In this document: in pieces, positions 1-64,000 of the stretch | How positions within the stretch are numbered: position 1 is the first letter of the stretch | How the letters are laid out: each line of letters starts with the position of its first letter | Assembly (NCBI GenBank): GCA_045226015.1 | Contig: JBGVBY010000021.1 | Location: 17,485 to 81,484, forward strand | DNA from: Bacilli bacterium | GTDB taxonomy: Bacteria > Bacillota_I > Bacilli_A > RFN20 > CAG-826 | DNA: 64,000 nt | Direction: 5' to 3' | Translations under genes and position numbers: made by a program | The notes under the pieces: generated by a model | What the model was told of the DNA's origin: nothing | The model's database searches: none | What the model saw: the letters and a program-made list of their open reading frames with translations, nothing else

Positions 1-364
1 CTGAGAATTTATCAATATTCTCAAAAGAGAAACTAGTTAATTTCTTATATAAATCACTTCTTAGGTTAGCGGCCATTCCGACTGATGCTTTTGATGCAAA
101 GATACCACCAAAAATACCACAGAGAAGTGAGACTATAGCCATTCCAATAAGAATAAGGGCTAAATAGAAAACTGGAATACCGCTTGATGCGTGGAAAAAG
201 TCATCTGCATTATTTAAGAGTTTTATCTCATCAACAAACATACCCATTATGAATGGCATCGCGCATTCCATTGCGGCTTCGCCAATCATAAATAACGGGG
301 TTATCAACGCGTATCTTTTATATTGTCTAACACTTTTCAGTATTAGTTTAATTTTTGCTAACAT
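1..364 (-). CDS. ABC-type multidrug/lipid exporter, fused permease/ATP-binding protein (N-terminal 121 aa; gene runs off window start)
   Basis: Reverse-strand ATG at 364 preceded by a GAAGGTGA RBS. Translation MLAKIKLILKSVRQYKRYALITPLF...LRSDLYKKLTSFSFENIDKFS matches the N-terminal TMD of MsbA/MdlB-type ABC exporters (LRxDLF..L...SF.FFD motif). Not in the ORF track because it lacks a stop within the window. Confidence 0.75.
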   Translation of the reverse strand, partial: MLAKIKLILKSVRQYKRYALITPLFMIGEAAMECAMPFIMGMFVDEIKLLNNADDFFHASSGIPVFYLALILIGMAIVSLLCGIFGGIFASKASVGMAANLRSDLYKKLTSFSFENIDKFS

Positions 365-380
365 GTCGCTATCACCTTCT

Positions 381-983
381 CTATCTTAATAACATTTCCA
401 TAATGACTTCACTATGGGGACATATGAATCTCTTATATCCGATGTGAACTCTATTAAACGCTAAACCTTTAATCATACTGAGTATGGCAATTGCTAACTC
501 CATAGTTGTGTAGTCGTTAATATCTCCTTCTCTTTTACCTCTTTCAATAAGATCCTCCACCATCGCAAATATCTGCGTATGTCCTTTTTCATTCTTTTTA
601 ATAATTGGAAGACTCTTTTGTAAGTGGATGTTTAAAAGAAGATATAGTTCTTTCACTCTTTCATCATTCGGCGACTTAATTACTTTTAACGTAGTGTCTA
701 ATAAATCGTGAATTACAAATATTGCCTTTTGATCAAAGTTAACGTTTTCAATAATTCGTCTAGTGCTAGGATAGACAATTTGATTGAGAACCGCTTCGTA
801 AAGCTCTTCTTTTGAACGGAAATAGTGATATAAAAGTCCATGACTACATTTTGCGTCTTTGGTTACTTCATCAAGACTAAAAGCGTTATATCCTTTCATA
901 ACAAAAAGATTAAGTGCGCTTCTTAAAATCGTGCTCATTCTTTCTTGTCTAATTTGTTCAAATTGTTCTTTTGTCTTAGGCAT
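381..983 (-). CDS. TetR/AcrR family transcriptional regulator
   Basis: 200 aa. N-terminal HTH: ILRSALNLFVMKGYNAFSLDEVTKDAKCSHGLLYHYFRSKEELY (TetR_N signature). Immediately upstream of, and co-oriented with, the ABC exporter. Confidence 0.85.
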   Translation of the reverse strand: MPKTKEQFEQIRQERMSTILRSALNLFVMKGYNAFSLDEVTKDAKCSHGLLYHYFRSKEELYEAVLNQIVYPSTRRIIENVNFDQKAIFVIHDLLDTTLKVIKSPNDERVKELYLLLNIHLQKSLPIIKKNEKGHTQIFAMVEDLIERGKREGDINDYTTMELAIAILSMIKGLAFNRVHIGYKRFICPHSEVIMEMLLR

Positions 984-997
984 TTGTTATCCTTTTC

Positions 998-1015
998 ATT
1001 GACGAATCAGTCAAT
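998..1015. promoter_or_regulatory. Perfect inverted repeat ATTGAC-N6-GTCAAT in the tetR 5' region; candidate TetR operator
   Basis: ATTGACgaatcaGTCAAT lies 15 bp upstream of the tetR start, in the divergent intergenic region shared with the lipoprotein gene. Confidence 0.45.
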
Positions 1016-1167
1016 ATAAACGCAAGATAACTATACTATTCAATAAATTGTTTTTCAATTTGTTTTGTCAGTTTTGTTTTATTCAAAACGTATAATTTCT
1101 TTATTTTCATCCTCAATATTTGAAATATTGTGAGTAACAATATACTATTAATACAGAGGATTCAGAT

Positions 1168-4100
1168 ATGAGACACAAGATTATAGGTACATTTTTAGTC
1201 GCGTCGGCCTTGGTTTTTGCTAGCTGTTCGATTGGCAAAGATACAGGCGGCAACACACCTACTCCTAGTACAGAAGTTCCTGTTACTGGAGTTATGATTA
1301 CACCTAAAAATGTCACGATGAAAGTTGGAGAAACCCAAAACTTTATTGCAACCGTTTCTCCAGATGACGCTACAAATAAAGGTGTTGTTTGGTCTATAAG
1401 CGATGCTACCAAAGGAAGCATTACAGCCGAAGGCAAGTTCACTGCTTTAGCAGAAGGAAATTGTACAGTTATTGTAAGCACTAAAGACGGTGGCCATATT
1501 GATACAAGTAATGTCACTATTAATCCTCAAGATGCGCCTGTAACTTTATCTGAAATCAGATTATCCGGAGACTATAAAACTTCTTTCCATTCTGGAGAAG
1601 AATTTACCGCGTCTGGTTTAATTGTTACCGCTTATTATACAAATGGAGACTACGAACAAGTATTTAGATACTCAGTAAGTACTCCTTCTACCACATTGAA
1701 TGATGGTGAAACATCAAGAACAGAAACTGTCACTGTTAGTTATACAGAAGATGGGATAACTGTTAAAAGAACATACGATATCACCATTACAGAAAAAATC
1801 GCTACTAATATCAGAGTATTTGGTGATTATCAATCTGAATTTGAGGCTGGAGAAGAATTCAATCATAACGGAGTCAAATTACTCGCCACTTATTCAGATG
1901 GAACAACTGGAGAAGTCACTCCAACTTCTTTCTCTACCCCAAATATGAATCAATTAGGTCCTCAAGGAGTTAGTGTTTATTATTATAACGGTGAAGAAAC
2001 ATTGCAAGCCACATACACAATTACAATTTACGCTCCTCAGGCAAGCGAAATCATTGGTATTAGACTTGACGGAAATTATCAAACCACATTCTTTGTGGGT
2101 GATAGATTCAATAATGCCGGATTGAATGTCTACGCTATATATGATGATGGATCTGAATTATTATGGAATTTAGGTTATTCAATAACTGATCCAGATATGA
2201 ACACTGCTGGCACAGTAAAAATAACTGTTACCATCACTTACGAAGGACAAAAATTCAGTGCTAGTTACACAATTACAATTTATCCAAAAGAAACTGGCGA
2301 TTCTATCTATGACTTAAACTGTGAAATCCCATATCAATCAGGTGAATATGACATCAAAGGTACTGTCACCTGTACGTGGTATGATTCCTATGGAAATTAC
2401 AACTTCTATATGCAAAATACCGATAGCAATAACCAAACCGGTGGTGTTTATGTTTATAGATCACAAAGTATAGTTGAAGAGGGTTCTTATATCGAAATTA
2501 AAGGAAATAAAGCAGATTATACCTTCTATAGAAACCAACCAGAAATCAATGGTAATAGCAATCCAACTGTCACAGTGTTAAAATCCGCGAGTGAAAACCC
2601 ATACGCAGTTACTCCAATTGAATATACATCAGATAACTTTATTGGATATGATGACACAACAAGTGAAAACTTCATAGACGGAGGATATAGAGGCCCTATT
2701 GAAGTTCTCATTAAAGAAGTTACAGTTCAATCAATAGCAGGTTCATACACAGCGTATGTCAAATTCAGTGACGGACAACTTGCCCCTATCTATTACGGCA
2801 GTAATGAGAGTACAGAAGTTAACGCTATTGGCACTTTGCTTACTAACTACATGAATAACGGAAAGAAATTAGATATTATCGGACATCCGCATTCATCTAC
2901 TTATTCAAATCTTTTACAGTTAGTAGTTAAACACGTTGGCTATATCACTGAAAGTGAAAATCAAGATGTTCCACCTGTGGATGAAAAAATCAAAACATTC
3001 ACTATCGGAGCATTTAACGACTTTCATGGACACATTGAGGAAGAAGCCAGCAGTCTAGGTTTGTCAAGAATGGGTAATCTCATTAGAACATTCACTGAAA
3101 AAGATAATACCCTAGTTCTCTCACAAGGTGATGATTGGCAAGGTTCAATTTATTCCAATTTTAACCATGGAAATTTAGTTAATGATGTTTACGCTCAAGC
3201 AAAATTATCAGCTAGAACTGTTGGCAACCATGATTTTGACTGGGGTGTTGAAAAACTTGAAATTAATACCGCTAGAAGTTATAACGGATATAGAACTCCA
3301 GTACTTGCCGCAAACGTATATGATTATGATCATGAAAATAGAGTTGTTGGCACAGTTCAACAATCAGATATTGGCATTCCTACTGTCACATATACTTTAG
3401 AAAATGGATTGAAAGTTGGTATTGTTGGTATTATTGGTAAATCTCAAATCACTTCTATTAATTCTAGTTTTGTGACTGACATTTGTTTTACAAATCACAT
3501 TAATGTCATTAAAGAAAAAGCAACAGAATTAAGAAATGGTGGCTGTGATGTAGTTATTGCCTCTTGCCATACAGGCCAAGAAGAAGTTTTAGGTAATAAC
3601 CTAAGTAACTACGTTGATTTAGTCTTATGTGGCCATTCTCACAAAGAGGAATCTACATCTGAAGATGGGCTCTTCTATTCACAATGTGGAGCCTATGGTA
3701 GAAACTTTGCTGATATTCATTTAGAATACAACACCGAAACCAAGGAAGTCGCACTATCATCATATAACTTAATTGGTGCTACTAACTATTATAGTTATGT
3801 TACTTATCACGACCCTGAAATCGATAACATTATTTCTGCGTACAATGATCAATGTGCTACTGAAGCAAACGAAGTTTTAGCGTTAAATGTTTCAGGTGAA
3901 TTTGCTGCTAAAGGAGAAGCGGGAAACATGGTTTGTAGAGCAATTTACGACCAATGTGTAGAAGAAGGGCACGGAGACGTTGTCTTAACTTATGTTAACC
4001 AAGCTAGAGCTGGACTATATAAATCACAATGGACATATGCGGATATATATGAATCGTTCCCATTTGATAACATCGTTTATATCGAAGAAGCTAAAGGTAG

Positions 4101-4413
4101 TGATATTCTTTACGAAGTAAGAGGCTGGGGTAATGCATATTTCAATCCTTCATTTGATTGCCAAATTAATCCAAATTCATACTATAAAATTGCCGTTATT
4201 GACTATGTTTTATTCCATGAAAACGACAATAGAATCTTCGACTACTTCAAAGCGTTTGATGGTCATCCAGACAATCAATTATCTATAAATTATAGATTAA
4301 TAATGAGAAAATGGCTGAAAGATAACCATTACAATACAGACAGCAGTAAAGTGCTAAGAAGTTCTGATTTCACAGGTAACGACTACGATAGAAGTAGACT
4401 CACTCAAATCTAA
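1168..4413 (+). CDS. Large surface lipoprotein: Big_2 domain + four Ig-like repeats + OB-like domain + 5'-nucleotidase/metallophosphoesterase (UshA/CpdB-like)
   Basis: Lipoprotein signal MRHKIIGTFLVASALVFASC|S. Big_2-like segment VTGVMITPKNVTMKVGETQNF...GNCTVIV. Four ~85-aa repeats (IRLSGDYKTSFHSGEEF.., IRVFGDYQSEFEAGEEF.., IRLDGNYQTTFFVGDRF..). C-terminal calcineurin-like phosphoesterase motifs GNHDFDWG and CGHSH, followed by a 5'-nucleotidase C-terminal domain. Confidence 0.7.
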   Translation: MRHKIIGTFLVASALVFASCSIGKDTGGNTPTPSTEVPVTGVMITPKNVTMKVGETQNFIATVSPDDATNKGVVWSISDATKGSITAEGKFTALAEGNCTVIVSTKDGGHIDTSNVTINPQDAPVTLSEIRLSGDYKTSFHSGEEFTASGLIVTAYYTNGDYEQVFRYSVSTPSTTLNDGETSRTETVTVSYTEDGITVKRTYDITITEKIATNIRVFGDYQSEFEAGEEFNHNGVKLLATYSDGTTGEVTPTSFSTPNMNQLGPQGVSVYYYNGEETLQATYTITIYAPQASEIIGIRLDGNYQTTFFVGDRFNNAGLNVYAIYDDGSELLWNLGYSITDPDMNTAGTVKITVTITYEGQKFSASYTITIYPKETGDSIYDLNCEIPYQSGEYDIKGTVTCTWYDSYGNYNFYMQNTDSNNQTGGVYVYRSQSIVEEGSYIEIKGNKADYTFYRNQPEINGNSNPTVTVLKSASENPYAVTPIEYTSDNFIGYDDTTSENFIDGGYRGPIEVLIKEVTVQSIAGSYTAYVKFSDGQLAPIYYGSNESTEVNAIGTLLTNYMNNGKKLDIIGHPHSSTYSNLLQLVVKHVGYITESENQDVPPVDEKIKTFTIGAFNDFHGHIEEEASSLGLSRMGNLIRTFTEKDNTLVLSQGDDWQGSIYSNFNHGNLVNDVYAQAKLSARTVGNHDFDWGVEKLEINTARSYNGYRTPVLAANVYDYDHENRVVGTVQQSDIGIPTVTYTLENGLKVGIVGIIGKSQITSINSSFVTDICFTNHINVIKEKATELRNGGCDVVIASCHTGQEEVLGNNLSNYVDLVLCGHSHKEESTSEDGLFYSQCGAYGRNFADIHLEYNTETKEVALSSYNLIGATNYYSYVTYHDPEIDNIISAYNDQCATEANEVLALNVSGEFAAKGEAGNMVCRAIYDQCVEEGHGDVVLTYVNQARAGLYKSQWTYADIYESFPFDNIVYIEEAKGSDILYEVRGWGNAYFNPSFDCQINPNSYYKIAVIDYVLFHENDNRIFDYFKAFDGHPDNQLSINYRLIMRKWLKDNHYNTDSSKVLRSSDFTGNDYDRSRLTQI

Positions 4414-4424
4414 GAGGTAACGAC

Positions 4425-5705
4425 ATGAAAAACTTTGTATTAATTTCTCCAAACTTTCCAGAAACATATTGGCAATTCGCTAGAGCACTTAGAAACGTTG
4501 GCTTTAGAGTGCTCGGTGTTGGTGACGCCCAATACAGTGAACTTAAACAAGAACTCAAAGATTCTTTACACGAATACTATCGCGTAAACAACCTCGATAA
4601 TTTCGACGAAGAAAAAGAAGCGGTGGGTTATTTTGAAAGAAAATATGGACATATTGATTTCTTAGAAAGTAATAATGAATACTGGCTTAGAAAAGATTCA
4701 ATTTTAAGAGACCTCTTTTCAATTAATACAGGATTAAAATCATCGGAATTAGACACTTATCAACGTAAATCTTTGATGAAAGAAAGATTCCAAAAAGCAG
4801 GAGTAAAAGTCGCTCCATATATTCTCGTTAGCGATAAAGAAAGCTTGTTAAAGTTCGCTAACGATCACGGCTTCCCACTTTTTGTTAAACCTGATATTGG
4901 AGTTGGAGCCGAAGAAAGCTTTAAATTAAAAAATATTGAGGAATTAGAGGACTTTTTCGCGAAAAAACACGAAAATTATCAATATATTTGTGAGACATTT
5001 GTGTCTGGTGATATCGTCACTTTTGATGGCATCGCGGATGAAAATAGTGAGGTCGTATTTATGGCTTCATTAGAGTGCCCACCATCAATTAGTGACATTC
5101 TCCACGAAGGAAGTGAGATGTTTTATTACTCCAATCCATTCATTCCAAAAGAGTTTGAAGAAATTGGAAGAAAAACAGTCAAAGCATTCGAACTTAAAAA
5201 TAGATGTTTCCACATCGAATTCTTTAGAGTGAATAAAGATATGCCTGGATTTGCTAAGGTTGGAGATATTGTTGGATTAGAGGTTAATATTAGAACACCT
5301 GGCGGATACACTCCTGATATGCATAACTTCGCTAATTCAGTGAACATGTATCAACTATATGCGAACACAGTTGCGGGATTTAATCCACGTCCAGTTTGTG
5401 ATCCAAAATTCTACTGTGCAACCGCTAGTAGAAGAGATGGCGTTCAATACTTCTATAGCGATGAAGAAGTTTTAAGAACATACGAAAAAGAAATATGCGG
5501 TAACGGAAGATATCCAAAAGTTTTAGCAGGTGTTATGGGTGATCGTTTCTTTATGGCTAAATTCACCAACCTCAAGGACTTGGAAGTGTTTAAAGAATAC
5601 GCAAATAGAAGAAACGTACCTGGCGGTTCTAAAAATAGCGGTTCAATGTTCAACAAAGAAGGAAGTAATGAACCAATTTGCGATACACATATCGATGGAG
5701 CGTAA
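4425..5705 (+). CDS. ATP-grasp domain protein (carboxylate-amine ligase superfamily), function unknown
   Basis: 426 aa. ATP-grasp core is recognisable: KSLMKERFQKAGVKVAPYILV..HGFPLFVKPDIGVGAEESFKL..ETFVSGDIVTFDG... No specific family could be assigned. Confidence 0.55.
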   Translation: MKNFVLISPNFPETYWQFARALRNVGFRVLGVGDAQYSELKQELKDSLHEYYRVNNLDNFDEEKEAVGYFERKYGHIDFLESNNEYWLRKDSILRDLFSINTGLKSSELDTYQRKSLMKERFQKAGVKVAPYILVSDKESLLKFANDHGFPLFVKPDIGVGAEESFKLKNIEELEDFFAKKHENYQYICETFVSGDIVTFDGIADENSEVVFMASLECPPSISDILHEGSEMFYYSNPFIPKEFEEIGRKTVKAFELKNRCFHIEFFRVNKDMPGFAKVGDIVGLEVNIRTPGGYTPDMHNFANSVNMYQLYANTVAGFNPRPVCDPKFYCATASRRDGVQYFYSDEEVLRTYEKEICGNGRYPKVLAGVMGDRFFMAKFTNLKDLEVFKEYANRRNVPGGSKNSGSMFNKEGSNEPICDTHIDGA

Positions 5706-5707
5706 TC

Positions 5708-6214
5708 ATGTCTAATTTGTTATATCTACCAGAAGATTGGGACAACATCTTTAAAGCAGAAAGGGACAATCTTAGATTTGTTCTCCCAGAATTTAAATTC
5801 AATATTGAACATATCGGAGCAACATCAATTAATAATTGTCGTTCTTTTAGAAATGTCGATATTTTAATATCGCTATCTCATTTTAATGACATCTATACTG
5901 CAGCGATGTTACTTAATTCTCGTGGATATAAAATGCTTAACGCGCAATGTAGAAGTGACTGTGCGTTGCTCATTAAACGCAGCAAATATAAAAAGATAGG
6001 TGTCACTATTCGAATCGTTGAATACGGCGGAGATTTCTATAACCGCTGCAAGGCTTTCCAAGTGGTGTTAAGAGAATCTTATGATCGCACTCAAATGTAT
6101 AACAATTTTAGAGAAAAGCTATTTGCAAAATACCCAAAGAACATCAAGAGATATAACGAAGTTAAATACGACTATATCAATTCCCAATTAGATTACTATT
6201 TTAAATTTCAATAA
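5708..6214 (+). CDS. GrpB (UPF0157) family nucleotidyltransferase-fold protein
   Basis: ATG at 5708 lies 2 nt after the upstream stop. NIEHIGATSINNCRSFRNVDILISL resembles the GrpB HIGSTSVPG..IDI motif. The ORF-track start at 5678 is probably too far upstream. Confidence 0.5.
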   Translation: MSNLLYLPEDWDNIFKAERDNLRFVLPEFKFNIEHIGATSINNCRSFRNVDILISLSHFNDIYTAAMLLNSRGYKMLNAQCRSDCALLIKRSKYKKIGVTIRIVEYGGDFYNRCKAFQVVLRESYDRTQMYNNFREKLFAKYPKNIKRYNEVKYDYINSQLDYYFKFQ

Positions 6215-6215
6215 C

Positions 6216-7100
6216 ATGAACGGAATTATCATCACAAACCAAGACATTGGTCATAACGCTTATAAAATAAAACGATTCACTGAGGAAGCTAAACTTCTCG
6301 GTGTTTCTTTAATACATCTCATTAACGATGGAACTTTAGGCATTATTAAAGATAACAACATCATTATTAATCTTCCTAAATGTGATTTTGTCATTTATCT
6401 AGATAAAGACATATATTTAGCAAGACTATTAGAACAAAATGGTTATCGACTATTCAATAAGGCTGATTTCATCAAAATGTGTGATGATAAAAACCTCACA
6501 GACATCATGTGCGCGAACAAAGGTATTAAAATGCCTAAGACAATATGTGGCCCTTTGTTTTATTCTCCTGAATTAAAAGAAGAAAACCTAAAATTCTTGG
6601 ATTTTGTAGAACAAGAATTAGGATATCCTTTAGTGTTTAAGAAAGTTTATGGATCTCTTGGCCTAGGTATATTTTTAGTCAATAACAAGCAAGAACTCAT
6701 CTCTTTATATAAGAAACACTGTCGTGAACCACTACAATTCCAAGAATATATTGCCACAAGTTACGGCAAATCATTAAGGGTTCTTATAATCAATCAAAAA
6801 GTCATTGGAGCGTTTCAAAGATATAACACAAGCGACTTTAGAAGTAACTTCGGAGAAACCGCTACTAGTAAAGAATATAAACTTGAAGGCAAGTATTTAG
6901 AAATCGCTAATAAAATCGCCGAAGCATTTAAGGTTGAATACGCTGGTATTGATTTACTTTTTGGAGAAAACGATGAGCCAGTATTATGTGAAATAAATTC
7001 CAATGCCTTCTTTGAAGAATTTGAGAAAACTACTAAAATCAATGTTGCTAAACTCTTCATTGAAATGGTGATAGAAAAGATTAACAATGAACAAAAATAA
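6216..7100 (+). CDS. RimK-type ATP-grasp ligase (alpha-L-glutamate ligase family)
   Basis: 294 aa. LVFKKVYGSLGLGIFLVNNKQEL...KSLRVLIINQKVIGAFQRYNTSDFRSNFGETATSK...AGIDLLFGENDEPVLCEINSNA is typical of the RimK / glutathione-synthetase-like ATP-grasp fold. Confidence 0.65.
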   Translation: MNGIIITNQDIGHNAYKIKRFTEEAKLLGVSLIHLINDGTLGIIKDNNIIINLPKCDFVIYLDKDIYLARLLEQNGYRLFNKADFIKMCDDKNLTDIMCANKGIKMPKTICGPLFYSPELKEENLKFLDFVEQELGYPLVFKKVYGSLGLGIFLVNNKQELISLYKKHCREPLQFQEYIATSYGKSLRVLIINQKVIGAFQRYNTSDFRSNFGETATSKEYKLEGKYLEIANKIAEAFKVEYAGIDLLFGENDEPVLCEINSNAFFEEFEKTTKINVAKLFIEMVIEKINNEQK

Positions 7101-8010
7101 GAAAAGATTCGAACATCATTCAAAAGACTATTCCGGAATCAAAGAATACCCAGTGAATAAAGATTCTGAACTTTTAGAATTTCTTTTGGAAACCTTAAAG
7201 GGACAGTCACGTAATTCTGTTAAATCTCTTTTAACCAACCATCGTGTTTCTATTGATGGAGCGCCTATTTCTCAATATAACTTCAAGCTCTATAAAGGAG
7301 ATGTTGTTATTATCTCTAAGACTCCAATTCACAAGAAAACACGCAGCAACCTACCTATAATCTATGAAAATAACGAGATGATTGTTATCAATAAACCAAG
7401 TGGTCTATTATCTATCGCTAGTGATAAAGAAAAAGGATCAACTGCTTATAGGATGCTAACTGATTACGTTCAGCAAAAAGACAAACATAATCGTATATTT
7501 GTTGTCCATAGACTTGATGAAGACACTTCTGGAGTCCTAATGGTAGCTAAAAATCCAGAACTACAAAAGGCTCTTCAAGATAATTGGAACGATTTAGTTA
7601 AATCTCGTGGGTACTATGCGATTGTTGACGGCATCATGAAAGAAAAAAGTGGCACGATTAAGTCTTACTTAAAGAAGAATAGCCAAAACATGATGTATTC
7701 ATCTAAAAAAGCTGGTGATGGACAGTTCTCTGTAACGCATTACAAAGTTTTAATGGAAAATGGAAACTATTCACTTTTAGATGTTCATATTGATTCAGGT
7801 AGAAAAAATCAAATTCGTGTCCATTTAGGTGATTTAGGTCATAACGTTATCGGAGATGACAAATACGGTAATCCTACTAACCCTATTAAGAGATTAGGCT
7901 TGCATGCCTATGAACTTGTTTTAACTCACCCACTCACAAATAAAGAACTCAAATTTGTCGCGCCTACACCGAAAGAATTTAAAACTCTTTTCCCAAATTT
8001 CAATAAATAA
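7087..8010 (+). CDS. RluA-family 23S rRNA pseudouridine synthase (RluD/RluC-like) with N-terminal S4 domain
   Basis: HRLDEDTSGVLMVAKN catalytic motif and the C-terminal RLGLHAYELVLTHPLT. S4-like N-terminus HRVSIDGAPISQYNFKLYKGDVVII. Confidence 0.85.
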   Translation: MNKNKKRFEHHSKDYSGIKEYPVNKDSELLEFLLETLKGQSRNSVKSLLTNHRVSIDGAPISQYNFKLYKGDVVIISKTPIHKKTRSNLPIIYENNEMIVINKPSGLLSIASDKEKGSTAYRMLTDYVQQKDKHNRIFVVHRLDEDTSGVLMVAKNPELQKALQDNWNDLVKSRGYYAIVDGIMKEKSGTIKSYLKKNSQNMMYSSKKAGDGQFSVTHYKVLMENGNYSLLDVHIDSGRKNQIRVHLGDLGHNVIGDDKYGNPTNPIKRLGLHAYELVLTHPLTNKELKFVAPTPKEFKTLFPNFNK

Positions 8011-8082
8011 GCTTTTATCTATTCAAAAATAATTTTTATTTTTCGTTTATAAACTTTTTTGTATGCGTATAATTTTAAGCAT

Positions 8083-9672
8083 ATGAGAAACAAATATTTA
8101 AAGTCGTTTATTAATAGCGCAATTTCGATCATTCCAATCATTGCGATTATTTACGCTTTATCTTTTGTTTTGTCCGCTAGTGGAGAACAATCTTTAACAA
8201 ACACTGAATATGTGATGTTAGGCATTGGTGCCTTCATCATGATTAGCGGATTATCATTCTTCCAAATAGGTGCTCAAAGTAGCTTGATCAAAATTGGCGA
8301 ATACATGGGTGCTTCTTTGTCTAAACAAAAGAAACTCATCATCGTTATCATATTTGCCTTCCTATTAGGCACTCTTATCACATGTGCTGAACCAAGCATC
8401 ATAATCATGTCTAAGCAAGTTAATATGAACTCAGTTCTTTTAATTGCATCTATTGCTTGTGGAGTTGGCGTTTTTGTTATCTTAGGAATTATTAGAATTG
8501 TTACCCAAAAATCATTAAACGTGTGGTTTCTTACGTTCTATTTGATTGTTTTTATGCTTATCTGCATCCTTCAAGCAGATGTTAATAATCATCCATATCT
8601 ACCATTCATTTTTGACGCTGGTGGAATTACTACTGGAAGTGCTACTGTTCCATTTATTTTAGCCTTAGGTGCAGGTGTTGCTATGACTAGAGGTGGAGAT
8701 AAAACTAAAGACAGTTCTTTCGGTCTAGTTGGATTAGCGTCTATTGGCCCTATTATCACAATGGTGATTTTGATCTTGGCTAAACCTGGTGGATTCTCAG
8801 CTTACAACGTCACTGAATTACCCGCTATTAATCCTGACTATGTTGATTGGAACTATATCGGTAACCAATTTGTAAGAACCTTGTTGCCTCAAGAAGGTGG
8901 TTCTTTAGGATCTATTATTGAAGTTTTATTAGCGTTAGCACCAATCTTAATTATTTTCTTCATCTATGAAGCAATCTTTATCAAGTTATCTCTTAAGCGT
9001 ATCTTTTTCTTATTAAACGGTACATTTGTAACATTCTTTGGATTAACGATGTTCCTTTGTGCAGTTGGTTCCACAATGTCTCCAACCGGATTAAAGATGG
9101 GCGAACTTATTTCTAATTGGCAAGATTGGATTATCATCATTCTCGCCTTTGGAATTGGTTGTGTCACTATTCTATGTGAACCAGCAGTACATGTTCTTAC
9201 CACTCAAATAGAAGAAATTAGTAACGGCGAGCTTAAAAAGAGAACCGTATTATTCTCATTATCAATAGGTGTAGGCGCTGCAATATGTCTATCCATGATT
9301 AGAATGCTTTATGGCTTCTCAATTATGTATTACATCGTTCCTGGATATTTAATATCGCTTGTTATGATGTTTATTGTTCCTGATTTATACACTGCGGTTG
9401 CTTTTGACTCTGGTGGAACAGCTTCTGGACCAATGGCGGTTTCCTTTGTCCTTCCAATGATTATTGGTATATTCAGTGTTAGAACTGGCCAAACATCAAG
9501 TGTAGACTTCTATGAATCTGCTTTTGGAGTTGTCGCAATGGTAGCTATGACACCAATTCTGTCTATTCAAATACTTGGTACAACAAGTAAAATTAAGAAC
9601 ATCTACGCTTTACGTGTTATTCGTTCACAAGTTCATGATGGACGTAATGATGAAATCATTCATTTTTGTTAA
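8083..9672 (+). CDS. Polytopic membrane protein with internal two-fold repeat (DUF1538-like putative transporter)
   Basis: About 12 predicted TM segments. Two homologous halves (DAGGITTGSATVPFILALGAGVA / DSGGTASGPMAVSFVLPMIIGI). Followed by two PII-like genes. Confidence 0.5.
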   Translation: MRNKYLKSFINSAISIIPIIAIIYALSFVLSASGEQSLTNTEYVMLGIGAFIMISGLSFFQIGAQSSLIKIGEYMGASLSKQKKLIIVIIFAFLLGTLITCAEPSIIIMSKQVNMNSVLLIASIACGVGVFVILGIIRIVTQKSLNVWFLTFYLIVFMLICILQADVNNHPYLPFIFDAGGITTGSATVPFILALGAGVAMTRGGDKTKDSSFGLVGLASIGPIITMVILILAKPGGFSAYNVTELPAINPDYVDWNYIGNQFVRTLLPQEGGSLGSIIEVLLALAPILIIFFIYEAIFIKLSLKRIFFLLNGTFVTFFGLTMFLCAVGSTMSPTGLKMGELISNWQDWIIIILAFGIGCVTILCEPAVHVLTTQIEEISNGELKKRTVLFSLSIGVGAAICLSMIRMLYGFSIMYYIVPGYLISLVMMFIVPDLYTAVAFDSGGTASGPMAVSFVLPMIIGIFSVRTGQTSSVDFYESAFGVVAMVAMTPILSIQILGTTSKIKNIYALRVIRSQVHDGRNDEIIHFC

Positions 9673-9681
9673 GGTATAAAT

Positions 9682-10080
9682 ATGGCAAAGAAAGAAACAA
9701 AAAAGAACAATTCTAAACAAGCTCGTTTTGAAGATCGTGAAGACCTCAGAAAGTTATACCTTTACACGATTATTGTTCCTCGTGGACACGGCGATAACAT
9801 CATCCGTATCTTAAAAACGAATAAGAGCAGCGCTCAATTCTTTCAAATGGGAGAAGGCACTGCCAGTAGTAAAATCAGAGAACTTTTAGACATTGAAGAT
9901 ACAAAGAAAGATATCGTTTATTCTGTTGTCAGTGGTGAAGCAGTCAAATATATCAAAAAAGAATTAGATGCTTATTTCTTAGCGAGTAGAAGAAATAGAG
10001 GTATTGCATATACCATTCCATTAACCGCTTTAGTGGGGGTTAAAATGTACAAATTCTTCACTCAAACAGTTAGGGGGTAA
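9682..10080 (+). CDS. PII-like (GlnB-superfamily) signalling protein, divergent, with basic N-terminal extension
   Basis: 132 aa. Core ~100 aa has a ferredoxin-like PII pattern (YTIIVPRGHGDNIIRIL...GIAYTIPLTALVG). Translationally coupled to the next gene. Confidence 0.45.
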   Translation: MAKKETKKNNSKQARFEDREDLRKLYLYTIIVPRGHGDNIIRILKTNKSSAQFFQMGEGTASSKIRELLDIEDTKKDIVYSVVSGEAVKYIKKELDAYFLASRRNRGIAYTIPLTALVGVKMYKFFTQTVRG

Positions 10081-10082
10081 TT

Positions 10083-10406
10083 ATGGCAGAAAAGAATATG
10101 AATCACGAAGTGATCGTGGTAATCGTTAACGAAGGCCATTCAGACAAAGTAATGGACGCTGCTAGAGAAGCAGGAGCAAGAGGTGGTACTATCATCCACG
10201 CTCGTGGAAGTGGTACAAAAGACATCGAGAAAAAATATGGGGTTGTGATTACTCCTCAAAAAGAAATGCTCTATATTTTAGTGAATGAAAAAATAAGAGA
10301 TGCAGTCATTTCTTCTATCAATAAATCAGTCGGTCTAGAGACTCCAGGACAAGGTATTGTTTTCTCTTTACCAGTGAGCAATATCTCTGGTTTAAAATTA
10401 GATTAA
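10083..10406 (+). CDS. PII-like (nitrogen-regulatory P-II family) protein
   Basis: 107 aa. EVIVVIVNEGHSDKVMDAAREAGARGGTIIHARGSG...GQGIVFSLPVSNISGLK follows the PII fold pattern (beta-alpha-beta with a T-loop region). Confidence 0.55.
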   Translation: MAEKNMNHEVIVVIVNEGHSDKVMDAAREAGARGGTIIHARGSGTKDIEKKYGVVITPQKEMLYILVNEKIRDAVISSINKSVGLETPGQGIVFSLPVSNISGLKLD

Positions 10407-10479
10407 ATAGGTTATTTATTACATTCGTTAAAAATACGAATATAATTAATAGTATAAAAATCCAAGGGGGATAATAATT

Positions 10480-10833
10480 ATGCCAGCAAAGAAACCAGTT
10501 AAGGCTAAACCAGCTCCAGCAAAGAAAGCTGCGGTTAAAAAAGCTGTCCCAGCAAAGAAACCAGCAGTTAAGAAAGCTGAACCTGCAAAGAAAGCTCCAG
10601 CAAAGAAACCTGCCAAAAAAGAAGAAGTTAGCTTCCGTACTTATCACTTAGCAAAAAGAGAAGATGGCAAATGGGCAGTTAAATACGCTGGAGGAGAAAA
10701 GGCTATCAAATTATTCGATACTCAAAAAGAGGCATTAGAATATTCTAAGAAGATGGCTAAAAACCAAGACGGCTCCGTTTTAGTTCATAACTCAAAAGGC
10801 GCGAACAAAGGCAGAATTGCTAAAAAGAGATAA
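10480..10833 (+). CDS. DUF2188 domain protein with histone-H1-like Lys/Ala/Pro-rich N-terminal repeat tail
   Basis: N-terminus: repeated PAKK/AVKKA units (PAKKPVKAKPAPAKKAAVKKAVPAKKPAVKKAEPAKKAPAKKPAKK), encoded by a tandem CCAGCAAAGAAA DNA repeat. C-terminus FRTYHLAKREDGKWAVKYAGGEKAIKLFDTQKEALEYSKKMAKNQDGSVLVH matches DUF2188. Confidence 0.7.
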   Translation: MPAKKPVKAKPAPAKKAAVKKAVPAKKPAVKKAEPAKKAPAKKPAKKEEVSFRTYHLAKREDGKWAVKYAGGEKAIKLFDTQKEALEYSKKMAKNQDGSVLVHNSKGANKGRIAKKR

Positions 10834-10849
10834 TCTCTTATACAGAAAA

Positions 10850-10884
10850 GAAAAAAGCGTTGGAATCAAAATCCAGCGCTTTTC
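10850..10884. terminator. Bidirectional rho-independent terminator between the DUF2188 gene (+) and typA (-)
   Basis: AAAAAAGCGTTGGAatcaaaaTCCAGCGCTTTT: 9-bp stem with one G-U pair, A-run upstream and T-run downstream. Confidence 0.7.
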
Positions 10885-10900
10885 TTATATGATAAATGAG

Positions 10901-12733
10901 TTATTCTGCTTCTTGTGCTCTTTTAACATGAGCCTCGTATTTCTTTCTTTCGGCAGTATTTAAGATCTTCTTTCTCATACGATATGTAGTAGGAGTAATC
11001 TCCACTAACTCGTCAGCGTTAATATAGTCAAGACACGCTTCTAAGGACATCTTACGTGGTGATTTAAGAACAACAGTGGTGTCTTTATTTGATGAACGAA
11101 CGTTGGTTAAGTTCTTCTTTTGAGTAACGTTAACCGCAAGATCAAAATCATAACGATGTTCACCAACAATCATACCTTCATACACTTCAGTACCTGGAAG
11201 AATAAACATGGTTCCGCGTTCTTCAGTGTGTTCAATCGCATAAGGTGTAGCTTGTCCTGCCTCAACAGACACAAGAACTCCAATATTTCTTTCTCCAATA
11301 GAAGAGGCGGTGATAGGACGATATTCTTTATACGTGTGAGATAAAATGCCATAACCCTTAGTTAAAGTCATGAAATTAGTCATATATCCTAATAAACCTC
11401 TACTAGGAATAACATAGTTAAGAATAGTGACTGTTTCTTTAGCGTCCATATTGATGAGTTCACCATTACGTTCTCCAATTGTGGTCATAATGTCACCCAC
11501 AAATTCATTAGGAACATCAATTAATAAATCTTCGTATGGTTCGCATTTAACTCCATCAATCTCTTTAATAATAACTTGAGGTTTACTAACTTCGAGTTCA
11601 AAGCCTTCTCTTCTCATGTTTTCAATTAAAATTGAAAGATGTAACTCACCTCTACCAGAAACAATCCAGCTTTCAGTGTTAATAATACGTTCAACCTTTA
11701 AAGCAACATCTTTTTGAGTTTCTCTAAACAATCTTTCTTCTATTTTTCTAGCAGTTAAAAGTTTTCCATCTCTTCCACTTAATGGAGAAGAGCTTGTTCC
11801 GAAAGTCATTTGCAAGGTTGGCTCATCTAATCTAATTAGTGGAAGAGGATCAACATGACCAAATTGACAGATAGTTTCTCCAACATTAATATCCGCTAAT
11901 CCAGCTACCGCAACGATATCACCAGCATGAGCCTCGTTAATTTCTAGTCTCTTTAATCCTTGGAAACCAAATAATTTAAGCACTCTAAAGTTACTAACTT
12001 CGCCATTTAAGCGCGATACCGACACGTTATCGTTAACTTTGATGGTTCCTCTTTTAATCGTTCCAATACCAATCCTTCCAACGAAATCGTTGTAATCAAG
12101 TAAGGCAACTTGGAGTTGTAATGGAGAATCTTTATCCATACTTGGAGCTGGGATTTGATCTATGATGGTTTGTAAAACTGCATCCATTCCTTCTACTTGA
12201 GAAGCAGGATCACTTGAATATGATGATGTTCCTTTTAACGCAGAAGTAAATACGGTTTTGAAATCTAAGAATTCATCTGGAGCACCTAATTCAATAAACA
12301 AAGTAAGTACTTCGTCTAAAGTTTTCTCCACATCAATATTTGCTCTATCAACTTTATTGATAACAACAATTGGCTTAACATGAGCTTCTAACGCTTTCTT
12401 TAAAACGAATCTAGTTTGAGGCATTGTGCCTTCAAAAGCATCAACAAGTAATAAACAACCATCCACCATGTTCATAATACGTTCGACTTCTCCTCCAAAG
12501 TCAGCGTGACCTGGAGTGTCTAAAATATTGATCTTAGTGTCTTTATAAATGATGGAAGTAGTTTTTGCTAAGATAGTAATTCCTCTTTCACGTTCAATGT
12601 CATTTGAATCCATCGCACGATCAGATAATTCTTCATTAGCCCTAAATGTAGCAGATGATTTAAGAAGTTGGTCAACAAGTGTAGTCTTGCCGTGATCAAC
12701 GTGAGCGATAATTGCAATATTTCTTACATCCAT
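10901..12733 (-). CDS. typA: Translational GTPase TypA/BipA
   Basis: 610 aa. IRNIAIIAHVDHGKTTLVD G-domain. Overall EF-G-like architecture and BipA C-terminal domain. Confidence 0.95.
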   Translation of the reverse strand: MDVRNIAIIAHVDHGKTTLVDQLLKSSATFRANEELSDRAMDSNDIERERGITILAKTTSIIYKDTKINILDTPGHADFGGEVERIMNMVDGCLLLVDAFEGTMPQTRFVLKKALEAHVKPIVVINKVDRANIDVEKTLDEVLTLFIELGAPDEFLDFKTVFTSALKGTSSYSSDPASQVEGMDAVLQTIIDQIPAPSMDKDSPLQLQVALLDYNDFVGRIGIGTIKRGTIKVNDNVSVSRLNGEVSNFRVLKLFGFQGLKRLEINEAHAGDIVAVAGLADINVGETICQFGHVDPLPLIRLDEPTLQMTFGTSSSPLSGRDGKLLTARKIEERLFRETQKDVALKVERIINTESWIVSGRGELHLSILIENMRREGFELEVSKPQVIIKEIDGVKCEPYEDLLIDVPNEFVGDIMTTIGERNGELINMDAKETVTILNYVIPSRGLLGYMTNFMTLTKGYGILSHTYKEYRPITASSIGERNIGVLVSVEAGQATPYAIEHTEERGTMFILPGTEVYEGMIVGEHRYDFDLAVNVTQKKNLTNVRSSNKDTTVVLKSPRKMSLEACLDYINADELVEITPTTYRMRKKILNTAERKKYEAHVKRAQEAE

Positions 12734-12803
12734 ATTCTGCCCTCCTAATAAAAAATCTTTTCTAGTATAAGAAAAGACAAAGTATTATTTCAAGAGAAAT
12801 ATA

Positions 12804-13643
12804 TTATTTAAATAAATCTTTAATGTGATTCTTGCGAATTTTATATACGTCAGACGCTATTTCAATCGCATCTTTTTTACTGACACCTTTATTTATAAAG
12901 TATTGAACTTTATCAATTATTTCTTGGTCATTATATTCTTCGTTTGATTCATTGCCATTAACCACAATAACCATCTCGCCCTTTAAGGAATCTAAATCCA
13001 TAGCCACTAATTCCTTAAGAGTGCCATATATCTTTTCTTCGTTGAGTTTAGTTAATTCTCTCTGGAGAGAAACTTTTCTGTCACCAAGAACTTCATATAG
13101 CAACATCATAGTGGTTTTTATACGATGTGGACTCTCATAGAACACTAAGGTTTCTTGTTTGGATTTCAAAGATAAAAGTTCTTCTTTTGCTTCATTAGGT
13201 TTAGCAGAAAGAAATCCATGGAAATAAAAATGAGCTGTATCTAATCCTGAACTAGTAAGCGCATTTATAAAAGCACATCCGCCTGAAATAACAGACACTG
13301 CTATATCGTTTTCAATACATTTTTTACATAAAATGTAACCAGGGTCAGAAATACCAGGATATCCAGCGTCACTCATATATGCAACTTTTTTACCAGCAAG
13401 AACTTGTTCAACAATCTTATTAGACGCTTCAACTTCATTGTGTTCTCTAAGGGAAAATAATGGTTTTGATAAATTGAATTTTCTTAGAAGATCACCTGTA
13501 TTTCTGGTGTCTTCAGCGGCCACTAAATCAACTCCACGAATTGTTTCAATAGCACGTTCAGAAAATTCTCCTAAATTGCCAATAGGAGTAGCAATTAAAT
13601 ATAGAACTTTATGTGAATCATCAAATGATTTAATTATTTTCAT
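12804..13643 (-). CDS. rsmI: 16S rRNA (cytidine1402-2'-O)-methyltransferase RsmI
   Basis: LYLIATPIGNLGEFSERAIETIRGVDLVAAEDTRNTGDLL tetrapyrrole-methylase-like motifs. Start is uncertain: 13643 (MKIIKSF) or the track start 13697. Conserved position after ricT. Confidence 0.85.
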   Translation of the reverse strand: MKIIKSFDDSHKVLYLIATPIGNLGEFSERAIETIRGVDLVAAEDTRNTGDLLRKFNLSKPLFSLREHNEVEASNKIVEQVLAGKKVAYMSDAGYPGISDPGYILCKKCIENDIAVSVISGGCAFINALTSSGLDTAHFYFHGFLSAKPNEAKEELLSLKSKQETLVFYESPHRIKTTMMLLYEVLGDRKVSLQRELTKLNEEKIYGTLKELVAMDLDSLKGEMVIVVNGNESNEEYNDQEIIDKVQYFINKGVSKKDAIEIASDVYKIRKNHIKDLFK

Positions 13644-14502
13644 CGTTTTCAGGTTTATTAGGTCTTGGTCTAAAACCAGTTTGTTTTTTAAATTCATCTA
13701 AAGGTAAGAATTTAGAATCTTCTTCATTATCAACCTTCACCATCCTTGAAACAACATTTATTGTTGTAACGGTGTATTCAACTTTATCAATAAAGACTTT
13801 AAACCCAACTGGTGGGAATTCTTTCTTAAGTTCACTATAAGCATCGTCTTCATATTTTAAGCAGCATAATAGCTTTCCACAGTGGCCAGATAACTTAGGA
13901 ACATTAATTGCGAGCATTTGGTTTTTAGCACGGTTGATTGAAATTCCATCAAACTCATTTAAGAAACTAGCACAGCATAAAGGTAATCCGCACATTCCAA
14001 TGCCTCCAACCATTTTAGCCTTGTCTCTACTACCAACTTGGCGGAGTTCAATACGAGTGTGGAATCTACTAGCGAGCACCTTTAAAAGCTCGCGGAAATC
14101 AACACGATCATCGGCAACATATGAGAAGATAACTTTGCTCTTATCTAGTGTGTATTCACATGAAATGAGATTCATATCAATACCTAGACGTTTTACCTCG
14201 TTTTTACAAATTTCAAGGGCATTTTGCGCATCTTTTAGGTTAGTTTCATGTAATTTTTCATCAATATCTGTGGCTTTTCTTAAGATTGGCTTTAAGTTCA
14301 ATCGAGAACGATATTCACTCATTGGCATTGGGTCAATCCAGATGGTTCCAAACTCAGGTCCATGCATTGTTTCAACAACAACTTTGTCTCCCTTTTTGAG
14401 CTCTAAATCCTTGTTTCCAAAAAAGTACGCATGGTTAGAATAATGGAATTTAACACCAGCGAAATTGGTATATCTTTCATTTACATTTATTTCGTTTTCC
14501 AT
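13630..14502 (-). CDS. ricT: PSP1-domain protein RicT/YaaT
   Basis: PSP1 C-terminal domain with Cys-rich cluster (GGIGMCGLPLCCASFL...CGKLLCCLKYE). Lies downstream of holB as in B. subtilis. Confidence 0.85.
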   Translation of the reverse strand: MENEINVNERYTNFAGVKFHYSNHAYFFGNKDLELKKGDKVVVETMHGPEFGTIWIDPMPMSEYRSRLNLKPILRKATDIDEKLHETNLKDAQNALEICKNEVKRLGIDMNLISCEYTLDKSKVIFSYVADDRVDFRELLKVLASRFHTRIELRQVGSRDKAKMVGGIGMCGLPLCCASFLNEFDGISINRAKNQMLAINVPKLSGHCGKLLCCLKYEDDAYSELKKEFPPVGFKVFIDKVEYTVTTINVVSRMVKVDNEEDSKFLPLDEFKKQTGFRPRPNKPENDENN

Positions 14503-14507
14503 AACAT

Positions 14508-15500
14508 TTATTCCTTCATAATTTTGATAATTAAGTGGTCAATCATTAGTGGGACACTTACGTTTAGACTAGCGATGTTTCTTAACTTTAATATTTCCAT
14601 AAGAGAATTCTCAATATGGGGAAGTTTGTCCACTAAAGTAGACAATATTGTACCATAACTTTTTAAACTTATATCTCTATTAGATTTTAAGTTGAGGAGA
14701 TCTTCAAACACTTCAGTTAATAAATCAACAAAATATCTAAACTCTTCTTTAGTCTTTAGAATAGGGGTAATTTCTTTCTGAGTGTAATAAATTACATCCT
14801 TATAATTGCCACCCTCCATTTGATCTAATAAACCTAATAGCGCTTTTTTCGCTACTTCATAGTCTTCTTTTTCTTCGCTCTTTTCTAATAAGTCAGTAAT
14901 GAGTTCAGCGTCGTTATAGAAATATGACAACAATTCAGCGTCTTCTTTATTCACTAGTAGTGAAATCGCATCATTAATCACTTTTTCTCTTGGCACACTT
15001 CTTAAAGAAAGGGTTTGGCACCTACTAACAATGGTAGGTAATACATTATTCACATTATTAGTGGTCAAAAAAGCATAGACCGGACTATCTGGTTCTTCTA
15101 AGAATTTTAACAACGAATTAACTGCTTCAACAGTCATGTTTTCAACTAGGTTAATGATATAAATCATTACTCCCTTAGTTTCAAAAGCAGTTTTTTCAAA
15201 TCTATTTTCAATATTTAAAACATCTTCTTTTTTAATAGTGCCTTGGCTACCATCAAGTTTGATGATGTCTGGGTAGTTATCACTATCAATGCGTAAACAT
15301 GTTATGCAGTTATCACACGCTAGTGGGCTAGGATCATCACATAATAAAGACTTTGCTAAGTATTGAGCAACTTCATAAATAGGGGTTCCTGGATTTCCCA
15401 CGATTAAATAAGCATGAGAAACGGTATTGTTCTTAAGCGAATTGAGAAATGTTTGGTATACAACTTTTTGATTATCTTTTAAGTATTTCCCTATTTGCAT
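14508..15500 (-). CDS. holB: DNA polymerase III delta' subunit
   Basis: [27 protein letters not shown]...[10 protein letters not shown] (zinc module). tmk-holB synteny. Confidence 0.85.
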
Positions 15501-16111
15501 AGTTTCTTTAATATTGCGTCTAAAGTGTCTTTAGCAACTTCTTCTCTGCTTCTAGAAGCATCAATAACAATGAATCTATCAGGATATCTTTTTGCTAAAG
15601 CTAAGAAAGTTTCTCTAACTTTGTTATGGAAGTCTAATTTCTCTAAATCAAGACGATTAACTTCTCTATTCGCGTTGCTACTAATTCTTTTTAATCCTTC
15701 TTCAGGTTTAATATCAAATAACAAAGTTAAATCAGGCCAAGTATTTTCTGTAGCAAACAAATTAATATTTAAAATATTATCAACACCTAATCCTCTAGCG
15801 CCTCCTTGATAGGCTAAAGAGGAATCTAAATAACGATCACAAATAACAATCTTGCCTTCTTTTAAAGCAGGCCAGACTTTTTCAACAAGATGTTGACGTC
15901 TACTTGCCGCATATAATAACGCCTCAGTACGTGGATCCATCATCGTATTCTTTTTATCAAGAATAACGTTTCTAATTTCTTCTGCGATAGGAGTGCCACC
16001 AGGTTCTCTAGTACGGACAATTTGATATCCTTTTGCTTCAAGTGCTTTAACAGCAGCTTCAACTGCAGTAGTTTTTCCTGAACCTTCAGGTCCTTCTAAA
16101 GTAATAAACAT
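15491..16111 (-). CDS. tmk: Thymidylate kinase
   Basis: [16 protein letters not shown]-loop and the DRY..S motif ([14 protein letters not shown]). Confidence 0.95.
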
Positions 16112-16122
16112 GATGTATCCTC

Positions 16123-16719
16123 CTAAAAATTATGTCTTCCCTCAAGCGCTTTGGTTAATGTTAGAGGATCAACATAATCGAGATTTCCTCCAATTTGTAA
16201 ACCATACGCTAAGCGAGTGACATTAACGTTACTATTTTCGAGTAATTTATTGATATAAGCAGCAGTGGTTTCTCCATCAACTGTTGGGTTTGTGGCTAAA
16301 ATAATTTCTTTGAAATTACTTTCACTAATTCTCTTTAAAAGTGAATCGATATTAAGTTCTTCAACATTCATTCCTTTTGATAATGAAAGTTCGCCATTTA
16401 AGACGTGATATAAGCCCTTGTATGCACCACTTTTTTCAATAGACATCACATCTTTTGGATAACAGACAACCATTAACGTTGTTTCATCTCTATCTCTATC
16501 ATCACAAATGTAGCATCCATCAATATCAGTGATCATTCCACATGTTGGGCAGAAATGAATTTTATCTTTCAAGCTTGATATTGCATTAGCAATCTCTTCT
16601 AACTCTTCTTTAGAAAAATCTAAAAGAGAGAACGCCATACGTTCTGCGCTTTTCTTTCCAACTCCTGGGAGTTTGTAAAGATTCTCTATGAGATTATCTA
16701 AAGACTTAAGATTTTGCAT
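16123..16719 (-). CDS. recR: Recombination protein RecR
   Basis: Cys4 zinc finger [18 protein letters not shown] and Toprim domain. dnaX-ybaB-recR synteny. Confidence 0.95.
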
Positions 16720-16721
16720 GA

Positions 16722-17024
16722 TTAAAAGCCAAAGCCTCCGCTTCTTCCAGTGATTCTCTCACTGATTTCTTCGCTTTCTTCATCTATTTGAGCAAATAGT
16801 TCGTTAAGACCGCTGACGATTAACTCTTCAACCATCTCTTTGTTGTCTTTTTCATATCCATCTTCTTCGATGTTAATAGAAACAATTTCTTTGCTTCCTA
16901 AGACAACGATTTCCACTAAGCCAGCTTTATTCACTCTAAATTCTTTTTCCGCTAAAGTTTTTTGAGCTTTTTGAAGTTCACGTTGCATCTTTTGAGCTTG
17001 CATCATCATTTGTTGCATGTTCAT
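16722..17024 (-). CDS. ybaB: Nucleoid-associated protein YbaB/EbfC
   Basis: 100 aa. MNMQQMMMQAQKMQRELQKAQ...SGGFGF, typical YbaB. Confidence 0.9.
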   Translation of the reverse strand: MNMQQMMMQAQKMQRELQKAQKTLAEKEFRVNKAGLVEIVVLGSKEIVSINIEEDGYEKDNKEMVEELIVSGLNELFAQIDEESEEISERITGRSGGFGF

Positions 17025-17028
17025 AAAA

Positions 17029-18708
17029 TTATTCTCCTAAAAATTCAATAACGACATCTTTTGATTTTGGTAATTTACCAATTTGTAAAAGATTCATATA
17101 TAAACCTTGTAAATCGACTGATTTGTTTCTGCTTACTCCATACACAAACATCTTCTTATGGAAGATTTGTTCCATAATGGTTTGGAGTTCAACTTGAATA
17201 TCTTTTTGGTTAATCTTTTCTACTAACTTTGGCATTTCATAAGTAAGAATAACAATGTTATTAGATGCGACGAGTGGTCTACCATCTAATAGTAAAGTTG
17301 CGGCCTTACCTAAAGTTGGGTGAGTGGACAACTTTTTAATATTTTTCCATTCATCAATAAGTTGGCCTTTAATCTCTTTCTTAGAAAGGACCATGATTTT
17401 CACCATTAGGTCATCACTGATTTCAAAACCGTCTTCCCCTTCTGCATCCTTAGGGTAGATAACATTTTCCACTAGGCTGATGGATGATTCATATACCACA
17501 GGTTCTTCTTCTTTAACCTCAACTACAGGGGCTGGTTCAACCTTAATTGGTTCTTCTTTTAGCGGGGTTCTTATAGGTTTTTCAACTGGTTTGACGTTAA
17601 CTGTAGGTTCAGAAACAATCTCCTTCTTTCCGCTTTCTAAAGATGTTAATTTAATTAAACTAATCTCAAAAATAGGGTTGATAGAAGTAACGTTTTTGTA
17701 GTCTTTAATCGCGTTCATCAAAATATCAATCATTTGTAAGCATAGAGGATTTGGAATTAACTTATTAAGTTCAATAGCCTCATCTTCTTTTAACACTTCT
17801 AAATATTCCGCATTATAAGAAGAATTGAAAATAACTACATCCTTAAGGATAATAAGAAGATCTTCAGTTAATCTTTTGATATCTGTTCCTTTATTAACAT
17901 AGTTATTAAGTCTAGAAAGAACATCACTCATGTCATGATTAATCATGGAGTGAATCAATTTGATTTTTTCTTCCTTACTTTCAAGGGCAAAAATATCTAA
18001 AACATCTGATGCTACTAAGGTGTTACCACTATAAGCGAGAACTTTTTCTAAGATGGATAAAGCGTCTCTCATTCCTCCATCTGCAAGATTGACAATTAAT
18101 TCAATTGCTTCCTCGTTATATTCAACGTTCTCTTTAACAAGAATTTCTTTAAGTCTTTCTTTAATATCTTTCTCACTGACTTTGTCAAAGTCATATCTTT
18201 GGCATCTACTTAATATAGTAGGAAGAATCTTATGAGGTTCAGTTGTCGCTAAAATGAAAATAACATGTTCTGGTGGTTCTTCGAGAGTCTTAAGAAGAGC
18301 GTTAAACGCTCCAGTTGATAACATATGAACTTCATCGATGATGTAGATTTTATATCTACCAAGGATAGTGCCATATTTAACTTTATCAATAAGATCTCTG
18401 ATTTCATCAACACCATTATTACTAGCGGCGTCTAGTTCTAAAACATCTGGGTGATTACCTTCGGTAATAGCAACACAGTTTTTACATTCATTACATTGAC
18501 AACCAAGTCCGTGTTCACAGTTTAAAGCTTTGGCAAATAATTTTGCCATAGTGGTTTTGCCTGTTCCTCTAGGACCTGCAAATAAATATGCATGCGCTAT
18601 CTTTTTAGTAGCAATCGCGTTCTTTAAAGTTCTTACGATATGTTGTTGCCCAGCAACTTCTTCAAAAGTCTGTGGCCGATATGTTCTATATAATGCTTTA
18701 TATGCCAT
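17029..18708 (-). CDS. dnaX: DNA polymerase III subunits gamma/tau
   Basis: AYLFAGPRGTGKTT Walker A. Zinc module CEHGLGCQCNECKNC. AAA+ clamp-loader motifs. Confidence 0.95.
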   Translation of the reverse strand: MAYKALYRTYRPQTFEEVAGQQHIVRTLKNAIATKKIAHAYLFAGPRGTGKTTMAKLFAKALNCEHGLGCQCNECKNCVAITEGNHPDVLELDAASNNGVDEIRDLIDKVKYGTILGRYKIYIIDEVHMLSTGAFNALLKTLEEPPEHVIFILATTEPHKILPTILSRCQRYDFDKVSEKDIKERLKEILVKENVEYNEEAIELIVNLADGGMRDALSILEKVLAYSGNTLVASDVLDIFALESKEEKIKLIHSMINHDMSDVLSRLNNYVNKGTDIKRLTEDLLIILKDVVIFNSSYNAEYLEVLKEDEAIELNKLIPNPLCLQMIDILMNAIKDYKNVTSINPIFEISLIKLTSLESGKKEIVSEPTVNVKPVEKPIRTPLKEEPIKVEPAPVVEVKEEEPVVYESSISLVENVIYPKDAEGEDGFEISDDLMVKIMVLSKKEIKGQLIDEWKNIKKLSTHPTLGKAATLLLDGRPLVASNNIVILTYEMPKLVEKINQKDIQVELQTIMEQIFHKKMFVYGVSRNKSVDLQGLYMNLLQIGKLPKSKDVVIEFLGE

Positions 18709-18791
18709 AAATGTACCTAAGCAATAGTATACATTAGAGTTACTTTTCTTTGAAGAATTAATATTAATATTAACGAACTTTTCTTCACTCT

Positions 18792-18819
18792 TTGTAATAT
18801 CCTAATATTATGTTATAAT
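18792..18819 (+). promoter_or_regulatory. Sigma-A-type promoter for prfA operon (TTGTAA-16-TGtTATAAT, extended -10)
   Basis: Read directly: TTGTAA at 18792-18797 and TATAAT at 18814-18819 with an upstream TG. About 20 nt upstream of the prfA start. Confidence 0.55.
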
Positions 18820-18839
18820 CTACCGGGCAAGAGGTATTT

Positions 18840-19916
18840 ATGGAAGAGAGCATGTTTCAAAGGCTAGAAATAGCGAGGAAAAGATTAGAAGAAATTGACC
18901 AAGAATTACTTGATGAAAACACTATGAAAGACATCAAGCATTTTCGTGATATCTCTAAAGAACGTGCGGTTCTTGAACCTCAAGTCGAAACATTTAATCT
19001 TTATATAAAATCTGAAAACGAGCTAAAAGAAGCTATTGAAATGAGTAATGATTCTGATCCTGATTTATCAGAAATGGGAAAAGAAGAAGCAAAAAGATTA
19101 ACTAAGCTTCTTGAAGAATTAGAAGAAAAATTAAGAGAACTTCTATTACCAAAAGATCCTAACGATGATAAAAACATCATTGTTGAAATTAGAGGCGCCG
19201 CTGGCGGAGACGAAGCAAACATCTTTGCGGGTGATTTGTTTAGAATGTATACAAGATACGCTGAAAACCAGGGTTGGAAAATTCAAATGATGGATCAATA
19301 CCCATCAGAAGCCGGAGGTTTCTCTCAAGTATCATTCATGATTAAAGGAAAAATGGTATACTCCAAACTCAAGTTTGAAAGTGGTGCACATCGTGTTCAA
19401 AGAGTTCCTAAAACTGAAGCAAGTGGAAGAATTCACACAAGTACAGCAACAGTTTTAGTAATGCCAGAAGCAGAAGAAATTGATGTCGAAATCAATCCAA
19501 ATGATTTACAAGTTGATACATATCACTCCCAAGGCGCTGGTGGACAAAACGTTAATAAGACTGAATCCGCTGTAAGAATCACACACATTCCAACTGGAAT
19601 TGTTGTAGCGTGCCAAACTGAAAAATCTCAAATTCAAAATAGAGAAATTGCTATGCAAATGTTGAGAGCAAAGATGTATTCCACAATGCTTGAAAAGCAA
19701 CAAGAAGAAATCGGTAATGAAAGAAGACTAAAAATCGGTACTGGAGAAAGAAGCGAAAAGATTCGTACCTATAACTATCCACAAAATAGAGTTACTGACC
19801 ATAGAATTGGATTTACAATTCAACAATTAGATAGAGTAATGGAAGGGGAGCTCGACTCAATCATCGAGGCACTTGTCCATTATGATCAATCACAAAAAAT
19901 TGCAGGTGAGAATTAA
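18840..19916 (+). CDS. prfA: Peptide chain release factor 1
   Basis: GGQ motif ([38 protein letters not shown]). Start is 18840 or 18852. Confidence 0.95.
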
Positions 19917-20776
19917 TGACTTACCGTGAAAAATATTTTGAACTAGAAAAAAATAAGAACAAATATTTAAACCTTAATGTGATAAAACTGCTATTAGAAG
20001 ACGATGGCGGTTTTTCTGATTTTTTTAACCTCATTAAACATTTTGATGAAGAAATTAAAGATGAAGAAAGACTAAATCAAAACATTGATAGAGTTAACTC
20101 TGGAGAACCAATTCAATATGTTCTTGGATATGCTTATTTCATCAATTCAAATTATAAAGTTAATAATGATGTTTTAATACCAAGGCAAGAGACAGAAGAG
20201 CTCGCTGTTGGAACACTAAAAATGATTGTTAAAATGTTTGGCAAAGAGCCAAATATTAAGATTGTAGATATAGGAACTGGTTCCGGAATTCTTGGAATAT
20301 ACCTTAAAGAATATTTCGACAAATCTACTGTGATTTGCACTGATATTAGTGAAAATTCCTTAAAAATTGCTAAAGAAAATTCTGAATTACATAATGTCAA
20401 AATTGATTTAAGACAAGGCGATATGTTAGAGCCAATTAAAGATGAATCAGATATTTCAGTAATCATCAGCAACCCTCCTTATATACTTAATAAAGAAACT
20501 GTAGATCCTCAAACACTTAAATACGAACCACATCTCGCATTATTTGCAAATCCAGTTGAAAAGTATTACCATAAAATTTTAAAAGCAATTGACCTAAACT
20601 TAATGTCAGACAGATTCTTGATTGCCTTTGAAATTGGAGAAAACATGGAAGAAGTGTTAACCCACTTATTAGAAAAAAACTATAAGGGAATTATGTATAA
20701 ATTTGAAAAAGATATTTACGGAAAAACAAGATTCTTATATATAGTTAAAGATGAAGGAATTTCATATGAAGCCTAA
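19916..20776 (+). CDS. prmC: Release factor glutamine N5-methyltransferase PrmC (HemK)
   Basis: VDIGTGSGILGI SAM motif and ISNPPY catalytic motif. Immediately after prfA. Confidence 0.9.
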   Translation: MTYREKYFELEKNKNKYLNLNVIKLLLEDDGGFSDFFNLIKHFDEEIKDEERLNQNIDRVNSGEPIQYVLGYAYFINSNYKVNNDVLIPRQETEELAVGTLKMIVKMFGKEPNIKIVDIGTGSGILGIYLKEYFDKSTVICTDISENSLKIAKENSELHNVKIDLRQGDMLEPIKDESDISVIISNPPYILNKETVDPQTLKYEPHLALFANPVEKYYHKILKAIDLNLMSDRFLIAFEIGENMEEVLTHLLEKNYKGIMYKFEKDIYGKTRFLYIVKDEGISYEA

Positions 20777-21362
20777 CTTTATAAAAGCAAAGGAAACATT
20801 AGATTCGTCTAAAGTAATTGCCTTCCCAACAGAAACAGTAATGGGCCTAGGCGTTTATTTTGATGATTTTAAAGCATATGAATTATTAAATTCCATTAAG
20901 AGAAGACCAGAAGACAAACCATACACCCTTATGTTAGGAGATACTAATAGTATTAAAAATTACGCATATGTAGATGATAGAGCAAAAAAGATCATTGACT
21001 CTTTTATGCCTGGCGAAATAACAATATTACTTCGTTCAAAGGAATCCGTTCCACATTATGTTACTCACGGAACAGGTATTATAGGGGTTAGAGTGCCGAA
21101 CAAATCTGATTTACTTGAGCTGCTTAACTTTGTTAAAAAACCTTTATTGGTACCGAGCGCTAATAGAAGTGGGGAAAAGCCTGCTATGAGTAGCGATGAA
21201 GTTAGAGAAATATTTAAAGATGAGGTATTTATAGCAATAGAAGGTAAAGCTATAGGAGGAGTACCATCAACTTTAGTTGACCTAACCGATAAAGAAGTTA
21301 AAATTTATAGAGAAGGCAATATAAAACTTAAAGATATTAAAAATGTCTTGGGAGAAAACTAA
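20766..21362 (+). CDS. tsaC: L-threonylcarbamoyladenylate synthase (YrdC/YwlC/Sua5 family)
   Basis: VIAFPTETVMGLGV...LLVPSANRSGEKPA YrdC-fold motifs. Conserved position after prmC. Confidence 0.85.
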   Translation: MKPNFIKAKETLDSSKVIAFPTETVMGLGVYFDDFKAYELLNSIKRRPEDKPYTLMLGDTNSIKNYAYVDDRAKKIIDSFMPGEITILLRSKESVPHYVTHGTGIIGVRVPNKSDLLELLNFVKKPLLVPSANRSGEKPAMSSDEVREIFKDEVFIAIEGKAIGGVPSTLVDLTDKEVKIYREGNIKLKDIKNVLGEN

Positions 21363-21363
21363 T

Positions 21364-21801
21364 ATGAAAATAGCAATCGGAAGCGATCACGGCGGTCTAG
21401 AATACAAAAACGCTATAAAAGAACACTTAAAAACAAAAGGATACACAGTAATTGATGTCGGCACTAATTCAAAAGATAGTTGCCACTATCCAATCTTTGG
21501 AGCCGAAGTAGCTAAAAAGGTATCTTCAAAAGAATGTGATTATGGTGTTGTTGTATGTACTTCTGGAGAAGGCATATCAATAGCAGCCAACAAAATTAAA
21601 GGTGTTAGATGCGGCATTGCTTATAACGATGATGTCGCTAGACTAATGAGACAACATAATAACGCCAATGTCATCTCCTTTGGACAAGCATTCATGTCTT
21701 TGGAAGATGTATTAAAACGAGTTGATATCTTCTTAAATACAGAGTTTGAAGGCGGAAGACATCAAACAAGAGTTGATCTTATCAGCGATTTAGAAAAATA
21801 A
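21364..21801 (+). CDS. rpiB: Ribose-5-phosphate isomerase B (RpiB/LacAB family)
   Basis: MKIAIGSDHGGLEYKNAIKEHLKTKGY...CGTSGEGISIAANK. The start ATG at 21364 has a GGAGA RBS; the track ORF starts 21 nt further upstream. Confidence 0.9.
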   Translation: MKIAIGSDHGGLEYKNAIKEHLKTKGYTVIDVGTNSKDSCHYPIFGAEVAKKVSSKECDYGVVVCTSGEGISIAANKIKGVRCGIAYNDDVARLMRQHNNANVISFGQAFMSLEDVLKRVDIFLNTEFEGGRHQTRVDLISDLEK

Positions 21802-21822
21802 TTAAGTTTTTAAAACTTAAAT

Positions 21823-21853
21823 AGTCCCAACTGGGACTTTTTTTATTTTTTTT
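21823..21853 (+). terminator. Rho-independent terminator after rpiB
   Basis: AGTCCCaactGGGACT stem followed by TTTTTTTATTTTTTTT. Preceded by a second perfect palindrome TTAAGTTTTTAAAACTTAA. Confidence 0.85.
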
Positions 21854-21879
21854 GAATAAAAAATCGAATTTTCTCACTA

Positions 21880-22175
21880 TTTAAATAGTAAGGAGATGTT
21901 TTAAACATTTGCTACAAAACAAACAGGAGGAAACATGATAAAAAGAAACCGAAACCGAAAAGCAATATTTGAAAGCAGATGTAAAAAGCCTTTATTGAAA
22001 GGAAAATTTTACCGAGTGTTAGACTCTACTAACAAGAATCATTCAAAAATAATAAATAAAAAATGAGCAAAAGAATTATCAGGCAGACTTATAGAGAACA
22101 ATAAAAAGGAATAGATAGTTTGGTTTTTGCCGTATGTGGTTCCTCAAAAACACGAAATCCATAACAAAAAGGAGA
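21880..22175 (+). pseudogene. Orphan degenerate copy A of the comFA 5' end (RBS + zinc-finger region + Walker-A region)
   Basis: Collinear nucleotide similarity to 23510-23810. ...taaggagatgtt... corresponds to aaaggagatgtt. agcagatgtaaaaagcctttattgaaagg corresponds to cgtagatgtatttcatttaaaggcg. gaattatcaggcagacttatagagaacaataaaaagg corresponds to gaattatcagacaagctagttgagaactataaaaaagg. atagatagtttggtttttgccgtatgtggttcc (IDSLVFAVCGS) corresponds to the comFA Walker A. Frame is broken by stops. The 44-aa ORF 21936-22070 is part of this fragment. Confidence 0.75.
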
Positions 22176-22179
22176 AAAT

Positions 22180-22521
22180 ATGAAAGATAAATTTAGATAC
22201 AACAAGAAAAGAAAACACTATTCATACATTTTTAAAATTAAAAATGGTTATTGCTCTAACATCTTACTTACAACCCAAACTGAATCTATTCATAAAAAAC
22301 ATGGACAAACAAAAATAGTGAGGAACATCAAATTGTATAGACATCCTAACTCTAGGAAAACTAGTGTAATCGTTTTTATTTATAATCACCCACCATACAT
22401 AGATGCAAAAGAGTCTTTTGATGATAAAAGGTTAGATTGGAAATGGGATATAAATGATAAACGCAATGTTAAGAGGCTTAAGAATTACAAGAAGTACAAA
22501 AAATATTTTGAAAAGAAATAA
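22180..22521 (+). CDS. Small basic hypothetical protein X1 (113 aa, Lys-rich C-terminus), paralog of X2
   Basis: AAAAGGAG RBS. Shares its start region (aaatccataacaaaaaggagRaaatATGAAA) and weak protein similarity with X2. No recognisable domain. Confidence 0.45.
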   Translation: MKDKFRYNKKRKHYSYIFKIKNGYCSNILLTTQTESIHKKHGQTKIVRNIKLYRHPNSRKTSVIVFIYNHPPYIDAKESFDDKRLDWKWDINDKRNVKRLKNYKKYKKYFEKK

Positions 22522-22584
22522 AAAAATCGGTGATGAACTCCAGCTAACGCCAGGTATATCTAACCGACATGAATATTTAATCAC

Positions 22585-22692
22585 ATGAAAGGTGGCGACG
22601 CAATATAGAAAACTATAAGAAGGGGGTAGACAGTTTAGTTTTTGTAGTGTGTGGTTCCCCAAAGACACTAAATCCATAACAAAAAGGAGGAA
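22585..22692 (+). pseudogene. Orphan degenerate copy B of the comFA 5' end (internally deleted)
   Basis: aaaggtggcgacgcaatatagaaaactataagaagggggtagacagtttagtttttgtagtgtgtggttcc matches comFA 23530-23560 joined to 23755-23795; the zinc-finger segment is deleted. Encodes ..VDSLVFVVCGS.. out of context. Confidence 0.7.
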
Positions 22693-22694
22693 AT

Positions 22695-23012
22695 ATGAAA
22701 AAGTTTAGAAGACATTTTAGGATTTATTTCAAAAACAACCATCCTGCATATATTGTTGATGAAGAAGGAAATACCTACGTATTTCATAGAGTAACCCATT
22801 CAAAAACATCAGGAGGTAGAAAGAACTGGATAATTAAAAAGAACCCCATCAAAGGTGATAATAAAACGATGAATATTGTTAAAAAAGAAGAAAGAGACAA
22901 AAAAGCCAGATTCAGTATGTTTGAAATTGAATTAAAAAATGGTGTAGATGTCTCATATCCAGACATAAAACTGACAAGGGAACTGTTAAAGAAAAAGAAA
23001 AACAAGGGCTAG
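22695..23012 (+). CDS. Small basic hypothetical protein X2 (105 aa), paralog of X1
   Basis: AAAAGGAGG RBS. MKKFRRHFRIYFKNNHPAYIVDEEGNTYVFHRVTHSKTSGG.. No recognisable domain. Lys-rich C-terminal tail. Confidence 0.45.
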   Translation: MKKFRRHFRIYFKNNHPAYIVDEEGNTYVFHRVTHSKTSGGRKNWIIKKNPIKGDNKTMNIVKKEERDKKARFSMFEIELKNGVDVSYPDIKLTRELLKKKKNKG

Positions 23013-23539
23013 CCTTGTTATTAGAGTTAAATATCTTTGCTTTTCATAACTCTATTCTTGAAAACCAAGTCGCAATATGCCAAGCATACCCTTGCTTGAC
23101 GCAAAGCACATATTACTTTTCACCAATTACATAGGGGTGATTTTGATGAACTGGACTCCTTTGACACACCTGTTATTTGCTGAAGGTGGAACTCTGTGGT
23201 CATTAGCCACTAGTTGCCTATTTCGATCGTGTCTGGTATCCGGAATTACGCATACAAGTCCTAACTTTGCACCCGGTAAATTATTCAGGGAGGTTTAGAC
23301 CATTGAATCAACGATTCATAATTGGCTGTTTAATTGAGTTTTAATCAAAACTAAGTATCAGCTTCCTTAGTACAGCTCAATTAATATAACAAACGTTTGA
23401 TAAAAATGAAACAAGAAATAAAAAAGTCCATTAAGGACTTAGTGCATCGGGCAGATCGAGCTGCCAATTGGTGCGCGGTTGTCTGAGCCTATTCAGCTCT
23501 GCGTACAACTTGTGAATATATTAAATCAAAAGAAAGGAG

Positions 23540-24704
23540 ATGTTGCAATATAGAAACTTATAAATGTCCTGTTTGTGGCAATACAGATATTCATTCGATC
23601 GGAACGCTCAACGGCAAGCCTTATTGTCGTAGATGTATTTCATTTAAAGGCGAAGAGGTAGAACACAAACAATCTTATCCAAAGAAAGCACCTATACATC
23701 TTGAATATGAGTTATCACCTGAACAGAAAGAATTATCAGACAAGCTAGTTGAGAACTATAAAAAAGGTATAGATAGTTTAGTTTTTGCGGTGTGTGGTTC
23801 AGGAAAGACAGAGATAATACTCAAAGTCGTTCAATATGTACTTAATTGTGGAGAAAAAGTTGCGTTTGCGCTTCCAAGAAGAGATGTATGCATAGAAATA
23901 AATAATAGGTTAAAAGAAATTTTTATTAAAAATACAATTGCATGTGTATATGGAGGTCATACTAAAAGAAAAATTGCCGATATCGTTGTTTTAACAACAC
24001 ACCAATTATACCGTTATAAACGTTACTTCAATTTAATAATCTTAGATGAGATAGATGCGTTCCCTTTTAAAGATGATCCAGTATTAAATTCTATGTTTTT
24101 TGGAGCTTTAAACGGTCATTATATTATGATGAGTGCCACTCCTCCAAAAGAATTAATTAATTACTTTTCAAAAGAAGGAAAAGACATATTAAAACTAGAC
24201 ATTAGATTTCATAGACATCCTTTACCAGTCCCAAATATTAGATCAAATAATACTATCTTCTTATTTCTTATTCTATTAAAGGAATTAAGAAGATTTATCA
24301 AAGAGAAAAAACCAGTATTTATCTTTGCTCCAACAATAGAAGAATGTGAGAAATTGTATCGATATATATCACTATTTATCAGAGGAGGAAATTATGTACA
24401 TTCAAAACGAATTAATAGATCTGAAATCATAAATTCATTTAGACTTGGAGCATACAAATATTTAGTTACTACATCAGTATTAGAAAGGGGCGTAACAGTC
24501 AGAAATTTACAGGTAATTATCCACAAAAGTGACAGTTTTGTCTATGATTCTGGTACTTTGGTGCAAATTTCAGGAAGAGTGGGAAGAAAGAAAGATGCAC
24601 CAGAAGGAGAAGTAATTTTTCTAGCAAACAAAATAACAAAGGAGATGAGAGATGCAGTTAGTGAAATTGAAGACAAAAACAAATCATTGCAAGATGTGTT
24701 TTAA
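23540..24704 (+). CDS. comFA: Competence helicase ComFA (DEAD/DEAH-box, N-terminal zinc finger); start codon unresolved
   Basis: Conserved frame 23487-24704 encodes ..ETYKCPVCGNTDIH...GKPYCRRCISF (zinc finger), VFAVCGSGKTE (motif I), ILDEIDAFP (motif II, DEID) and TTSVLERGVT...QISGRVGR (motif VI). This frame has no in-frame ATG/GTG/TTG before GTG 23790. The ATG at 23540 (RBS AAAGGAG) is in the -1 frame and stops after 7 codons. Confidence 0.7.
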
Positions 24705-25317
24705 AGAGATAAATGACAACTCTTTTTACAACATAATTCACAAAGATAATTTACTATGTGAATCGTGTTTTTCAACTCTAAAGGCGAGGTTTATAAAATT
24801 CAAAATCAACAATATAGAAGCATTATCAATTTATGAATATGATGAAACAATCAAGAAACTGATTTATACATTCAAGGGATGTTACGACTATGAGTTAAAA
24901 GACATGTTCTTAAATCGATATAAAACATATCTAAAACTTAAATATTGGGGATATAGTCTAGTTACTATTCCTTCTAGTGATGTAGACGATCAAAAAAGAG
25001 GGTTCAATCACGTTAAAGAAATGTTCTCATTGCTTAAAATGAACAGACTAGAAGTATTAGAAAAATGTTCGCGGGAAAAACAATCATCAAAATGCAGTAA
25101 AGATAGGTTAAAAATTGATGAGATATTAATCTCTAAAAATATCGAACAAGTTAAAAATAAGAAAATCCTAATTGTAGATGATATTTATACGACTGGGGCA
25201 ACAATGTTTAAAGCAATACAACTAATAAAAAAGGGGTGTCCTAAAAAGATTAAGGTCTTAGTGGTAGCAAAGACTATTGAACTAGACAAACGAAATAACA
25301 AAAATGAACGTTCCTAA
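24652..25317 (+). CDS. comFC: ComFC (competence protein, phosphoribosyltransferase fold with N-terminal zinc finger)
   Basis: CKMCFKEI...CESCF zinc ribbon. PRTase motif KILIVDDIYTTGATM. Overlaps the comFA 3' end. Confidence 0.85.
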   Translation: MQLVKLKTKTNHCKMCFKEINDNSFYNIIHKDNLLCESCFSTLKARFIKFKINNIEALSIYEYDETIKKLIYTFKGCYDYELKDMFLNRYKTYLKLKYWGYSLVTIPSSDVDDQKRGFNHVKEMFSLLKMNRLEVLEKCSREKQSSKCSKDRLKIDEILISKNIEQVKNKKILIVDDIYTTGATMFKAIQLIKKGCPKKIKVLVVAKTIELDKRNNKNERS

Positions 25318-25420
25318 TATTTACCAAAATGTATTAGTCAAATCTAATACAAAAATGATATATTAGATAGCGAACGAAATTTGATTCTTTTATAAAAGAA
25401 AGAGAACGGAGGTATATTAA

Positions 25421-27820
25421 ATGGGTTTATTTGATAAAATCGCGATTAGTCGTTATTCAAAAATCGCTGATAAAGTTATTGCCCTTGAAGACAAAATGAA
25501 ATCTCTCTCTGATGAAGAGCTTAGAGGTAAAACAGAATACTTCAAAGAGCAATTAAGAGAAGGAAAAACCTTAGAAGATATTAAAGTGGAAGCATTCGCT
25601 GTTGCTAGAGAAGCTGCTAGAAGAACAATTGGCGAATTCCCTTATAAAGTACAAATCATCGGTTCATTAGCGTTACATTCTGGTGATGTCGCAGAAATGA
25701 AAACCGGTGAAGGTAAAACCTTAACTGCCACTATGGCGGTCTATTTAAACGCCCTTGCAGGTAAAGGTGTACACGTTGTTACTGTTAACGAATACTTGAG
25801 TGAACGTGACGCCAACTGGATGGGTCAAATCTATAGATTTTTAGGCTTAACTGTTGGAGTTAACTTAAGAAGTAAAACCACAAGTGAAAAAAGAGATGCA
25901 TATCTATGCGATATTACATACACAACTAACTCTGAGTTAGGTTTTGATTATCTTAGAGATAATATGGCGAGTTCAATGGACAATCGTGTCCTTAGAGGAC
26001 TTGATTTCTGTATCGTTGATGAAGCTGACTCAATTTTAATTGATGAATCTAGAACTCCACTTATTATTTCTGGTGGTGCTAGAGCAAGCGCATCTCAATA
26101 CACAGTTGCAGATAGATTTGTTAAAGCGTTAAAGAAAAACGAAGATTTTGAAATCGATGTTAAAGATAAAACAGTTAATTTAACTGATTCCGGTAACGCA
26201 AAAGCTGACAGAATGTTTGGTATTAAGAATCTTTATGATCCTGAATACGCTGATTTAGTTCATAGAATTCATAACGCTCTTAGAGCGAACTATATCATGG
26301 CGAGAGACGTCGACTACTTAGTCGATGCTGAAGGACAAATCCAAATCATCGACCAATTCACAGGTCGTGTTCTCCCAGGTAGAGAATGGTCTGATGGTTT
26401 ACATCAAGCTGTCCAAGCTAAAGAAAACGTTGAAATCAAACAAGAAACCATCACCATGGCGACAATCACATATCAGAACTTCTTCCGTCTTTATAAAAAG
26501 ATGGCAGGTATGACTGGTACCGCCAAAACTGAAGAAGAAGAATTCCGTAAAATTTATAACATGCGCGTAGTATGCGTACCAACCAATCGCCCAATCAAGC
26601 GTATTGACGCACTTGACTACGTTTATGCGCATAAAGGGCCTAAGCTTCAAGCTCTTATCAGAGAAGTAAAAGAAAGACATGAAAAAGGACAACCAATATT
26701 AATTGGTACTGTCTCAGTTGAATCTTCCGAAGAGATTTCTAAACTTCTTACCGAAAATGGTTTACCACACGAAATGTTGAACGCGAAAAACCACGCTAGA
26801 GAAGCAGAAATCATCAAAGATGCTGGTAAAAAAGGCGCTATTACCCTTGCTACCAACATGGCAGGCCGTGGTACCGATATTAAAATCGATGATGAAGTAC
26901 GAGCTTTAGGAGGTTTGTGTGTTTTCGGAACTGAAAGACATGAATCAAGACGTATTGATAATCAATTAAGAGGACGTTCTGGACGTCAAGGTGATCCAGG
27001 ATTCTCTCGTTTCTACGTTTCCTTTGATGATGAACTCTTAGTGAGATTCGCTGCTGATAATATGCGTAACTTCATCGAAAAGAATTTTGGTGACGAAGCT
27101 CTTGAAGCAAAAATGGTTACTAATGTTATCACAAGCGCACAAAAGAGAATCGAAGGTCAAAACTTTGATACTCGTAAATCACTTCTTGATTACGATGACG
27201 TTTTAGCAAAACAACGTCAAATTGTCTATGACAAACGTGACCGTATTATCGAAGGTAAAGATATCACTGATATCGTTGACGATATCTTTAAAACAACTGG
27301 AACATTCCTTGCTAATAAAGCTGTTCCAGAAGGAAATACAGACAAAATCATTTCTGGTGATCTTCTTGTTAAAGAAGTTGAACCAAGATTTTTACCAACT
27401 GGTTCATTAAAACCAGCGTTATATGACGAAGCATACGTTGATGACGTTGGACCAGATTTAGGTGAAGTCTTATATGATAGATACGCAGAAAGAAGAAAAG
27501 AATGGCCAGAAGAACTTCAAGGTCAAGTTGAAAGAAACTTCATCTTAAGATGTATTGACCAAAACTGGACAAAACATATCGATGCAATGGCAAGATTAAG
27601 AGAAGGTATTCACTTAAGAAGTTACGCTAACGTAAACCCACTTCAAGATTACGTTAACGAAGGCTATAAAATGTTCAGAGAATGTTTAGACATTGCTAGT
27701 GTTGATGCGGTTTTAAATTTACTTAATGTAAAGATTGAGAAAAAAGAACCAGAACCAGTAAAACCTGATGAATCAACAGTGGTTGATGTTCAACCAGAAG
27801 CAAAGAAAGAAGAAAAATAA
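25421..27820 (+). CDS. secA: Preprotein translocase ATPase SecA
   Basis: 799 aa. MGLFDKI.., AEMKTGEGKTLTA Walker A, DEADSILIDE, TNMAGRGTDIKI. No C-terminal zinc finger. Confidence 0.95.
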   Translation: MGLFDKIAISRYSKIADKVIALEDKMKSLSDEELRGKTEYFKEQLREGKTLEDIKVEAFAVAREAARRTIGEFPYKVQIIGSLALHSGDVAEMKTGEGKTLTATMAVYLNALAGKGVHVVTVNEYLSERDANWMGQIYRFLGLTVGVNLRSKTTSEKRDAYLCDITYTTNSELGFDYLRDNMASSMDNRVLRGLDFCIVDEADSILIDESRTPLIISGGARASASQYTVADRFVKALKKNEDFEIDVKDKTVNLTDSGNAKADRMFGIKNLYDPEYADLVHRIHNALRANYIMARDVDYLVDAEGQIQIIDQFTGRVLPGREWSDGLHQAVQAKENVEIKQETITMATITYQNFFRLYKKMAGMTGTAKTEEEEFRKIYNMRVVCVPTNRPIKRIDALDYVYAHKGPKLQALIREVKERHEKGQPILIGTVSVESSEEISKLLTENGLPHEMLNAKNHAREAEIIKDAGKKGAITLATNMAGRGTDIKIDDEVRALGGLCVFGTERHESRRIDNQLRGRSGRQGDPGFSRFYVSFDDELLVRFAADNMRNFIEKNFGDEALEAKMVTNVITSAQKRIEGQNFDTRKSLLDYDDVLAKQRQIVYDKRDRIIEGKDITDIVDDIFKTTGTFLANKAVPEGNTDKIISGDLLVKEVEPRFLPTGSLKPALYDEAYVDDVGPDLGEVLYDRYAERRKEWPEELQGQVERNFILRCIDQNWTKHIDAMARLREGIHLRSYANVNPLQDYVNEGYKMFRECLDIASVDAVLNLLNVKIEKKEPEPVKPDESTVVDVQPEAKKEEK

Positions 27821-28924
27821 TGAAAGACCTCGTTACTTTAAAGCAAGAACTTGGTGCTGTTGGTGAGAAAATCCATCAACTCGGGTCTTCTCTTTGACCT
27901 CGCTAAATTAGAAACAGAAATTACCAAACTTCAATCAATAAGCGAGCAAGAGAACTTTTGGAATGACCAAAAAAGCGCTCTTGAAGTAATTAACGAGCTC
28001 AATTCTAAAAAGAAAACATTTGAGACTTACAAAGATTTGTCTCAAGGAATAAACGATCTCCAAGAACTAATTGAAATTGGAGATGAATCATTACTAGAAT
28101 CATTAAATGATTCTTTTGATGAACTCAAAAAGAGAGTTAACGAATTTGAAGTTGATAGATTATTCACTGGAGAATTCGACAATCTTAACGCAATACTTGA
28201 AATACACCCAGGCGCAGGTGGCACAGAAGCACAGGACTGGGCGGATATGCTATATCGTATGTATGTCTTGTATGCGGAAACACACAAATTTAAGATGCAA
28301 CTCATCTCATACGAACCCGGAGAAGAAGCTGGTCTTAAATCTGTAACCATCAAAATCTCTGGCAAGCATGCATATGGACTTCTCAAAAGTGAAAAAGGTG
28401 TTCATAGACTTGTCAGGATTTCACCTTTTGACGCAAACAAAAGAAGACATACGTCTTTCGCCTCTGTAAACGTCATCCCTGAATTTTTAGACAATTCAAT
28501 TAATATTGAAATCAATGATTCAGATTTAAAAATTGATACATATCGTAGTGGTGGTGCTGGAGGGCAAAACGTCAACAAAGTTGAAACCGCTGTTAGAATT
28601 ACGCACCTTCCTACTGGAATTGTAGTTTCTTGTCAAATTGAAAGAAGCCAACTTTCTAATAAAGAAACCGCTATGGCGATGCTTAAAAGCAAACTTTACT
28701 TACTAGAAGTTGAAAAGAGAAATAATGAACTTAACTCCATTGTTGGAGAAAAGAAAAACATTGAGTGGGGCAGTCAAATAAGATCATACGTTTTCTGCCC
28801 ATACACTCTAGTGAAAGATAATAGAACATCATATGAAGATGTTGATGTTGAAGGAGTTATGAACGGAAATATAGATAACTTCTTATACGCTTATTTACAA
28901 ATGGAGGCCAAAAACAATGGATAA
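27820..28924 (+). CDS. prfB: Peptide chain release factor 2 with programmed +1 ribosomal frameshift
   Basis: ORF1 runs ATG 27820 to CTT-TGA at 27892-27897 (25 codons, [25 protein letters not shown]). The +1 frame continues DLAKLETEI... through [30 protein letters not shown] (GGQ) and SPF. The ATG overlaps the secA stop (TAATG). Confidence 0.9.
27889..27898 (+). promoter_or_regulatory. RF2 autoregulatory +1 frameshift site (CTT TGA C) with upstream GGG SD-like element
   Basis: cGGGtcttctCTTTGAC. Canonical CUU UGA C slippery/stop context with an internal Shine-Dalgarno-like GGG 6 nt upstream. Confidence 0.85.
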
Positions 28925-29888
28925 GAAGACCATAACAAGACAAGTAACAAATTATTTTTTAGTTATATTAGGAACGTTTCTATTGGCTTTTGGTTCTGTC
29001 ATTTTTCTATCTGAAGCTGAATTAGTTGCGGGTGGAGTAAGCGGTATTGCAATTATCATTCAACACTATATTGAAACACCTGTTTACGATTATATCGTAG
29101 CTGGATTGATAGTAGGGTGTTGGATTATTGGACTATTATTTGTTGGTAGAGACTTCGCCTTAAAAACATTATTGTCTTCAGTTTTATACATCGGATTCAC
29201 ATTCTTATTTAAGCGTGTAGATTTCTTCTTAGAATTAGCACACCAGTTCGCATATACATATAGAATTGTTGACGGTGTTGGAGTCGAAGCACAAGAAGTT
29301 GGAAATTTAATCTTATGCGGAATCTTTGGTGGCGTCTTTGTTGGAGGAGGCGTTGCCTTTGCTTTCTTAGGAGGAGGCTCATCAGGTGGAGTTGATGTTT
29401 TCCAAGTTCTTTTATCTAAGTATCTCAACATTAAAGAATCTTTATCTTCATTTATTATCGACGCTTCAATCATTGTTGTTGGAATGTTAACTGTTTCATT
29501 TGACCCATCTAATAGTAAATGGAACCTAAACCCAGCATTATGTGGCATTCTATCAAGTTTTGTTACCGCAGTCTTAATTGAAATCGTTTATATTCGTAAT
29601 CAGTCTGCGTATCAAGTCGACATCATTTCAGACAAATGGGAAGAGATCAGTAGATACGCTCAAGATGAGCTTGATAGAGGCGCAACAATCATTCCAGCGA
29701 AGGGTGGTTACAAAGGTGAAGAAAGAGTAATTCTCCGTGTTGTTTTTGATAAACTTCAATATGAAAAAATAAGACAATATATTGCATCAATAGATCCAAA
29801 AGCATTCGTCACATTCACTCAAACAAATGCTGTATTTGGAGAAGGCTTTAAGCACAACCATAAATTAAAGAAAAATAAGAAAAAATAG
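28917..29888 (+). CDS. YitT-family membrane protein (DUF161 + DUF2179)
   Basis: 323 aa. TM N-terminal domain with [13 protein letters not shown]-terminal DUF2179-like [21 protein letters not shown]. Confidence 0.8.
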
Positions 29889-29897
29889 GCAATTTGC

Positions 29898-31889
29898 GTG
29901 AAAAATATCGATAATTCCCACAAATTTGAAATAGTTTCTAAGTTCAAGCCAACAGGTGATCAACCCAAGGCAATTAGTGATTTAGTAACTGGATTAAACG
30001 AAGGAAAAAGACTTCAAGTTCTTTTGGGTGCGACTGGTACCGGAAAGACTTTTACGATGGCAAATATTATCGAGAAAGTTCAACGTCCAACACTCGTATT
30101 AGTTCATAACAAAACATTGGCAGGACAACTCTATTCCGAATTTAAGGAACTGTTCCCAAATAACCGCGTTGAATACTTTGTTTCTAACTTCGATTTTTAT
30201 CAACCTGAAGCATACATCCCAAAAAGCGATACCTATATTGATAAAACCGCTTTGATGAATGACGAAATCGAAATGCTTAGAACTAGTGCGATTAATTCTG
30301 TGCTTGAAAGAAGAGACACAATTGTAGTGGCCTCTGTTGCTTCTATTTATGGATTAACCGATCCTGATGAATACCGTAACCTTGTTTTCGATATAAGAGT
30401 TGGTGAAGAAATCAATAGACAAGCGTTCTATAAAGCGTTAGTGGACGCTCAATATAAGAGAAACAACCTAGATACACCTCCAGGAAGCTTTAGAGTTAGA
30501 GGCGACATTATTGAGATTGTTCCTGCCAACATGGAAGATCACACCATTATAAGAATTGATACCTTTGGTGATGAGATAGAAAAGATATATGAAGTAGATT
30601 TACTTAGTGGTGAAATCAAACATTCATATAATACATACCCAATTTTTCCAGCGTATGACCACGCTTCAACTAGAGAAAGAATCAAAGAAGCATGTAAAAC
30701 CATAAAAGAAGAACTTGCTGATCGTCTTTCATATTTCAGAAAGGAAGGAAAACTTCTAGAAGCTGAAAGACTTGAGATGCGAACAAATCAAGACGTTGAA
30801 AACATGGAAGAATTTGGCATGTGCCCAGGAATTGAAAACTATTCTAGACACATTGATAAACGTCTTCCGGGTCAAAGACCATTCTGCTTAATTGACTACT
30901 TCCCAAAGGATTTTATCCTTTTCATTGATGAATCTCACGTTTCACTTCCTCAAATTCGTGGAATGTATAATGGAGATAGAAGTAGAAAAGAAACGCTTGT
31001 GGAATATGGTTTTAGATTACCAAGTGCTCTTGATAATAGACCTTTAAATTTTGAAGAATTCGAAGAGTTAATGCCTCAAACAATTTGCACTTCCGCTACT
31101 CCAGGTGACTACGAATTAAATCACACTGATAGTAAGATTGCCGAACAAATTATTAGACCAACAGGATTATTAGATCCAGAAGTTGAAGTAAGGCCAACAA
31201 GAGCCCAAATTGATGATCTCTTATTTGAGATAAACGACAGAGTTAAAAAGAATGAAAGAGTAATGATTGTTACTCTCACAGTAAAAATGGCGGAAGACCT
31301 TACTGCTTACTTAAAAGAAAGAAGTATTAAAGTTGTATATCTACATCATGAAACCAAAACACTAGAAAGAAGCGAAGTCATTTATCAACTTCGTAAAGGA
31401 AAATATGATGTCTTAGTGGGAATTAATCTTCTCAGAGAAGGTTTAGACATCCCAGAAGTTTCATTAGTAGCGATTCTTGATGCAGATAAAGAAGGCTTCT
31501 TACGTTCTACTAGAAGCTTAATCCAAGTTATAGGTAGAGCAAGTAGAAACGCAAAAGGCAAAGTCATTATGTATGCTGACAATATGACCGATTCTATGAA
31601 AAACGCGATAGATGAAACCAATAGAAGAAGAAATATTCAAAAAGCATATAACGATGAATACGGCATAGTTCCTAAAACAATTGTCAAAGAGATAAGACCA
31701 CCTATTCATAATTTAGACGATGATATAAGTGATGTTAATAAATTAACAAAACATGCATCAAGATCACAACTAGCTGCAAAAATTAAAGAACTCGAAAAGC
31801 AAATGCATCAAGCTGCTAAAGAATATGATTTTGAAAGAGCAGCAGAGCTTAGAGACATCATCTTAGAATTAAAGGTAGAAATAAATTAA
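29898..31889 (+). CDS. uvrB: Excinuclease ABC subunit B
   Basis: GTG start. [17 protein letters not shown], beta-hairpin region, C-terminal UVR domain (FERAAELRD). Confidence 0.95.
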
Positions 31890-31963
31890 TATTATTTGTT
31901 CGTTTTTAGTTTCGTTTTAGTTTCGCGTTCTAATATATTCACATATCAAAGGAGGATGTTGAT

Positions 31964-34399
31964 ATGAAAAAGAAGAGTTTACCTTGTTATCTTGCTTTAG
32001 CATTTTTACTCGCTGGATGTGGAGCAAATAACGCAAGCGAAACACCAGTTGTAACTGTTGATCCAACTGTAACAAAAATCGAATTTGGTGAAGGAGAAAT
32101 CAAAACTAATTACCATTTTGGTGAATCTTTTACTAGACCAACAGTCTTAGCAACTTATAGTGATGGTACAAAAGAAGACGTCACAGCGTATTTAACAGTA
32201 AGTGGGTTCAATAGTAGAAAATTAGGAAATCAAACAGTTGTTCTTTCTTACGATGCATACGAATTAACTTATAGTGTTACTGTTGTTAACGAAATTAAAG
32301 AGATTCAATTAAGTGGACAAACAAAAGCGTTCGAAGTTGGTGATGAATTCTCTTTTGGAGGCGCTGTTTTTGCAGTATACGACAACGAAAGTGTTGTTGA
32401 TGTTACAAGTGAATCATCTTTCTCTGGCTTTGATTCATCAAGTGTTGGGGAATGTGAAATCACTGTTTCATATCAAAATTTCACCACCTCTTATGTTGTA
32501 ACAATTAAAGCAAAAAGTGCAAAAACAGTGAGCTCCCTACAAGTTAACGACCCTCAAACAGAATATGTTGTTGGTGATACATTCGTTAGACCAGTAGTTA
32601 ATGCAGTATATACAGACGAATCTTCTGAAGATGTATCTGATTTAGCAGTTTTCTCAGGTTATGTCTTAACCCAAGCAGGCACATATACTGTAACAGTTTC
32701 TTATGGTGGTGTTTCTACATCATACGAAATCACTGTTAAAGAAGACGAAGGAAACATTGATGATATAGATGACGGAGATGACACAATTTTTGGTTCATTC
32801 AAAATCACCACAAAAGATGGAGTTGCTCCAACAGTGGAAGACAACATTTACACAATCTCTGCGGCTGGATCATACAAAATCTCCGGAAAACTTGATAATG
32901 GACAAATCGTTGTCAACGCTCCAGAAGCTGAAGTTGAGTTATCATTCGAAGAAGCATCAATATCTTCAGATTTTGATTCACCAATTAGAGTTGTCACAGC
33001 AGACTCTGTTGATATTAAAGTAAAGAAGAATACATCAAATTATATTTATGATAATCGTGTCTTATCTTCTAGCGACACCGATCCAGAAGGAGCAGGAATT
33101 TACGTTGAAGATGGCGATTTAAAAATCAAAGGAACCGGAAAATTAGTAGTTAAATCAACCTATAACAACGGTATCCATGGTAAAGATGACGTCACTATTA
33201 AAAACGCTGTTGTTTTAGTTAGAGCTATCAATAACGGTATTAAAGGTAATGACAGTGTTACTATCGAAGAAACCCCAACAATCGATGTTATTTGTGGTAA
33301 CGACGGCATTAAAACCTCTAATACAGACGTCTCGTCTAAAGGAAATAGAAGAGGTAACGTTTCAATTACTGGTGGCAATATCCAAATCAACTCCTATGCA
33401 GACGGAATTGATGCAGCTTATGACGCTATTATCAGTAACGGTATAAAAGAAAACGATGACGGAACAACCGAAGAAACTTCACCAGTGATTGATATTTACA
33501 CAAATAAATATTCATCCTATTCTGAATCCGCTTTAGAAATTAATTCATTAGTGTCTAGAGCAACAAAACAAAAAGCTGCTGATTCTGCAAAAGGTATTAA
33601 AGCGTGTAATCTCTTAACAATCGATGGAGGAACAATTTACACCAAAACATATGATGATGGACTTCACGGCAACAAAACAAGTGATAATGTCCAAATCGTA
33701 TTTGAAGATGGAACTTATGCTACAGGTAACGTCACCATTAGTGGCGGAAGTTATACTGGTTACGCCAGCGATGATGGAATCCATGCCGATGGAACATTAA
33801 CAATCAGTGGTGGAGAAATTAAAATCGAAGGCGCGTACGAAGGTGTCGAAGGTAACGTTATTAACGTTACAGGCGGTAACACAGCTGTTGTTGCTAGTGA
33901 CGATGGAGTTAACGCTCAATCTTCAATCAACATCTCTGGTGGACTACTTGATGTCACTGTTTCTCCTAGTGGAGATACTGATGGTATTGACAGCAACGGA
34001 ACAATTACAGTTACAGGTGGAGTTATTATCACTCGTGGACCAAATAGTAACAATATGTCACCATTAGATGCTGACGGAACCATTGCCTTAAATGGCGGAA
34101 CCGTTATCATTGTTGGTAGAGATATGACTAGCTCCGGCGGTGGTGGAGGCGGCTGGTGGCTTAATCCAAACGAAAAGCCTGGTGGTCCAGGTGGTGGAGG
34201 CGGAGGAATGCCAGGAGAAGGCACAATCTCTGTTGGATCTAATATGACTACAACCGCTATTAAAAATGCTGGATTAAGTAAAGGAAGCTATACCGTTTCA
34301 TTTACAAATTCCACTTCCACAATTAGCTATACCAATATTTATACTTATTCTGGAGCAGTAACTGTTTATTCAGTTAACGGAACTGCGACAATTAAGTAA
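31964..34399 (+). CDS. Surface lipoprotein with Ig-like repeats, parallel beta-helix repeats and poly-Gly linker
   Basis: Signal and lipobox MKKKSLPCYLALAFLLAGC|G. Three Ig-like repeats homologous to those in the 1168-4413 lipoprotein (..GEGEIKTNYHFGESF..YSDGTKEDVT..). Repeated (D/N)G(I/V)x(G/A) beta-helix units (NGIHGKDDVTI.., NGIKGNDSVTI.., DGIHADGTLTI..). SSGGGGGGWWLNPNEKPGGPGGGGGGMPGEG low-complexity segment. Confidence 0.65.
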   Translation: MKKKSLPCYLALAFLLAGCGANNASETPVVTVDPTVTKIEFGEGEIKTNYHFGESFTRPTVLATYSDGTKEDVTAYLTVSGFNSRKLGNQTVVLSYDAYELTYSVTVVNEIKEIQLSGQTKAFEVGDEFSFGGAVFAVYDNESVVDVTSESSFSGFDSSSVGECEITVSYQNFTTSYVVTIKAKSAKTVSSLQVNDPQTEYVVGDTFVRPVVNAVYTDESSEDVSDLAVFSGYVLTQAGTYTVTVSYGGVSTSYEITVKEDEGNIDDIDDGDDTIFGSFKITTKDGVAPTVEDNIYTISAAGSYKISGKLDNGQIVVNAPEAEVELSFEEASISSDFDSPIRVVTADSVDIKVKKNTSNYIYDNRVLSSSDTDPEGAGIYVEDGDLKIKGTGKLVVKSTYNNGIHGKDDVTIKNAVVLVRAINNGIKGNDSVTIEETPTIDVICGNDGIKTSNTDVSSKGNRRGNVSITGGNIQINSYADGIDAAYDAIISNGIKENDDGTTEETSPVIDIYTNKYSSYSESALEINSLVSRATKQKAADSAKGIKACNLLTIDGGTIYTKTYDDGLHGNKTSDNVQIVFEDGTYATGNVTISGGSYTGYASDDGIHADGTLTISGGEIKIEGAYEGVEGNVINVTGGNTAVVASDDGVNAQSSINISGGLLDVTVSPSGDTDGIDSNGTITVTGGVIITRGPNSNNMSPLDADGTIALNGGTVIIVGRDMTSSGGGGGGWWLNPNEKPGGPGGGGGGMPGEGTISVGSNMTTTAIKNAGLSKGSYTVSFTNSTSTISYTNIYTYSGAVTVYSVNGTATIK

Positions 34400-34468
34400 A
34401 AAACAAATAATGATTGAATAAATCATTCTAATTAATTACAATTAACGTCAGCGAAAGGAGAAAAAGAT

Positions 34469-34702
34469 ATGCTTGCTTGGTACGATTGGGTATTACTTGC
34501 TACTAGTATAATCATTATCGTCTTATGCTTGTTACAAGGTGGTAAATCAGAAGGTGCTTCTGGTGCGATTACTGGTGGTGGACTTAACGTCTTCGTTAAA
34601 ACCAAAGAAAGAGGCGTAGAAAAAATCATTTCTATTCTCACCCTTATCATCGCGGCAATCTTCTTCATTCTCGCGATCTTGATTAAAATCCTTAACGGTT
34701 AA
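34469..34702 (+). CDS. secG: Preprotein translocase subunit SecG
   Basis: 77 aa, two TM helices. VLCLLQGGKSEGASGAITGGG..FF pattern typical of SecG. Confidence 0.75.
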   Translation: MLAWYDWVLLATSIIIIVLCLLQGGKSEGASGAITGGGLNVFVKTKERGVEKIISILTLIIAAIFFILAILIKILNG

Positions 34703-34721
34703 TAATCAAATATCAAAAAAT

Positions 34722-34751
34722 AGATGCTTCTTATTGAGGCATCTTTTTTAA
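34722..34751. terminator. Bidirectional terminator between secG (+) and the acyltransferase gene (-)
   Basis: AGATGCttcttattgagGCATCT stem-loop followed by TTTTTTA. Overlaps the minus-strand stop codon. Confidence 0.6.
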
Positions 34752-35819
34752 TTCTTTTTTTGGTAGCTTTATCTTCTTTATAAGATCAGTAGCAAAATCA
34801 ATTAGATAACGTAACGCTACTCCTCCTAATATTGCTACTCCCATAATAAATAAAGAAGTATAGATATCATTACCGTAACTAATATTCATTCTCTTAAAGA
34901 AAGCGTTAAAGAAATCAGATATAAGAAGTATTTCTAAAGATGATTTTCCTAATAAGGCCAAGATAAAGATAAGCCACTTTAAATACCTCTTTCCCATATC
35001 AAACGCTTTTGCGATAAGAAGTAATAACATAGGAGCAATTAATAAAAACGCATACCAATGTAAACCATATTCCCACATATAATCGCTTAAACATGTATAA
35101 ATAAGGATTAATAATCCAAAAGAGGCGATAAACATACCTAATATGATGAACCATCTTTTCTTATTCATCACGAGCTTATCTTTTAATGTCGCGGATATTG
35201 TCATTCCTAATAAGAACACTGGGAATCTAGAAAAGGCGATAAGACGATAATCTCCGTTTAGTCTAAAAGCAAAAACTACGGACACTAAAGCGATAAGAGA
35301 AACAAGGAGAATCTTTTTGCTGCTCTTCTTCATGAAGAAATGAATATAAACAGCGAGGAAATAAAATAACATCGTCGCATGAATATACCAGTTGCCTTGA
35401 CCTGCAAAGTTCATCCAGAAACCAGTGAAAGTAACAAAGCCAAAGACTTCTCCTCCTGTATAAGGAGTGGAGTAAACATAGCTACTCACCATCATTAAAA
35501 CAAATAGGTAAATAAGCCAGGTTGGTAATATCTTAATAAGACGGTTTTTGTAGAATGTCCCTAAATCATTTTTCTCTAAAGAGTTATATATCCCCATTCC
35601 TCCAAGTAGGAAAAAGACATCAACTCCTCCGTAACCGATTTCTTTAATAAAATTCAAAGTTTTATCAATAAAAGGAACACCAGAATTAAAGGTGATCGAT
35701 GAATGAAAAAATATCACCCATAAAATCATGATACCCATGATAACTGCGCGATATTTAGACAAATAAAAATAAGGGGTGTTTAAGTTATTAGCCTTACTTT
35801 TATTCTCAGTATTAGTCAT
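34731..35819 (-). CDS. Membrane acyltransferase family 3 (OatA/WecH-like O-acyltransferase)
   Basis: 362 aa, about 10 TM helices. Hallmark GGVDVFFLLGGMGIYNS. Confidence 0.75.
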   Translation of the reverse strand: MTNTENKSKANNLNTPYFYLSKYRAVIMGIMILWVIFFHSSITFNSGVPFIDKTLNFIKEIGYGGVDVFFLLGGMGIYNSLEKNDLGTFYKNRLIKILPTWLIYLFVLMMVSSYVYSTPYTGGEVFGFVTFTGFWMNFAGQGNWYIHATMLFYFLAVYIHFFMKKSSKKILLVSLIALVSVVFAFRLNGDYRLIAFSRFPVFLLGMTISATLKDKLVMNKKRWFIILGMFIASFGLLILIYTCLSDYMWEYGLHWYAFLLIAPMLLLLIAKAFDMGKRYLKWLIFILALLGKSSLEILLISDFFNAFFKRMNISYGNDIYTSLFIMGVAILGGVALRYLIDFATDLIKKIKLPKKELKKMPQ

Positions 35820-37398
35820 TAGAAGTTTTAATTAATGTGATAGTCGCTCTTTCGTTAGTGACTTCATCAAAATATATTGACCATCCAAATTCTTTTCCAG
35901 AATTTAGTAATTCTTTTCTTGGGAATTGAGCGCGATAGTTATGAATTGTGAAATAATCACCAGTTTTAAATAAATCCGCATTACAGAACCATGTTTTGCT
36001 TCTGCTATCTGCAGTCATATCGCCATAGATATCGTATTGTTTGTATCCACTTCTAAGCAACTTAAGTTGGTTATAAGAAGCAGAACCCGCTAAAGTGACT
36101 GCTCTTTCTCCAGAAGTGGTGTTACTAGTAGCAGCAACTACTTGTCCTTTAGAAGGCAAACCTGTAAGAGAACGTGTTCTAGCAGAATATAAACGTGAAT
36201 CAATATGCCATAAACGAACACCATATTCTTTAGGTCCAGCGTGATAATAACGGTATTGATAATCACAATCATGTTTGTTTAGTCCGGTTGGAGAATAAAA
36301 CTCAAGAATGAGATATTCATCAAATGGAGAACCAAATTTTTCTCCGTGATTTGATAAGACCACAATTTGTCCTCCGTCTTCAATTGGAGTAAGAGTGACT
36401 TTTTCAGTTTTTAATGGGTGATATGCCTTTGTCCAACCTAAAGAATATCTACTATATGGATCGTGAGCGCCAACGTTATGGTCTTGCATAGAGAAAGATA
36501 AGCTAGGAGCTGCTTGTCCTGAATAATCATAGTAATCTTGTAAGCCTAAAACGTGGCCCATTTCATGAATCAAGCAATGAGAGTCAACGATACAATGAGA
36601 TGTATCACCAGATCCGAAGCTAGAATAACCGGTCCTATTATATGCATCTTCTCCATGAGAATATAAGAAGTCATAACTGCTCCAGAAGAATGGGCAAGGT
36701 GTTGGACTATTAACGCTTGGAACAGAATTCATAATCCAATAGGTATACGCCCAAAGGTTATCACCTTGAATGCTGATGTTTTGATAATCAGGAGCAGCGT
36801 ATATCAAAATCACTCCATCTAGATAACCATCGCTATCAGAATCAAACGATTTCATTGTGCTATCAAATTTGGTTTTATACCAAGTAACTGCGCTTCTCAC
36901 TAATGAAGTAGTTTTATCTAAGTATGGATCACTATAGAAATACTCACTTGCGTATCCACATTGATACCAATCGGTAACGACACCAGTAAGATTAAGGTTA
37001 CCAAAAGAGTCTTTATAGTAATAAGATGAAACAGATTCCCAACCTGTTTCTTCTTCGGAGCCTAAATACGCTTTACGGATATCATCTCTAACATTTTCTT
37101 TATTGAGAATATAGTTTTCTGAATCTGTAAACCAAACAGGAACAATTAAGAGTTTTGGATTACCAGTAGAAGGACAGAAATGGGTGTTATAGTAGCTATT
37201 ATATCCATAGTCTTTATATGTAGTAGTCGCGTATTTACCATCAAAAGCGGTAATATCCATGTCATCATACTTATGATCATATGTATCAACTATGTTAACA
37301 ATAGGTCTAGAAGTTGGGGCATCCTGAGAACCACAACCAGTCATAGTGATTGCGGTTAATGATATTAATACGAATAAAAACTTACTACCTTTTTTCAT
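35812..37398 (-). CDS. Secreted zinc metalloprotease lipoprotein (HExxH; M6/InhA-like motif HEMGHVLGLQDYYD)
   Basis: Signal and lipobox MKKGSKFLFVLISLTAITMTGC|G. Start taken at 37398 rather than the track start 37440. Zincin motif HCLIHEMGHVLGLQDYYD resembles the immune-inhibitor-A family motif HExxHxxGLxDEYD. Confidence 0.55.
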   Translation of the reverse strand: MKKGSKFLFVLISLTAITMTGCGSQDAPTSRPIVNIVDTYDHKYDDMDITAFDGKYATTTYKDYGYNSYYNTHFCPSTGNPKLLIVPVWFTDSENYILNKENVRDDIRKAYLGSEEETGWESVSSYYYKDSFGNLNLTGVVTDWYQCGYASEYFYSDPYLDKTTSLVRSAVTWYKTKFDSTMKSFDSDSDGYLDGVILIYAAPDYQNISIQGDNLWAYTYWIMNSVPSVNSPTPCPFFWSSYDFLYSHGEDAYNRTGYSSFGSGDTSHCIVDSHCLIHEMGHVLGLQDYYDYSGQAAPSLSFSMQDHNVGAHDPYSRYSLGWTKAYHPLKTEKVTLTPIEDGGQIVVLSNHGEKFGSPFDEYLILEFYSPTGLNKHDCDYQYRYYHAGPKEYGVRLWHIDSRLYSARTRSLTGLPSKGQVVAATSNTTSGERAVTLAGSASYNQLKLLRSGYKQYDIYGDMTADSRSKTWFCNADLFKTGDYFTIHNYRAQFPRKELLNSGKEFGWSIYFDEVTNERATITLIKTSND

Positions 37399-37445
37399 AA
37401 TTGAGTCAACATTATAGCAAATTAAAATGCTATAAAACAAATTAT

Positions 37446-39137
37446 TTACATAATTGCCTGAATTAATCCCCAGATACCTTGAGTCTTTAAAATCTCAATG
37501 TAGTACGCAAGTTCGGCTTGAACAATTTCATCTAACGCTCTCATGGATCTCATCTCAATATCAGCGGTATCATCATATAAACGATAGCCGGTATCATAGT
37601 ATCGATACATGCTATTAACCATATCGGAATAACTCATAAAATTCGCATAATCGGGGTTATCAATATAGACATTGGATAGTTCTTCTTTAACATCTTTGTT
37701 TCCTTTATAGGAAAAGACTTCTAATCCAGTTGCGTTAGGAACCTTAACAGCGTATAGATTTCCAAACACTGACAACGCTGTGTCACATAAGCAGTGACTC
37801 ATAGAACCGGGATGGTCGTTATGCATGTTGATATTCATCATCATTAATCCATCAGTGTTAAGGTGATTATGCACTAACGAGAAAAACTCAACAGTTGTCA
37901 TATGAAATGGAGCGCTTATTGAAGAATAGGCATCCACAAGGATGATGTCATACATATTATTAGTTCTCGCTAAAAAGTTACGACCATCATCACAAACAAC
38001 GTTCACAGTTGGGTTCATATGGAAATATTCATATGAGAGATCAATGATCTTGCTATCAATTTCAACTGCAGTGATATTGCAATCGAGTTCCATATAATTT
38101 TTCATCATTGTCGCATAAGTGCCAGTGCCATTACCAAGAATAAGGACTTCTGGTTTATCTTTGACCAAATACTTGCTGGCAAGTAAATAGTCATAATACA
38201 TACCAGTTAATGAATCATCATCGTTAATCTTTGACTGAACTCCAAAAAGGATATTGGTGCTTAAATACACTCCTTTTCCTTGTCTATACACTTTTAAATA
38301 GTTGTATGTTGATTCAGTTTCTTTGATTGTAGTTCTATCATCCCATAACCCAAATGGAGCATTCACCGATAACACCAATCCAGCTATAAACAAGGACGAA
38401 TACACTGCAACTTTTGCAACCGTTTTATAGATACGGTTATGTTCTTTTCTCTCTTCTTTAGATAAAGACTTAACTTCTTCCTTACTCATCTTTGGACGAT
38501 TTTTAAAGTTATCCACTAAAGTTGTAATCGCATAAATAAGGCCGATAACCGCAATAAGCCCTCCAAAAAGAACAAAAGAATTACTTGTCCCAATAAATGG
38601 AATAGTTAAGAAAGTTGGCAAGAACGTACCTAAAATAGAGCCAATTGTGTTAAGGGCTTCTAATAAACCAATAACTTTGCCACTTACTTTTTCACCCATT
38701 GCATACTTAATTAAGCTAGGTGTAACTTTGCCTAAAAATAATAGAGGTGGCACAAAAAGAATTAAACAAGAGAACAGGGCTGCCCAAACGACAAGGTTAG
38801 TGGTAATAAAAGTCGCCAGTAATAAACTCACTCCAACAATAATGTACTTACCCACAAAAGGAATAAGAATGATGTATACACCAGCAAAGAGTAATTCTAA
38901 ATATAGTCTTAAATATGATGGTTTCTTATCAGCTTGTTTTCCTCCCCAATAATTACCAATTGCCATCGCAATCATAATCACACCAATAATAAGAGTCCAA
39001 ACAACTTGGCTAGAGGAAAAATAAACAGAAATTAATCGGGATGCACTCATTTCAATTCCCATTAAACACAAACCGACAACTGCCTCGGTTATAAAGTAAT
39101 AAATTTTGTTATTCACAAACAGCTTTCTATCTTCCAT
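37446..39137 (-). CDS. Fused polytopic membrane domain / spermidine-synthase-like (PABS) protein
   Basis: N-terminal ~230 aa with about 7 TM helices. C-terminal VLILGNGTGTYATMMKNYMELDCNITAVEIDSKIIDLSYEYF..DIILVDAY matches a class-I SAM/aminopropyltransferase fold. Confidence 0.6.
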   Translation of the reverse strand: MEDRKLFVNNKIYYFITEAVVGLCLMGIEMSASRLISVYFSSSQVVWTLIIGVIMIAMAIGNYWGGKQADKKPSYLRLYLELLFAGVYIILIPFVGKYIIVGVSLLLATFITTNLVVWAALFSCLILFVPPLLFLGKVTPSLIKYAMGEKVSGKVIGLLEALNTIGSILGTFLPTFLTIPFIGTSNSFVLFGGLIAVIGLIYAITTLVDNFKNRPKMSKEEVKSLSKEERKEHNRIYKTVAKVAVYSSLFIAGLVLSVNAPFGLWDDRTTIKETESTYNYLKVYRQGKGVYLSTNILFGVQSKINDDDSLTGMYYDYLLASKYLVKDKPEVLILGNGTGTYATMMKNYMELDCNITAVEIDSKIIDLSYEYFHMNPTVNVVCDDGRNFLARTNNMYDIILVDAYSSISAPFHMTTVEFFSLVHNHLNTDGLMMMNINMHNDHPGSMSHCLCDTALSVFGNLYAVKVPNATGLEVFSYKGNKDVKEELSNVYIDNPDYANFMSYSDMVNSMYRYYDTGYRLYDDTADIEMRSMRALDEIVQAELAYYIEILKTQGIWGLIQAIM

Positions 39138-39219
39138 AATTCTTTTCCTCTCACGGGTGATTATATTCGATTTTACTTTGTAAATCTTAAGATAATGATA
39201 TCATAAACTATGAGTATTA

Positions 39220-39247
39220 AAAAGAAAAATAGCCAGATTCAATCTGA
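39220..39247 (-). terminator. Rho-independent terminator for the minus-strand ispE-glmU-like operon
   Basis: On the minus strand: CAGATtgaATCTG hairpin followed by TATTTTTCTTTTTAAT. Confidence 0.55.
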
Positions 39248-39273
39248 CTATAATTCAAAATATAATTATTTAA

Positions 39274-39525
39274 TTATTTAATCGACATCGACTTATAGAA
39301 AACAAAGTTGTTATCTCCATCTATATAGCCGACTTCTTTCCCATTAATAATGATTGAACCATCATCATCAACATAGCCAATTTCTTTAGGTGGGAAAGAG
39401 ATTACTCCTTCATCTGATATCTCGGCAAATTTCTGGCCATTGATGAAGAGTTTGTTGTCATCAATATAACCAACTAGTTTGTCTTCGATATAGATATTTT
39501 TTCCAAAGGAATCAATTATTAGCAT
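39274..39525 (-). CDS. Small repeat protein (three (V/I)GY(I/V)DxD..(I)NG repeats; WG-repeat-like)
   Basis: 83 aa: VGYIDDNKLFINGQK / IGYVDDDGSIIINGKE / VGYIDGDNNFVF. Start overlaps the glmU-like stop by 7 nt. Coding status is plausible but unproven. Confidence 0.4.
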   Translation of the reverse strand: MLIIDSFGKNIYIEDKLVGYIDDNKLFINGQKFAEISDEGVISFPPKEIGYVDDDGSIIINGKEVGYIDGDNNFVFYKSMSIK

Positions 39526-40544
39526 ACTTCCTCATCTTCAATATCCGCGTAAGGTCCAATGTATTTTCCATTACCAACCTTAACGTTTTTTAGAACTGAG
39601 TTAACAATATGATTGTCATTACCCATCTTTACATTTTCTAACACTGAATTTGGACCAAGCCAGTTGGCCTCTCCAACTTCAGAATCTCCTAAGATAGTGG
39701 TGTTAGGCATAATAACCGTGTCTCTGCCGACTTTCACATCAGGAGAAATATAAGCAGTTTCTGGGTCTTCAATTGAAACACCAGAAAGCATTAATTTACG
39801 ATTGACTCTTTTTCTAATGACTTTAGCGGCGTAACTTAATTGGAAACGATCACTGACACAGAAGATATCTTGAGCGTCTTCTAAGACATATGCTTCCACT
39901 CGATAGCCATCTCTATTGAATAGTTTTACTAGTTCAGAGAGATAGTATTCATGTTTAGCGTTATCATTAGAAAGTTTTGGCAAGTACTCTTGTAACAACT
40001 TGTTGTTAATGATGTATATACCAGCGTTGACTTCACCAATTTCTTTCTCTTCTTCGTTACAGTCTTTATCTTCACGAATATCAAGCAAACGATAACTACC
40101 TTTTTCTCTAATGATACGTCCGTATCCTGTTGGATTTTCAAAGACAGAAGTACAAATAGTTAAAGCATTATCACCTTTCTCGTGTTTATGATAAACCTTC
40201 TTTAAGGTTTCTAAAGTTAATAAAGGTGTATCTCCTCCAACAACGATGATGTCTCCATCTTTGTCTTTAAGTTCAGTAACTTGCATTAATGCATGTCCTG
40301 TACCTAAGATTTCTTTTTGCCATACAACTTTGGATTCTTTTTCAACACACTTTTCAGTGGCTTTTCCTCCAAAACCAACAACAGTGTATAAATCTTTTAA
40401 ACCTAACCCTTTAACCGCATCAACAACATAGTTGATAAGTGGTTTTCCTAAGATTGGGTAAGCAACTTTTGAATGATCAGGATCACGGCTTTCCATACGG
40501 CTTCCACGTCCTGCACCTAATATAACAGCGTATTTATCTTTCAT
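39519..40544 (-). CDS. GlmU-like sugar-1-phosphate nucleotidyltransferase (short; only a few LbH hexapeptide repeats)
   Basis: N-terminal AVILGAGRGSRM...PLINYV..GGDTPLL matches the GlmU/RmlA-type pyrophosphorylase. C-terminal ~90 aa has only about 4 hexapeptide repeats. Total ~342 aa versus ~455 for canonical GlmU. Start taken at MKDKYAVILGAG (40544). Confidence 0.6.
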   Translation of the reverse strand: MKDKYAVILGAGRGSRMESRDPDHSKVAYPILGKPLINYVVDAVKGLGLKDLYTVVGFGGKATEKCVEKESKVVWQKEILGTGHALMQVTELKDKDGDIIVVGGDTPLLTLETLKKVYHKHEKGDNALTICTSVFENPTGYGRIIREKGSYRLLDIREDKDCNEEEKEIGEVNAGIYIINNKLLQEYLPKLSNDNAKHEYYLSELVKLFNRDGYRVEAYVLEDAQDIFCVSDRFQLSYAAKVIRKRVNRKLMLSGVSIEDPETAYISPDVKVGRDTVIMPNTTILGDSEVGEANWLGPNSVLENVKMGNDNHIVNSVLKNVKVGNGKYIGPYADIEDEEVC

Positions 40545-40554
40545 TCTTCTCTCC

Positions 40555-41409
40555 TCATTTCTTGAGAACCTTACAGATCTCAACAAAATATTTATCTTCA
40601 AATTCTTTCGCAACTTTCTTTAAAGCTGAATAATCAGTAGAAAGAGCGAATACAGTGGACCCAGATCCACTCATAAGAACAATTTTTAATCCTTTATCAA
40701 GCAAAGCTTGTTTGATGGACGCAATTTCTGGAACAACTTTCATTGCGGCTTCTTCTAAAGAGTTACCAATAGAGGCAGCAAGTAAATCATCATCTCCAGT
40801 TTCTAAAGCTTTAACAACGTTATCAATATCAACGTGGTTATATGGTTTAGAATCCGCTAAAGCGAACACTTCTTTAGTGGAGCATCCAGCAGATGGCTTA
40901 ACTAACAAAACGTAGTAGTTGTTCTTGATGGTAATAGGTTCTAATTTTTCTCCAATACCTTTACATCTAGAGGGTGTACAAGGAATAAAGAAAGGAATAT
41001 CCGCTCCTAAAGGAGCAGCAATCTTCATAAGTTCTTCTTCTGTCGCTCCTAATTTAAGGATGTTGTTTACTGTTTTTAAGGTGAACGCCGCGTTAGAACT
41101 TCCTCCGCCTAAACCAGCTTGCATAGGAATAACTTTATGAATATAGACTCTGAATTTTTCATTAAATCCATATTTCTCACTAAGCGCATCAATCGCACTA
41201 GAGGCCAAATTATAATGGCCTAAACCTTCTGAATAATCATCAACAGTAACAAAGTTATCATCGCTACTTTTAAGGATTGAGAAAATTAAAGAATCATGTA
41301 AATCGATAGGTATCATTAAAGAATCAAGTTCGTGATAACCATCTTCTCTTTTTTTAACAACGTTAAGCGAAATGTTAATTTTCGCATAACTCTTAACAGA
41401 TCTTCTCAT
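40555..41409 (-). CDS. ispE: 4-diphosphocytidyl-2-C-methyl-D-erythritol kinase
   Basis: GHMP kinase motifs: KINISLNVVKKREDGYHELDSL, PMQAGLGGGSSNAA. rsmA-ispE synteny. Confidence 0.9.
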   Translation of the reverse strand: MRRSVKSYAKINISLNVVKKREDGYHELDSLMIPIDLHDSLIFSILKSSDDNFVTVDDYSEGLGHYNLASSAIDALSEKYGFNEKFRVYIHKVIPMQAGLGGGSSNAAFTLKTVNNILKLGATEEELMKIAAPLGADIPFFIPCTPSRCKGIGEKLEPITIKNNYYVLLVKPSAGCSTKEVFALADSKPYNHVDIDNVVKALETGDDDLLAASIGNSLEEAAMKVVPEIASIKQALLDKGLKIVLMSGSGSTVFALSTDYSALKKVAKEFEDKYFVEICKVLKK

Positions 41410-41417
41410 ATCTACTC

Positions 41418-42227
41418 CTACATTATATTTTTATTTTTAAATAAAGTGTACATCTTTAAATAGTCACTTGGAGAAATATTCTCCGGTCTCTTATTTTTAT
41501 CGATGTTAAGTTCGTTGAGAACACTTTCAATAGCTTCGGTATCTTTAAAGGTGTTCTTTAAATTATTCCAAATAGTCTTCCTACGATTAAGGAATAAAGA
41601 TTTTGTCATCTTATAAACTTTAATCGCATCTTCTTTAGAAGTTATAGGATTATAGTCGAACACAAAGACACAAGAATTACACTTTGGTGCTGGATAAAAT
41701 GAACCAGGCTTAACTGTGATGGTTTTTCTAGTAGTTCCTAATAAATGAACAAGCACACTAGTAGGACCATAATTCTCACCTTCGACATCATAAAAGCGAT
41801 TGAACGCTTCACTTTGGCACATAAGCACCATCTTTTTAGCGTTGCTGCTAAGTAATAAGAAAGTAACAAGTTCAGTAGTGATGTTATAAGGTAAGTTACC
41901 AATGATTTTGTCGTATTTAGAGATATCAATCTTTCTAACATCGTTAAGGATGTAATTTATTTTGTCTCCGTAAAAGATTTTTAAAAAATCAATCATACGA
42001 AAATCAATATCACAAACATCAAGATCACATGAATCAACCAGAAAATGAGTTAAAGAACCTAAACCAGGACCAATTTCTAATACTTTGTCACTGGATTCTA
42101 ACTCAAGTTCATTAACAATTGACTCGGCGATAGTGGGTTCCACAAGAAAATTTTGTCCATAATCCTTATCAGGACGAACATTACATTTGTTCACTAATTC
42201 ATTAATGTTATTACGATTAATTTCCAT
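41418..42227 (-). CDS. rsmA: 16S rRNA (adenine1518/1519-N6)-dimethyltransferase RsmA/KsgA
   Basis: GQNFLVEPTIAESIV...VLEIGPGLGSLT...IIGNLPYNITT. Confidence 0.95.
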   Translation of the reverse strand: MEINRNNINELVNKCNVRPDKDYGQNFLVEPTIAESIVNELELESSDKVLEIGPGLGSLTHFLVDSCDLDVCDIDFRMIDFLKIFYGDKINYILNDVRKIDISKYDKIIGNLPYNITTELVTFLLLSSNAKKMVLMCQSEAFNRFYDVEGENYGPTSVLVHLLGTTRKTITVKPGSFYPAPKCNSCVFVFDYNPITSKEDAIKVYKMTKSLFLNRRKTIWNNLKNTFKDTEAIESVLNELNIDKNKRPENISPSDYLKMYTLFKNKNIM

Positions 42228-42747
42228 TGAGTAATTCTCTAATTTCTTGCGGTTTAATTCTTAAAATATTTAGTTGGTTTTGTATAGAATTAAGATTTCC
42301 TTCTATTAACCTATATCTGTCGATGATAATCTGCCTTGATTTGTTGGCATCTTTACTAAGAGACACATAAGTTGATAAGTCATAATCATATGTCTCAATA
42401 GGTCTATCAACCACAAACTCTTTAAGAGCGTCTAAGACAGCTTCTTTGGTGGATTCAGCAATACCTTTCTTTTTGCAATTTTTTCGGTAAATTTGCGGAC
42501 ATTTTGCCTCAAATACCCCATTAATTTCTGATTTAAGCTTATTTCTAATTGTTTCACCAGCTTCATCAGAATCAGTAAAAATTATGAGTTTATTTACATT
42601 GCTTGCTGATTTTAAAAATTCGATTTTTTTGTTATTAAGATCATAACCATTGGTGGTGAAAAATAACGCATTTAGAAACGAAGATAAATAACTTACATCT
42701 TCTTTTCCTTCGACTATCAAAACACCATCAATATTTATCTTATTCAT
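42217..42747 (-). CDS. rnmV: Ribonuclease M5 (Toprim domain)
   Basis: LIVEGKEDVSYLSSF...IIFTDSDEAGETIR Toprim motifs. Conserved rnmV-ksgA adjacency. Confidence 0.85.
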   Translation of the reverse strand: MNKINIDGVLIVEGKEDVSYLSSFLNALFFTTNGYDLNNKKIEFLKSASNVNKLIIFTDSDEAGETIRNKLKSEINGVFEAKCPQIYRKNCKKKGIAESTKEAVLDALKEFVVDRPIETYDYDLSTYVSLSKDANKSRQIIIDRYRLIEGNLNSIQNQLNILRIKPQEIRELLNGN

Positions 42748-43513
42748 CGATATTAAATAATGAACACGTATTCTTATAAATTACATCTTCAAGATGCTTT
42801 TTACTCATGTCTTTGAGTCTAGCTATTTCATCTAAAACTAGGCACAAATATTTAGGTTCGTTCTTTTCTCCTCTATGTGGATGAGGTGTTAAAAATGGAC
42901 AATCGGTTTCGATCACTAATTTATCTAGTGGAACTTCTTCGGCGACTTCTTTTGGAGTTTTTGCATTAGTGAATGTAACCGTTCCACCTAATGCGATATA
43001 TAATCCTAACTTAATTACCTGATGCATTGTTTCAACACTACCACTATAGCAGTGCATAACTCCTCCATATAAAGGTCTATGTTCTCTTAATATAGCAACA
43101 CAGTCTTCGGTGCTTTCTCTATTATGGATTGAGATTGGTAAATGGTGTTCATTTGCAAAATCAATTTGCTTAATAAACCATCTTTTTTGTTCTTCTCTTA
43201 AATCGATATCTTTAACCCAGTGATAATCTAGGCCTATTTCTCCAATAGCGACTACTTTCTTATCTTCGATTAAAGACATTGTTTCTTGATAATCAGAATC
43301 GCTTACACCTTCTATTTCAGTTGGATGAAATCCGATAGCAGCGTAGCATTCCTTATACTTATTAGCGATCTCAGCCGCTAAAAAGCTACTCTTTTTGTCA
43401 TAGCCAACAACCAAAAACTTATTTACTCCAGTCTTTTTCGCGGCCTCTATGACCTCGTCAATTCTAGGATATAAATTGTCGTCATTTAAATGACAGTGGC
43501 TATCAAAAAGCAT
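42740..43513 (-). CDS. TatD-family metal-dependent deoxyribonuclease (YabD-like)
   Basis: MLFDSHCHLND..., GEIGLDYHW, HNRES. The track start 43576 is probably 21 codons too far upstream. Confidence 0.85.
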   Translation of the reverse strand: MLFDSHCHLNDDNLYPRIDEVIEAAKKTGVNKFLVVGYDKKSSFLAAEIANKYKECYAAIGFHPTEIEGVSDSDYQETMSLIEDKKVVAIGEIGLDYHWVKDIDLREEQKRWFIKQIDFANEHHLPISIHNRESTEDCVAILREHRPLYGGVMHCYSGSVETMHQVIKLGLYIALGGTVTFTNAKTPKEVAEEVPLDKLVIETDCPFLTPHPHRGEKNEPKYLCLVLDEIARLKDMSKKHLEDVIYKNTCSLFNIDE

Positions 43514-43514
43514 A

Positions 43515-44843
43515 TTATTTACCAACACAGAATCTTGAGAAGATTTCTTTAGAAATATCTCTTTGATTGTATTCACCTAAAATCTCTAAAATCGCGTTAT
43601 AAGCATCGTTAAGAGAAACGCTCACAAGATCAACAGGTAAATCGTTTAATGCATCTTCTTTCGCTTTTAATAACGATTCTTTCGCGTTTCTTAATAAACC
43701 TAGTTGTCTAGTGTTATTTAGTGAAGGTGTTTTATACGTGTCTTCTTTTAAACCAAGCTTTTCATATATCGCATTTTTAAGTTCGCTTATCTCATTATTT
43801 TTAGCAGAAATGAAAACACCTTTTCCTTCATTGACTAATCCTTTATCGATTTTATTAAAGGCAATAATATGTGGAACATCTTCCACGAGTTTTAATATTT
43901 TCTTATCTTCTTCATCTAATGAATTAGAAGCATCTAAAAGCACGATAACTAGGTCAGCCTTTTTGATTAAATCTTTAGATTTATTAACTCCAATAGATTC
44001 CACTAAATCGTTAACATCTCTAATCCCAGCGGTGTCTAATAGATGTAAAACAATACCGTTAAGATTGATTTCACCTTCAACAACATCTCTAGTAGTTCCC
44101 GCTATATCAGTAACGATAGCTTTTGATTCTCCTAATAAAGCGTTTAATAAAGATGATTTACCAACGTTAGGTTTACCAACTAAAGCAACTTTAATACCTT
44201 CTTTAATGATTAAACCTTTTTCGCCTTCGCTGACGAGTCTGTCTATAACAGGTAATAGTTCATCAACAACTTCAACAATATTGCTCTTATTAGCAACTTC
44301 TATATCTTCATATTCTGGATAATCGATATTAACTTCTATCAAAGATATAATATCAGCGATTCTCTTTTTAATAGGAAGGATGAGTTTAGATGTTTCTCCA
44401 TTCAAAGATAACAAAGATAGTTCTTTTGCTTCTTTAGTAGTCGCATTAATCACATCATTAATTGCTTCCGCTTGAATCAAATCAATACGATTGTTAAGGA
44501 ACGCTCTAGAGGAATATTCTCCGTTAGTAGCGAGTCTAGCACCTTTAGTTAATAAAAGTTGAATAATCTCATTAGCGATCAATAAAGAACCATGACATAT
44601 AATCTCAACAAGATCTTCTCCAGTAAAAGATTTAGGTCCCTTATAAACCGCTAAAACAACTTCATCAGCAGTCTTGTTGTCGTCAATAATTTTCCCCACT
44701 AAAAGAGTGCGTTCTTTGATATCACGGATATCTTTAGAAAAGCACTTAGAAACAATATCAAAAGCATCTCTTCCACTTACTCTAATAATGTGGAGAGCAC
44801 TTTTCATTGGGGCTGTAGCAAGAGCAACGATTGTTTCTAACAT
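43515..44843 (-). CDS. mnmE: tRNA modification GTPase MnmE (TrmE)
   Basis: ETIVALATAP N-terminus. G domain VALVGKPNVGKSSLLNAL. C-terminal CVGK. Confidence 0.95.
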   Translation of the reverse strand: MLETIVALATAPMKSALHIIRVSGRDAFDIVSKCFSKDIRDIKERTLLVGKIIDDNKTADEVVLAVYKGPKSFTGEDLVEIICHGSLLIANEIIQLLLTKGARLATNGEYSSRAFLNNRIDLIQAEAINDVINATTKEAKELSLLSLNGETSKLILPIKKRIADIISLIEVNIDYPEYEDIEVANKSNIVEVVDELLPVIDRLVSEGEKGLIIKEGIKVALVGKPNVGKSSLLNALLGESKAIVTDIAGTTRDVVEGEINLNGIVLHLLDTAGIRDVNDLVESIGVNKSKDLIKKADLVIVLLDASNSLDEEDKKILKLVEDVPHIIAFNKIDKGLVNEGKGVFISAKNNEISELKNAIYEKLGLKEDTYKTPSLNNTRQLGLLRNAKESLLKAKEDALNDLPVDLVSVSLNDAYNAILEILGEYNQRDISKEIFSRFCVGK

Positions 44844-44887
44844 AATAGTCTATTTCCTAAAAAGCACCCATAGGGTGCATTTAGTGG

Positions 44888-45505
44888 TTATTCTTGTTCT
44901 TCCTTACTTTCAACGTAGATGATTTGAACTTGTCTATGGCTTCCTTCACCGATAGATTCAGTTCTGACGTTTCTCCATCCATTTAATGCATTGTGGATCG
45001 CACGTCTTTCATCTGCAGGCATTGGATCAAAAGTATAAGTTGTCTTACTTCTTTGAACGTCCTTAGCGGTCTTTCTAGCAAGTCTTTCAAGTTTAGAATA
45101 CTTGTTGTCTTTATAACCATTGATATCAATTAGTACTCTAAATCTCTTATGGAAATGATTGTTAGTGGCTAACTTTGTTAGTTCGTTTAAAGCTTGAAGA
45201 GTGACACCATTCTTTCCAATTAAAATTGGATTATGGGTGCTATCTAATGTAATTCTAATGACATCGTCATCAAGTTTGCTTTTAACTGAACTTTCAATAC
45301 CTAAAGCGTCAGTAACGTTAAGAAGATAATCTTCCGCGTATCTGATTACATCAGAGAGATCATATACTTCAATTTGAACCTTTTTAGAAAAGATACCAAC
45401 GGTTTTACCGTTATCGATATAAATAAGATCTTTAACAGCAACACCGGTTTCATTAGAAGCCTTTTCTAAAGCTTCTTGGACATTTTTTCCTGTATATGTT
45501 TCCAT
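44888..45505 (-). CDS. jag: Jag/KhpB (KH + R3H RNA-binding protein)
   Basis: Jag_N, KH and R3H (ERRAIHNALNGWRNVRTESIGEG). Position between yidC and mnmE. Confidence 0.9.
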   Translation of the reverse strand: METYTGKNVQEALEKASNETGVAVKDLIYIDNGKTVGIFSKKVQIEVYDLSDVIRYAEDYLLNVTDALGIESSVKSKLDDDVIRITLDSTHNPILIGKNGVTLQALNELTKLATNNHFHKRFRVLIDINGYKDNKYSKLERLARKTAKDVQRSKTTYTFDPMPADERRAIHNALNGWRNVRTESIGEGSHRQVQIIYVESKEEQE

Positions 45506-45514
45506 ATTGTCTCC

Positions 45515-47125
45515 TTATTTTTTGCTGTGTTTTTTCATCGCCACTTGAGTGATTAAGGTTTGTCCGATGGAGAACAACGCTCCGATGAACCAATAAATAC
45601 CCATAGCACTAACAAGTGAGAAGCCCATGAAGATGATTAAAGCAAGCATCACATAGGTGAAAATTTTCATTGTCTTATTTTGTTGTGATTGAGCAGGGTT
45701 CTTTCCAAGTTTTGGAGAATTCTTAGCTTTCATCTTTTGGATGAATTGAGGTAAGAGCATGCTAACAGTTTGAGCAAGCGCCATAAAGAGGAAGAGTAAT
45801 AAAGCGGTAACCGCTCCATAGCTTCCGGCAGCACTCCAATATTTAGCTGAGAAGAGCATGTCTTTAATACCTAAATCAAGGCGCATACCAAGAAGTGTAC
45901 CATTGGTAATCGCACTAGATCCGCTTAAAGCACCCCATACACAAATAAAGACAGGGAATTGAATAATCATTACAAGTAAACTTGTAAATGGATTAACTTT
46001 GTTCTTTTTGTAGAGTCGATTCATTTCTTCCGCCATACGTTGTTTCTCAATTTGAGAAGAATTGGCGTTAGGATATTTAGCTTGAATCTTTTGAATTTCA
46101 GGTTGTAATTCTGTCATCTTTGCAGAACTCTTTGTTTGCTTAAATGTTGCAAGAAGCATAAGTGAACGAAGAATTAAGGTAATGAAGATAATACCTAAGC
46201 ATGCTGCCCATCCAGCGGATGAACCAGATGCAACAAATCCTCCAACGATTTGGTCAACTAACCAACCGATTGGATAGACTAATAATCCTTCAAAGAAACC
46301 TTTAGACCAGGCATATCCCCAACTCTTAGCGTTGATATAGACACCTTCGGTGCTATAACCATATGAGCCATACATATCTTCTTTAGTTGTTAAACATGTA
46401 CGATATGTAGCAGCACTACTTTGAATTGAAGAACAGAATGTGATGGTGAAATCATATCCTGGACATTTGTCACTGGTGACAGTTTCTCTAACTTGTTTGT
46501 CGACTTTGTTATACATGTCCCACATAGAACCAATGTCGCTGGTGATGAATTTGATATAACTATATCTTGCAATCGCTCTATCAAATGCAGCGTGGTCTGG
46601 GGTTTTGTATTCTACAACTTCTCCGTTAACTCTTTTTAAATCGAGTGTGAATTCTTTAACCGCATAATTTGCATCTTTTGCAGATTGTAAAAGATATAAG
46701 CTCATCATGTTGTTTAAGACATACTCGTCAAACAATTGATAATATTCAATTGAAGAGGCATCAACTGTTGGATAACCTTTGTTTCTAGAACTCATAATCG
46801 CATTGTTAAGTGGTGCGATTCTTTCCATATAGGATTCGTATTCAGGTTTACCAACGAGTCCAGCATAGTCAAAGATGTTAACGTTTGTGTTCCAGTTAGC
46901 AACAACTGGTTTACAACTTTTAACTGTGAGTTTGTATTCTCCTTGTTCAAACACCATATCAGGAGCGGATGTGTCCGCTTCATAATATGTGATACCAGGA
47001 GCAAACGCGTACATAATACGCGCTGTGTCGACAGGAGAACAGAAGGATTGAGTACAACCAGAAACTGCAAAAATACCCGTAGCTAAGGCGGCAGCTCCTA
47101 AAGTTAATTTAAGTCCTTTTTTCAT
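45515..47125 (-). CDS. yidC: Membrane protein insertase YidC/OxaA, lipoprotein form with ~280-aa N-terminal extracytoplasmic domain
   Basis: Signal and lipobox MKKGLKLTLGAAALATGIFAVSGC|T. C-terminal YidC core (GLLVYPIGW..., QPEIQKIQAKYP..., NPFTSLLVMIIQFPVFICVW). rnpA-yidC-jag synteny. Confidence 0.9.
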   Translation of the reverse strand: MKKGLKLTLGAAALATGIFAVSGCTQSFCSPVDTARIMYAFAPGITYYEADTSAPDMVFEQGEYKLTVKSCKPVVANWNTNVNIFDYAGLVGKPEYESYMERIAPLNNAIMSSRNKGYPTVDASSIEYYQLFDEYVLNNMMSLYLLQSAKDANYAVKEFTLDLKRVNGEVVEYKTPDHAAFDRAIARYSYIKFITSDIGSMWDMYNKVDKQVRETVTSDKCPGYDFTITFCSSIQSSAATYRTCLTTKEDMYGSYGYSTEGVYINAKSWGYAWSKGFFEGLLVYPIGWLVDQIVGGFVASGSSAGWAACLGIIFITLILRSLMLLATFKQTKSSAKMTELQPEIQKIQAKYPNANSSQIEKQRMAEEMNRLYKKNKVNPFTSLLVMIIQFPVFICVWGALSGSSAITNGTLLGMRLDLGIKDMLFSAKYWSAAGSYGAVTALLLFLFMALAQTVSMLLPQFIQKMKAKNSPKLGKNPAQSQQNKTMKIFTYVMLALIIFMGFSLVSAMGIYWFIGALFSIGQTLITQVAMKKHSKK

Positions 47126-47457
47126 TTAGTTATTCCTATCTTACTTAACAAAATGTTAAGTACATTTTTGTTATCTTCAAAGGATCTATTTAAAAATTCT
47201 CCTTTAACAACGATAACAACATCAAATGTGTGAGATGAGTAATCAATTAACGAGTCACACATAGCTCGTGTTTGTCTTTTGACTTTGTTTCTGGTAACTG
47301 CGTTACCGATTCGTTTTGAGACACTTAGCCCTACTCGGCAAACAGATAATTCATTAGGTAGGTAATGAACTATATAGGGGGTCTCTTTGAGAGTTCTACC
47401 TTTTTTCACTATGAGAAGAAAATCTTCGTTACGTTTAACTCGATTAACAATTTTCAT
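47122..47457 (-). CDS. rnpA: Ribonuclease P protein component
   Basis: 111 aa. RVGLSVSKRIGNAVTRNKVKRQTR RNR motif. Follows rpmH. Confidence 0.9.
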   Translation of the reverse strand: MKIVNRVKRNEDFLLIVKKGRTLKETPYIVHYLPNELSVCRVGLSVSKRIGNAVTRNKVKRQTRAMCDSLIDYSSHTFDVVIVVKGEFLNRSFEDNKNVLNILLSKIGITK

Positions 47458-47495
47458 TAGTAACCCTCAAATAGATAAAGTGAAAATAGTAAAAA

Positions 47496-47630
47496 TTAAG
47501 CAGCTAATTGCTTACGGCCTTTAGCTCTTCTTCTAGCTAAGACTTTTCTACCATTAGCAGATTTCATTCTTGCTCTGAAACCAGCCTTGTGAGCGTGTTT
47601 CACTTTACTTGGTTGATATGTTCTTTTCAT
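47496..47630 (-). CDS. rpmH: 50S ribosomal protein L34
   Basis: [44 protein letters not shown] (44 aa). The track ORF is over-extended upstream. Confidence 0.95.
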
Positions 47631-47732
47631 GATACGTATTCCTCCAATTTTTACGCAAATAAGATTATAAATGTATTTATAAAGCATTGTCAAAGAATTA
47701 TGTACGCGCAAGCACAAATAAAATCATAATTA

Positions 47733-48010
47733 AATGTGGATAGAAATCATCAATGTGGAAATGTGGAATACTGACAAAATCACACATTTTGAGTAATCCA
47801 CAAAAAATATAGTGATAAAAAATCAATTTGTAGTGTAATAAGAATGAACAATGTTCATTCATATAGTTATCGTTAAACTACATTAAAAATTGTCCACAAA
47901 AATCCACATTTTCCACTAGTTTCCCACAATTTATCCACATACCAAAAAATGTGGAAAACTCAAAAAAATCACTATAGTAAATTTATTCCCTTAAACTTGT
48001 TGTGGAAAAC
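47733..48010. promoter_or_regulatory. oriC region 1: cluster of at least 9 DnaA boxes between rpmH and dnaA, including a perfect TTATCCACA
   Basis: Box-like 9-mers read directly at 47735 (TGTGGATAG), 47753, 47762, 47794 (TAATCCACA), 47890 (TTGTCCACA), 47901, 47910, 47921, 47931 (TTATCCACA), 47950 and 48001 (TGTGGAAAA). Both orientations occur. Confidence 0.85.
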
Positions 48011-48090
48011 CAAAAAATCCAGAAGTTTTTATTAAAAATAAGTACCGTTTACTCTATAATTGTCTCAAAACTCTAAAGGGCAACAGAAAT

Positions 48091-49467
48091 ATGGTTACAA
48101 CAATATCGGAAATGACTAGACTTTGGGAGAAAGTTCTCAAAAAAATAAATACCAGGATCGACAAAAGTGCATATGACTACTTCTTTGCTGATACCTATAT
48201 TTATCAACAACGTGGAAATTCTTTAGTGGTTGCCGTTCCTAATCTTGTTGTCAAAAACACAATTGAAAACAACTATAGTGATGATGTTTTAGAGATTTTA
48301 TCTGAATTAGAGGAACAAAATTTCGAAGTTACCTATGTAACCGCAGAAGAAATCAAAGCAAGCAAAGAAGAGGAAAAGGTTGTTTCCAAACCTTCAAAAA
48401 GCGAACCAGAATTCTTCAAGAACGCATTTTTAAAGCCTGAGTTTACATTCGACAACTTTGTTGTCGGAGACTTCAATAAAGAAGCTCAACAAGCAGCATT
48501 ATATGTTGCCAAAAATGGTGGAACTTTATTCAATCCACTTTTTATCTATTCTCGTTCAGGTTTAGGTAAGACTCACTTACTCTACGCGATCGGCAATTAC
48601 GTCAAAGAGAATAGAATCAAGGATGCGAAGATTTTATACATGTCCGCTCAAGACTTTGTGGATGAATACGTTAGCTACGTTCGTGGAGAACAAGAATCTA
48701 AGTCATTAAAAGCATTCTTCTATGATGTTGATTTGCTCCTTTTTGATGATGTTCAAATTTTAGCAGAGAAGGTTAAAACTGAAGAGATGTTCTTTGCTAT
48801 CTATCAAAACCTCATCAACGCCGGAAAACGCATCATCTTGACTTCAGACAAACAACCCGTTGATCTTAAAGGTTTAGAGGAAAGACTTGTTACCAGATTT
48901 AAGCAAGGATTAACTGTTAAGATTGGTGAACCAGACGTTGACACTTGTGTCGAAATCTTAAAACAAAAATGTATCAATTCTGGATTCAAACCAGAAAAAA
49001 TTGACGCAAATGTCCTATATTTTGTCGCAGAAAATTATTCAAAGGATCTTAGAGAACTTGATGGAGCGTTCAACCAATTAGTGTTCCTTGCCCTTAAATC
49101 TCCAGAGGATAAAACAATCACAATCGATGAAGCCATCAAAGTATTAGCAACTCTAAAAAGTGGCAAAAAAGTCTCAACTCAGTTAAATGAACAAAAGATC
49201 TTAAACGTTGTTGCAGACTACTACAAATTGACTCCATCACAACTCACAGGGAAGGATAGATTTGGTCAGATAGTTCTAGCTAGACACATCGCTATGTATT
49301 TAATTAGAAATAACTTAGATGTTCCACTAAAGAAAATCGGTCAATTGTTCGGTGGTAAAGACCACACAACTGTCATGAGCGCGATCACTAAGGTGGATAA
49401 AGAGTTGAAAACTGACAAGCAATTACAGGACGCAATCGCTGAATTAGAAAAGCGAATTAAGAAATAA
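48091..49467 (+). CDS. dnaA: Chromosomal replication initiator DnaA
   Basis: 458 aa. NPLFIYSRSGLGKTHLL Walker A, LLFDDVQ, C-terminal DNA-binding domain (HTTVMSA). Confidence 0.97.
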   Translation: MVTTISEMTRLWEKVLKKINTRIDKSAYDYFFADTYIYQQRGNSLVVAVPNLVVKNTIENNYSDDVLEILSELEEQNFEVTYVTAEEIKASKEEEKVVSKPSKSEPEFFKNAFLKPEFTFDNFVVGDFNKEAQQAALYVAKNGGTLFNPLFIYSRSGLGKTHLLYAIGNYVKENRIKDAKILYMSAQDFVDEYVSYVRGEQESKSLKAFFYDVDLLLFDDVQILAEKVKTEEMFFAIYQNLINAGKRIILTSDKQPVDLKGLEERLVTRFKQGLTVKIGEPDVDTCVEILKQKCINSGFKPEKIDANVLYFVAENYSKDLRELDGAFNQLVFLALKSPEDKTITIDEAIKVLATLKSGKKVSTQLNEQKILNVVADYYKLTPSQLTGKDRFGQIVLARHIAMYLIRNNLDVPLKKIGQLFGGKDHTTVMSAITKVDKELKTDKQLQDAIAELEKRIKK

Positions 49468-49539
49468 TTTATTAAAAATAAATACCTAGAGATAAAGTCT
49501 CTATGATAAAATTAAAAATGCAGATTTAATAAGAGTTAT

Positions 49540-49600
49540 CCACATATCCACAGTGATAATAATAATTATTAAATTATATAAATATATAAAAAGAAGGTAA
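49540..49600. promoter_or_regulatory. oriC region 2: DnaA boxes (TTATCCACATATCCACAG) plus AT-rich DNA unwinding element between dnaA and dnaN
   Basis: gaGTTATCCACATATCCACAgtg is followed by a ~40-bp, nearly 100% AT stretch (taataataattattaaattatataaatatataaaaag). Bipartite origin as in B. subtilis. Confidence 0.75.
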
Positions 49601-49606
49601 TTCTAT

Positions 49607-50731
49607 ATGAGATTTATAATTAAACGTGATGAATTCTTAAAAGCCTTATTAATAGCAGGAAGAGCAGTTAACTCCAAAAGCAGTGCTGTTCCAGTTTTAG
49701 CGAATTTAAAGTTTGATTTAGATGATAGTGGTTTATCTATTACTGGAAGTAACTATGAACTAACAATCAAAACTACTATTCCATTCGCTATTAACGAAGT
49801 CGAAGTTATTAGAAATGTCCAAGAAGGATCAACTCTTGTTAATTCCAAAATAATCACTGATATGGCAAGAAAGATTGATTCAGAAGAAATCTGCTTTGAA
49901 GTTGTTGATTCCACAATCGCTGTCATTACAGCAGGCAAGATTAAATATAATTTAAATTGCATTAAGGCTAACGAATATCCAGATGTTGACTTAGAACCAA
50001 ACGGTATTCAAATCTCATTAACAAAAGTTGAATTCTCTTCTTTAGTATCTCAAACCGCGTTTGCAGCTTCGTTAAAAGAACAAAGACCAATTCTTACCGC
50101 TATCAATTTAGAAGCTATGGATGGTGTCTTAACTGCCACCACAACTGATAGTGCTAGATTATCTAGAAAACAAATCAGTATTTCTACAGATTTACAATTC
50201 TCTGCTAACGTCCCAGCTAAGATGATGGTGGAAATTGACCATCTTTTAGATGATGTTGAATCTCTTAAGATTGCCTTAAGTGATAAGAAAGCCTTGTTTA
50301 CCTTCGGAAACACCGTCGTAGCGACACGTTTAATCGCTGGTGAATATCCTAACACTAAAAACATTGTTCCACGCGTTACAAACTACTCTTTGGAAGTTAA
50401 TGCCTCAGATTTCTTAAAAGCTATTGATCGTGTTAACATTCTATCTATTGATAGAGAGAACGTCGTAGACTTATATCTCAACGAAGACACAGTAGAGATT
50501 AGTGCAAAATCATCTCAAGTTGGTTCTGCTAGTGAAAGAATCGAAACGTTTAAGTTCGAAGGAAGTAACCTACAAATCAGTTTCAACAGTGAGTTTGTTT
50601 CCTCCGCTATTAGAGCGTTAGGAAGCGAAGATGTGACCTTCCTATTTGTTGGAGAAATGAAACCATTTGTGATCAAAAATCCTAATGACGAATCCATTAT
50701 CCAAATCGTCACACCAGTTAGAACTTATTAA
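49607..50731 (+). CDS. dnaN: DNA polymerase III beta sliding clamp
   Basis: 374 aa, three-domain clamp. MRFIIKRDEFLKALLIAGRAV.. dnaA-dnaN synteny. Confidence 0.95.
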   Translation: MRFIIKRDEFLKALLIAGRAVNSKSSAVPVLANLKFDLDDSGLSITGSNYELTIKTTIPFAINEVEVIRNVQEGSTLVNSKIITDMARKIDSEEICFEVVDSTIAVITAGKIKYNLNCIKANEYPDVDLEPNGIQISLTKVEFSSLVSQTAFAASLKEQRPILTAINLEAMDGVLTATTTDSARLSRKQISISTDLQFSANVPAKMMVEIDHLLDDVESLKIALSDKKALFTFGNTVVATRLIAGEYPNTKNIVPRVTNYSLEVNASDFLKAIDRVNILSIDRENVVDLYLNEDTVEISAKSSQVGSASERIETFKFEGSNLQISFNSEFVSSAIRALGSEDVTFLFVGEMKPFVIKNPNDESIIQIVTPVRTY

Positions 50732-50752
50732 TTAAATTTGATATCAGAAAAT

Positions 50753-50780
50753 GACGCACTCGATGCGTCTTTTCTTTTTG
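50753..50780 (+). terminator. Rho-independent terminator after dnaN
   Basis: GACGCActcgaTGCGTC stem followed by TTTTCTTTTTG. Confidence 0.8.
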
Positions 50781-50905
50781 ATTTTTATCAAACTTAGATA
50801 TCGATTTTAAGGCCTCAAACAGCGTATTTAAGACGTATAATTATTTATGGAATATTATTCCATTTTTGCATTATATCGTGTATAATACCCATAGAGTACG
50901 TTTAT

Positions 50906-51124
50906 ATGGCAACTAGAGTGGTAGAAATCCATAAAGATGAAGAGTACATAACACTTAATGTTCTCCTCAAAATCACCGATATAATTCCTACAGGCGGAAT
51001 GGCAAAACTCTATCTCGCTAATAATGATGTTTACGTCAATGGAGAGAAAGAAAACCGCCGCGGTCGTAAATTATATCGTGGAGATGTCGTTAAGGCGGAA
51101 AAAACGGAATTCTTGATTAAATAA
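50906..51124 (+). CDS. yaaA: S4-domain RNA-binding protein YaaA
   Basis: 72 aa. Conserved position between dnaN and recF. S4-like LYLANNDVYVNGEKENRRGRKLYRGDVV. Confidence 0.8.
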   Translation: MATRVVEIHKDEEYITLNVLLKITDIIPTGGMAKLYLANNDVYVNGEKENRRGRKLYRGDVVKAEKTEFLIK

Positions 51125-51126
51125 AG

Positions 51127-54247
<3,121 letters not shown>

Positions 54248-54265
54248 TCAAAGGAGGAAATAACA

Positions 54266-56872
54266 ATGTTGTTCGAAGATGAAAAATTAGAAAACGAAGT
54301 CGAAGAATCTAACGAAGAATCTGAAGCTAACGAGAATAACACCATTGAAGCTGGTATTGTTGCTGGCTTACAAGATGTTAACACTGTTGATATTGTTAAA
54401 GAATCCTTCTTGGACTACGCGATGTCTGTTATCGTCTCTCGTGCTATTCCAGATGCAAGAGACGGACTTAAACCAGTTCATAGAAGAATTATCTATGGAA
54501 TGAATGAATCTGGTATTACTCCAGAAAAACCACACGTTAAAAGTGCTCGTATTGTTGGAGACGTCATGGGTAAATATCACCCACACGGCGACTCTGCAAT
54601 TTACTTATCTTTAGCAAGATTTGCTCAAGAGTGGAACATGAGGCACTGCTTAGTTGATGGACACGGTAACTTTGGTAGTATCGATGGTGATGAACCAGCG
54701 GCTATGCGTTACACCGAAGCCAGAATGGCAAAGATTGCCCTTGAAATGGTTAGAGACATCAACTGCGACACTGTCGACTTTGTCGACAACTACGATGGTA
54801 GTGAACAAGAACCAAGCGTTTTACCTTCTAGGTTCCCTAACTTATTAGTTAATGGTTCTAGTGGTATCGCTGTTGGTATGGCTACTAATATTCCACCACA
54901 CAATTTAGGTGAAGTTATTGATGGTGTTGTTGCTATTGCACATAACCCAGAGATTTCCACTGTGGAATTAATGCAATATGTCAAAGGTCCTGACTTCCCA
55001 ACTGGTGCTCTTATTTTAGGAAGAAGTGGAATTAGAGATGCTTATGAAACCGGTACTGGTAGTATCGCTATTAGAGCAAAAACTCACATCGAAGAAAGAG
55101 GAGAACACGGTTTAAAGAGAATTGTTATCGATGAAATTCCTTACGGACTTAACAAGGCTACTTTAGTAGAATCCATTGCTTCTTTAGCTAGAGACAAGAT
55201 TGTTGACGGTATTACAGAAGTTAGAGATGAAACTAACAAAAAAGGAACTCGTATCGTTATCGAAGTTCGTAGAGACATCATCCCTGAAGTTTTACTTAAT
55301 CAATTATTTAAGAATACTTCTCTTCAAACCAGCTACGGCATTATCATGCTCTGCTTAGTTGATGGAGCTCCAAAAATTGCTCCACTTAATGTCTTGCTTC
55401 AAAAATACCTCGACTTCCAAGTTGAAGTTATTGAAAGAAGAACCAAATTCTTACTTGAAAAAGATGAAGATAGACACCATATTGTTGTCGGTTTAATTAA
55501 GTGTCACGACAACATTGATGATATCGTTGATATCATTAAAGAAAGCAAAACCCCAGAAGATGCCACAAATGCATTAATGGATAAATATGGCTTCAGCGAA
55601 GCTCAAGTCAACGCTATTTTAGCAATGACATTAAGAAGATTAACTGGTATTGAAGAAGACAAGTTAGAAGCTGAAAAAGTTTCTCTTGAAAACAATATCA
55701 ACGAATATAAACGTATTCTTTCTTCTAGAGAAAACGAAGTTGAAGTTGTTGTTAAAGAATTATTAGAAATTAAAGAGAAATACGCGGACGAACGTAGAAC
55801 TGAAATTACTAACGACGCCGCTAGTATTGATGATGAAGATCTTATTCCTCAAGAAAATATCGTTGTTGCTATCACCCGTGGTGGCTACGTTAAGAGATTA
55901 ACATCTGATTCCTTCAGAGCCCAAAATAGAGGTGGTAGAGGAGTTAGAGGTATGTCCACTAACGAAAACGATATCGTTGAGAACATGGTCTACACCAAAA
56001 CTCACACCGACTTATTATTCTTTACTGATTTTGGAAAAGTGTACCGTATTAGAGGCTACATGATCCCAGAATTCTCTAAAGCTAGTAAAGGTGTACCTAT
56101 TATTAACTTAATCAACATCGAAAAAGGTGAGAATGTTAAAGCTATTATTGCCTGTGATGAATATCAAGAAGATCACTACTTAATGTTCTTCACCAAAATG
56201 GGTGTTGTTAAGAAAACTCTTATCAGTGAATATGAATCCATCCGTCAAAACGGTAAGATTGCTATCTCTATGAGAGAAGGCGATACCTTATTCGCTGTTA
56301 AAGAAGTTGTCGAAGATACCATTATTGGTATCGCTGCTAATAACAGCAAGATGGTCAACTTTAAATGTGACCAAGTTAGACCAATGGGTAGAACTGCTTC
56401 TGGTGTTAAAGGTATTGAACTCGCTGATAACGAAGAAGTTGTCGGTGTTACTACATCCTTAGATGGTTCACACATCTTAGCTATGACATCTAAAGGATTT
56501 GGAAAACTTACACCTGTTATCGACGCAGACGGAGATATGACTTACCGTATCACTAAACGTGGTGCTAAAGGTGTTACAACCTTAAAAGCAACTGATAAAG
56601 TTGGTGATTTAATCGCTGTTAGAGCAGTCAATCTTGAAGATGACTTAATGTGCATCACTAACGCCGGTATTGTTATTAGAACTCCACTCGCTCAAATCAG
56701 AATTTGTGGAAGAAATACATCAGGTGTGAAGATTATGAACCTTGAAGGTAGACAAAGAATTGTCAGTATCGCGATTGTTCCACATGAAGAAATCGACGAA
56801 AACGCTGAAGTTGAAGAAGCTGAAGAAGTTTCTGAAGCAGCAAACGATACTGCCTTACCTTCAGAAGAATAA
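54266..56872 (+). CDS. gyrA: DNA gyrase subunit A
   Basis: 868 aa. Active-site region AMRYTEARM (Tyr). QRDR HPHGDSAIY. GyrA-box region. Acidic C-terminal tail. Confidence 0.97.
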   Translation: MLFEDEKLENEVEESNEESEANENNTIEAGIVAGLQDVNTVDIVKESFLDYAMSVIVSRAIPDARDGLKPVHRRIIYGMNESGITPEKPHVKSARIVGDVMGKYHPHGDSAIYLSLARFAQEWNMRHCLVDGHGNFGSIDGDEPAAMRYTEARMAKIALEMVRDINCDTVDFVDNYDGSEQEPSVLPSRFPNLLVNGSSGIAVGMATNIPPHNLGEVIDGVVAIAHNPEISTVELMQYVKGPDFPTGALILGRSGIRDAYETGTGSIAIRAKTHIEERGEHGLKRIVIDEIPYGLNKATLVESIASLARDKIVDGITEVRDETNKKGTRIVIEVRRDIIPEVLLNQLFKNTSLQTSYGIIMLCLVDGAPKIAPLNVLLQKYLDFQVEVIERRTKFLLEKDEDRHHIVVGLIKCHDNIDDIVDIIKESKTPEDATNALMDKYGFSEAQVNAILAMTLRRLTGIEEDKLEAEKVSLENNINEYKRILSSRENEVEVVVKELLEIKEKYADERRTEITNDAASIDDEDLIPQENIVVAITRGGYVKRLTSDSFRAQNRGGRGVRGMSTNENDIVENMVYTKTHTDLLFFTDFGKVYRIRGYMIPEFSKASKGVPIINLINIEKGENVKAIIACDEYQEDHYLMFFTKMGVVKKTLISEYESIRQNGKIAISMREGDTLFAVKEVVEDTIIGIAANNSKMVNFKCDQVRPMGRTASGVKGIELADNEEVVGVTTSLDGSHILAMTSKGFGKLTPVIDADGDMTYRITKRGAKGVTTLKATDKVGDLIAVRAVNLEDDLMCITNAGIVIRTPLAQIRICGRNTSGVKIMNLEGRQRIVSIAIVPHEEIDENAEVEEAEEVSEAANDTALPSEE

Positions 56873-56920
56873 TTAACCTATTAATTGATTAATTAATATT
56901 TATAGATAGGAAAAATTAGT

Positions 56921-58201
56921 ATGATTGATATTAATTTAATTAGAGAAAAACCAGAATATGTAAAAGAAGCTTTAGCAAAGAAGCTTTGGGACGCTGATTT
57001 TACTGAATTACTTTCCTGGGATTCTCGCAAAAGAGAACTCATGCAAGTAGTTGAAAATAACAAAGCTGAAATGAATAAACTTTCTGCTTCTGTTCCTGCT
57101 TTAAAAAAGGCTGGCGAAGACGTTAGTAAAGTGTTTATTCAAGTAAAAGAAATCGCTGCAAAAAATAAGGAATTTGAAGAAGAATTAGCGGAATTAGACC
57201 AAAAAATTACTGATTTTGTTGCCGCTCTTCCAAACATTCCAGACGATGATTTAGTAGGCGGTGGTAAAGAAAACAACAAGGTCGTTCATGTTGTTGGAAA
57301 GAAACCAGAATTCAACTTCAAAATGAAGGATCATGTTGAGCTCGCTACATCCTTAGGACTTGTTGATTATGACCGTGGTGCTAAGATTGCTGGTAGAGGA
57401 AGCTGGGTCTATACAAATTTAGGTGCTAGACTTGAATGGGCTTTACTTAATTTCTTCATTAGTGAGCATCTTAAAGATGGATATGAGTTTATCCTACCAC
57501 CTCATTTATTAAATGAACAAAGTGGTTACGTTGCTGGTCAATTCCCAAAATTCAGAGAAGATGTTTTCTGGCTTAGTGGACTTGAACCACAAAGATTCTT
57601 ATTACCAACCGCTGAAACTGCACTTGTAAACTTACATAGAGATGAAATTCTTTCTGAAGAAGATCTCCCAAGAAAATATTTCGCTTATACTCCATGCTAT
57701 CGTAGAGAAGCAGGAAGCTATCGTACTGAAGAACGCGGAATGATCCGTGGTTATCAATTTGATAAAGTGGAAATGGTTCAATATACAAAACCAGAAGATA
57801 GCGACGCTGCTTTTGAAGAATTAGTTGGAAAAGCCGCTAGCTTAGTTGAAAAACTTGGCTTACACTTCCAAATTTCTAAATTAGCCGCTGGCGATATCTC
57901 TCACTCAATGGCGAGAACATATGATATCGAAGTATATATTCCATCAATTGGAATTTATAAGGAAGTATCTAGCGCATCTAACGCTCGTGATTATCAAGCG
58001 CGTAGAGGTAAATGCAGATATAGAGATTCCAAAACTGGTAAAACCAGATTTGTTCATACTCTTAATGCATCAGGTTTAGCGACTTCCCGTGTCTTCCCAG
58101 CGATATTGGAACAATATCAACAAGAAGATGGAAGTGTCTTAGTCCCTGAAGTTCTCCAACCATTCATGGGTGGAATCAAAGTTCTTAAACCAATTAAGTA
58201 A
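56921..58201 (+). CDS. serS: Seryl-tRNA synthetase
   Basis: 426 aa. N-terminal coiled coil. Class II motifs (..YTPCYRREAGSYRTEERGMIRGYQFDKVE.., ..NASGLATSRV..). No T-box leader is apparent (48-bp 5' region). Confidence 0.95.
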   Translation: MIDINLIREKPEYVKEALAKKLWDADFTELLSWDSRKRELMQVVENNKAEMNKLSASVPALKKAGEDVSKVFIQVKEIAAKNKEFEEELAELDQKITDFVAALPNIPDDDLVGGGKENNKVVHVVGKKPEFNFKMKDHVELATSLGLVDYDRGAKIAGRGSWVYTNLGARLEWALLNFFISEHLKDGYEFILPPHLLNEQSGYVAGQFPKFREDVFWLSGLEPQRFLLPTAETALVNLHRDEILSEEDLPRKYFAYTPCYRREAGSYRTEERGMIRGYQFDKVEMVQYTKPEDSDAAFEELVGKAASLVEKLGLHFQISKLAAGDISHSMARTYDIEVYIPSIGIYKEVSSASNARDYQARRGKCRYRDSKTGKTRFVHTLNASGLATSRVFPAILEQYQQEDGSVLVPEVLQPFMGGIKVLKPIK

Positions 58202-58223
58202 CTCAATAAACACAAACAAATGA

Positions 58224-58249
58224 GCAGCCTAGTGATAGGTTGCTTTTTT
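58224..58249 (+). terminator. Rho-independent terminator after serS
   Basis: GCAGCCTagtgatAGGTTGC stem (one G-U pair) followed by TTTTTT. Confidence 0.75.
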
Positions 58250-58329
58250 GCATATATGTGCATTATTTGCATATTTTTATTTGCTATAAACTTATTAATA
58301 TATATAATATACGTGAAAGAGGTGCAAAT

Positions 58330-59523
58330 ATGACACTTAAAGAATTACGCAATAATTGCAAACTTACACAAAAAGAAGCTTCTGAAATTGTTAAGGTTTC
58401 ATTAAGAAGTTATGTTGATTATGAAAACAACGAAGAAAGCGCTGATGAATTAAAAATTCAAGCGATCAAAGACAGATTAATGGAGTATGCTGCTAAAGAT
58501 ACTTCCATCTTAAAGGACAAAGTCCTTCTAATCACAGGTGGTACTGGTAGCTTTGGTCACGCAGTCGTTGATCGTTTCTTAAACACTGAGATTAAAGAAA
58601 TCAGAATTTTATCCCGTGATGAAAAGAAACAAGACGATATGAGAAAAGCTTATAACAACTCTAAACTCAAATTCTATATTGGAGATGTTAGAAACCTCGA
58701 TAGCATTATCGACGCCTTTAAAGGAGTTGATTATGTTTTCTCTGCTGCTGCTTTAAAACAAGTTCCTTCATGTGAATTCTATCCAATGGAAGCTGTAAGA
58801 ACCAATGTCATTGGTAGTGATAATGTTATTACTGCCTGTGTCCGTAACGGAGTTAAGAAAGCCATCTTCCTTTCTACCGATAAAGCTGCATACCCAATTA
58901 ACGCGATGGGTATTTCCAAAGCCTTAATGGAAAAGAATGTTATTGCTAGAAGTAGACAACTTCTCCCAGGAGATACAGTTCTTTGCTTAACAAGATACGG
59001 AAACGTTATGGCAAGCCGTGGAAGTGTTATTCCTCTATTCTTAAATCAAATTCATGATGGCAAACCAATCACTATTACTAACCCAGAAATGACTAGATTC
59101 ATGATGACATTAGATGATGCGGTTGATTTAGTGTTATACGCTTTTGAACACGGTGAACAAGGTGACTTATTCGTTCAAAAAGCACCAGCCGCTACAATTG
59201 AAACTCTTGCTAAAGCAGTTATCAATTTAACTGGTAGTAAAACTGGCATCTCATATATTGGTACAAGACACGGCGAAAAGTTATATGAAACCTTAGTCAC
59301 TCAAGAAGAAATGCTTAAGGCTGTTGATTTAGGCAACTTCTTCTGTGTTAAAGCCGATAATAGAGACCTTAACTATGATAAATATTTCTCTAAGGGAAAT
59401 AAGAAACTCAATTTAGGAGAATCCTATACATCTCATAACACTGGTAGATTAGACGTCAAAGGTATGGAAGAACTTCTTAAGAAGTTGGAACTCTTTGGTG
59501 GACCAGTTAAACAACACGAATAA
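58330..59523 (+). CDS. UDP-GlcNAc 4,6-dehydratase/5-epimerase (Cap5E/FnlA-type) with ~55-aa N-terminal HTH-like extension
   Basis: Strong RBS (AAGAGG) before ATG 58330. Residues ~60 onward, KVLLITGGTGSFGHAVVDRFLNTEIKEIRILSRDEKKQDDMRKAYNNSKLKFYIGDVR, closely follow the Cap5E/FnlA N-terminus. Residues 1-55 (LKELRNNCKLTQKEASEIVKVSLRSYVDYENNEE) resemble an XRE-type helix-turn-helix. Confidence 0.75.
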   Translation: MTLKELRNNCKLTQKEASEIVKVSLRSYVDYENNEESADELKIQAIKDRLMEYAAKDTSILKDKVLLITGGTGSFGHAVVDRFLNTEIKEIRILSRDEKKQDDMRKAYNNSKLKFYIGDVRNLDSIIDAFKGVDYVFSAAALKQVPSCEFYPMEAVRTNVIGSDNVITACVRNGVKKAIFLSTDKAAYPINAMGISKALMEKNVIARSRQLLPGDTVLCLTRYGNVMASRGSVIPLFLNQIHDGKPITITNPEMTRFMMTLDDAVDLVLYAFEHGEQGDLFVQKAPAATIETLAKAVINLTGSKTGISYIGTRHGEKLYETLVTQEEMLKAVDLGNFFCVKADNRDLNYDKYFSKGNKKLNLGESYTSHNTGRLDVKGMEELLKKLELFGGPVKQHE

Positions 59524-59541
59524 GATAAGGAGATTAATCTT

Positions 59542-60693
59542 ATGCCATTCAAAAATAATGGAAAAATCAAATTAATGATTATCGTTGGTACTAGACCAGA
59601 AATCATTAGACTCGCCGCAGTAATTAATAAGTGTAGAGATTATTTCGATACATTGCTTGTTCATACTGGACAAAACTACGACTATAACCTCAACGGTGTT
59701 TTCTTTAAAGATTTAGGTCTAAAAGATCCAGACATCTACTTAGATGCAGTTGGAAACGATTTAGGCGAAACCATGGGTAACATTATCGCTAAGAGTTACC
59801 AAGTCATGGTTAAAGAAAAACCAGATGCAGTACTTGTCTTAGGAGACACAAATAGTTGCTTAAGTGTTATCGGAGCAAAGAGATTACATCTCCCAATCTT
59901 CCACATGGAAGCTGGTAATAGATGTAAAGACGAATGCTTACCAGAAGAAACCAATAGAAGAATCGTTGATATTATCTCCGATGTAAATCTTGCTTATAGC
60001 GAACACGCGAGAAGATATCTTGCTGACTGTGGTCTTCCAAAAGAAAGAACCTATGTCACTGGCTCTCCAATGACTGAAGTTCTCACTAACAATCTCAACG
60101 AGATTGAAAAGAGCGATATCTTAAAGAAACTCAATTTAGAAAAAGGTAAATATATCTTATTAAGCGCACACAGAGAAGAAAATATTGATACAGATAAGAA
60201 CTTCTTCTCATTGTTTAACGCGATTAATAAATTAGCAGAAATCTATAACATGCCTATCCTCTATAGTTGCCATCCAAGGAGCAAAAAGAAACTTGAAGCT
60301 ACTGGATTTAAACTTGATAAGAGAGTGATTATGCACGAACCTTTAGGTTTCCATGACTATAACAACTTACAAATGAACGCATACGCAGTTGTTAGCGATA
60401 GTGGTACTCTTCCAGAAGAAAGTAGTTTCTATGCTTCAATTGGAAAACCAATCGCTGCTGTATGCATTAGAACATCCACTGAAAGACCAGAAGCGTTAGA
60501 CGCTGCTTGCTTCGTTTTAGCAGGTATCGACACCAAGAACTTACTTCAAGCAGTTGAAGTTGCAGTCTTAAACAAAAACGGATGCAAACCAGTTGATGTT
60601 TATACCGACACAAACGTCTCTGATAAGGTTGTAAAAATCATCCAATCCTATGTTGGAGTCGTTAATAAAATGGTGTGGAGAAAAGAAGACTAA
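59542..60693 (+). CDS. UDP-N-acetylglucosamine 2-epimerase (non-hydrolysing; Cap5G/FnlC/WecB family)
   Basis: KLMIIVGTRPEIIRLAAVI...LVLGDTNS...HMEAGNR motifs. Confidence 0.85.
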   Translation: MPFKNNGKIKLMIIVGTRPEIIRLAAVINKCRDYFDTLLVHTGQNYDYNLNGVFFKDLGLKDPDIYLDAVGNDLGETMGNIIAKSYQVMVKEKPDAVLVLGDTNSCLSVIGAKRLHLPIFHMEAGNRCKDECLPEETNRRIVDIISDVNLAYSEHARRYLADCGLPKERTYVTGSPMTEVLTNNLNEIEKSDILKKLNLEKGKYILLSAHREENIDTDKNFFSLFNAINKLAEIYNMPILYSCHPRSKKKLEATGFKLDKRVIMHEPLGFHDYNNLQMNAYAVVSDSGTLPEESSFYASIGKPIAAVCIRTSTERPEALDAACFVLAGIDTKNLLQAVEVAVLNKNGCKPVDVYTDTNVSDKVVKIIQSYVGVVNKMVWRKED

Positions 60694-60694
60694 G

Positions 60695-61789
60695 ATGAAG
60701 GTTTTAGTTACAGGCGCTAAAGGTTTTATTGGGAAACATATGTGTCAACTTTTACTAAGAAAAGGACACGAAGTTTTTCAGTATGATTTAGACTCAAAAG
60801 AAGAGGAATTAATTGACTATATTTCTAAGGCTGAATTCATCGTTCATCTAGCGGGAATTAATCGTCCTTTGACTACTGAAGAGTTTTATGACGGAAACGC
60901 CAATTTTACAGCAAAACTAGTCGATTTGCTTAAAAAATCCGGAAAAATTACACCAATTATCATGTCTAGTAGCATTCAAGCTGAGTTAGATAATGATTAT
61001 GGAAAGAGCAAAAAAATGGGAGAAGATTTCCTTCTTTCTAGCTGCCTTCCAGTTTATGTTTATCGACTCAATAATGTCTTCGGAAAATGGTGCCGCCCAA
61101 ACTACAATTCAGCAGCGGCAACATTCTGCTACAACATCGCTCATGATTTACCAATTCAAATCAGGGATCGTGAGTATGTTGTTCACTATAATTACGTTAC
61201 TGACATTGTTGAAGAATTCCTTAAAGTTATCGAATGTAGTGATCATCAAGGTAAAAAGGATATTCAAACTGTTTACCCAATTTATGATTGCTCACTTGGT
61301 AAACTTGCAGATCTCTTATATTACTTCAAAGGTGAAATTGAAAGTGATAGACACCTTCCACTTATTCATAACGAATTTGAACTTAAGTTATTTAAGACTT
61401 TTTGTGACTACTTAAGTGATGAAGGATATAGCTTTAACTACGCGGAAGACGCTAGAGGAAGCTTTGAAGAATTATATAAGTCTAAAAAATGGGGACAAAT
61501 AAGTGACAACGTTGCCTTCCCTGGCATTATTAAGGGTGGTCACTATCATACTTATAAGCAAGAAATCTTCTACACCGTTATTGGTGAAAGCGAAATCAAA
61601 CAAAGAAATGTTAAAACTAACGAAGTTATCACTGATGTCGTTTGCGGAGATAAACCAAACCCAGTTCACATAAGAGTGGGATACACTCACCAAATCAAAA
61701 ATATAGGTGATATTGATACCCACACAATTATGTGGATCAGTGAAATATATAACCCAGAAACACATGACACATATCGTGAAGATGTGTAA
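60695..61789 (+). CDS. Cap5F/FnlB-type reductase (N-terminal SDR + C-terminal cupin) of UDP-L-FucNAc pathway
   Basis: MKVLVTGAKGFIGKHM Rossmann motif. ~365 aa with a C-terminal cupin-like region (HYHTYKQEIFYTVIGE). Follows the dehydratase and epimerase. Confidence 0.7.
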   Translation: MKVLVTGAKGFIGKHMCQLLLRKGHEVFQYDLDSKEEELIDYISKAEFIVHLAGINRPLTTEEFYDGNANFTAKLVDLLKKSGKITPIIMSSSIQAELDNDYGKSKKMGEDFLLSSCLPVYVYRLNNVFGKWCRPNYNSAAATFCYNIAHDLPIQIRDREYVVHYNYVTDIVEEFLKVIECSDHQGKKDIQTVYPIYDCSLGKLADLLYYFKGEIESDRHLPLIHNEFELKLFKTFCDYLSDEGYSFNYAEDARGSFEELYKSKKWGQISDNVAFPGIIKGGHYHTYKQEIFYTVIGESEIKQRNVKTNEVITDVVCGDKPNPVHIRVGYTHQIKNIGDIDTHTIMWISEIYNPETHDTYREDV

Positions 61790-61813
61790 GATATTTTGTA
61801 GAGGTAACTAATT

Positions 61814-62878
61814 ATGAAACTATCAAAACTTTTAGTTTTAGGTGCATGTTCTTTAATGATGGCCACAAGTTGTGGCACCGAAGAACCAGCCGCACCATAT
61901 GTTCCACCTATTGATCCACCAGAGACCGATCCTGTTGAGTGGGAGTTTGAAGAAGATGGAGATTATTACGCTGCATTAATTAAAGAAATTAAAGCAACTC
62001 AGCCATTTGAATTAGTTATTCCTAGCGAACACGAAGGAAGAGTGGTTAATCAGGTTGGTCTTGCTAGTAGAATTTTTATTACTTGGCATCCAAACAACGA
62101 GTATGTTACAAGCGTTTATTTCCCAGATTCAATTACCCGTATTCCATATACTCACGGAGAAGGATTACTTGATAGTTTACCAAACTTAGAAAGTGTAAGA
62201 CTTTCACCAAACTGTAAGGCCGTTCCACAATCTATGTTTGATAGTTGTCCAAAACTTAAAGAAGTTACTGTTCCCGAAGGAGTTACTTCTATCAATAGGT
62301 ATGCGTTTGTCAGATGTGGAATTGAAACAATTCACTTACCAACAACTTTAGACACTATCGGTGAAGGTTGTTTCTATTTATCCAATATTAAAAATATTGA
62401 TTGGGCGGAAGATGCTAATAATTCTTTATGTATAGAGACAAAAGCTTTTGAGTGCTGTTACGAGTTGGAAGAATTTGTTATGCCAGATTATGTTTATACT
62501 TATGCACAAGATGGTACATACACAAATTCATGCTGGCTTAAAGATTGCGAAAACATTAAAAAGATTAGAATGTCAGGCAAAGTTGGTATCTTTAGAGAAA
62601 ACATGTTAGGACAAATGAGTAGAACATGCGCTCTTGAAGAATTAATAATTCCAGCTAGTGTTATTAAAATTGAGAAGAGGTGCTTATATTTTTCACCTTC
62701 TTATTTCAACAATATTGATACAGTAAAATTTGAAGGAACAAAAGCACAATGGTTAGCAATTGAAAAGGATGAAGGTTACCTTGATTATGTTATTGGTGAT
62801 TATAAGAACAACAGCGCAATCGACAAGGTCTATTGCATGGGCGACGGTGAAACTGTTACATTAAGTCACGTTAACTAA
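61814..62878 (+). CDS. Lipoprotein with BspA-type leucine-rich repeats (LRR_5)
   Basis: Signal and lipobox MKLSKLLVLGACSLMMATSC|G. Repeated ~23-aa units with ..F..C..L..I.IP..V..I...AF. (KAVPQSMFDSCPKLKEVTVPEGVTSINRYAFVRCGIETIHLP..). Confidence 0.65.
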   Translation: MKLSKLLVLGACSLMMATSCGTEEPAAPYVPPIDPPETDPVEWEFEEDGDYYAALIKEIKATQPFELVIPSEHEGRVVNQVGLASRIFITWHPNNEYVTSVYFPDSITRIPYTHGEGLLDSLPNLESVRLSPNCKAVPQSMFDSCPKLKEVTVPEGVTSINRYAFVRCGIETIHLPTTLDTIGEGCFYLSNIKNIDWAEDANNSLCIETKAFECCYELEEFVMPDYVYTYAQDGTYTNSCWLKDCENIKKIRMSGKVGIFRENMLGQMSRTCALEELIIPASVIKIEKRCLYFSPSYFNNIDTVKFEGTKAQWLAIEKDEGYLDYVIGDYKNNSAIDKVYCMGDGETVTLSHVN

Positions 62879-62897
62879 TTATTAAATTTTAAGATTA

Positions 62898-62927
62898 AGC
62901 ACATCGAAAAATGTGCTTTTTCTTTTG
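62898..62927 (+). terminator. Rho-independent terminator after the LRR lipoprotein gene
   Basis: AGCACATcgaaaaATGTGCT stem followed by TTTTTCTTTT. Confidence 0.85.
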
Positions 62928-62968
62928 CCTATATACATATACCTACATATAATAGACGTACGGAAAGT

Positions 62969-64000
62969 ATGAGTAAATTAATCGAATTTTTAGAATCAAA
63001 AAATATCAATAACACGCAAGAAATCTACTATAATCCATCTTACGAGTTACTTTTTGAATTAGAAAAAGAAGCAATAGATGGATACGAAAAAGGACAATTA
63101 ACTAAGTTAGACGTTATTAATGTTTTAACTGGTAAATATACTGGCAGATCTCCTAAAGACAAATACATTGTCATGGATGATGTATCTAGAAACACCATCT
63201 GGTGGAATTCAAAAGAATACCCAAATGATAACCATACTGTTGATGAAGATGTTTGGAACGTTTGTAAAGACATTGCCACCAAAGAGTTAAGTAACAAAAA
63301 GTTATTTGTAGTGGACGCATATTGTGGTGCGAATAAATCCACCCGTATGGCGGTTCGTTTTGTTATGGAAGTTGCCTGGCAAGCTCACTTTGTGAGAAAT
63401 ATGTTTATTAAACCTAGCAAAGAACAACTTAAAACCTTTAAACCAGACTTTACAGTTTATTGTGCTTCTAAAGCTAAAGTTAATAATTATCAAGAACTTG
63501 GTTTAAATAGCGAGACCGTAATCATGTTTAATCTTACTAGCAGAGAACAAATCATCCTTAACACGTGGTATGGAGGAGAGATGAAAAAAGGAATGTTCTC
63601 GATGATGAACTATTTCTTACCATTAAAAGGTATTGCGAGTATGCACTGCTCTGCTAATACTGATTTAAATGGAGAAAATACCGCTATCTTCTTTGGCTTA
63701 TCAGGAACAGGGAAAACTACATTATCTACTGATCCAAAACGTCTTCTTATTGGAGATGATGAACATGGTTGGGATGATGAGGGAGTGTTCAACCTTGAAG
63801 GTGGTTGCTATGCAAAGGTTATTAATCTTGATAAAGATTCTGAACCAGATATCTATAACGCGATTAAAAGAAATGCCTTATTAGAAAATGTTATTGTGGA
63901 CTCTAATGGTGGCATAGATTTTAGTGATAAATCCATTACTGAAAACACTAGAGTTAGCTATCCTATTAATCACATAACAAATATTGTTAAACCTATATCT
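62969..64000 (+). CDS. pckA: Phosphoenolpyruvate carboxykinase (ATP), N-terminal 344 aa; continues beyond window end
   Basis: ATG at 62969. [13 protein letters not shown]..., kinase-1a [20 protein letters not shown], ...CYAKVINL. Absent from the ORF track because no stop occurs in the window. The track's antisense ORFs at 63040-63493 are spurious. Confidence 0.9.

Follow-up and report, generated by a model that had tools for sequence, protein, structure and literature searches.

Three co-oriented genes packed almost end to end, two of them encoding ATP-grasp ligases and the one between them a GrpB protein, raise the question of whether they act as a single pathway. They lie in a 64,000-nucleotide stretch of a Bacilli bacterium contig (JBGVBY010000021.1), the whole of which we refer to as the window. 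The first-pass annotation placed the trio beside a lipoprotein nucleotidase and a pseudouridine synthase, and proposed that it encodes an uncharacterized peptide-ligation or tailing pathway. The open reading frames (ORFs) lie exactly where that annotation put them (Table 1), with gaps of 2 nt between the first ATP-grasp gene (AG1) and GrpB and 1 nt between GrpB and RimK, and both neighbors agree with its description. The upstream neighbor ends 11 nt before AG1, and the RluA gene overlaps the RimK gene by 14 nt. A longer GrpB ORF starting with TTG at position 5678 overlaps AG1 and is a less likely start. All three are genuine genes under purifying selection.

Table 1. Features of the three-gene locus and its immediate neighbors, in window positions
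Feature	Position	Strand	Description
Lipoprotein-like surface protein, Big_2/Big_3 and metallophosphatase/5'-nucleotidase	1168-4413	+	Pfam matches; context
AG1 (ATP-grasp)	4425-5705	+	426 aa, intact ORF
AG1 catalytic core	4425..5621	+	Residues 1-399; carboxylate-amine ligase of unnamed ATP-grasp family
AG1 disordered variable linker	5622..5675	+	Residues 400-417
ICDTHIDGA and stop codon	5676..5705	+	Conserved AG1 C-terminal motif
Fused homologue of separate small gene	5622-5705	+	AG1 C-terminus
GrpB	5708-6214	+	168 aa counted from ATG, intact ORF
RimK-type	6216-7100	+	294 aa, intact ORF
RluA-family pseudouridine synthase, S4-like N-terminus	7087-8010	+	TIGR00005 score 204, cutoff 192.7; context, outside trio

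Tight spacing does not single out the trio, because gaps of at most 2 nt are common in the window, where they separate 17 of 46 same-strand adjacent gene pairs (at most 11 nt in 26 of 46; median 9 nt). The three genes belong to a co-directional array of about ten genes (1168-10833) and probably share one transcript. A promoter and terminator scan of positions 900-11000 does not define the operon: promoter-like sites were fewer than in shuffled sequences, and no terminator was found in any intergenic gap. Neither GC nor GC3 content flags GrpB or RimK as foreign DNA. Only in this genome does the Big_2/Big_3/5'-nucleotidase gene intervene between a divergent TetR gene and AG1; in loci L002, L003, L082 and L084, which have no such gene there, TetR directly abuts AG1.

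The constant conserved unit of this neighborhood is not the trio; it is AG1 together with a peptide of about 45 residues, a combination that is apparently undescribed so far. The AG1 core is followed by a disordered linker and then by ICDTHIDGA and the stop codon, with AlphaFold2 (AF2) pLDDT below 50 over residues 400-426. The linker is variable in alignments and aligns with separate peptides, retaining an 'MF-NKE' remnant of a TGEDIDMF-RERE block known from the free forms. In sister clades, AG1 ends at 398 aa and the motif instead terminates an ORF of its own, about 45 aa long and translationally coupled; such ORFs of 43-50 aa directly follow AG1 in L004-L008. Their own ATG lies at, or overlaps, the AG1 stop codon, the junction in L004 reading GAGGAG-N9-TAATG. 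The consensus peptide is highly charged and consists, in order, of a polybasic N-terminus, the TGEDIDMF-RERE block, a basic stretch and a nearly invariant [IV]-C-D-x-H-[IV]-D-G-A terminus whose carboxyl group is free. The first-pass annotation had seen no substrate ORF nearby, which is correct in that the window contains no separate one, but it overlooked the homologue of the separate small gene that is fused to the end of AG1.

An alignment of 16 versions of the motif, fused or free, shows no variation at I, D, D, G and A and conservation of 90% or more at C, H and I (L007 has Ala in place of the Cys). In the block of the peptide ORF outside the selection imposed by the search pattern, nucleotide diversity at codon positions 1, 2 and 3 is 0.097, 0.041 and 0.421, a coding signature, and synonymous codon variation over 12 loci found through AG1 indicates that the motif is under protein-level selection. 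A metagenome scan for the motif returned 73 loci, 64 of them with the motif in or directly after an AG1 gene (21 fused, 43 split). The remaining nine comprise four at contig ends that have no upstream sequence, four AG1-less loci in the same FGGY-DegV neighborhood and one short contig with no recognized neighbor. The AG1 tree shows fused and split loci intermingled, implying that fusion or fission occurred more than once. The peptide gene stands without an adjacent AG1 in L102, L121, L124 and L132, and some role of the peptide is therefore independent of a neighboring AG1. Pfam and NCBIfam searches with the small peptides gave no match, and a literature search for the motif string found nothing.

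Two other explanations for these peptides were rejected. A GGAG at 5697-5700, within the motif codons, lies 7 nt (5701-5707) before the GrpB ATG, and the motif might have been conserved merely as the GrpB Shine-Dalgarno sequence; it is conserved to the same degree where the following gene differs or starts 80-200 nt farther on, and its codons vary synonymously. Nor are the split ORFs sequencing frameshifts, since they occur in dozens of independent contigs, not all in one frame, and every one has an ATG and a ribosome-binding site of its own.

Measured against this unit, the conservation of the trio is partial. The AG1-GrpB-RimK-RluA order recurs in L002, L082 and L084 and in nine metagenome loci (L095, L107, L112, L122, L128, L130, L143, L154 and L158), but GrpB and RimK are lost or separated by other genes elsewhere, and the contiguous trio as such is confined to one clade of an uncultured rumen/gut Bacilli lineage. 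The two genes occupy a variable slot between the peptide stop codon and rluA, where relatives carry DegV or unrelated genes; those found between AG1 and RimK include DegV, a transglutaminase-core gene, Band7, an opposite-strand EF-G-like gene and DUF1538-PII. RluA is the constant downstream anchor, and at loci lacking RimK (L008 and many split ones) it still comes after DegV. GrpB occurs solely in AG1 clade A and one other locus; it is adjacent in 12 of 19 fused loci, in none of 34 split loci, and additionally in L117, a split-type locus on a short contig. Where the sequence extends as far as rluA, all 10 fused loci carry RimK, against 10 of 22 split loci.

These distributions bear on an extended version of the proposed pathway, in which AG1, GrpB, RimK and the fused peptide would form one dedicated tailing system and a scaffold peptide would be modified by all three enzymes in turn. 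The contiguous trio recurs over AG1 identities from about 45% (L095, L130) to 100% (the window), every fused locus reaching rluA carries RimK, and both AG1-less loci with enough sequence (L121 and L132) keep the peptide together with RimK. There is also a precedent in fosfazinomycin assembly, the cluster for which combines a scaffold peptide (FzmZ), an ATP-grasp enzyme (FzmF) and a nucleotidyltransferase (FzmU) (PMC13622209). However, GrpB is missing from 7 of the 19 fused loci and from essentially all split loci, and AG1 and the peptide persist without RimK throughout the split-type clade C and in L006 and L008. GrpB is the fastest-diverging gene of the block (31-54% identity where RluA retains 84-89%), no protease or dedicated exporter is consistently linked, and in 68 AG1 loci of other lineages there was no GrpB or RimK match nearby. 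We consider a single three-enzyme pathway very improbable. What survives of the original proposal is a peptide-related function, which the conserved peptide module on AG1 makes plausible; an indivisible three-gene pathway does not.

Pfam and NCBIfam searches with each protein showed the three original family calls to be correct (PF02786, PF04229 and PF08443/TIGR00768). AG1 scores 25.1 bits with CPSase_L_D2 (PF02786; cutoff 19.8) and exceeds the cutoff of no NCBIfam model, so that the earlier description of an unassigned ATP-grasp family was fair. Membership of the ATP-grasp superfamily is evident from this score, from the AF2 fold and from the invariance of K155, E265, E286, N288 and R290, to which E190 and H263 can be added, across 47 homologues. 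A profile search of the PDB gave RizA (4wd3) as best match (E=6.6e-14). Foldseek with the AF2 model (pLDDT 88) also ranked RizA first (E=1e-22), followed by BL00235 (3vot) and BacD/YwfE (3vmm), the top PDB matches all being L-amino-acid ligases. The predicted fold of AG1 is closest to these enzymes (TM 0.63-0.69), at an identity of just 14-18% and with PurK, PurT and biotin carboxylase scoring nearly as high. AG1 shares their three-domain ATP-grasp layout and the Lys/Glu/Glu-x-Asn-x-Arg catalytic set, but passes no curated family model. The known L-amino-acid ligases join free amino acids and, unlike AG1 in this lineage, have no conserved peptide tail or partner peptide.

The AG1 family is large (253 representatives at E<=1e-30, each standing for one 50%-identity cluster), and its usual genomic partners, again unlike those of L-amino-acid ligases, are PF00756 esterases, which adjoin AG1 in 49 of 81 loci outside the lineage. 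Small ORFs downstream of AG1 in L009-L081 include no conserved peptide. Most family members in other lineages have no such peptide, so the ancestral substrate is a different one, probably a small molecule processed together with esterase or S51-peptidase partners. Other AG1 clades bear different, basic C-terminal extensions, such as the Faecalibacterium-type Lys/Thr-rich tails of L025, L048, L070 and L072. To look for a riboswitch or T-box from which the substrate of AG1 could be read, we scanned the window and 17 AG1 loci with Rfam, which gave no match upstream of AG1. The scan did detect an orphan cow-rumen-1 RNA elsewhere in the window and a Clostridiales-1 RNA near AG1 in 2 of the 17 loci.

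We propose with about even confidence that AG1 represents a ligase combined with its substrate or partner peptide, and that GrpB and RimK are optional neighbors. As a putative enzyme of the L-amino-acid-ligase type, AG1 would use ATP to form an acyl-phosphate on a carboxylate and then join an amine to it. In this lineage the carboxylate would most likely be that of the C-terminal Ala of AG1's own tethered or co-translated peptide, an assignment in which our confidence falls somewhat short of even. The outcome would be C-terminal extension or charging of the peptide, as in the LysX/LysW, RimK/S6 and scaffold-peptide systems. The leading alternative to this step gives the tail a docking or regulatory role as a partner of AG1. 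The AF2 model does not place the tail against the core, a weak negative given an alignment of just 47 sequences. The Gly-Ala end of the peptide counts against the proposed step, since the ends used in RimK and LysX substrates are acidic. Weighing against the proposal as a whole are the lack of the peptide in most AG1-family members of other lineages, its retention at four loci without an adjacent AG1 and the Ala that replaces the motif Cys in L007. In addition, synteny conserved within one lineage cannot tell function from common descent.

A broader alternative is that the neighborhood reflects synteny only: AG1, GrpB and RimK would be unrelated enzymes in a long housekeeping-type operon of a compact genome, and the peptide a docking, localization or autoregulatory module or a small subunit, with no role as a substrate. 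Tight gene spacing is seen genome-wide, unrelated genes are inserted among the trio members in relatives, and the conserved block also holds RluA, DUF1538, a PII-like gene, FGGY and DegV, for which no shared chemistry is apparent. The AG1 family does without the peptide in most lineages, the basic tails of its other clades suggest localization or binding roles for tails, and the undocked position in the AF2 model is likewise compatible with this explanation. It accounts less well for the near-invariance of the last residues and of the free C-terminal position while the rest of the tail varies, given that carboxylate-activating ligases with a conserved partner C-terminus usually modify that terminus. 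LysX with LysW, RimK with ribosomal protein S6 and the tubulin-tyrosine ligases all act in this way on a partner's conserved C-terminus. Retention of the peptide where AG1 is missing would be unexpected for a purely AG1-regulatory tail, and the peptide stop codon always immediately precedes the GrpB start. We regard this explanation as possible, if rather unlikely.

Several known systems resemble a ligase with an attached or adjacent peptide in part. In the LysX/ArgX-LysW and RimK-S6 systems, an ATP-grasp ligase is likewise combined with a small protein whose conserved C-terminus is the ligation site, and the TIGR00768 family to which they belong also takes in the RimK-type gene of the trio. 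However, LysW carries a zinc ribbon and terminates in EGWGE, and the S6 terminus is Glu-Glu, whereas the AG1 peptide is probably disordered, lacks such a ribbon and finishes in Asp-Gly-Ala, and its constant partner is the AG1-type rather than the RimK-type ligase. In borosin-type RiPPs (OphMA), the core peptide is fused to the modifying enzyme in some lineages and separate in others. The AG1 pair shares these two states and the placement of the peptide at the enzyme C-terminus, but the borosin enzyme is a methyltransferase and its cores are variable and proteolytically released, whereas the AG1 motif is nearly invariant and no protease is linked. In scaffold-peptide pathways with PEARL enzymes (ammosamide, 3-thiaglutamate), the C-terminal carboxylate of a peptide is phosphorylated with ATP and then amidated (PMC11117183). 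Here the likeness is by analogy, not by demonstrated homology of AG1, GrpB or the peptide; those pathways, fosfazinomycin assembly included, are encoded in secondary-metabolite clusters that actinomycetes and pseudomonads equip with many tailoring enzymes, whereas the AG1 locus lies among housekeeping genes of a reduced-genome gut bacterium.

The GrpB protein belongs to the GrpB/UPF0157 family (PF04229, 72.2 bits, cutoff 25.5; PDB 2nrk from E. faecalis, E=5.5e-5). Its AF2 model (pLDDT 92.5) is structurally closest to 2nrk (TM 0.74) and to 6n39, the C-terminal domain of mycobacterial CoaE, followed by Pol-beta/Cid1-type nucleotidyltransferases. It shares the HIG[SA]TS ... [IV]D[IF]L signature of its family, and H35, G37, A38, T39, N49, V50 and D51 are invariant in 20 orthologues. 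The Pol-beta-type catalytic pattern, hG[GS] with a [DE]x[DE] pair and a third acidic residue, is not present: the sequence reads HIGATS ... NVDILIS, with a single Asp (D51) at the DxD position, and 2nrk, reading IIDFLV, likewise has no DxD. Given the absence of the canonical dyad despite a similar fold, nucleotidyl transfer is just a fold-based guess, and we assign GrpB no chemistry. In the GrpB literature we found no established function beyond a role reported for the domain in M. tuberculosis, where it is said to aid the folding of CoaE (PMC2765170). Unlike the mycobacterial protein, the GrpB studied here is stand-alone and is not fused to CoaE.

The RimK-type protein matches PF08443 (E=1.8e-35) and is a member of the alpha-L-glutamate ligase family TIGR00768 (162.5 bits, cutoff 143.4). 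Its scores fall far below the equivalog cutoffs for LysX (TIGR02144, 108.4 vs 275.6), MptN (89 vs 350), E. coli RimK (NF007764, 72.3 vs 331) and CofF (69 vs 300), and by these models it is the orthologue of no characterized member. A LysX/ArgX-LysW system is further contradicted by the sole nearby small peptide, which has no Cys-x2-Cys pairs and ends in DGA. Graspetide (microviridin-type) ligases are not indicated either, the RimK-type protein scoring 16-17 bits against MvdC/MvdD-type cutoffs of 425-475 and AG1 giving no match. The peptide does contain Thr, Asp and Glu (graspetide cores carry Thr/Ser/Lys-Asp/Glu), and cross-linking is not indicated. PADLOC defense models gave no match to the trio or RluA at E<=0.001.

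Where present, the RimK-type enzyme would probably extend a C-terminal carboxylate by an alpha-linked glutamate or comparable amino acid, with either the AG1 peptide or product or something unrelated, for instance ribosomal protein S6, as the possible acceptor. In the latter case it might be a ribosome-related modifier, for example an S6-type C-terminal glutamyl ligase, that accompanies the rRNA pseudouridine synthase RluA independently of AG1 and GrpB. Its nearest solved relative is E. coli RimK (5zct, E=2e-17), it passes the RimK-family model, and rluA follows directly in every RimK-bearing locus that reaches that far. However, its score is far below the E. coli RimK equivalog cutoff, and the many loci with rluA and no RimK indicate that the pair is not co-inherited. 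A search for rpsF, which encodes S6, found no match in the window or in any of 159 loci. We consider such an independent ribosomal role quite unlikely.

In its most ambitious form, our reading of AG1 and the fused or free ICDxHIDGA peptide would make them a new ribosomal-peptide C-terminal ligation system of gut and rumen Bacilli. The terminal Ala carboxylate would be phosphorylated and an amine attached, the peptide would serve as a scaffold or carrier or as a Pup- or LysW-like handle, and GrpB and RimK would provide lineage-specific tailoring of the same terminus. We regard this full scheme as speculative and, taken as a whole, unlikely. To our knowledge, only a handful of ATP-grasp ligases modify the C-termini of proteins or peptides (RimK, LysX, tubulin-tyrosine ligases and PEARL relatives), and each has opened new biology.

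These results revise the first impression of the locus: the striking three-gene cluster mostly reflects synteny within the lineage, which leaves guilt-by-association arguments for GrpB weak here. The links of AG1 to esterases and to S51 peptidases in other phyla provide a second, independent lead on the chemistry of the family. In one lineage, this widespread family of gut ligases has a conserved and separable peptide partner.

The three genes AG1 (the first of the trio, an ATP-grasp ligase), GrpB and RimK are intact, co-oriented open reading frames, located where the first-pass annotation had placed them. Measured gaps are 2 nt between AG1 and GrpB and 1 nt between GrpB and RimK, and the same-direction array continues through the pseudouridine synthase gene RluA to DUF1538, 132-aa, PII-like and DUF2188 genes, ending at 10833. 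Gaps of 2 nt or less occur in 17 of the 46 same-strand neighbouring pairs across the whole window (median gap 9 nt), so the compact spacing is a trait of the genome and no mark of the trio. The family assignments proposed at first pass (GrpB, RimK-type and unassigned ATP-grasp) are borne out by Pfam and NCBIfam scores. GrpB scores 72.2 bits against a cutoff of 25.5. The RimK gene matches PF08443 (E=1.8e-35) and TIGR00768 (162.5 bits against 143.4) and is a RimK family member; it falls far under the cutoffs of the equivalog models for E. coli RimK, LysX, MptN and CofF, and a search for rpsF in the window and the collected loci gave no match. AG1 has a generic ATP-grasp match alone (PF02786, 25.1 bits against 19.8), and none of the NCBIfam models passed.

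AG1 is predicted to be a catalytically complete ATP-grasp enzyme because K155, E190, H263, E265 and E286-x-N288-x-R290 are all invariant in the alignment of its homologues. By profile and fold, its nearest solved relatives are the L-amino-acid ligases RizA, BL00235 and BacD, at an identity of only 14-18%. The AF2 model has a core pLDDT of 88, with residues 400-426 disordered. GrpB is modelled with high confidence (pLDDT 92.5) and shows a Pol-beta nucleotidyltransferase fold in its GrpB form. It has a single Asp at the canonical DxD position, as does 2nrk, and because one Asp stands where a pair is expected, nucleotidyl transfer by GrpB would be only a guess from the fold.

Coordinates of features in the window and in homologous loci (L-numbers)
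Feature	Locus	Positions	Strand	Remarks
Lipoprotein-like 5'-nucleotidase, Big_2/Big_3	window	1168-4413	+	ends 11 nt before AG1
AG1	window	4425-5705	+	426 aa, intact ORF
Asp-Gly-Ala codons to GrpB start	window	5694-5707		GAT GGA GCG; 7 nt (5701-5707) to start codon
GrpB	window	5708-6214	+	168 aa; ATG at 5708 is the best start
RimK-type	window	6216-7100	+	294 aa, intact ORF
RluA-family gene	window	7087-8010	+	14-nt overlap with RimK
DUF1538, 132-aa ORF, PII-like	window	8059-10406		triplet
DUF2188 protein	window	10480-10833		
Cow-rumen-1 RNA (RF02946)	window	23217-23279	-	56.3 bits, cutoff 53.4
Peptide motif, no AG1	L102	12682-12711		
Peptide motif, no AG1	L121	3997-4026		
Peptide motif, no AG1	L124	6181-6210		
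Peptide gene, no AG1	L132	6548-6793	-	native coordinates
AG1/PF00756 flanking example	L010	9336-10875		
AG1/PF00756 flanking example	L025	6207-7780		
AG1/PF00756 flanking example	L022	5685-7951		
AG1/PF00756 flanking example	L038	4191-4955		
AG1/PF00756 flanking example	L077	7156-7953; 9237-9974		
AG1/PF00756 flanking example	L023	2944-3675		
AG1/PF00756 flanking example	L016	9175-9957		
Clostridiales-1 RNA (RF01699)	L049	6977-7144	+	between the two esterase genes of an esterase-esterase-AG1 cluster
Clostridiales-1 RNA (RF01699)	L016	5901-6064	+	~2 kb upstream of AG1
Tandem AG1 paralogue	L040	9934-11124		Erysipelotrichaceae MAG
Tandem AG1 paralogue	L076	9938-11173		Sharpea porci

Several other features of the window are distinctive. 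The 5'-nucleotidase lipoprotein gene lies between a divergent TetR gene and AG1 in this genome only, and it appears to have been inserted recently at the operon head because TetR abuts AG1 in L002, L003, L082 and L084. The genes for the DUF1538 membrane protein, the unannotated 132-aa ORF and the PII-like protein are closely packed as a triplet that is conserved as a unit and relocated block-wise in relatives such as L004. The DUF2188 protein has a histone-H1-like N-terminal Ala/Lys/Pro repeat (PAKKPVKAKPAPAKKAAVKKAVPAKKPAVKK...). The match to the orphan Rfam family cow-rumen-1 sits in a 777-nt intergenic gap and fits a rumen origin of the window.

A scan of the genome collection anchored on AG1 recovered 80 loci, whose ORFs were screened with the window proteins. 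GrpB and RimK occur beside AG1 only in the closest relatives. The order AG1-GrpB-RimK-RluA is identical in L002 (74% AG1 identity), and in L003 (67%) an EF-G-like gene on the opposite strand separates GrpB from RimK. L004 and L005 (54-55%) have no GrpB, and DegV, or DegV with DUF1538-PII, lies between AG1 and RimK. RimK is absent from L006 and L008, and in L008 DegV abuts rluA. Further look-ups of AG1 homologues found the trio in L082 and L084, RimK directly after AG1 without GrpB in L086, and in L085 four genes between AG1 and RimK: DegV, Band7, one with a transglutaminase core and an unknown ORF. Neither GrpB nor RimK was found within ~8 kb of AG1 in 68 loci from other lineages, which include Clostridia, Fusobacterium, Bacteroidales, Desulfovibrionaceae and Acholeplasmatales.

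In the AG1 alignment the C-terminus is a nearly invariant ICDxHIDGA, preceded by a variable segment. The motif was also looked for at the ends of ORFs across the window and the collected loci. AG1 of L004-L008 ends at 395-401 aa, and the motif there closes an independent reading frame of 43-50 aa whose start lies at the AG1 stop or overlaps it; the L004 peptide, MDDELELLKRRRRRKKRFMTGEDIDMFNEREADERKKKEEPICDRHIDGA, is preceded by a GAGGAG ribosome-binding site, and its start codon overlaps the AG1 stop as TAATG. Fused tails can be aligned with the free peptides, including remnants of a GED..MF.ERE block. A metagenome scan with a degenerate nucleotide pattern covering the motif and its stop codon yielded 73 contigs: 21 carry the motif as part of AG1, 43 have it at the close of a small independent ORF immediately downstream of AG1, and 4 contain no sequence upstream of it. 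Another four (L102, L121, L124 and L132, the last directly checked) have the peptide gene between FGGY and DegV but no AG1, so the peptide is maintained without an adjacent ligase, and one short contig (L151) has no recognised neighbour. None of the 73 places the motif in a recognisably different genomic context. RimK-RluA is still downstream of the peptide in L121 and L132.

The small ORF is under coding selection, given that nucleotide diversity at codon positions 1/2/3 is 0.097/0.041/0.421 in the TGEDIDMFREREQE block, which the motif search pattern left unconstrained, and that motif codons vary synonymously in 12 loci found via AG1 rather than via the motif. No Pfam or NCBIfam model matched the peptide, and the motif string occurs in none of the papers searched. 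Fused and split forms interleave on the AG1 neighbour-joining tree, and fusion or fission therefore occurred more than once; such repetition is a classic signature of two cooperating parts. AG1 has a conserved ligase core and a separable peptide partner whose free C-terminus is nearly invariant.

GrpB and RimK are optional neighbours of AG1. GrpB occurs in clade A of the AG1 tree (fused-type, including the window), down to 45% AG1 identity (L095 and L130), and L117 is the one split locus that has it. Of the fused loci, 7 of 19 lack GrpB, as do 34 of 34 split loci with adequate sampling. Its start is always immediately 3' of the peptide stop codon. The Asp-Gly-Ala codons in the window contain GGAG 7 nt before the GrpB start, and the peptide end therefore doubles as a likely GrpB ribosome-binding site. 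GrpB is by a wide margin the fastest-evolving gene of the block (31-54% identity, against 45-75% for AG1, 65-79% for RimK and 84-89% for RluA), and its core EHIGATS...SFRNVDIL is invariant despite this rapid divergence. RimK occurs in most clades and always immediately precedes rluA; clade C, which is well sampled, and L006 have no RimK, and rluA persists in its absence. The slot between the peptide stop and rluA is variable and may hold GrpB, DegV, RimK, transglutaminase/Band7 genes or DUF1538-PII. The suggestion at first pass of one three-enzyme tailing pathway thus survives only in part: the trio order recurs in L002, L082 and L084, but GrpB and RimK drop out and unrelated genes intervene. 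The three genes stand together mainly as a feature of this lineage, within a compact operon of conserved synteny.

ATP-grasp enzymes work by converting a carboxylate into an activated acyl-phosphate, and characterised protein-directed ATP-grasp ligases use a conserved partner C-terminus (RimK/S6, LysX/LysW, tubulin-tyrosine ligase/tubulin). PEARL enzymes perform like chemistry on scaffold peptides (PMC11117183). Because of this chemistry and the RimK, LysX, tubulin-tyrosine ligase and PEARL precedents, the most economical reading, which we hold tentatively and at somewhat below an even chance, is that AG1 would ligate an amine onto the terminal Ala carboxylate of the tethered or co-translated peptide. 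The main alternative is a docking or regulatory role for the AG1 tail. The four loci that keep the peptide without AG1 argue against a purely AG1-regulatory tail and point to some peptide function beyond the neighbouring AG1. RimK and GrpB may also act on the same peptide terminus; the fosfazinomycin system, where a scaffold peptide is used together with an ATP-grasp enzyme and a nucleotidyltransferase (PMC13622209), is a precedent, but both genes are patchily distributed, which makes this a minority view.

Outside the peptide-bearing lineage, AG1 has a single PF00756 'putative esterase' gene or a pair of them as neighbours in 49 of 81 genome loci. The esterase genes precede AG1 in Clostridia, follow it in Fusobacterium, Alloprevotella, Mailhella and [Eubacterium] saphenum, and stand on either side of it in a Bacteroidales MAG. 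It follows that AG1 generally partners with a serine hydrolase and not with GrpB or RimK. The loci come from Bacillota, Fusobacteriota, Bacteroidota and Desulfobacterota and differ in gene order, and the pairing seems to be a functional link across phyla for an unassigned ligase family. One AG1-family representative, P0270 (642 aa), fuses a Peptidase_S51 domain (20-176; dipeptidase E/cyanophycinase family) to the AG1 domain (246-638), which hints that the family may make a small peptide or polyamide that is degraded by the partner serine hydrolase. Clostridiales-1 RNA occurs in 2 of 17 scanned loci, and its association with AG1 is not consistent. Faecalibacterium/Lawsonibacter-type AG1 (L025, L048, L070 and L072) carries a different, Lys/Thr/Pro-rich basic C-terminal extension, and L040 and L076 each have two AG1 paralogues in tandem.

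AG1 and its peptide can be likened to a known kind of system in which an ATP-grasp ligase has a dedicated small-protein partner. The fused and split pairing of the two is a noteworthy and apparently undescribed feature.

Follow-up and report, generated by a model that had tools for sequence, protein, structure and literature searches.

The three genes at positions 8059-10406 of the window, by which we mean the whole stretch of 64,000 nucleotides that was analysed, make up a conserved module that is widespread in gut and rumen relatives: a membrane protein with two DUF1538 domains is followed by two different proteins of the PII fold, which we call PII-A and PII-B. The module is best read as extending the known theme of a transporter accompanied by a PII protein, in a form that is widespread and unstudied; the combination of DUF1538 with a PII pair is undescribed in the literature that we searched. 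We consider it probable that the genes form one operon, encoding an ion-coupled DUF1538 transporter and a dedicated cytoplasmic pair of PII regulators. The features of the locus are:

8046..8073, forward strand: promoter-like site (TTTATA, 16 nt, TATAAT), with its -10 hexamer at 8068-8073, 9 nt before ATG 8083
8059..9672, forward strand: DUF1538 membrane protein gene, 537 aa from TTG 8059 or 529 aa from ATG 8083
8095..8766, forward strand: DUF1538 repeat 1, aa 13-236 (TTG numbering), coinciding with the NCBIfam UmpB-like stretch 13-236
8782..8910, forward strand: inter-repeat linker, aa 242-284, non-membrane, with no hydrophobic helix in the model
8917..9582, forward strand: DUF1538 repeat 2, aa 287-508 (best Pfam stretch 296-508, UmpA-like stretch 287-507)
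9595..9669, forward strand: basic C-terminal tail, predicted to be cytoplasmic, ending in a conserved EIIHF (homolog alignment)
9671..9675, forward strand: Shine-Dalgarno-like AAGGT, overlapping the TAA stop of the membrane protein gene, 6 nt before the PII-A ATG (read from the sequence)
9682..10080, forward strand: PII-A, a divergent PII-fold protein of 132 aa (AlphaFold and Foldseek, hhalign, family alignment)
10072..10077, forward strand: Shine-Dalgarno AGGGGG, inside the 3' end of PII-A, 5 nt before the PII-B ATG (read from the sequence)
10083..10406, forward strand: PII-B, a PF00543-type PII protein of 107 aa (PF00543 match, family alignment)

One line of evidence that these genes work together is the conservation of their order. 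Of 72 related loci, 70 have two PII-like domains directly downstream of the fused DUF1538 gene, on two ORFs in 38 of them and on one tandem ORF in 32; the 72 are those with at least 800 nt of downstream sequence, domains were read from stop to stop, and the 80 metagenome loci surveyed are the best matches to the window query from gut and rumen samples and hence a biased sample. One Erysipelotrichaceae genome and one Bacilli MAG likewise retain the trio. Fusions of PII-A to PII-B in tandem, 220-280 aa long, occur frequently, annotated Vescimonas and Peptoclostridium genes among them, and one homolog (P0253) carries both DUF1538 domains and PII-A in a single chain of 654 aa. In five contexts the transporter is encoded by two separate genes, followed by just one gene of the PII-B type. 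The arrangement as a whole persists, split and fused, at protein identities as low as 34% and in both Bacillota and Alphaproteobacteria. The preliminary description had proposed checking whether the trio is conserved and had likened the layout to a transporter paired with a PII-like sensor. Conservation is borne out by gene order, and a functional connection of this kind is strongly supported by that order together with the DUF1538-PII-A fusion and the tandem fusions. It was also right that two distinct PII paralogs are present, but this is typical of the fused DUF1538 subfamily and not peculiar to this locus.

No further gene is consistently adjacent to the module in related loci, an RluD-like gene recurring in nine of them. 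An apparent neighbour cluster of 17 loci was set aside, since the coordinates of its representative ORF suggest an antisense ORF lying over the DUF1538 gene. In the window the module is flanked by RluD-like, ATP-grasp and DUF2188 genes and by a gene that, by sequence appearance only, encodes a TypA-like GTPase. The Peptoclostridium locus adjoins a ClC exchanger and an amino-acid permease.

All three ORFs lie where they had been placed at the outset (8059-9672, 9682-10080 and 10083-10406, all on the forward strand); of the intergenic gaps of 1-2 nt first reported, the second is correct (2 nt, 10081-10082), but the first is 9 nt long (9673-9681). The membrane protein most likely begins at ATG 8083 (529 aa) rather than TTG 8059, because the homolog consensus MKNRYL corresponds to MRNKYL in the window and because the TTG falls inside the best promoter-like site. 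This site, a putative promoter, matches at 10 of 12 positions and is joint-best within 6900-11000; there is no Shine-Dalgarno sequence between its -10 hexamer and ATG 8083, and the same arrangement of GTATAAT, 9 nt and ATG occurs in three related loci (L001, L002 and L006). The Shine-Dalgarno sites of the two PII genes overlap or abut the stop codons of the preceding genes, and that of PII-A has counterparts elsewhere (taaGGGG in L001, taaGGTG in L006 and taaGGAGG in L009). A search upstream for riboswitches found none, either in the window or at 15 related loci.

The membrane protein consists of two DUF1538 (PF07556) stretches (345.7 bits against a cut-off of 22.6, E 9.4e-104), as had been predicted. 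The two halves share 28% identity (BLASTP E 5e-17), which confirms the homology first noted between them. It has homologs in more than 6,600 clusters. The AlphaFold model is confident and all-helical (pLDDT 88, pTM 0.87), probably with seven helices per repeat, and matched no solved structural relative, SbtA and AmtB included. The two repeats are most likely oriented oppositely in the membrane with both termini inside, a reading of the 'inverted' repeat whose support is the distribution of Lys/Arg over the model helices. The linker of aa 242-284 would then be extracellular; it is net acidic, with two Lys/Arg and four Asp/Glu. Three residues never vary in either repeat of fused proteins or in either subunit of split proteins, namely a Glu followed by Pro, the Asp of D(A/S)G(G/S) and one Arg. 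In the window protein they are E111 (AEPS), R146 and D186 (FDAGG) in repeat 1, and E374 (CEPA), R415 and D450 (FDSGG) in repeat 2. These positions fall at helix breaks, which the model places at 110-111 and 191-195 in repeat 1, or within transmembrane helices. At the end of the C-terminal tail I534 and F536 are invariant and I533 and H535 nearly so; because P0253 fuses its PII-A domain directly after the equivalent QVIHF, this tail may be where PII-A docks or is tethered.

The sole characterised DUF1538 pair is UmpAB of Halomonas zhaodongensis, reported in a single study to be a Na+(Li+,K+)/H+ antiporter (PMC5484666). Its two subunits, UmpA and UmpB, are homologous seven-helix units of PF07556 that act together, and the N-terminal half of the window protein matches UmpB and its C-terminal half UmpA; unlike UmpAB, which is two polypeptides, the window protein is one fused chain. 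Its scores against the UmpA and UmpB equivalog models NF041627 and NF041628 are 120.4 and 128.1 bits, where the cut-offs are 490 and 500. On these scores it is a homolog of UmpA and UmpB and not an ortholog, and since they fall so far below the cut-offs its substrate may differ. A plasmid tblastn and a homolog search that started from a Methylocystis subunit gave matches no closer to UmpAB than the window protein. The UmpAB paper is silent on PII proteins and its cloned fragment stopped at umpB; antiport was observed in KNabc cells and everted vesicles from this clone without a PII gene (PMC5484666), which fits a regulatory, non-catalytic role for PII. DUF1538 is also counted among the ion-transport features of a genome-to-growth-pH model. 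With one characterised member, the DUF1538 family is not the well-characterised membrane family that would have overturned the original reading of the locus.

Both small proteins have the PII fold, as first proposed; the alternative then allowed, that they lack a PII or ferredoxin-like fold, is answered by the PF00543 match of PII-B and by the AlphaFold model and Foldseek matches of PII-A. PII-A is the divergent one, and no Pfam (E<=0.01) or NCBIfam family matches it, PF00543 included. Its model (pLDDT 77) has the order beta-alpha-beta-beta-alpha-beta (E25-33, H37-46, E51-58, E75-84, H85-101, E108-113), and its top Foldseek matches in the PDB are SbtB, TTHA0516, CPII and GlnK, the best 50 of 97 matches at E<=0.001 all being PII or PII-like. 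Profile comparison shows it to be homologous to PII-B (hhalign probability 97.1%, E 5e-11). The basic N-terminal extension noted in the preliminary description is Lys-rich (aa 1-15, with 7 Lys/Arg in the first 15 residues); the T-loop is short and helical (aa 57-76, GEGTASSKIRELLDIEDTKK) and the C-terminus is invariant in the family alignment (GVKMYKF.TQTVRG). The family numbers 1,423 cluster representatives at E<=1e-3.

PII-B belongs to PF00543 (46.2 bits against a cut-off of 25, E 6.2e-12) and falls below the cut-off of the PG0541 transporter-associated PII-like family NF045581 (19.3 against 45 bits). It has a shortened T-loop (aa 42-60) and the signature AGARGGT / ARG(S/T)G, and its nearest solved relative by profile is NifI1 (9P1X chain H, E 5e-8). 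The canonical site for MgATP and 2-oxoglutarate comprises R38, Q39, K58, the B-loop G87-x-G89-K90, R101 and R103. Compared with Thermus thermophilus PII, PII-B keeps the backbone glycines of the nucleotide cleft and K58 (G34, G42, G44, K60, G89, G91); R38 and Q39 are deleted, K90 is replaced by Ile, R101 by Gly and R103 by Lys, so that K58, G87 and G89 of the canonical site are retained and the full set is not. The canonical B-loop pattern is absent from all 70 first and all 70 second domains, and the uridylylation motif Y-[KR]-G-[AS]-[AE]-Y is absent from the T-loops of all 140, a pattern that does match a GlnB control sequence. A GGT motif is present in 69 of the 70 second domains and missing from PII-A, and the B-loop of PII-B is variable; because of the last two features, it may be that one of the proteins, or both, binds no nucleotide at all. 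The loss of canonical ATP and 2-oxoglutarate residues in both proteins would otherwise imply that they sense something else, or sense it differently.

In proposing how the module works, we envisage a secondary, ion-coupled DUF1538 transporter expressed from one operon with its paralogous PII-like pair. The transporter would be a single chain whose two repeats are inserted oppositely, leaving both termini in the cytoplasm, and the invariant Glu (E-P), Asp (D-A/S-G-G) and Arg of each repeat would form a buried charge set as in cation/proton exchangers. The substrate would most likely be a monovalent cation exchanged for protons, because of homology to UmpAB. PII-A and PII-B would come together at the cytoplasmic side of the membrane, close to the conserved C-terminal tail, in the equal amounts that the tandem fusions imply, and would switch transport on or off in response to a small molecule held in the PII clefts, one other than canonically bound MgATP plus 2-oxoglutarate. 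In Bacillota, cation transport is controlled by c-di-AMP. The most specific form of the proposal, in which an obligate 1:1 PII-A/PII-B hetero-oligomer on the tail of a 7+7 inverted-repeat transporter gates cation/proton exchange in response to a ligand other than MgATP/2-oxoglutarate, for instance c-di-AMP or another cyclic (di)nucleotide, is one that we put forward with considerable doubt. Several parts of this model are inferred: which ion is carried, how the transporter lies in the membrane, that the proteins touch and in what ratio, what the PII ligand is and in which direction it acts.

A different solute is the alternative that we take most seriously, although we think it rather unlikely: the same architecture could carry bicarbonate or another anion, ammonium, or an organic osmolyte or metabolite, with the PII pair coupling transport to carbon, nitrogen or energy status. 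The distance of the window protein from UmpAB would allow this, and transporter-linked PII proteins known so far mostly serve nitrogen or carbon acquisition, with SbtB, CPII and GlnK among the top fold matches here; the exchanger and permease beside the Peptoclostridium module point the same way. However, the invariant Glu/Asp/Arg set is common to split proteins that resemble UmpAB equally well, the membrane protein is unlike SbtA, AmtB or any solved transporter in fold or sequence, no conserved metabolic genes lie beside the module, and residues for 2-oxoglutarate and MgATP are absent from the PII proteins.

It is improbable, though conceivable, that the membrane protein is mainly a sensor or anchor that captures and releases the PII pair, which would then regulate other cytoplasmic targets. 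PII proteins typically act on several targets and GlnK is sequestered at the membrane by AmtB; the invariant C-terminal helix of PII-A and its Lys-rich N-terminus could touch other partners or lipids. Yet the PII genes are almost never found apart from DUF1538, and the proteins are often fused to each other and once to the transporter; permanent tethering of this kind makes shuttling impossible. A fortuitous neighbourhood of three genes, or co-transcription with no functional link, is effectively refuted by the fusions and by the conservation of gene order, split or fused, at such low protein identity and in two such groups of bacteria.

A regulated, ion-coupled transporter is thus the reading that we prefer. 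The module is abundant, with its thousands of membrane-protein clusters and some 1,400 PII-A family representatives, and its membrane fold has no solved relative. Its two PII paralogs, often fused in tandem, imply a heteromeric PII assembly, of which NifI1,2 has been described as the only one known; a 1:1 PII-A/PII-B hetero-oligomer, if it exists, would be the second such complex. If the ligand were of the c-di-AMP type, it would tie this large family of gut and rumen Bacillota to second-messenger control of ion homeostasis, and the module could show whether cation/proton antiport holds for the whole DUF1538 family.

Regulation of transporters by PII proteins is well studied, the main examples being AmtB-GlnK and SbtA-SbtB, and in the cases known so far one type of PII protein serves a transporter whose fold is solved. 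The preliminary description likened the layout to SbtA-SbtB, and as an analogy of gene order this stands: the gene for the transporter precedes that for a PII-like protein, and SbtB structures are top fold matches of PII-A. As homology it fails, for the membrane protein is unrelated to SbtA in sequence and fold and does not qualify as an SbtA homolog, and there are two different PII paralogs here. SbtB carries a C-terminal redox extension containing Cys, whereas PII-A ends in QTVRG and PII-B in GLKLD, neither with a Cys. As in AmtB-GlnK, a PII gene adjoins that of a membrane transport protein and PII-B belongs to PF00543; in contrast to that system the Amt domain is missing, the T-loop is shorter by about five residues with R38/Q39 deleted, and the uridylylation motif, K90 and R101 are lacking.

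The comparison with GlnB and DarA/PstA proposed at the outset shows R38/Q39 to be deleted in PII-B and both the uridylylation motif and GGFL to be absent. PstA and DarA are likewise small PII-fold signalling proteins from the same phylum, Bacillota; the GGFL motif of these c-di-AMP receptors (PMC6516651) occurs in neither PII-A nor PII-B, PII-B differs from PstA in belonging to PF00543, and loop lengths are not swapped as they are in PstA, with its short T-loop and long B-loop. The 'PII-like' membrane protein BB0017 of Borrelia proved to be unrelated, being of the YitT/DUF2179 family. PotN and CPII are, like the PII proteins here, encoded by genes linked to transporters (PotABCD or DAB) and are both among the fold matches; they differ in serving other transporter families, in having a single PII gene each and in their solved ligand complexes. 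NifI1-NifI2 offers the precedent for two different PII paralogs side by side, NifI1 also having a short T-loop; no nif genes lie near the module in the window, which sets it apart from NifI1/NifI2 clusters. NifI1 and NifI2 act as one complex, a 2:1 heterotrimer (PDB 9P1X) that binds MgATP and 2-oxoglutarate canonically and inhibits nitrogenase, whereas the tandem fusions here imply equal amounts, the canonical ligand residues are missing and the partner is a membrane protein.

The three genes under study lie head to tail on the forward strand, and the preliminary description of the locus has proved real in its observations and essentially right in its interpretation. Their open reading frames are as follows.

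8059-9672, forward strand: DUF1538 membrane protein, 537 aa
9682-10080, forward strand: PII-A, the divergent PII-like protein, 132 aa
10083-10406, forward strand: PII-B, the second PII-like protein, 107 aa

Both gaps had been described as 1-2 nt; this holds for the second (2 nt, between PII-A and PII-B), but the first, between the membrane gene and PII-A, is 9 nt. A Shine-Dalgarno-like AAGGT overlaps the stop codon of the membrane gene and AGGGGG sits immediately ahead of that of PII-A, a placement at gene junctions that recurs in related loci. The membrane gene itself probably starts at ATG 8083 rather than TTG 8059, because the consensus of its homologs opens with MKNRYL and the TTG falls within a promoter-like site (TTTATA-16-TATAAT), joint best in the region searched. 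GTATAAT stands exactly 9 nt 5' of the membrane-gene ATG, without a Shine-Dalgarno sequence, in the window (8046-8085) and in the related loci L001 (4946-5018), L002 (4787-4859) and L006 (487-559), the four sharing 66-78% protein identity, and this recurrence suggests that the mRNA may be leaderless or nearly so. A further related locus, L009, differs in having a longer leader with AGGAGA. No riboswitch was found upstream of the operon.

The membrane protein carries two DUF1538 (PF07556) stretches (E 9.4e-104), with 28% identity between the two halves (E 5e-17); its AlphaFold model is confident (pLDDT 88, pTM 0.87) and all-helical. The distribution of Lys and Arg over the loops of that model fits an N-in, C-in topology with the acidic inter-repeat linker outside, in which repeat 2 would be inverted with respect to repeat 1, so that the proposed 'inverted repeat' gains support but falls short of proof. 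Each repeat carries an invariant Glu in an E-P motif (E111 and E374, counting from TTG 8059), an invariant Asp in D-(A/S)-G-(G/S) (D186 and D450) and an invariant Arg (R146 and R415); the set is invariant in both repeats of fused, single-chain transporters and in both subunits of split ones, which are encoded by two DUF1538 genes. In the model, helices break at the E-P and D-x-G-G motifs, and the Arg is placed inside a helix. Ion-coupled transporters typically have buried carboxylates at discontinuous helices.

The view that the two small proteins are PII-like paralogs is upheld, by different routes for each. PII-B scores 46.2 bits with PF00543 (P-II), for which the cut-off is 25, while PII-A has no match among Pfam models, NCBIfam models or PDB sequences. 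The AlphaFold model of PII-A, built with 26 homologs (pLDDT 77), nevertheless has the order beta-alpha-beta-beta-alpha-beta; Foldseek gave 97 PDB matches at E<=0.001, the 50 listed being all PII or PII-like and headed by SbtB, TTHA0516, CPII and GlnK, and the two family profiles align with 97.1% probability (E 5e-11). By predicted structure and profile alignment, therefore, PII-A is a PII-fold protein and a paralog of PII-B.

Conservation of the trio, which the preliminary description had proposed as a check, is extensive. An Erysipelotrichaceae genome has it, as does a Bacilli metagenome-assembled genome, and scanning metagenomes with an alignment of 83 sequences yielded 80 loci, 34-70% identical and, to judge from contig names, largely from gut and rumen samples. 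Of the 72 loci that extend at least 800 nt downstream, 70 have two PII-like domains directly 3' of the fused DUF1538 gene, as separate ORFs in 38 and as one tandem ORF in 32, the divergent domain always first and the PF00543-like domain second. Annotated records from Vescimonas and Peptoclostridium show the tandem form (222-224 aa, 'P-II family nitrogen regulator'), and many of the 1,423 cluster representatives matched by the PII-A profile in the full library (E<=1e-3) are tandem proteins of 220-280 aa. In another, P0253 (654 aa), two DUF1538 repeats are followed by a C-terminal PII-A domain; the basic C-terminal tail of the window protein ends in a conserved EIIHF, at the exact point of this natural fusion. 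The junction in P0253 lies directly C-terminal to a conserved QVIHF tail motif. Since P0253 and the tandem proteins exist, each adjacent pair of the trio is covalently joined somewhere, and conservation and fusions together show that the trio is a unit. The family is large, and the window locus is an ordinary example of it.

Split transporters offer an informative comparison. Chelativorans, Methylocystis and three contexts from metagenomes (L005, L087, L088, L090 and L092, compared with L001-L085) have two DUF1538 genes of ~240 aa each, followed by just one PII-B-type gene, 108-122 aa long. This difference in PII content between the 5 split and 72 fused loci makes PII-B look like the general partner of the DUF1538 family and PII-A like a paralog added in the fused lineage. 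The number of PII domains thus tracks transporter form (one PII-B-type gene in 5/5 split loci, two domains in 70/72 fused). In L092 (1-7747) the split module is flanked by a P-type cation ATPase of the Cation_ATPase_N/C type on one side and a Usp protein on the other, and a heavy-metal ATPase is encoded nearby; in L088, too, the module has a Usp gene next to it.

No further gene consistently adjoins the module in related loci. Upstream in the window (4425-8010, forward strand) are an ATP-grasp protein (426 aa), GrpB (a 178-aa ORF; 168 aa in L001 and L086), a RimK-like ATP-grasp protein (294 aa) and an RluD-like pseudouridine synthase (307 aa), their genes overlapping or abutting; the cluster is kept in L001 (1313-4900) and found in L086 (4744-8329), and 9 of the related loci have an RluD-like gene 5' of DUF1538. 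Directly 3' of the trio in the window and L086 is a gene for a DUF2188 protein (window 10480-10833, forward strand) with a Lys/Ala/Pro-rich, histone H1-like N-terminal half and its own promoter-like site (10418-10446); DUF2188 is not among the recurrent neighbour clusters of related loci. Three ORFs follow, named from sequence appearance only.

within 10901-14502, reverse strand: translational-GTPase-like, TypA/BipA-like, 610 aa
within 10901-14502, reverse strand: RsmI-like, 297 aa
within 10901-14502, reverse strand: PSP1/YaaT-like, 290 aa

These suggest an ordinary chromosomal context, probably not a mobile element. The sole Rfam match in the window is to a cow-rumen-1 RNA (RF02946; 23217-23279, reverse strand); it scores 56.3 bits, the gathering score being 53.4, and is consistent with DNA from rumen or gut.

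With regard to ligands, PII-B keeps counterparts of K58 and of the glycines G27, G35, G37, G87 and G89 of Thermus thermophilus PII; R38 and Q39 are deleted, K90 is replaced by Ile, R101 by Gly and R103 by Lys, and the T-loop is 5 residues shorter. The strongest signature of its family, AGARGGT plus A(R/K)G(T/S)G, marks both ends of strand beta-2, lining the inter-subunit cleft, while the B-loop varies. GGT occurs in 2/70 first (PII-A) domains against 69/70 second (PII-B) domains; common to both are G-x-G-T, the Lys, a GIA(F/Y) strand and a short, helical T-loop in which LG(L/I) is conserved, and PII-A has an extra conserved C-terminal helix. The canonical PII uridylylation site and B-loop motif occur in 0/140 domains. 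Neither window PII protein has the GGFL motif of the PstA/DarA type, and neither contains any Cys, so that an SbtB-type Cys tail is absent. The PII-B cleft is probably still a ligand site, for a ligand that would not be MgATP/2-oxoglutarate in the canonical binding mode.

The one experimental study of DUF1538 found in our literature search concerns UmpAB of Halomonas zhaodongensis, a DUF1538 pair whose joint activity as a Na+(Li+,K+)/H+ antiporter was seen both in E. coli KNabc and in everted vesicles (PMC5484666). The cloned fragment stopped at umpB, and PII proteins are unmentioned in that paper (PMC5484666). In later papers UmpAB homologs serve only as markers of salinity, a machine-learning study places DUF1538 among features tied to growth pH, and the DUF1538-PII link appears in no paper of the library searched. 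Because it scores 128 bits against the UmpB model (cut-off 500) and 120 against the UmpA model (cut-off 490), the window protein is a distant homolog of these proteins, not an ortholog. On balance we favour a DUF1538 transporter that is ion-coupled, probably exchanging cations for protons, and controlled by a PII-A/PII-B pair dedicated to it; the main alternative, a DUF1538 transporter with a different substrate, is a good deal less probable.

The family as a whole is an unstudied form of the transporter-plus-PII theme; its membrane fold is unsolved and its PII regulator is probably heteromeric. Among solved structures, the PII-B profile comes closest to chain H (E 5e-8) of 9P1X, the Methanosarcina acetivorans nitrogenase-NifI1,2 supercomplex; with its 105 aa and 12 copies, this chain fits NifI1. 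NifI1,2 is the closest precedent for two PII paralogs such as PII-A and PII-B. Tandem PII-A-PII-B fusions imply that the two domains are equally abundant, so that any joint assembly must differ from NifI1,2, two trimers being one conceivable arrangement.

Follow-up and report, generated by a model that had tools for sequence, protein, structure and literature searches.

Small gene cassettes nested in the 5' end of comFA in uncultured ruminant-gut Bacilli, probably assembled by recombination between repeated comFA 5' segments

The window, that is, the whole 64,000-nucleotide stretch analysed here, carries an array of three cassettes between rpiB and the body of comFA: a decayed one with the gene remnant X0, one with X1, and one with X2 and two minus-strand RNAs, RNAa and RNAb (Table 1). 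The repeated element is the 5' segment of comFA, called c5' below. In every locus of this type, designated here by L numbers, the flanks are prfA-prmC-sua5-rpiB and comFC-secA-prfB-uvrB.

Table 1. Features of the comFA cassette array and its borders (positions in the window).
Feature	Position	Strand	Basis
rpiB terminator hairpin, left limit of the array	21823..21838	+	terminator scan, sequence
Remnant of promoter/SD-sequestering hairpin AAAAATCGAATTTTCTCACTATTTAAATAGTAAGGAG with 2-codon stub ATGTTTTAA	21850..21905	+	comparison with stand-alone X genes
Degenerate third left end/SD copy CAAAACAAACAGGAGGAAAC	21915..21934	+	repeat family D2
X0, 43-aa truncated X4-type cassette gene remnant	21935..22066	+	ORF list, tblastn
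Orphan comFA 5' fragment A, frameshifted, end ...TGTGGTTC	22065..22142	+	nhmmer, blastn, junction table
X1 cassette left end CTCAAAAACACGAAATCCATAACAAAAAGGAGAAAAT	22143..22179	+	alignment, 13 junctions elsewhere and 2 in the window
X1, 113-aa basic protein	22180..22521	+	33 homologues; hhalign
Conserved X1 3' tail hairpin module AATCGGTGATGAACTCCAGC...CCAGGTATATCTAACCGA...TATTTAATCA	22522..22590		blastn
Orphan comFA 5' fragment B, end ...TGTGGTTC	22573..22657	+	repeat families D3, D1; blastn; nhmmer
X2 cassette left end CCCAAAGACACTAAATCCATAACAAAAAGGAGGAAAT	22658..22694	+	junction table
X2, 105-aa basic protein (short form), predicted MazF/CcdB-like fold	22695..23012	+	
RNAa	23001..23400	-	Rfam, terminator, conservation
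RNAb	23424..23520	-	identity in other loci, terminator scan
Replacement comFA 5' segment (c5') in use, cassette-borne, end ...GTGTGTGGTTC	23522..23800	+	nhmmer, identity break, start-codon alleles
comFA, DEAD/ResIII helicase with Helicase_C	23550..24704	+	Pfam; mosaic analysis
comFC, phosphoribosyltransferase-like, operon partner 3' of comFA	24652..25317	+	Pfam; synteny L001, L004, L013-L048

ComFA is recognized by its DEAD/ResIII and Helicase_C domains (Pfam), by CxxC...CxxC codons in the sequence and by comFC downstream. The c5' in use has the SD AAAGGAG at 23534-23540, zinc-finger codons, and ATA at 23550, where orthologues have ATG; no ATG, GTG or TTG occurs in the window comFA before 23790. 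The gene had been described as intact, which holds for its domains and its comFC partner but not for its start, and the level of comFA expression is uncertain because the orthologous start position reads ATA. Some cassette-borne 5' ends have ATA or ATC where orthologues start with ATG, and may in this way also adjust the expression of comFA.

The last 60-90 nt of c5', ending at the Walker-A codons, are present three times, as the co-linear and co-oriented repeat family D1 (22105, 22620 and 23763). With blastn, fragment A matches fragment B over 109 nt (82.6%, E 2e-24) and the comFA gene in use over 74 nt (83.8%, E 9e-16), the latter being matched by fragment B over 60 nt (81.7%, E 2e-10). A nhmmer profile of 16 comFA 5' copies from other genomes recovers 22065-22151 (E 1.6e-15), 22606-22666 (E 9e-14) and the copy in use (E 2e-83). 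The original prediction, that the comFA 5' end recurs twice upstream in the same order and orientation, thus stands at the Walker-A end.

Fragment A, claimed to be full length, retains only its last ~80 nt (profile positions 201 onward): 21901-22069 resembles 23545-23726 no more than shuffled sequence does (z = 0.24), and the c5' profile leaves this stretch uncovered. Its supposed comFA RBS, a 17-nt match at 21884-21900, belongs to the promoter/SD-hairpin motif that precedes stand-alone X genes elsewhere; the hairpin remnant was compared with the regions 5' of such genes (L021-L024, L029, L030) and with L015 and L044. We rejected fragment A as an original full-length 5' end, 21850-22066 being this hairpin remnant and a decayed third cassette. 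The left end of the latter is one of the three D2 copies (21915, 22160 and 22675; identity 79-86%), and X0 aligns with X4 of L014 and L038 in tblastn (KFYRVLD..., 10/19 identical, E 0.001 in a very small search space), the match to X4 of L014 being in frame with the X0 ATG.

Fragment B does have the internal deletion ascribed to it, at GAAAACTATAA, which joins an SD/start piece (22573-22618, 78% identical to 23518-23563, E 2e-4) to the last ~55 nt of c5' (22606-22657). Sequence and junction table agree with the prediction that both orphans reach a common junction followed by a small basic ORF: after their shared end comes NYCAAARACACKAAATCCATAACAAAAAGGAGRAAATATGAAA, leading into X1 and X2, respectively. 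The left end of the X1 cassette gives the orphan frame its stop codon and X1 its SD. Behind X1 lies a hairpin module (blastn, 89% to L007 and 85% to L011) that also follows X1 homologues at unrelated loci.

The junction has the same position everywhere. All 13 orphan junctions in nine other loci and both in the window read ...TGYGGWTC/NCCAAARAC... (slash, junction), with six different cargo genes behind them; intact comFA genes always read ...GGWTC/WGGNAARACNGAR. Insertion at one point after the Walker-A codons was predicted, and these junctions bear it out; together with the six cargo types and the break in identity described below, they also uphold the idea of an inserted unit that brings a replacement comFA 5' end and orphans the previous one. 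The left end itself, ~35 nt long (NCCAAARACRCKAAAWMCATAAYA..GGAG), turns GSGKT into GSPKT, supplies a stop for the orphaned frame and an SD for the cargo, and is conserved ahead of cargo as unrelated as X genes and YhcG. It is similar to comFA on the 3' side of the site (AAAGACACGAAAT vs AAAACAGAAAT), and the junction forms a partial palindrome, a dyad around GGATCC. A left end conserved before unrelated cargo, with such a dyad, would fit a protein recognition site.

This architecture is found repeatedly in one clade of uncultured ruminant-gut Bacilli, all data being MAG or metagenome assemblies. In 17 further rumen MAG or metagenome loci, X genes lie immediately upstream of comFA. Twelve of them (L013-L018, L025, L028, L038, L040, L044 and L048) have an orphan c5', at least two cassettes, or both, and two short contigs also carry an orphan c5'; L001, L004, L027, L032 and L036 have X2 upstream of comFA and no orphan in the table. 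Co-oriented single-gene cassettes are stacked at one site in the window and the 12 loci, with contents that vary among six cargo types. Genomes whose PrfA is 90-93% identical differ in cassette order and content, which is the element-like polymorphism among related genomes that had been anticipated.

Since repeats can mislead assemblers, and the Logan contigs break within the array, metagenome assembly could in principle have concatenated strain variants of the comFA 5' end. We give this artefact almost no credence: the copies are only about 82% identical and have different genes between them, 19634-22742, with the array as far as X2, is 100% identical in the independent Logan assembly of SRR25030108, and the same architecture occurs in at least 12 assemblies from different studies and assemblers.

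It had also been proposed that the units are two large integrase-bearing elements, prophage- or ICE-like, which inserted successively and decayed to about 0.5 kb. Orphaned gene ends and tandem accretion are indeed typical of integrase-driven islands, and the window orphans carry deletions. In the 12 other loci, however, every unit bounded by c5' copies measures 0.45-1.3 kb and holds one small gene, in many cases with its ORF intact, and none is a larger element or has an integrase remnant; the same cargo genes exist as stand-alone chromosomal genes, and neither the junction pattern nor the whole region matches any phage or plasmid. Decay from large elements is therefore very improbable, small size being native to these cassettes.

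The comFA gene is a mosaic. Residues 1-87 of the window ComFA are 83-92% identical to those of L015, L017 and L018, where the body is about 51% identical, and in the DNA comparison with these loci identity falls at about 23810. For L001, L004, L027 and L016, the N-terminal part (53-62%) is about as divergent as the body (51-54%). The body from 23801 onward is, by this criterion, resident and the first ~85 codons cassette-derived; because N-terminal parts this similar adjoin bodies of about 51% identity, the comFA 5' segment moves horizontally.

A purely local history, in which X with c5' was duplicated in tandem within an ancestral rpiB-X-comFA operon and the copies diverged in place, would agree with X1-X5 being one superfamily and with a c5' middle that is more alike within a genome. 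It would also agree with the apparently ancestral placement of X2 directly before comFA, with a stand-alone-type promoter in L001, L004, L027 and L044. We consider it improbable, as N-terminal identity is bimodal (83-92% vs 53-62%) at equal body divergence of about 51%, YhcG is unrelated to X genes, arrays differ at the PrfA identities given above, and near-identical X4 cassettes (about 93% aa) lie beside different comFA bodies in L014 and L038.

The six cargo types are X1-X5 and YhcG, a PD-(D/E)xK nuclease identified by Pfam and PADLOC (PDC-S02). X1 and X2 had been called paralogous. They share no pairwise similarity, but X1 is related to X2 through a broad X2 family profile (hhalign probability 96%, E 3e-9) and is on this ground a remote paralogue, a distant member of an X2/MazF-fold superfamily; X1-X5 together form one superfamily of small basic proteins. 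The AF2 model of X2 (pLDDT 89.6) matches MazF, CcdB, Kid and CptN, and predicts the SH3-like barrel toxin fold of the MazF/PemK/CcdB superfamily. X1-X5 and their distant relatives have no family match in Pfam, NCBIfam, PADLOC or PHROG, including PemK_toxin and CcdB. No small antitoxin ORF accompanies the cassette genes: a single ORF, the orphaned N-terminal piece of ComFA, lies upstream of them, and an upstream antitoxin ORF is likewise missing from stand-alone X genes.

The segment between X2 and c5' (23013-23520) was noted as GC-richer and unique. It is GC-richer, at 38.4% against 29.6% for 21802-23012, but not unique: it is conserved in other genomes, contains an Rfam family and encodes both minus-strand RNAs. 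RNAa, a gene for a conserved structured RNA, is convergent with X2, and its terminator (23019-23001, with a T-run) overlaps the X2 stop codon; its putative 5' limit is set by an extended -10-like TGTTATATT. Rfam RF02946, cow-rumen-1, lies within it on the minus strand (23217-23279; 56.3 bits vs a gathering score of 53.4). The family also scores above this threshold in L003, L012 and L026, and just below it in L001 and L004. RNAa is kept downstream of short-form X2 in L001, L003, L004, L012, L015, L018 and L026; an RNA partner is absent from X genes of the long form and from stand-alone ones. RNAb is sRNA-like, ~95 nt long, with three hairpins and a terminator at 23440-23424; on its 5' side an extended -10-like TGATTTAAT matches the recurring motif TATATTAAATCAAA, and it is >90% identical in L007, L028, L038 and L048.

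Copies of c5' flank every cassette, the downstream one in frame with the comFA body. Among 26 c5' copies from 15 genomes, which are phylogenetically non-independent, the first 60 nt follow the upstream cargo (78.7 vs 59.2%, permutation p 0.0005) and the last 37 nt of orphan copies follow the downstream cargo (88.2 vs 82.0%, p 0.0015). The middle of c5' follows neither and is more alike within genomes (78-79% vs 65-73%). Because cargo linkage is confined to 60 nt or less at the c5' ends, its decay from both ends suggests crossovers inside the ~290-nt repeat, and homologous recombination over a single att core. As regards the unlinked middle, gene conversion after site-specific insertion would also give such a pattern.

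No recombinase or Phage_integrase domain (Pfam) was found within about 8 kb of the arrays in L040, L044 and L048, and none among the ten tested ORFs of the outer window, those adjoining the array being identified only by synteny with these three loci. The ORFs between c5' copies are exclusively X genes or YhcG, with no recombinase by Pfam, PHROGs or NCBIfam. The MAG and metagenome assemblies showed neither a circular form nor an empty site or excision product.

These searches bear on a further explanation, that the cassettes are non-autonomous site-specific elements, akin to integron cassettes, CIMEs or Xer modules, mobilized by an unlinked recombinase encoded elsewhere in the genome. We hold it to be rather unlikely, and equally so the recognition it would involve, of the c5' end with the left end (attP-like) and of the comFA Walker-A region (attB). 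The junction invariant to the nucleotide, the left end conserved ahead of unrelated cargo and similar to comFA 3' of the site in the fashion of an attP/attB core, the partial palindrome and the sharp identity break all speak for such elements. Against them, no candidate recombinase was found near the arrays searched, variants of the left and right arms do not co-vary (by inspection), and the loss of cargo linkage within 60 nt of the c5' ends would call for later gene conversion.

The structure of the unit, its fixed junction, the variety of its cargo, the horizontal sharing of c5' and the polymorphism of the arrays are established, and we favour, with moderate confidence, a gene-cassette array nested in the comFA 5' end and inserted by recombination in c5', mainly homologous and without an element-encoded integrase. 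The exchange, we infer, proceeds mainly by RecA-type homologous recombination or by gene conversion inside the ~290-nt repeats. A cassette would consist of the conserved ~35-nt left end, one cargo gene (X1-X5 or YhcG), optionally the minus-strand sRNA genes RNAa and RNAb, and a replacement c5' with SD and codons 1-85. Reciprocal recombination between its c5' and the resident one would insert the cassette, joining the incoming c5' in frame to the resident comFA body and leaving the previous one upstream, attached to the left end. Repeated events would stack cassettes, the newest adjoining comFA, and older orphans would then undergo internal deletions. Possible routes are Campbell-type insertion of excised circles and unequal exchange, possibly with DNA from natural transformation. 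The founding duplication and the arrival of new cargo between left end and c5' are unexplained by homologous recombination alone.

A fuller reading, possible but tentative, is that of an undescribed integrase-free cassette that uses c5' as a portable recombination site for host homologous recombination, spreads through ComFA-dependent uptake and carries MazF-fold cargo with an RNA-antitoxin-like pair involving cow-rumen-1. If so, cassettes would be gained, lost and shuffled by host homologous recombination and spread between distantly related rumen Bacilli on DNA imported by the machinery whose own gene hosts them; the main cargo would represent a new branch of MazF-fold proteins that act alone, except that the short form and the cow-rumen-1 RNA would make a new RNA-antitoxin-like pair. 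These would be integron-like arrays without an adjacent integrase, inside a conserved coding region that is repaired at every insertion. As the target is the DNA-uptake motor, cassette traffic would be tied to natural transformation and to the conflict between mobile DNA and competence. Beyond this locus, a widespread, unannotated family of small basic proteins gains a predicted MazF/CcdB-like fold, cow-rumen-1, an orphan among Rfam motifs, acquires a partner in the genome and possibly a functional context, and over 100 'genes' of about 92 aa in databases can be read as orphaned ComFA N-terminal fragments.

Among known systems, the RNA shares with Rfam cow-rumen-1 the habitat, cow rumen, and a score above the family threshold; here, a conserved RNA-like region of 250-390 nt has the 61-nt motif at its core, possesses a terminator of its own and is in every case convergent with X2 in its short form. 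Unlike MazF, PemK, Kid and CcdB, or ToxN, CptN and AbiQ, the X proteins have neither a sequence-level family match nor a protein antitoxin gene. In type III toxin-antitoxin systems the RNA is a tandem-repeat array upstream of the toxin, whereas here it is single, convergent and downstream; TRF finds no upstream array of this kind in 21700-23900.

In integrons, IntI inserts attC cassettes at attI. As there, the cassettes are small, mostly one-gene and promoterless, co-oriented and stacked at a fixed site whose functional end bears the newest one; toxin-type cargo is frequent, and array content varies between related genomes. They differ in lacking an intI tyrosine recombinase gene beside the site (L040, L044, L048 within about 8 kb, and the window ORFs tested) and in their repeat, a 290-nt coding segment plus left end instead of an attC hairpin with RYYYAAC/GTTRRRY cores; the GTTRRRY core is absent from the cassette junctions. 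The site, moreover, lies inside an ORF and is rebuilt by each cassette, and linkage points to homologous, not site-specific, crossovers.

Integrative elements that restore a gene end, together with CIMEs, their derivatives without an integrase, include the ICEs, islands or prophages that accrete in tandem at tRNA genes, fda, comK and similar targets: the element brings a substitute gene end, a partial copy is displaced on insertion, and reuse of the same site gives tandem arrays. Substitute end, displaced copy, tandem arrays and a competence gene as target are all found here. In contrast, our units measure 0.45-1.3 kb with one cargo gene, no locus has an integrase, intact or decayed, it is the 5' end (SD and 85 codons) that is replaced and not a short 3' end, and the repeat greatly exceeds a typical att core in length.

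In the orphan toxin/immunity modules found downstream of rhs and cdiA, an incoming module with a piece of the conserved gene displaces the old end, which is left as an orphan with a conserved stub. Recombination between a main rhs gene and its orphan has been described (PMC3967940). The comFA arrays likewise keep the displaced end as an orphan, and repeats then mediate homologous recombination. The geometry is nevertheless mirrored, as 5' ends are displaced upstream; the displaced part is not a variable functional domain, the cargo is a separate gene and not a gene tip, and the host gene encodes a DNA-uptake ATPase.

The array lies in a low-GC chromosome segment (34.8% GC in the window), in the gene order prfA-prmC-sua5-rpiB, cassettes, comFA-comFC-secA. 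The three-fold repeat of the comFA Walker-A end on which the original prediction was built is real, and far above chance by repeat search, blastn and profile. Its 81-nt copies align at 22105, 22620 and 23763; blastn gives E values of 2e-24 for orphan copy A against orphan copy B, 9e-16 for A against the intact gene and 2e-10 for B against the intact gene. A profile made only from the comFA 5′ segments of other genomes matches 22065-22151 (E = 1.6e-15) and 22606-22666 (E = 9e-14). Copy B retains the SD/start piece, with 22573-22618 matching 23518-23563 in the repeat search and blastn, which confirms its proposed internal deletion. The common junction is present as well: both orphans end in ...TGTGGTTC, followed by a shared sequence of ~35 nt and the ATG of the cargo gene X1 or X2. 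Copy A had been taken as full length, but 21901-22069 resembles comFA no better than shuffled sequence does (z = 0.24) and falls outside the profile match. Positions 21850-21905 hold the promoter/SD-hairpin motif found upstream of stand-alone X genes in other genomes, the repeat search finds the cassette left end a third time at 21915-21942, and ORF 21935-22066 resembles a gene of the X4 type that has been truncated. Together, these features indicate that the window carries three cassettes: X0 (decayed), X1 and X2.

X genes lie directly upstream of comFA at 17 further rumen loci (L001, L004, L013-L018, L025, L027, L028, L032, L036, L038, L040, L044 and L048). Twelve of the 17 (L013-L018, L025, L028, L038, L040, L044 and L048) have stacked orphan copies of c5′, the ~290-nt comFA 5′ segment carried by each cassette, and orphans also occur on the short contigs L035 and L037. 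At all orphan junctions, ...TGYGGWTC is followed by NCCAAARACRCKAAAWMCATAAYA..GGAG..ATG of the cargo; in all functional comFA genes, ...GGWTC is followed by WGGNAARACNGAR (GSGKTE). Arrays contain one to four cassettes. Six cargo types occupy the cassette slot, namely X1, X2, X3, X4, X5 and YhcG/DUF1016, a 330-aa PD-(D/E)xK nuclease (Pfam) matching the PADLOC candidate defence system PDC-S02. X2 occurs in a short form of 100-112 aa and a long form of 123-157 aa that overlaps the comFA start; its homologue clusters number more than 545, those of X1 33.

Array content differs among genomes whose PrfA is 90-93% identical to that of the window, an element-like polymorphism as foreseen. One further case, L040 against L042, seen in gene tables, proved to be a differing gene call on identical DNA. 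The notion of decayed integrase elements did not survive: units measure 0.45-1.3 kb at every locus, and neither a larger element nor an integrase remnant was seen in the arrays examined.

The replacement of the comFA 5′ end, as originally envisaged, is correct. ComFA residues 1-87 of L015, L017 and L018 are about 83-91% identical to those of the window, against ~51% for residues 88-384; for L001, L004, L016 and L027 both parts stand at 51-62%. DNA identity drops from 70-93% to 36-60% in the bin starting at 23811. The N-terminal variants MENHNSF..., MS(T/D)... and (ATA)ETYK... track the upstream cargo gene, whether the copy is orphaned or in use. Together, these results indicate that c5′ travels with the cassettes.

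We aligned 26 c5′ copies to a profile, using only between-genome pairs for cargo tracking. The first 60 nt follow the upstream cargo (78.7 vs 59.2% identity, permutation p = 0.0005), and the last 37 nt of orphans follow the downstream cargo (88.2 vs 82.0%, p = 0.0015). The middle ~190 nt follow neither and are closer within a genome (78-79% vs 65-73%). Such a pattern is what reciprocal crossovers or gene conversion spread inside the c5′ repeat would produce; one crossover fixed at the Walker-A codons would not be expected to yield it without subsequent gene conversion.

No recombinase gene was found within ~8 kb of the arrays in L040, L044 and L048, nor among the window ORFs tested. The whole cassette region has no blastn match in phages and plasmids, while the junction pattern gave 0 matches in a viral collection and only 4 short contigs in JGI metagenomes. 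Given the linkage pattern, the absence of a nearby recombinase and the lack of a phage or plasmid match, we favour host homologous recombination on the portable ~290-nt homology. Campbell-type insertion of excised circles would be one possible route, unequal exchange another, and exchange with incoming homologous DNA a further one. A site-specific recombinase acting in trans is a serious rival, since the junction never varies, the left end is conserved before unrelated cargo, and the sequence of this end is similar to that of comFA immediately 3′ of the site. The founding duplication is explained by neither model. By inspection, the junction bears no convincing likeness to the consensus of a dif/Xer-like site or of an integron attC-like core; co-variation of left and right junction arms, apparent in copy B, is not upheld across the other junctions.

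At the loci examined, neither an empty site nor a circle was observed for comFA cassettes. Look-ups with RpiB and ComFC of the window returned only window-identical contigs, and thus no strain-level empty site. SRR25030108, assembled independently in Logan, matches window 19634-22742 at 100% identity, a stretch with rpiB, the two orphans, X1 and the first part of X2. The nearest relatives in public data are MAGs from the ruminant gut that carry the label 'Bacilli bacterium' or 'uncultured Erysipelotrichaceae'.

At L018, a truncated YhcG gene is fused in frame to the comFA Walker-A/left-end junction, and a chimeric ORF of 232 aa results from the loss of 1 nt at a junction, which brings the N-terminal ComFA fragment of an orphan into frame with X2. 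A public protein collection (P0252-P0371) contains over 100 clusters of intact ORFs of ~90-93 aa that are orphaned ComFA N-terminal zinc-finger fragments; they end in ...CGSPKT(R/L)K-stop, and each is closely followed by an X gene, a layout like that of antitoxin-toxin pairs. At L003, between hypA and a convergent ATP_bind_3 gene, X2, RNAa and a spacer module precede a partial c5′, the first ~45 nt of the cassette-borne segment up to ATATAGAAAACTA, with a stand-alone-type promoter at the left. We read this copy as evidence that cassette pieces reach other sites too, by illegitimate events.

The X proteins have no relatives in Pfam, NCBIfam, PHROG, PADLOC or PDB sequence searches, and X1 and X2 show no similarity to each other by pairwise BLASTP and narrow profile comparison. 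An exhaustive profile search gathered 98 representatives, mostly basic proteins of ~100 aa, with the motif HFR.Y.K..HPA.I..E....Y.F...THS....N...NP...D..PMYI.K...D.K..F. Only this broader profile links X1 to X2 (hhalign probability 96%, E = 3e-9), and X3 likewise (94%); by profile, X1 and X3 belong to the X2 superfamily. The links of X5 and X4 are weak (51% and 13%). An AlphaFold2 model of X2 from a shallow alignment (pLDDT 49) was not used; that from the 98-representative alignment is confident (pLDDT 89.6, pTM 0.80). Its best 50 Foldseek matches are mostly MazF-family toxins, with CptN at rank 38. From model and matches, a MazF/CcdB fold is predicted for X2.

No protein antitoxin gene is present beside X genes at the loci examined. 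Many X genes also stand alone on the chromosome, with a conserved promoter/SD hairpin. The motif concerned (TTTCGGACAAAAATCAAAAAATCCCCCTATTAATTAATAGGAGGGTTTTTAATG) forms a hairpin that sequesters the SD and could be a promoter combined with a translational control element. A conserved hairpin module of ~65 nt lies directly 3′ of the X1 stop, at unrelated loci as well as in the comFA array; it may serve as a terminator in both directions or represent a small RNA of the minus strand.

The GC-richer segment between X2 and comFA, thought to be unique, is neither unique nor element debris: it contains an Rfam family and is conserved in other genomes. Positions 23217-23279 (minus) score 56.3 bits with the cow-rumen-1 model, whose gathering score is 53.4. 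This 61-nt motif forms the core of a far longer, conserved RNA-like region, RNAa, of 250-390 nt downstream of short-form X2; RNAa is absent from all long-form X2 loci examined. It is always convergent to X2 and comes as a short variant (~250 nt) and a long one with a ~55-nt insertion. Terminator-like sites occur on the minus strand only, at 23019-23001, overlapping the X2 stop codon, and at 23440-23424. With the conserved regions, they make it most likely that the segment encodes two minus-strand RNAs, RNAa and RNAb.

RNAb is sRNA-like, of ~95 nt, with three hairpins, a terminator and an extended -10-like TGATTTAAT. It is more than 90% identical between genomes, although the flanking genes are far more diverged, and occurs in comFA arrays (L028, L038, L048) and at the unrelated rpsL-rpoC locus (L007), there flanked on both sides by the TATATTAAATCAAA motif. 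In our reading, this recurring motif on the minus strand would be the extended -10-like TGATTTAAT before RNAa and RNAb. Covariation in RNAalifold (8 RNAa and 5 RNAb sequences) is too sparse to prove structure. A MazF-fold X2 with a dedicated, convergent structured RNA would suggest an RNA-antitoxin-like pair. A role of RNAa as guide or bridge RNA at the site was weighed as well, as its GGUGUGUCAAAGG resembles both junction halves; we rejected it because the likeness is lost in long variants and because, in the consensus fold, this segment is engaged in internal pairing.

The comFA frame is open from 23526, with no ATG, GTG or TTG before 23790. Ten nucleotides after the SD, the window has ATA where orthologues (L004 and the orphans of L017 and L028) have ATG. 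ATA is also the allele of the comFA copies in use at L013 and L016 and of several orphans, while the L044 allele is ATC. An out-of-frame ATG lies 7-10 nt upstream of this position, and a 1-nt deletion in the L014 orphan puts it in frame. The 384-codon frame has no other defect, which makes weak initiation at a non-AUG codon likelier than a pseudogene. The ATA/ATC alleles suggest that translation starts at a non-AUG codon or that comFA is deliberately tuned down by the 5′ end that the cassette brings; this end may tune comFA expression.

Coordinates of cassette-associated features in the window and at other rumen loci (L numbers)
Feature	Window	Strand (window)	Other loci	Remark
RNAa	23001-23400	minus	L001 6318-6640; L003 6325-6585; L004 6328-6625; L012 530-840; L015 4328-4630; L018 4310-4610; L026 4325-4480
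RNAb	23424-23520	minus	L007 5713-5815; L028 3351-3443; L048 7210-7312; L038 about 1500-1598
comFA start-codon site	23540-23567		L013 about 4637; L016 about 5055; L044 about 8837
TTTCGGACAAAAATCAAAAAATCCCCCTATTAATTAATAGGAGGGTTTTTAATG motif	21850-21905		L019-L024, L029-L031, L007, L008, L011	upstream of stand-alone X genes
X1 3′ hairpin module	22522-22590		L007 5343-5405; L011 5335-5400
Orphaned ComFA N-terminal ORFs			L014 3707-3985; L044 8001-8282; L048 8001-8282	examples
YhcG/DUF1016 in cassette slot			L015 5062-6054; L018 1619-1957, 2021-2994; L028 3622-3945	some truncated; fusion at L018 1619-1957
Chimeric ORF			L018 3590-4288
Cassette pieces outside comFA			L003 6001-6713

In the searchable literature we found no description of comFA-targeting cassettes or of the X protein family, and nothing relevant on comFA integration sites, hotspots or cow-rumen-1. 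The comFA array works similarly to an integron array and to the tandem accretion of gene-restoring integrative elements, but by their defining tests it is neither an integron (no intI, no attC) nor an integrase-bearing element. There is a real chance that its mobilisation principle, a gene-restoring homology repeat without a dedicated integrase, is new. The array itself fits an already known category, that of site-restricted gene-cassette arrays, and mirrors the arrangement of the orphan modules that follow rhs and cdiA genes.

Follow-up and report, generated by a model that had tools for sequence, protein, structure and literature searches.

Two small basic genes in cassettes upstream of comFA

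We analyzed a 64-kb stretch of a Bacilli contig, referred to here as the window, in which the comFA locus is flanked by rpiB and comFC/secA and comFA is preceded by two small genes, X1 and X2 (Table 1). Both ORFs are intact, have exactly the lengths and coordinates given in an initial annotation of this DNA, start with ATG, and are each served by a strong ribosome-binding site (RBS), with AAAAAGGAG(A/G)AAAT directly 5' of both genes. The common RBS/start context noted at that stage is borne out by 85% identity over 81 nt between positions 22105-22185 and 22620-22700; the two segments are diverged copies of positions 23763-23843, the Walker-A segment of comFA (62% over full length). Lysine and arginine make up 27 to 28% of X1 and X2, and the C-terminal tails are very basic and Lys rich, as previously described. 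Neither protein, as the initial annotation had it, belongs to a known family: Pfam (up to E 10), PHROGs, NCBIfam, and PADLOC returned nothing, mundane families included, for X1, X2, the further cargo proteins X3 to X5, or ten remote family members. The only profile match among cargo proteins was YhcG, for a cargo of 330 amino acids.

Table 1. Features of the comFA locus, in window coordinates
Feature	Position	Strand	Details	Basis
Truncated third cargo remnant, X5 type	21935..22066	+	43-aa ORF with GKFYRVLD	tblastn of X5
comFA N-terminal fragment, displaced copy A	22070..22150	+	..KKGIDSLVFAVCGSSKT then stop	Repeats D4, D1
Left cassette junction and X1 Shine-Dalgarno	22151..22179	+	CTCAAAAACACGAAATCCATAACA	Junction consensus
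X1	22180..22521	+	113 aa, pI 10.15, ATG start	ORF call
X1 branch motif of the X superfamily	22180..22521	+	KHYSYIF...LLTT...HPN...W-W-DINDKRKVKR	Family alignment
X1 cassette 3' module	22522..22590	+	AAAAAAATCGGTGATGAACTCCAGC...TATTTAATCACA	Aligned X1 elements
Displaced comFA copy B	22573..22665	+	Internally deleted	Repeats D3, D1
Left cassette junction and X2 Shine-Dalgarno	22666..22694	+	CCAAAGACACTAAATCCATAACA	Repeats and junction consensus
X2	22695..23012	+	105 aa, pI 10.21, short form, ATG start	ORF call
Intrinsic terminator of minus-strand transcript	23001..23019	-		Terminator scan
Noncoding core linked to short-form X2	23182..23374	-	Contains cow-rumen-1 (RF02946) at 23217-23279	
X2 cassette 3' module fused to comFA leader	23421..23535	+	Ends ATATTAAATCAAAAG and RBS	
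Active comFA	23550..24704	+	Walker A GSGKT near 23793-23813	Translation

The repeats around X1 and X2 mark out a cassette that runs from a Walker-A remnant through an RBS, the X gene, and a 3' module to a comFA leader and N-terminal exon. Copy A corresponds to the last ~80 nt before the Walker-A codons (repeat D4, 82% identity to 23727-23764), and copy B joins a 5' leader/start fragment (22573-22618; repeat D3, 78% identical to 23518-23563) to a Walker-A fragment (22620-22665, ..GVDSLVFVVCGSPKT). The X1 3' module is conserved after X1 in every context examined (window, L003, L010, L039, and L042; also L049 and L057). The X2 3' module holds a minus-strand terminator (23440-23424) and a hairpin within a hairpin, and modules of its type also follow an X1 element in L003 and precede comFA in L032, with stem changes that look compensatory by eye. 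Cassettes of this kind are stacked at the comFA Walker-A codons, each new one providing a fresh comFA N-terminus and displacing the older N-terminus upstream, where it decays. The active comFA has no canonical start codon, and the ATA at 23550 is its likely start.

X1 and X2 had been described as the sole surviving cargo of these insertions. They are cassette cargo but not the sole one, given the antisense RNA cow-rumen-1 described below and the X5-type remnant; in a tblastn search of 21802-22180 with X5 from L032, 11/20 residues were identical (E 2e-4 in this small search space), and a copy of the cassette RBS/start context (repeat family D2) lies 5' of the remnant at 21915-21942.

Cassette arrays in related genomes

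The same comFA junction carries arrays of two to six units in related uncultured Bacilli genomes. The units measure 0.5 to 1.1 kb and hold one small gene each, with cargo from X1 to X5 (X3 and X4 being family members and X5 a tentative one) or a YhcG nuclease, and every unit closes with a portable N-terminal comFA exon. Throughout the arrays of L006, L007, L009, L010, and L032, each cargo gene has the junction TCnCCAAARACRCKAAAWMCATAA followed by an RBS on its 5' side, and the consensus recurs in L045 to L047. Since this architecture, with insertion at the Walker-A codons, is found in many independent assemblies, an assembly artifact is ruled out, and the earlier view of X1 and X2 as cargo of comFA-targeting cassettes holds. 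By our own count, 17/21 cargo genes in arrays are intact versus 4/12 displaced comFA N-terminal copies; the displaced N-terminal ORFs are broken or truncated in 6/10 cases in related arrays and in both cases in the window, with the downstream X gene intact.

The portable part is the Zn-ribbon exon of comFA, up to Walker A. The comFA N-terminus is 87 to 95% identical to array copies in genomes where the C-terminal part of comFA reaches just 52 to 70%, and nucleotide identity drops stepwise at the P-loop. The N-terminal exon thus has a history separate from that of the remaining gene, and plain vertical inheritance does not account for the conserved comFA N-terminus.

The X genes themselves are not always found next to comFA fragments, a link on which the initial annotation had suggested a check: 11/29 X2 loci are at comFA, and roughly half of the X1 contexts that were sampled lie elsewhere, e.g., at rpsL, ackA/amylase, or trmA. 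In L001, L020, L022, and L027, an X gene stands directly upstream of comFA without an array. Among stand-alone X2 genes, many are preceded by a promoter-like region of their own and share no neighbor gene, several X paralogues can occur in one genome, and remote family members are located in early regions of prophage-like elements with an integrase and a repressor. No X match was obtained by tblastn in plasmid and phage collections, and scans of IMG/VR with the X1 and X2 profiles gave no relatives.

As a mobile-element target, comFA is documented [PMC4774983, PMC12378983]; prophages and islands insert into it in S. equi, S. suis, and B. cereus/thuringiensis, and into the competence genes comK, comYC, and comM. 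The cassettes share this target with them, and remote X members, as noted above, lie in integrase-plus-repressor elements. However, the known insertions in competence genes span tens of kilobases, bring an integrase of their own, and interrupt comFA, whereas the units found here are integrase-less and regenerate an intact comFA frame. In the literature, we found no report of comFA cassettes beyond integrase-driven prophage insertions, and a phmmer search for tyrosine recombinases with three queries returned no integrase-like ORF in the window. Integrons offer another parallel, with promoter-proximal stacking of varied single-gene cassettes at one fixed site through a common junction. They differ in that no IntI lies beside the comFA array or in the window, that our repeat analysis of the window found no attC-type imperfect inverted repeats, that the recombination site is P-loop coding sequence, and that each comFA cassette brings a replacement 5' exon of its target gene.

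Conservation of X1 and X2 and their relationship

Homologue searches gave more than 545 clusters for X2 and 33 for X1, named just "hypothetical" or "unknown" in their source records. The dN/dS ratio of X2 is 0.07 in the core and 0.21 over 82 codons, and that of X1 is ∼0.05 with saturated dS. Between genomes, X2 is conserved at the level of prfA and secA: its identity between the window and L001 is 76%, compared with 73% for prfA, 71% for secA, and 53% for the C-terminal part of comFA. These statistics indicate that X1 and X2 are genuine, functional genes maintained by selection.

The relationship between the two proteins is not apparent pairwise, since BLASTP gave just an out-of-register, nonsignificant match of 16 amino acids (E 0.012) and hhalign of the narrow X1 and X2 family profiles a probability of 0.2%. 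It emerged only via a broad profile, after an exhaustive profile search had yielded 97 clusters at 50% identity. Against the broad alignment of X2 relatives (A3), the X1 family scored 96.5% probability (E 9.9e-10), X3 97.3%, and X4 95.9%; X5, a tentative member, reached only 12.4% (E 0.0023). The match places X1 residues 2-104 on X2 residues 5-97 and pairs KHYSYIF with NHPAYIV and LLTT with VTHS. On the strength of this match, X1 and X2 are remote homologues, two branches of one superfamily. The initial annotation had called them paralogous, which agrees with this remote homology, and its loosely conserved N-terminal half, although absent from the pairwise comparisons, reappears at the superfamily level in the register first drawn. 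Members of the superfamily are about 100 amino acids long and very basic, with the consensus HFRxYxKxxHPAxI..G..Y.F..VTHS...G...N.....NP...D..PMYI.K....D.K..F., and the superfamily is undescribed.

A predicted MazF/CcdB-like barrel

To gain an idea of the fold, X2 was modeled with AlphaFold2. The broad alignment gave a pLDDT of 92.2 and a pTM of 0.83 (86.8 to 92.2 among five models), and a shallow alignment a pLDDT of 41.5 only. In a Foldseek search of the PDB with the X2 model, the top 50 matches were all MazF (probability 0.75 to 1.00, TM 0.41 to 0.58), and most of the top viral matches are named "PemK-like protein" or "Endoribonuclease." The best and longest structural matches belong to the toxin superfamily, with 80 to 91 residues aligned. 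X2 is thus predicted to form a MazF/CcdB-like beta-barrel with a C-terminal helix, a fold that X1 would share through its homology to the X2 relatives.

The resemblance to MazF/PemK/Kid proteins (CcdB/MazF superfamily, PF02452) extends to the size of about 100 to 115 amino acids and possibly to individual residues. In MazF, Arg25-Pro marks the start of strand 2 and Thr48 the end of strand 3. The nearly invariant H16-P17 and T34 of X2 are found at topologically matching strand ends, so that H16 and T34-H35-S36 may be placed like the MazF Arg/Thr pair, judged by strand order alone; a basic residue or His before Pro and a Thr at these two points are found in the X family. In contrast to MazF, the X proteins are extremely basic, have a much shorter beta1-beta2 loop, are solitary or cargo of comFA-rebuilding cassettes, and have no MazE/PemI-type antitoxin gene, the upstream ORF being a comFA fragment. 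Sequence similarity is not detectable either: Pfam gave no MazF/PemK match for X1 or X2 (E up to 10) or for ten remote members, and hhalign of A3 with B. subtilis MazF (sequence confirmed against 4me7_A) gave a probability of 0.09%. The X5 family, which looks more like MazF, did not match it and failed as a bridge to it, and searches of PDB sequences with three X-family profiles and the X5 profile returned nothing meaningful.

Given the predicted fold, the charge, and the conserved polar residues (an invariant His/Thr/Ser/Asn cluster), the X proteins may bind, and probably cleave sequence specifically, RNA or other single-stranded nucleic acid. The DNA-binding or addiction-type function first suggested for them is partly supported by this model, which favors an addiction-type or nucleic-acid-targeting role, but the missing antitoxin gene and MazF sequence match speak against it.

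A predicted antisense RNA beside short-form X2

A noncoding core lies 3' of X2 on the opposite strand and contains a match to the Rfam motif cow-rumen-1 (56.3 bits versus a gathering score of 53.4). Rfam matches were obtained in the window, L001, L002, and L019, and nhmmer located the core 3' of X2 in L001, L002, L004, L007, L010, L019, and L027, i.e., at every short-form X2 examined; cow-rumen-1 was not found at long-form X2 tails. The T-tract of the minus-strand terminator is the complement of the last Lys codons of X2, and in L001 an equivalent hairpin is located at the stop codon of X2. In folding energy, the antisense region does not stand out (z -1.4), and a literature search returned nothing on "cow-rumen-1."

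Because the minus-strand RNA would terminate within the last codons of X2, this arrangement suggests that the convergent cow-rumen-1 RNA controls expression of short-form X2. Such control would not be general, since X1 and long-form X2 lack the RNA. Type I toxin-antitoxin pairs such as B. subtilis txpA/RatA and bsrG/SR4 show a matching layout, in which the genes converge and the antisense terminator falls within the final codons of the protein-coding gene. Classical type I toxins, however, are short hydrophobic peptides and X is a basic protein; nuclease-type type I toxins, SymE and RalR, are known. The absence of the RNA from X1 and long-form X2 is a further difference. Type III toxins (ToxN/AbiQ/CptN) comprise 155 to 170 amino acids and have tandem antitoxin RNA repeats upstream on the same strand, whereas the RNA of X2 is single copy, downstream, antisense, and restricted to the short form. 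Tandem Repeats Finder reported only trivial low-complexity repeats in 21750-23850 and no tandem-repeat RNA antitoxin.

Alternative explanations

The reading that we favor, tentatively and at slightly less than an even chance, is that X1 and X2 are selected cassette cargo encoding a MazF-fold, RNA-targeting protein, toxin-like or competence modulating. X would then act as a toxin-like, defense, or competence-modulating effector and not as a mobility enzyme. X may have RNase or RNA-binding activity and may affect competence, and the anti-competence activity proposed in the initial annotation is pure conjecture. A lethal toxin is not expected as an unguarded, multicopy, highly conserved gene, which counts against the toxin reading. 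In a possible, if doubtful, alternative, X is a noncatalytic basic beta-barrel that serves as a single-stranded DNA (ssDNA)/RNA chaperone or protector with the competence machinery, e.g., by coating or handing over incoming ssDNA or by binding the ComFA Zn-ribbon. The high pI (>10) and Lys/Arg content, the position directly upstream of comFA even without an array, the housekeeping-like conservation, the lack of an evident antitoxin, and the tolerance of multiple paralogues per genome would all fit a binding protein. However, the best structural matches are to the toxin superfamily and not to OB, KOW, or ssDNA-binding proteins, many X members lie far from comFA or in prophage-like early regions, and the invariant polar cluster resembles an active site more than a generic basic surface.

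We regard it as unlikely that X is instead a mobility or targeting factor, akin to a homing endonuclease or recombination directionality factor, that recognizes the comFA Walker-A sequence and drives insertion of its own cassette. Each cassette does carry exactly one protein gene with no recombinase nearby, nor is there a tyrosine-recombinase-like ORF in the window; insertion occurs at highly conserved active-site-coding sequence, as in homing elements, and the other cargo type, YhcG/DUF1016, is a PD-(D/E)XK nuclease. Yet the MazF/CcdB fold is not known for cutting or recombining double-stranded DNA, X is stable at many non-comFA sites without target duplication, and X1 to X4, although highly diverged, all use one junction sequence, which argues that X does not determine the target. 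Still less probable is a classical two-gene toxin-antitoxin system with the truncated ComFA N-terminal peptide just upstream as the antitoxin of X. A small ORF followed after 15 to 30 nt by X mimics a type II operon, and the MazF-like fold would suit it, but this candidate is largely refuted by the decay of the displaced comFA ORFs beside intact X genes and by stand-alone X genes that lack such a partner. That X1 and X2 are themselves decaying, nonfunctional ORFs from old insertions can hardly be right, even though their neighbors are clearly decayed comFA fragments and a few homologues are frameshifted or truncated (L027, L031, and L032). Decay, which the initial annotation expected to show as a lack of homologues elsewhere, is refuted by the conservation statistics, as there are hundreds of homologues under strong purifying selection (dN/dS about 0.05 to 0.2, far below 1, with saturated dS); the intact genes with their strong RBSs and the confident fold prediction point the same way.

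Implications

The wider scenario that these observations bring to mind is, taken as a whole, rather improbable: integrase-less mini-cassettes would home to the comFA Walker-A codons, regenerate comFA via the portable N-terminal exon, and spread between species by natural transformation with the exon as a built-in homology arm, X being a solitary MazF-fold RNase that tunes competence or a defense/addiction factor, restrained in its short form by the cow-rumen-1 antisense RNA.

The analysis assigns a predicted fold and a testable putative activity to an unnamed family that Bacilli of the rumen and gut carry in abundance and that lies outside Pfam, NCBIfam, PHROGs, and PADLOC. MazF-fold proteins without a protein antitoxin would be an unusual case, and the orphan Rfam motif cow-rumen-1 gains its first consistent genetic partner in short-form X2. 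In contrast to known prophages, which simply disrupt comFA, the cassette system targets this competence gene and yet repairs it, and the comFA cassettes bear directly on how mobile elements and natural transformation come into conflict.

Displaced comFA copies precede X1 and X2

The ORFs of X1 and X2, two small Lys-rich proteins, were confirmed at the positions given in the initial annotation, and both are called as genes on a single NCBI contig of 84.5 kb. Their shared RBS/start context, with AAAAAGGAG(A/G)AAAT ahead of both ATG codons, belongs to a direct repeat of 81 nt (85% identity between the two copies); the intact comFA supplies a third copy, its Walker-A region. The Walker-A codons before X1 and X2 read GSSKT or GSPKT, not GSGKT, and are followed by a stop. 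Since these and two further repeats match 5' pieces of comFA, each X gene sits 3' of a displaced, decayed comFA 5' copy ending in Walker-A codons. A truncated X5-type ORF, X1, and X2 form three cassette layers. X1 and X2 are both strongly basic, with pI values of 10.15 and 10.21 and a Lys plus Arg content of 27 to 28%, and have no match in Pfam, PHROGs, or NCBIfam; in X1's cluster at 90% identity, the sole named protein carries the annotation "hypothetical protein [Bacilli bacterium]." The window DNA is origin-proximal and housekeeping, with dnaA, dnaN, recF, gyrB, and gyrA among the genes at 47995-56872 by our reading of ORF starts.

Coordinates of the features discussed, in the window and in related loci (L numbers) from other genomes or metagenomes
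Feature	Sequence	Positions	Strand	Remark
X1 ORF	window	22180..22521	+	113 aa, ATG start
X2 ORF	window	22695..23012	+	105 aa, ATG start
Truncated X5-type ORF	window	21935-22066		
81-nt direct repeat	window	22105-22185, 22620-22700		includes RBS/start context of X1 and X2
Third copy of 81-nt repeat	window	23763-23843		in intact comFA
comFA-derived repeat	window	22070-22107		similar to 23727-23764
comFA-derived repeat	window	22573-22618		similar to comFA leader and start, 23518-23563
cow-rumen-1 (RF02946)	window	23217-23279	-	Rfam, 56.3 bits; between X2 and comFA
Terminator	window	23019-23001	-	T-tract complementary to final Lys codons of X2
cow-rumen-1	L001	6437-6498		antisense to short-form X2
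cow-rumen-1	L002	486-547		antisense to short-form X2
cow-rumen-1	L019	4386-4448		antisense to short-form X2
YhcG cassette	L007	5062-6054		
YhcG cassette	L010	1619-2994		
YhcG cassette	L046	1359-2308		
X1-X2 tandem	L057	3501-4524		between DUF2804 gene and trmA
ATATTAAATCAAAAG examples	window	22573-22587, 23518-23532		
ATATTAAATCAAAAG example	L003	6680-6830		
ATATTAAATCAAAAG example	L057	3842-4144		
Integrase element	L033	2848-5408		
Integrase element	L030	1929-7577		

X1 and X2 are selected genes and remote homologues

Homologues form more than 545 clusters at 90% identity for X2 and 33 for X1. Across the loci with DNA sequence, X2 has a dN/dS of 0.07 in its core (dS about 1.5) and of 0.21 over 82 codons; X1 has a saturated dS, and its dN/dS, where computable, is about 0.05. 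Between genomes, X2 is conserved at the level of prfA or secA. X1 and X2 are therefore real genes under selection, and the idea that they are dead ORFs, for which an absence of homologues elsewhere would have spoken, is extremely improbable.

Their proposed paralogy, with a conserved N-terminal half, was not seen pairwise: BLASTP gave only a 16-residue, out-of-register match (E 0.012), and hhalign of the narrow family alignments gave 0.2% probability. An exhaustive X2-family profile search yielded 97 clusters at 50% identity, among them small basic proteins of only remote similarity, whose consensus is HFRxYxKxxHPAxI..G..Y.F..VTHS...G...N.....NP...D..PMYI.K....D.K..F. Scored against this broad alignment, the X1 family reaches 96.5% probability with E 9.9e-10 (residues 2 to 104 of X1). 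This makes X1 and X2 remote homologues despite having no direct pairwise similarity, and bears out the alignment register originally proposed.

The predicted fold is MazF-like

AlphaFold2 modeled X2 at pLDDT 41.5 from a shallow alignment and, confidently, at pLDDT 92.2 (pTM 0.83) from the broad one, as six strands and a C-terminal helix. The top 50 Foldseek matches in the PDB were all MazF, and the majority of top matches among viral models were "PemK-like protein" or "Endoribonuclease." If strands are matched by their order, H16-P17 and T34(-H-S), which hardly vary in the family, would take the places of Arg25-Pro and Thr48 of MazF. Given that hhalign of the broad alignment against Bacillus subtilis MazF (sequence checked against 4me7_A) gave 0.09%, with no sequence-level link, we restrict the claim to a predicted MazF-like fold of the X superfamily and do not claim membership in the MazF family proper.

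X genes are cargo of cassette arrays at comFA

X2 relatives were found at 29 loci in species-representative genomes, 28 titled as MAGs (uncultured Bacilli, Bacillales, Erysipelotrichaceae, Mollicutes, and one Lachnospiraceae) and one as "uncultured bacterium," with ruminant gut samples named in many titles. Eleven lie between rpiB and comFA, where X1 homologues also occur. At seven of these 11, the N-terminal 80-aa segment of comFA recurs, as often as five or six times, and each copy is separated from the next by a single small gene: X1, X2, X3, X4, X5, or YhcG. X3 and X4 belong to the X superfamily (97.3% and 95.9% probability); X5 (129 clusters) is a tentative member (12.4%, E 0.0023). The YhcG/DUF1016 PD-(D/E)XK nuclease has the same Walker-A junction, so cargo is not restricted to one protein family. 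The junction 5' of every cargo gene is TGYGGnTCnCC|AAARACRCKAAAWMCATAA plus RBS, where the active comFA reads TGYGGnTCnGGnAARACnGAAAT; a metagenome scan added three examples. Displaced comFA N-terminal copies are intact in 4 of 10 cases (both in the window are fragments) and cargo genes in 17 of 21 by our count. X genes are cassette cargo.

At L007, L009, and L010, the repeated comFA N-terminal exon is 87 to 95% identical to that of the window and the C-terminal part only 52 to 53%; at L001, L020, L022, and L027, with equally distant C-terminal parts, the N terminus is 52 to 57% identical. Nucleotide identity drops at the P-loop from about 71 to 85% to about 62 to 64%. This mismatch and step indicate that the cassettes carry the N-terminal exon along with them. 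The whole 64-kb window yielded no recombinase or transposase; the data are compatible with a trans-acting site-specific enzyme and with homologous recombination between the portable comFA repeats, e.g., after natural transformation.

The active comFA has no in-frame ATG, GTG, or TTG ahead of its Zn-ribbon (23540-23567). An ATA (23550-23552), shared with L007, L008, L010, L032, and L049, stands where one displaced L032 copy has ATG, and is overlapped by an out-of-frame 7-codon uORF (ATG 23540 to TAA 23563). The arrangement suggests that ComFA is initiated at ATA or translated weakly by design.

X genes also occur away from comFA

Constant association with comFA fragments holds only in part. Stand-alone X2 homologues occur in unrelated neighborhoods behind a conserved promoter-like TTCGGACA-N18-TATTAAT-AGGAGG, and X1 homologues are flanked by rpsL and a gene of no known identity, or by ackA and an amylase gene. 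The L057 tandem, with the same intergene modules as the window, shows that multicassette blocks can relocate. Several different modules of ~70 to 110 nt lie 3' of X genes, stacked even at non-comFA sites; all end in ATATTAAATCAAAAG, the comFA leader end, often followed by RBS and ATGCAAT, and are candidate boundaries, promoters, or small RNAs.

Remote superfamily members occupy the early region of small elements with an integrase and an HTH repressor (L024, L030, L033 to L038). In L033 to L038, the X gene overlaps a conserved 54-aa ORF by 4 nt, and a membrane protein gene (motif GF(T/S/K)(D/N)W) lies downstream. No X family member was found in the plasmid, phage, and IMG/VR collections searched.

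An orphan RNA accompanies short-form X2

The only Rfam match in the window is cow-rumen-1. It, or its conserved surroundings, lies 3' of all short-form X2 genes examined, including L019 outside comFA, giving this orphan family a gene association. Given the terminator within the X2 end, the RNA is predicted to be convergent with X2 and to overlap its 3' end, a geometry known from type I toxin-antitoxin loci; the folding energy of the antisense region is unremarkable (z -1.4).

Long-form X2 genes (tail GRTQxH..RATITS..IK.K.KKKGKK) are without cow-rumen-1. Their tail-coding region (GRTQxHxxDxRATITS) shows 83% third-codon identity versus 56% in the core of the same loci (L005, L006, L008, L011, L012, L014, and L015), which indicates nucleotide-level constraint from a putative overlapping RNA or DNA site.

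Function and relation to known systems

Judged by its fold, its extreme basicity, and a cluster of invariant His, Thr, Ser, and Asn residues, X would bind single-stranded nucleic acid and probably cleave it, which suggests a toxin-like, defense-like, or competence-modulating effector. A classical toxin is disfavored: no protein antitoxin was found (upstream ComFA N-terminal ORFs are decayed and stand-alone X genes are partnerless), nor any repeat-RNA antitoxin at the locus, and several X paralogues are tolerated in one genome. We therefore hold an RNA-targeting effector only as a tentative reading, at slightly less than even chances. A noncatalytic nucleic-acid-binding or competence factor is rather unlikely, and a role in cassette mobility or targeting is improbable. 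The same decay and partnerless genes make a ComFA-N/X toxin-antitoxin pair very improbable.

In Streptococcus and Bacillus, comFA is a documented, disrupted target of integrase-bearing prophages (PMC4774983, PMC12378983). Unlike these, X units are 0.5 to 1.1 kb, lack an integrase, and restore the reading frame. Their stacked single-gene cassettes and common junction recall integron arrays, but IntI and attC are absent. MazF/PemK and type III toxins are nearest in shape, yet X differs from both in sequence and partner. The X proteins are a new sequence-orphan variant in a known fold class, in an unusual, apparently undescribed context.

The initial observation is confirmed, and its interpretation is supported in part: X1 and X2 are selected, homologous cassette cargo, but their family is not confined to comFA, and their function is inferred. 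With function and mobility read in this way, solitary mini-proteins of predicted MazF fold, together with an orphan RNA on the antisense strand and cassettes that regenerate a gene, would make a surprising and testable combination for specialists in toxin-antitoxin systems and competence.
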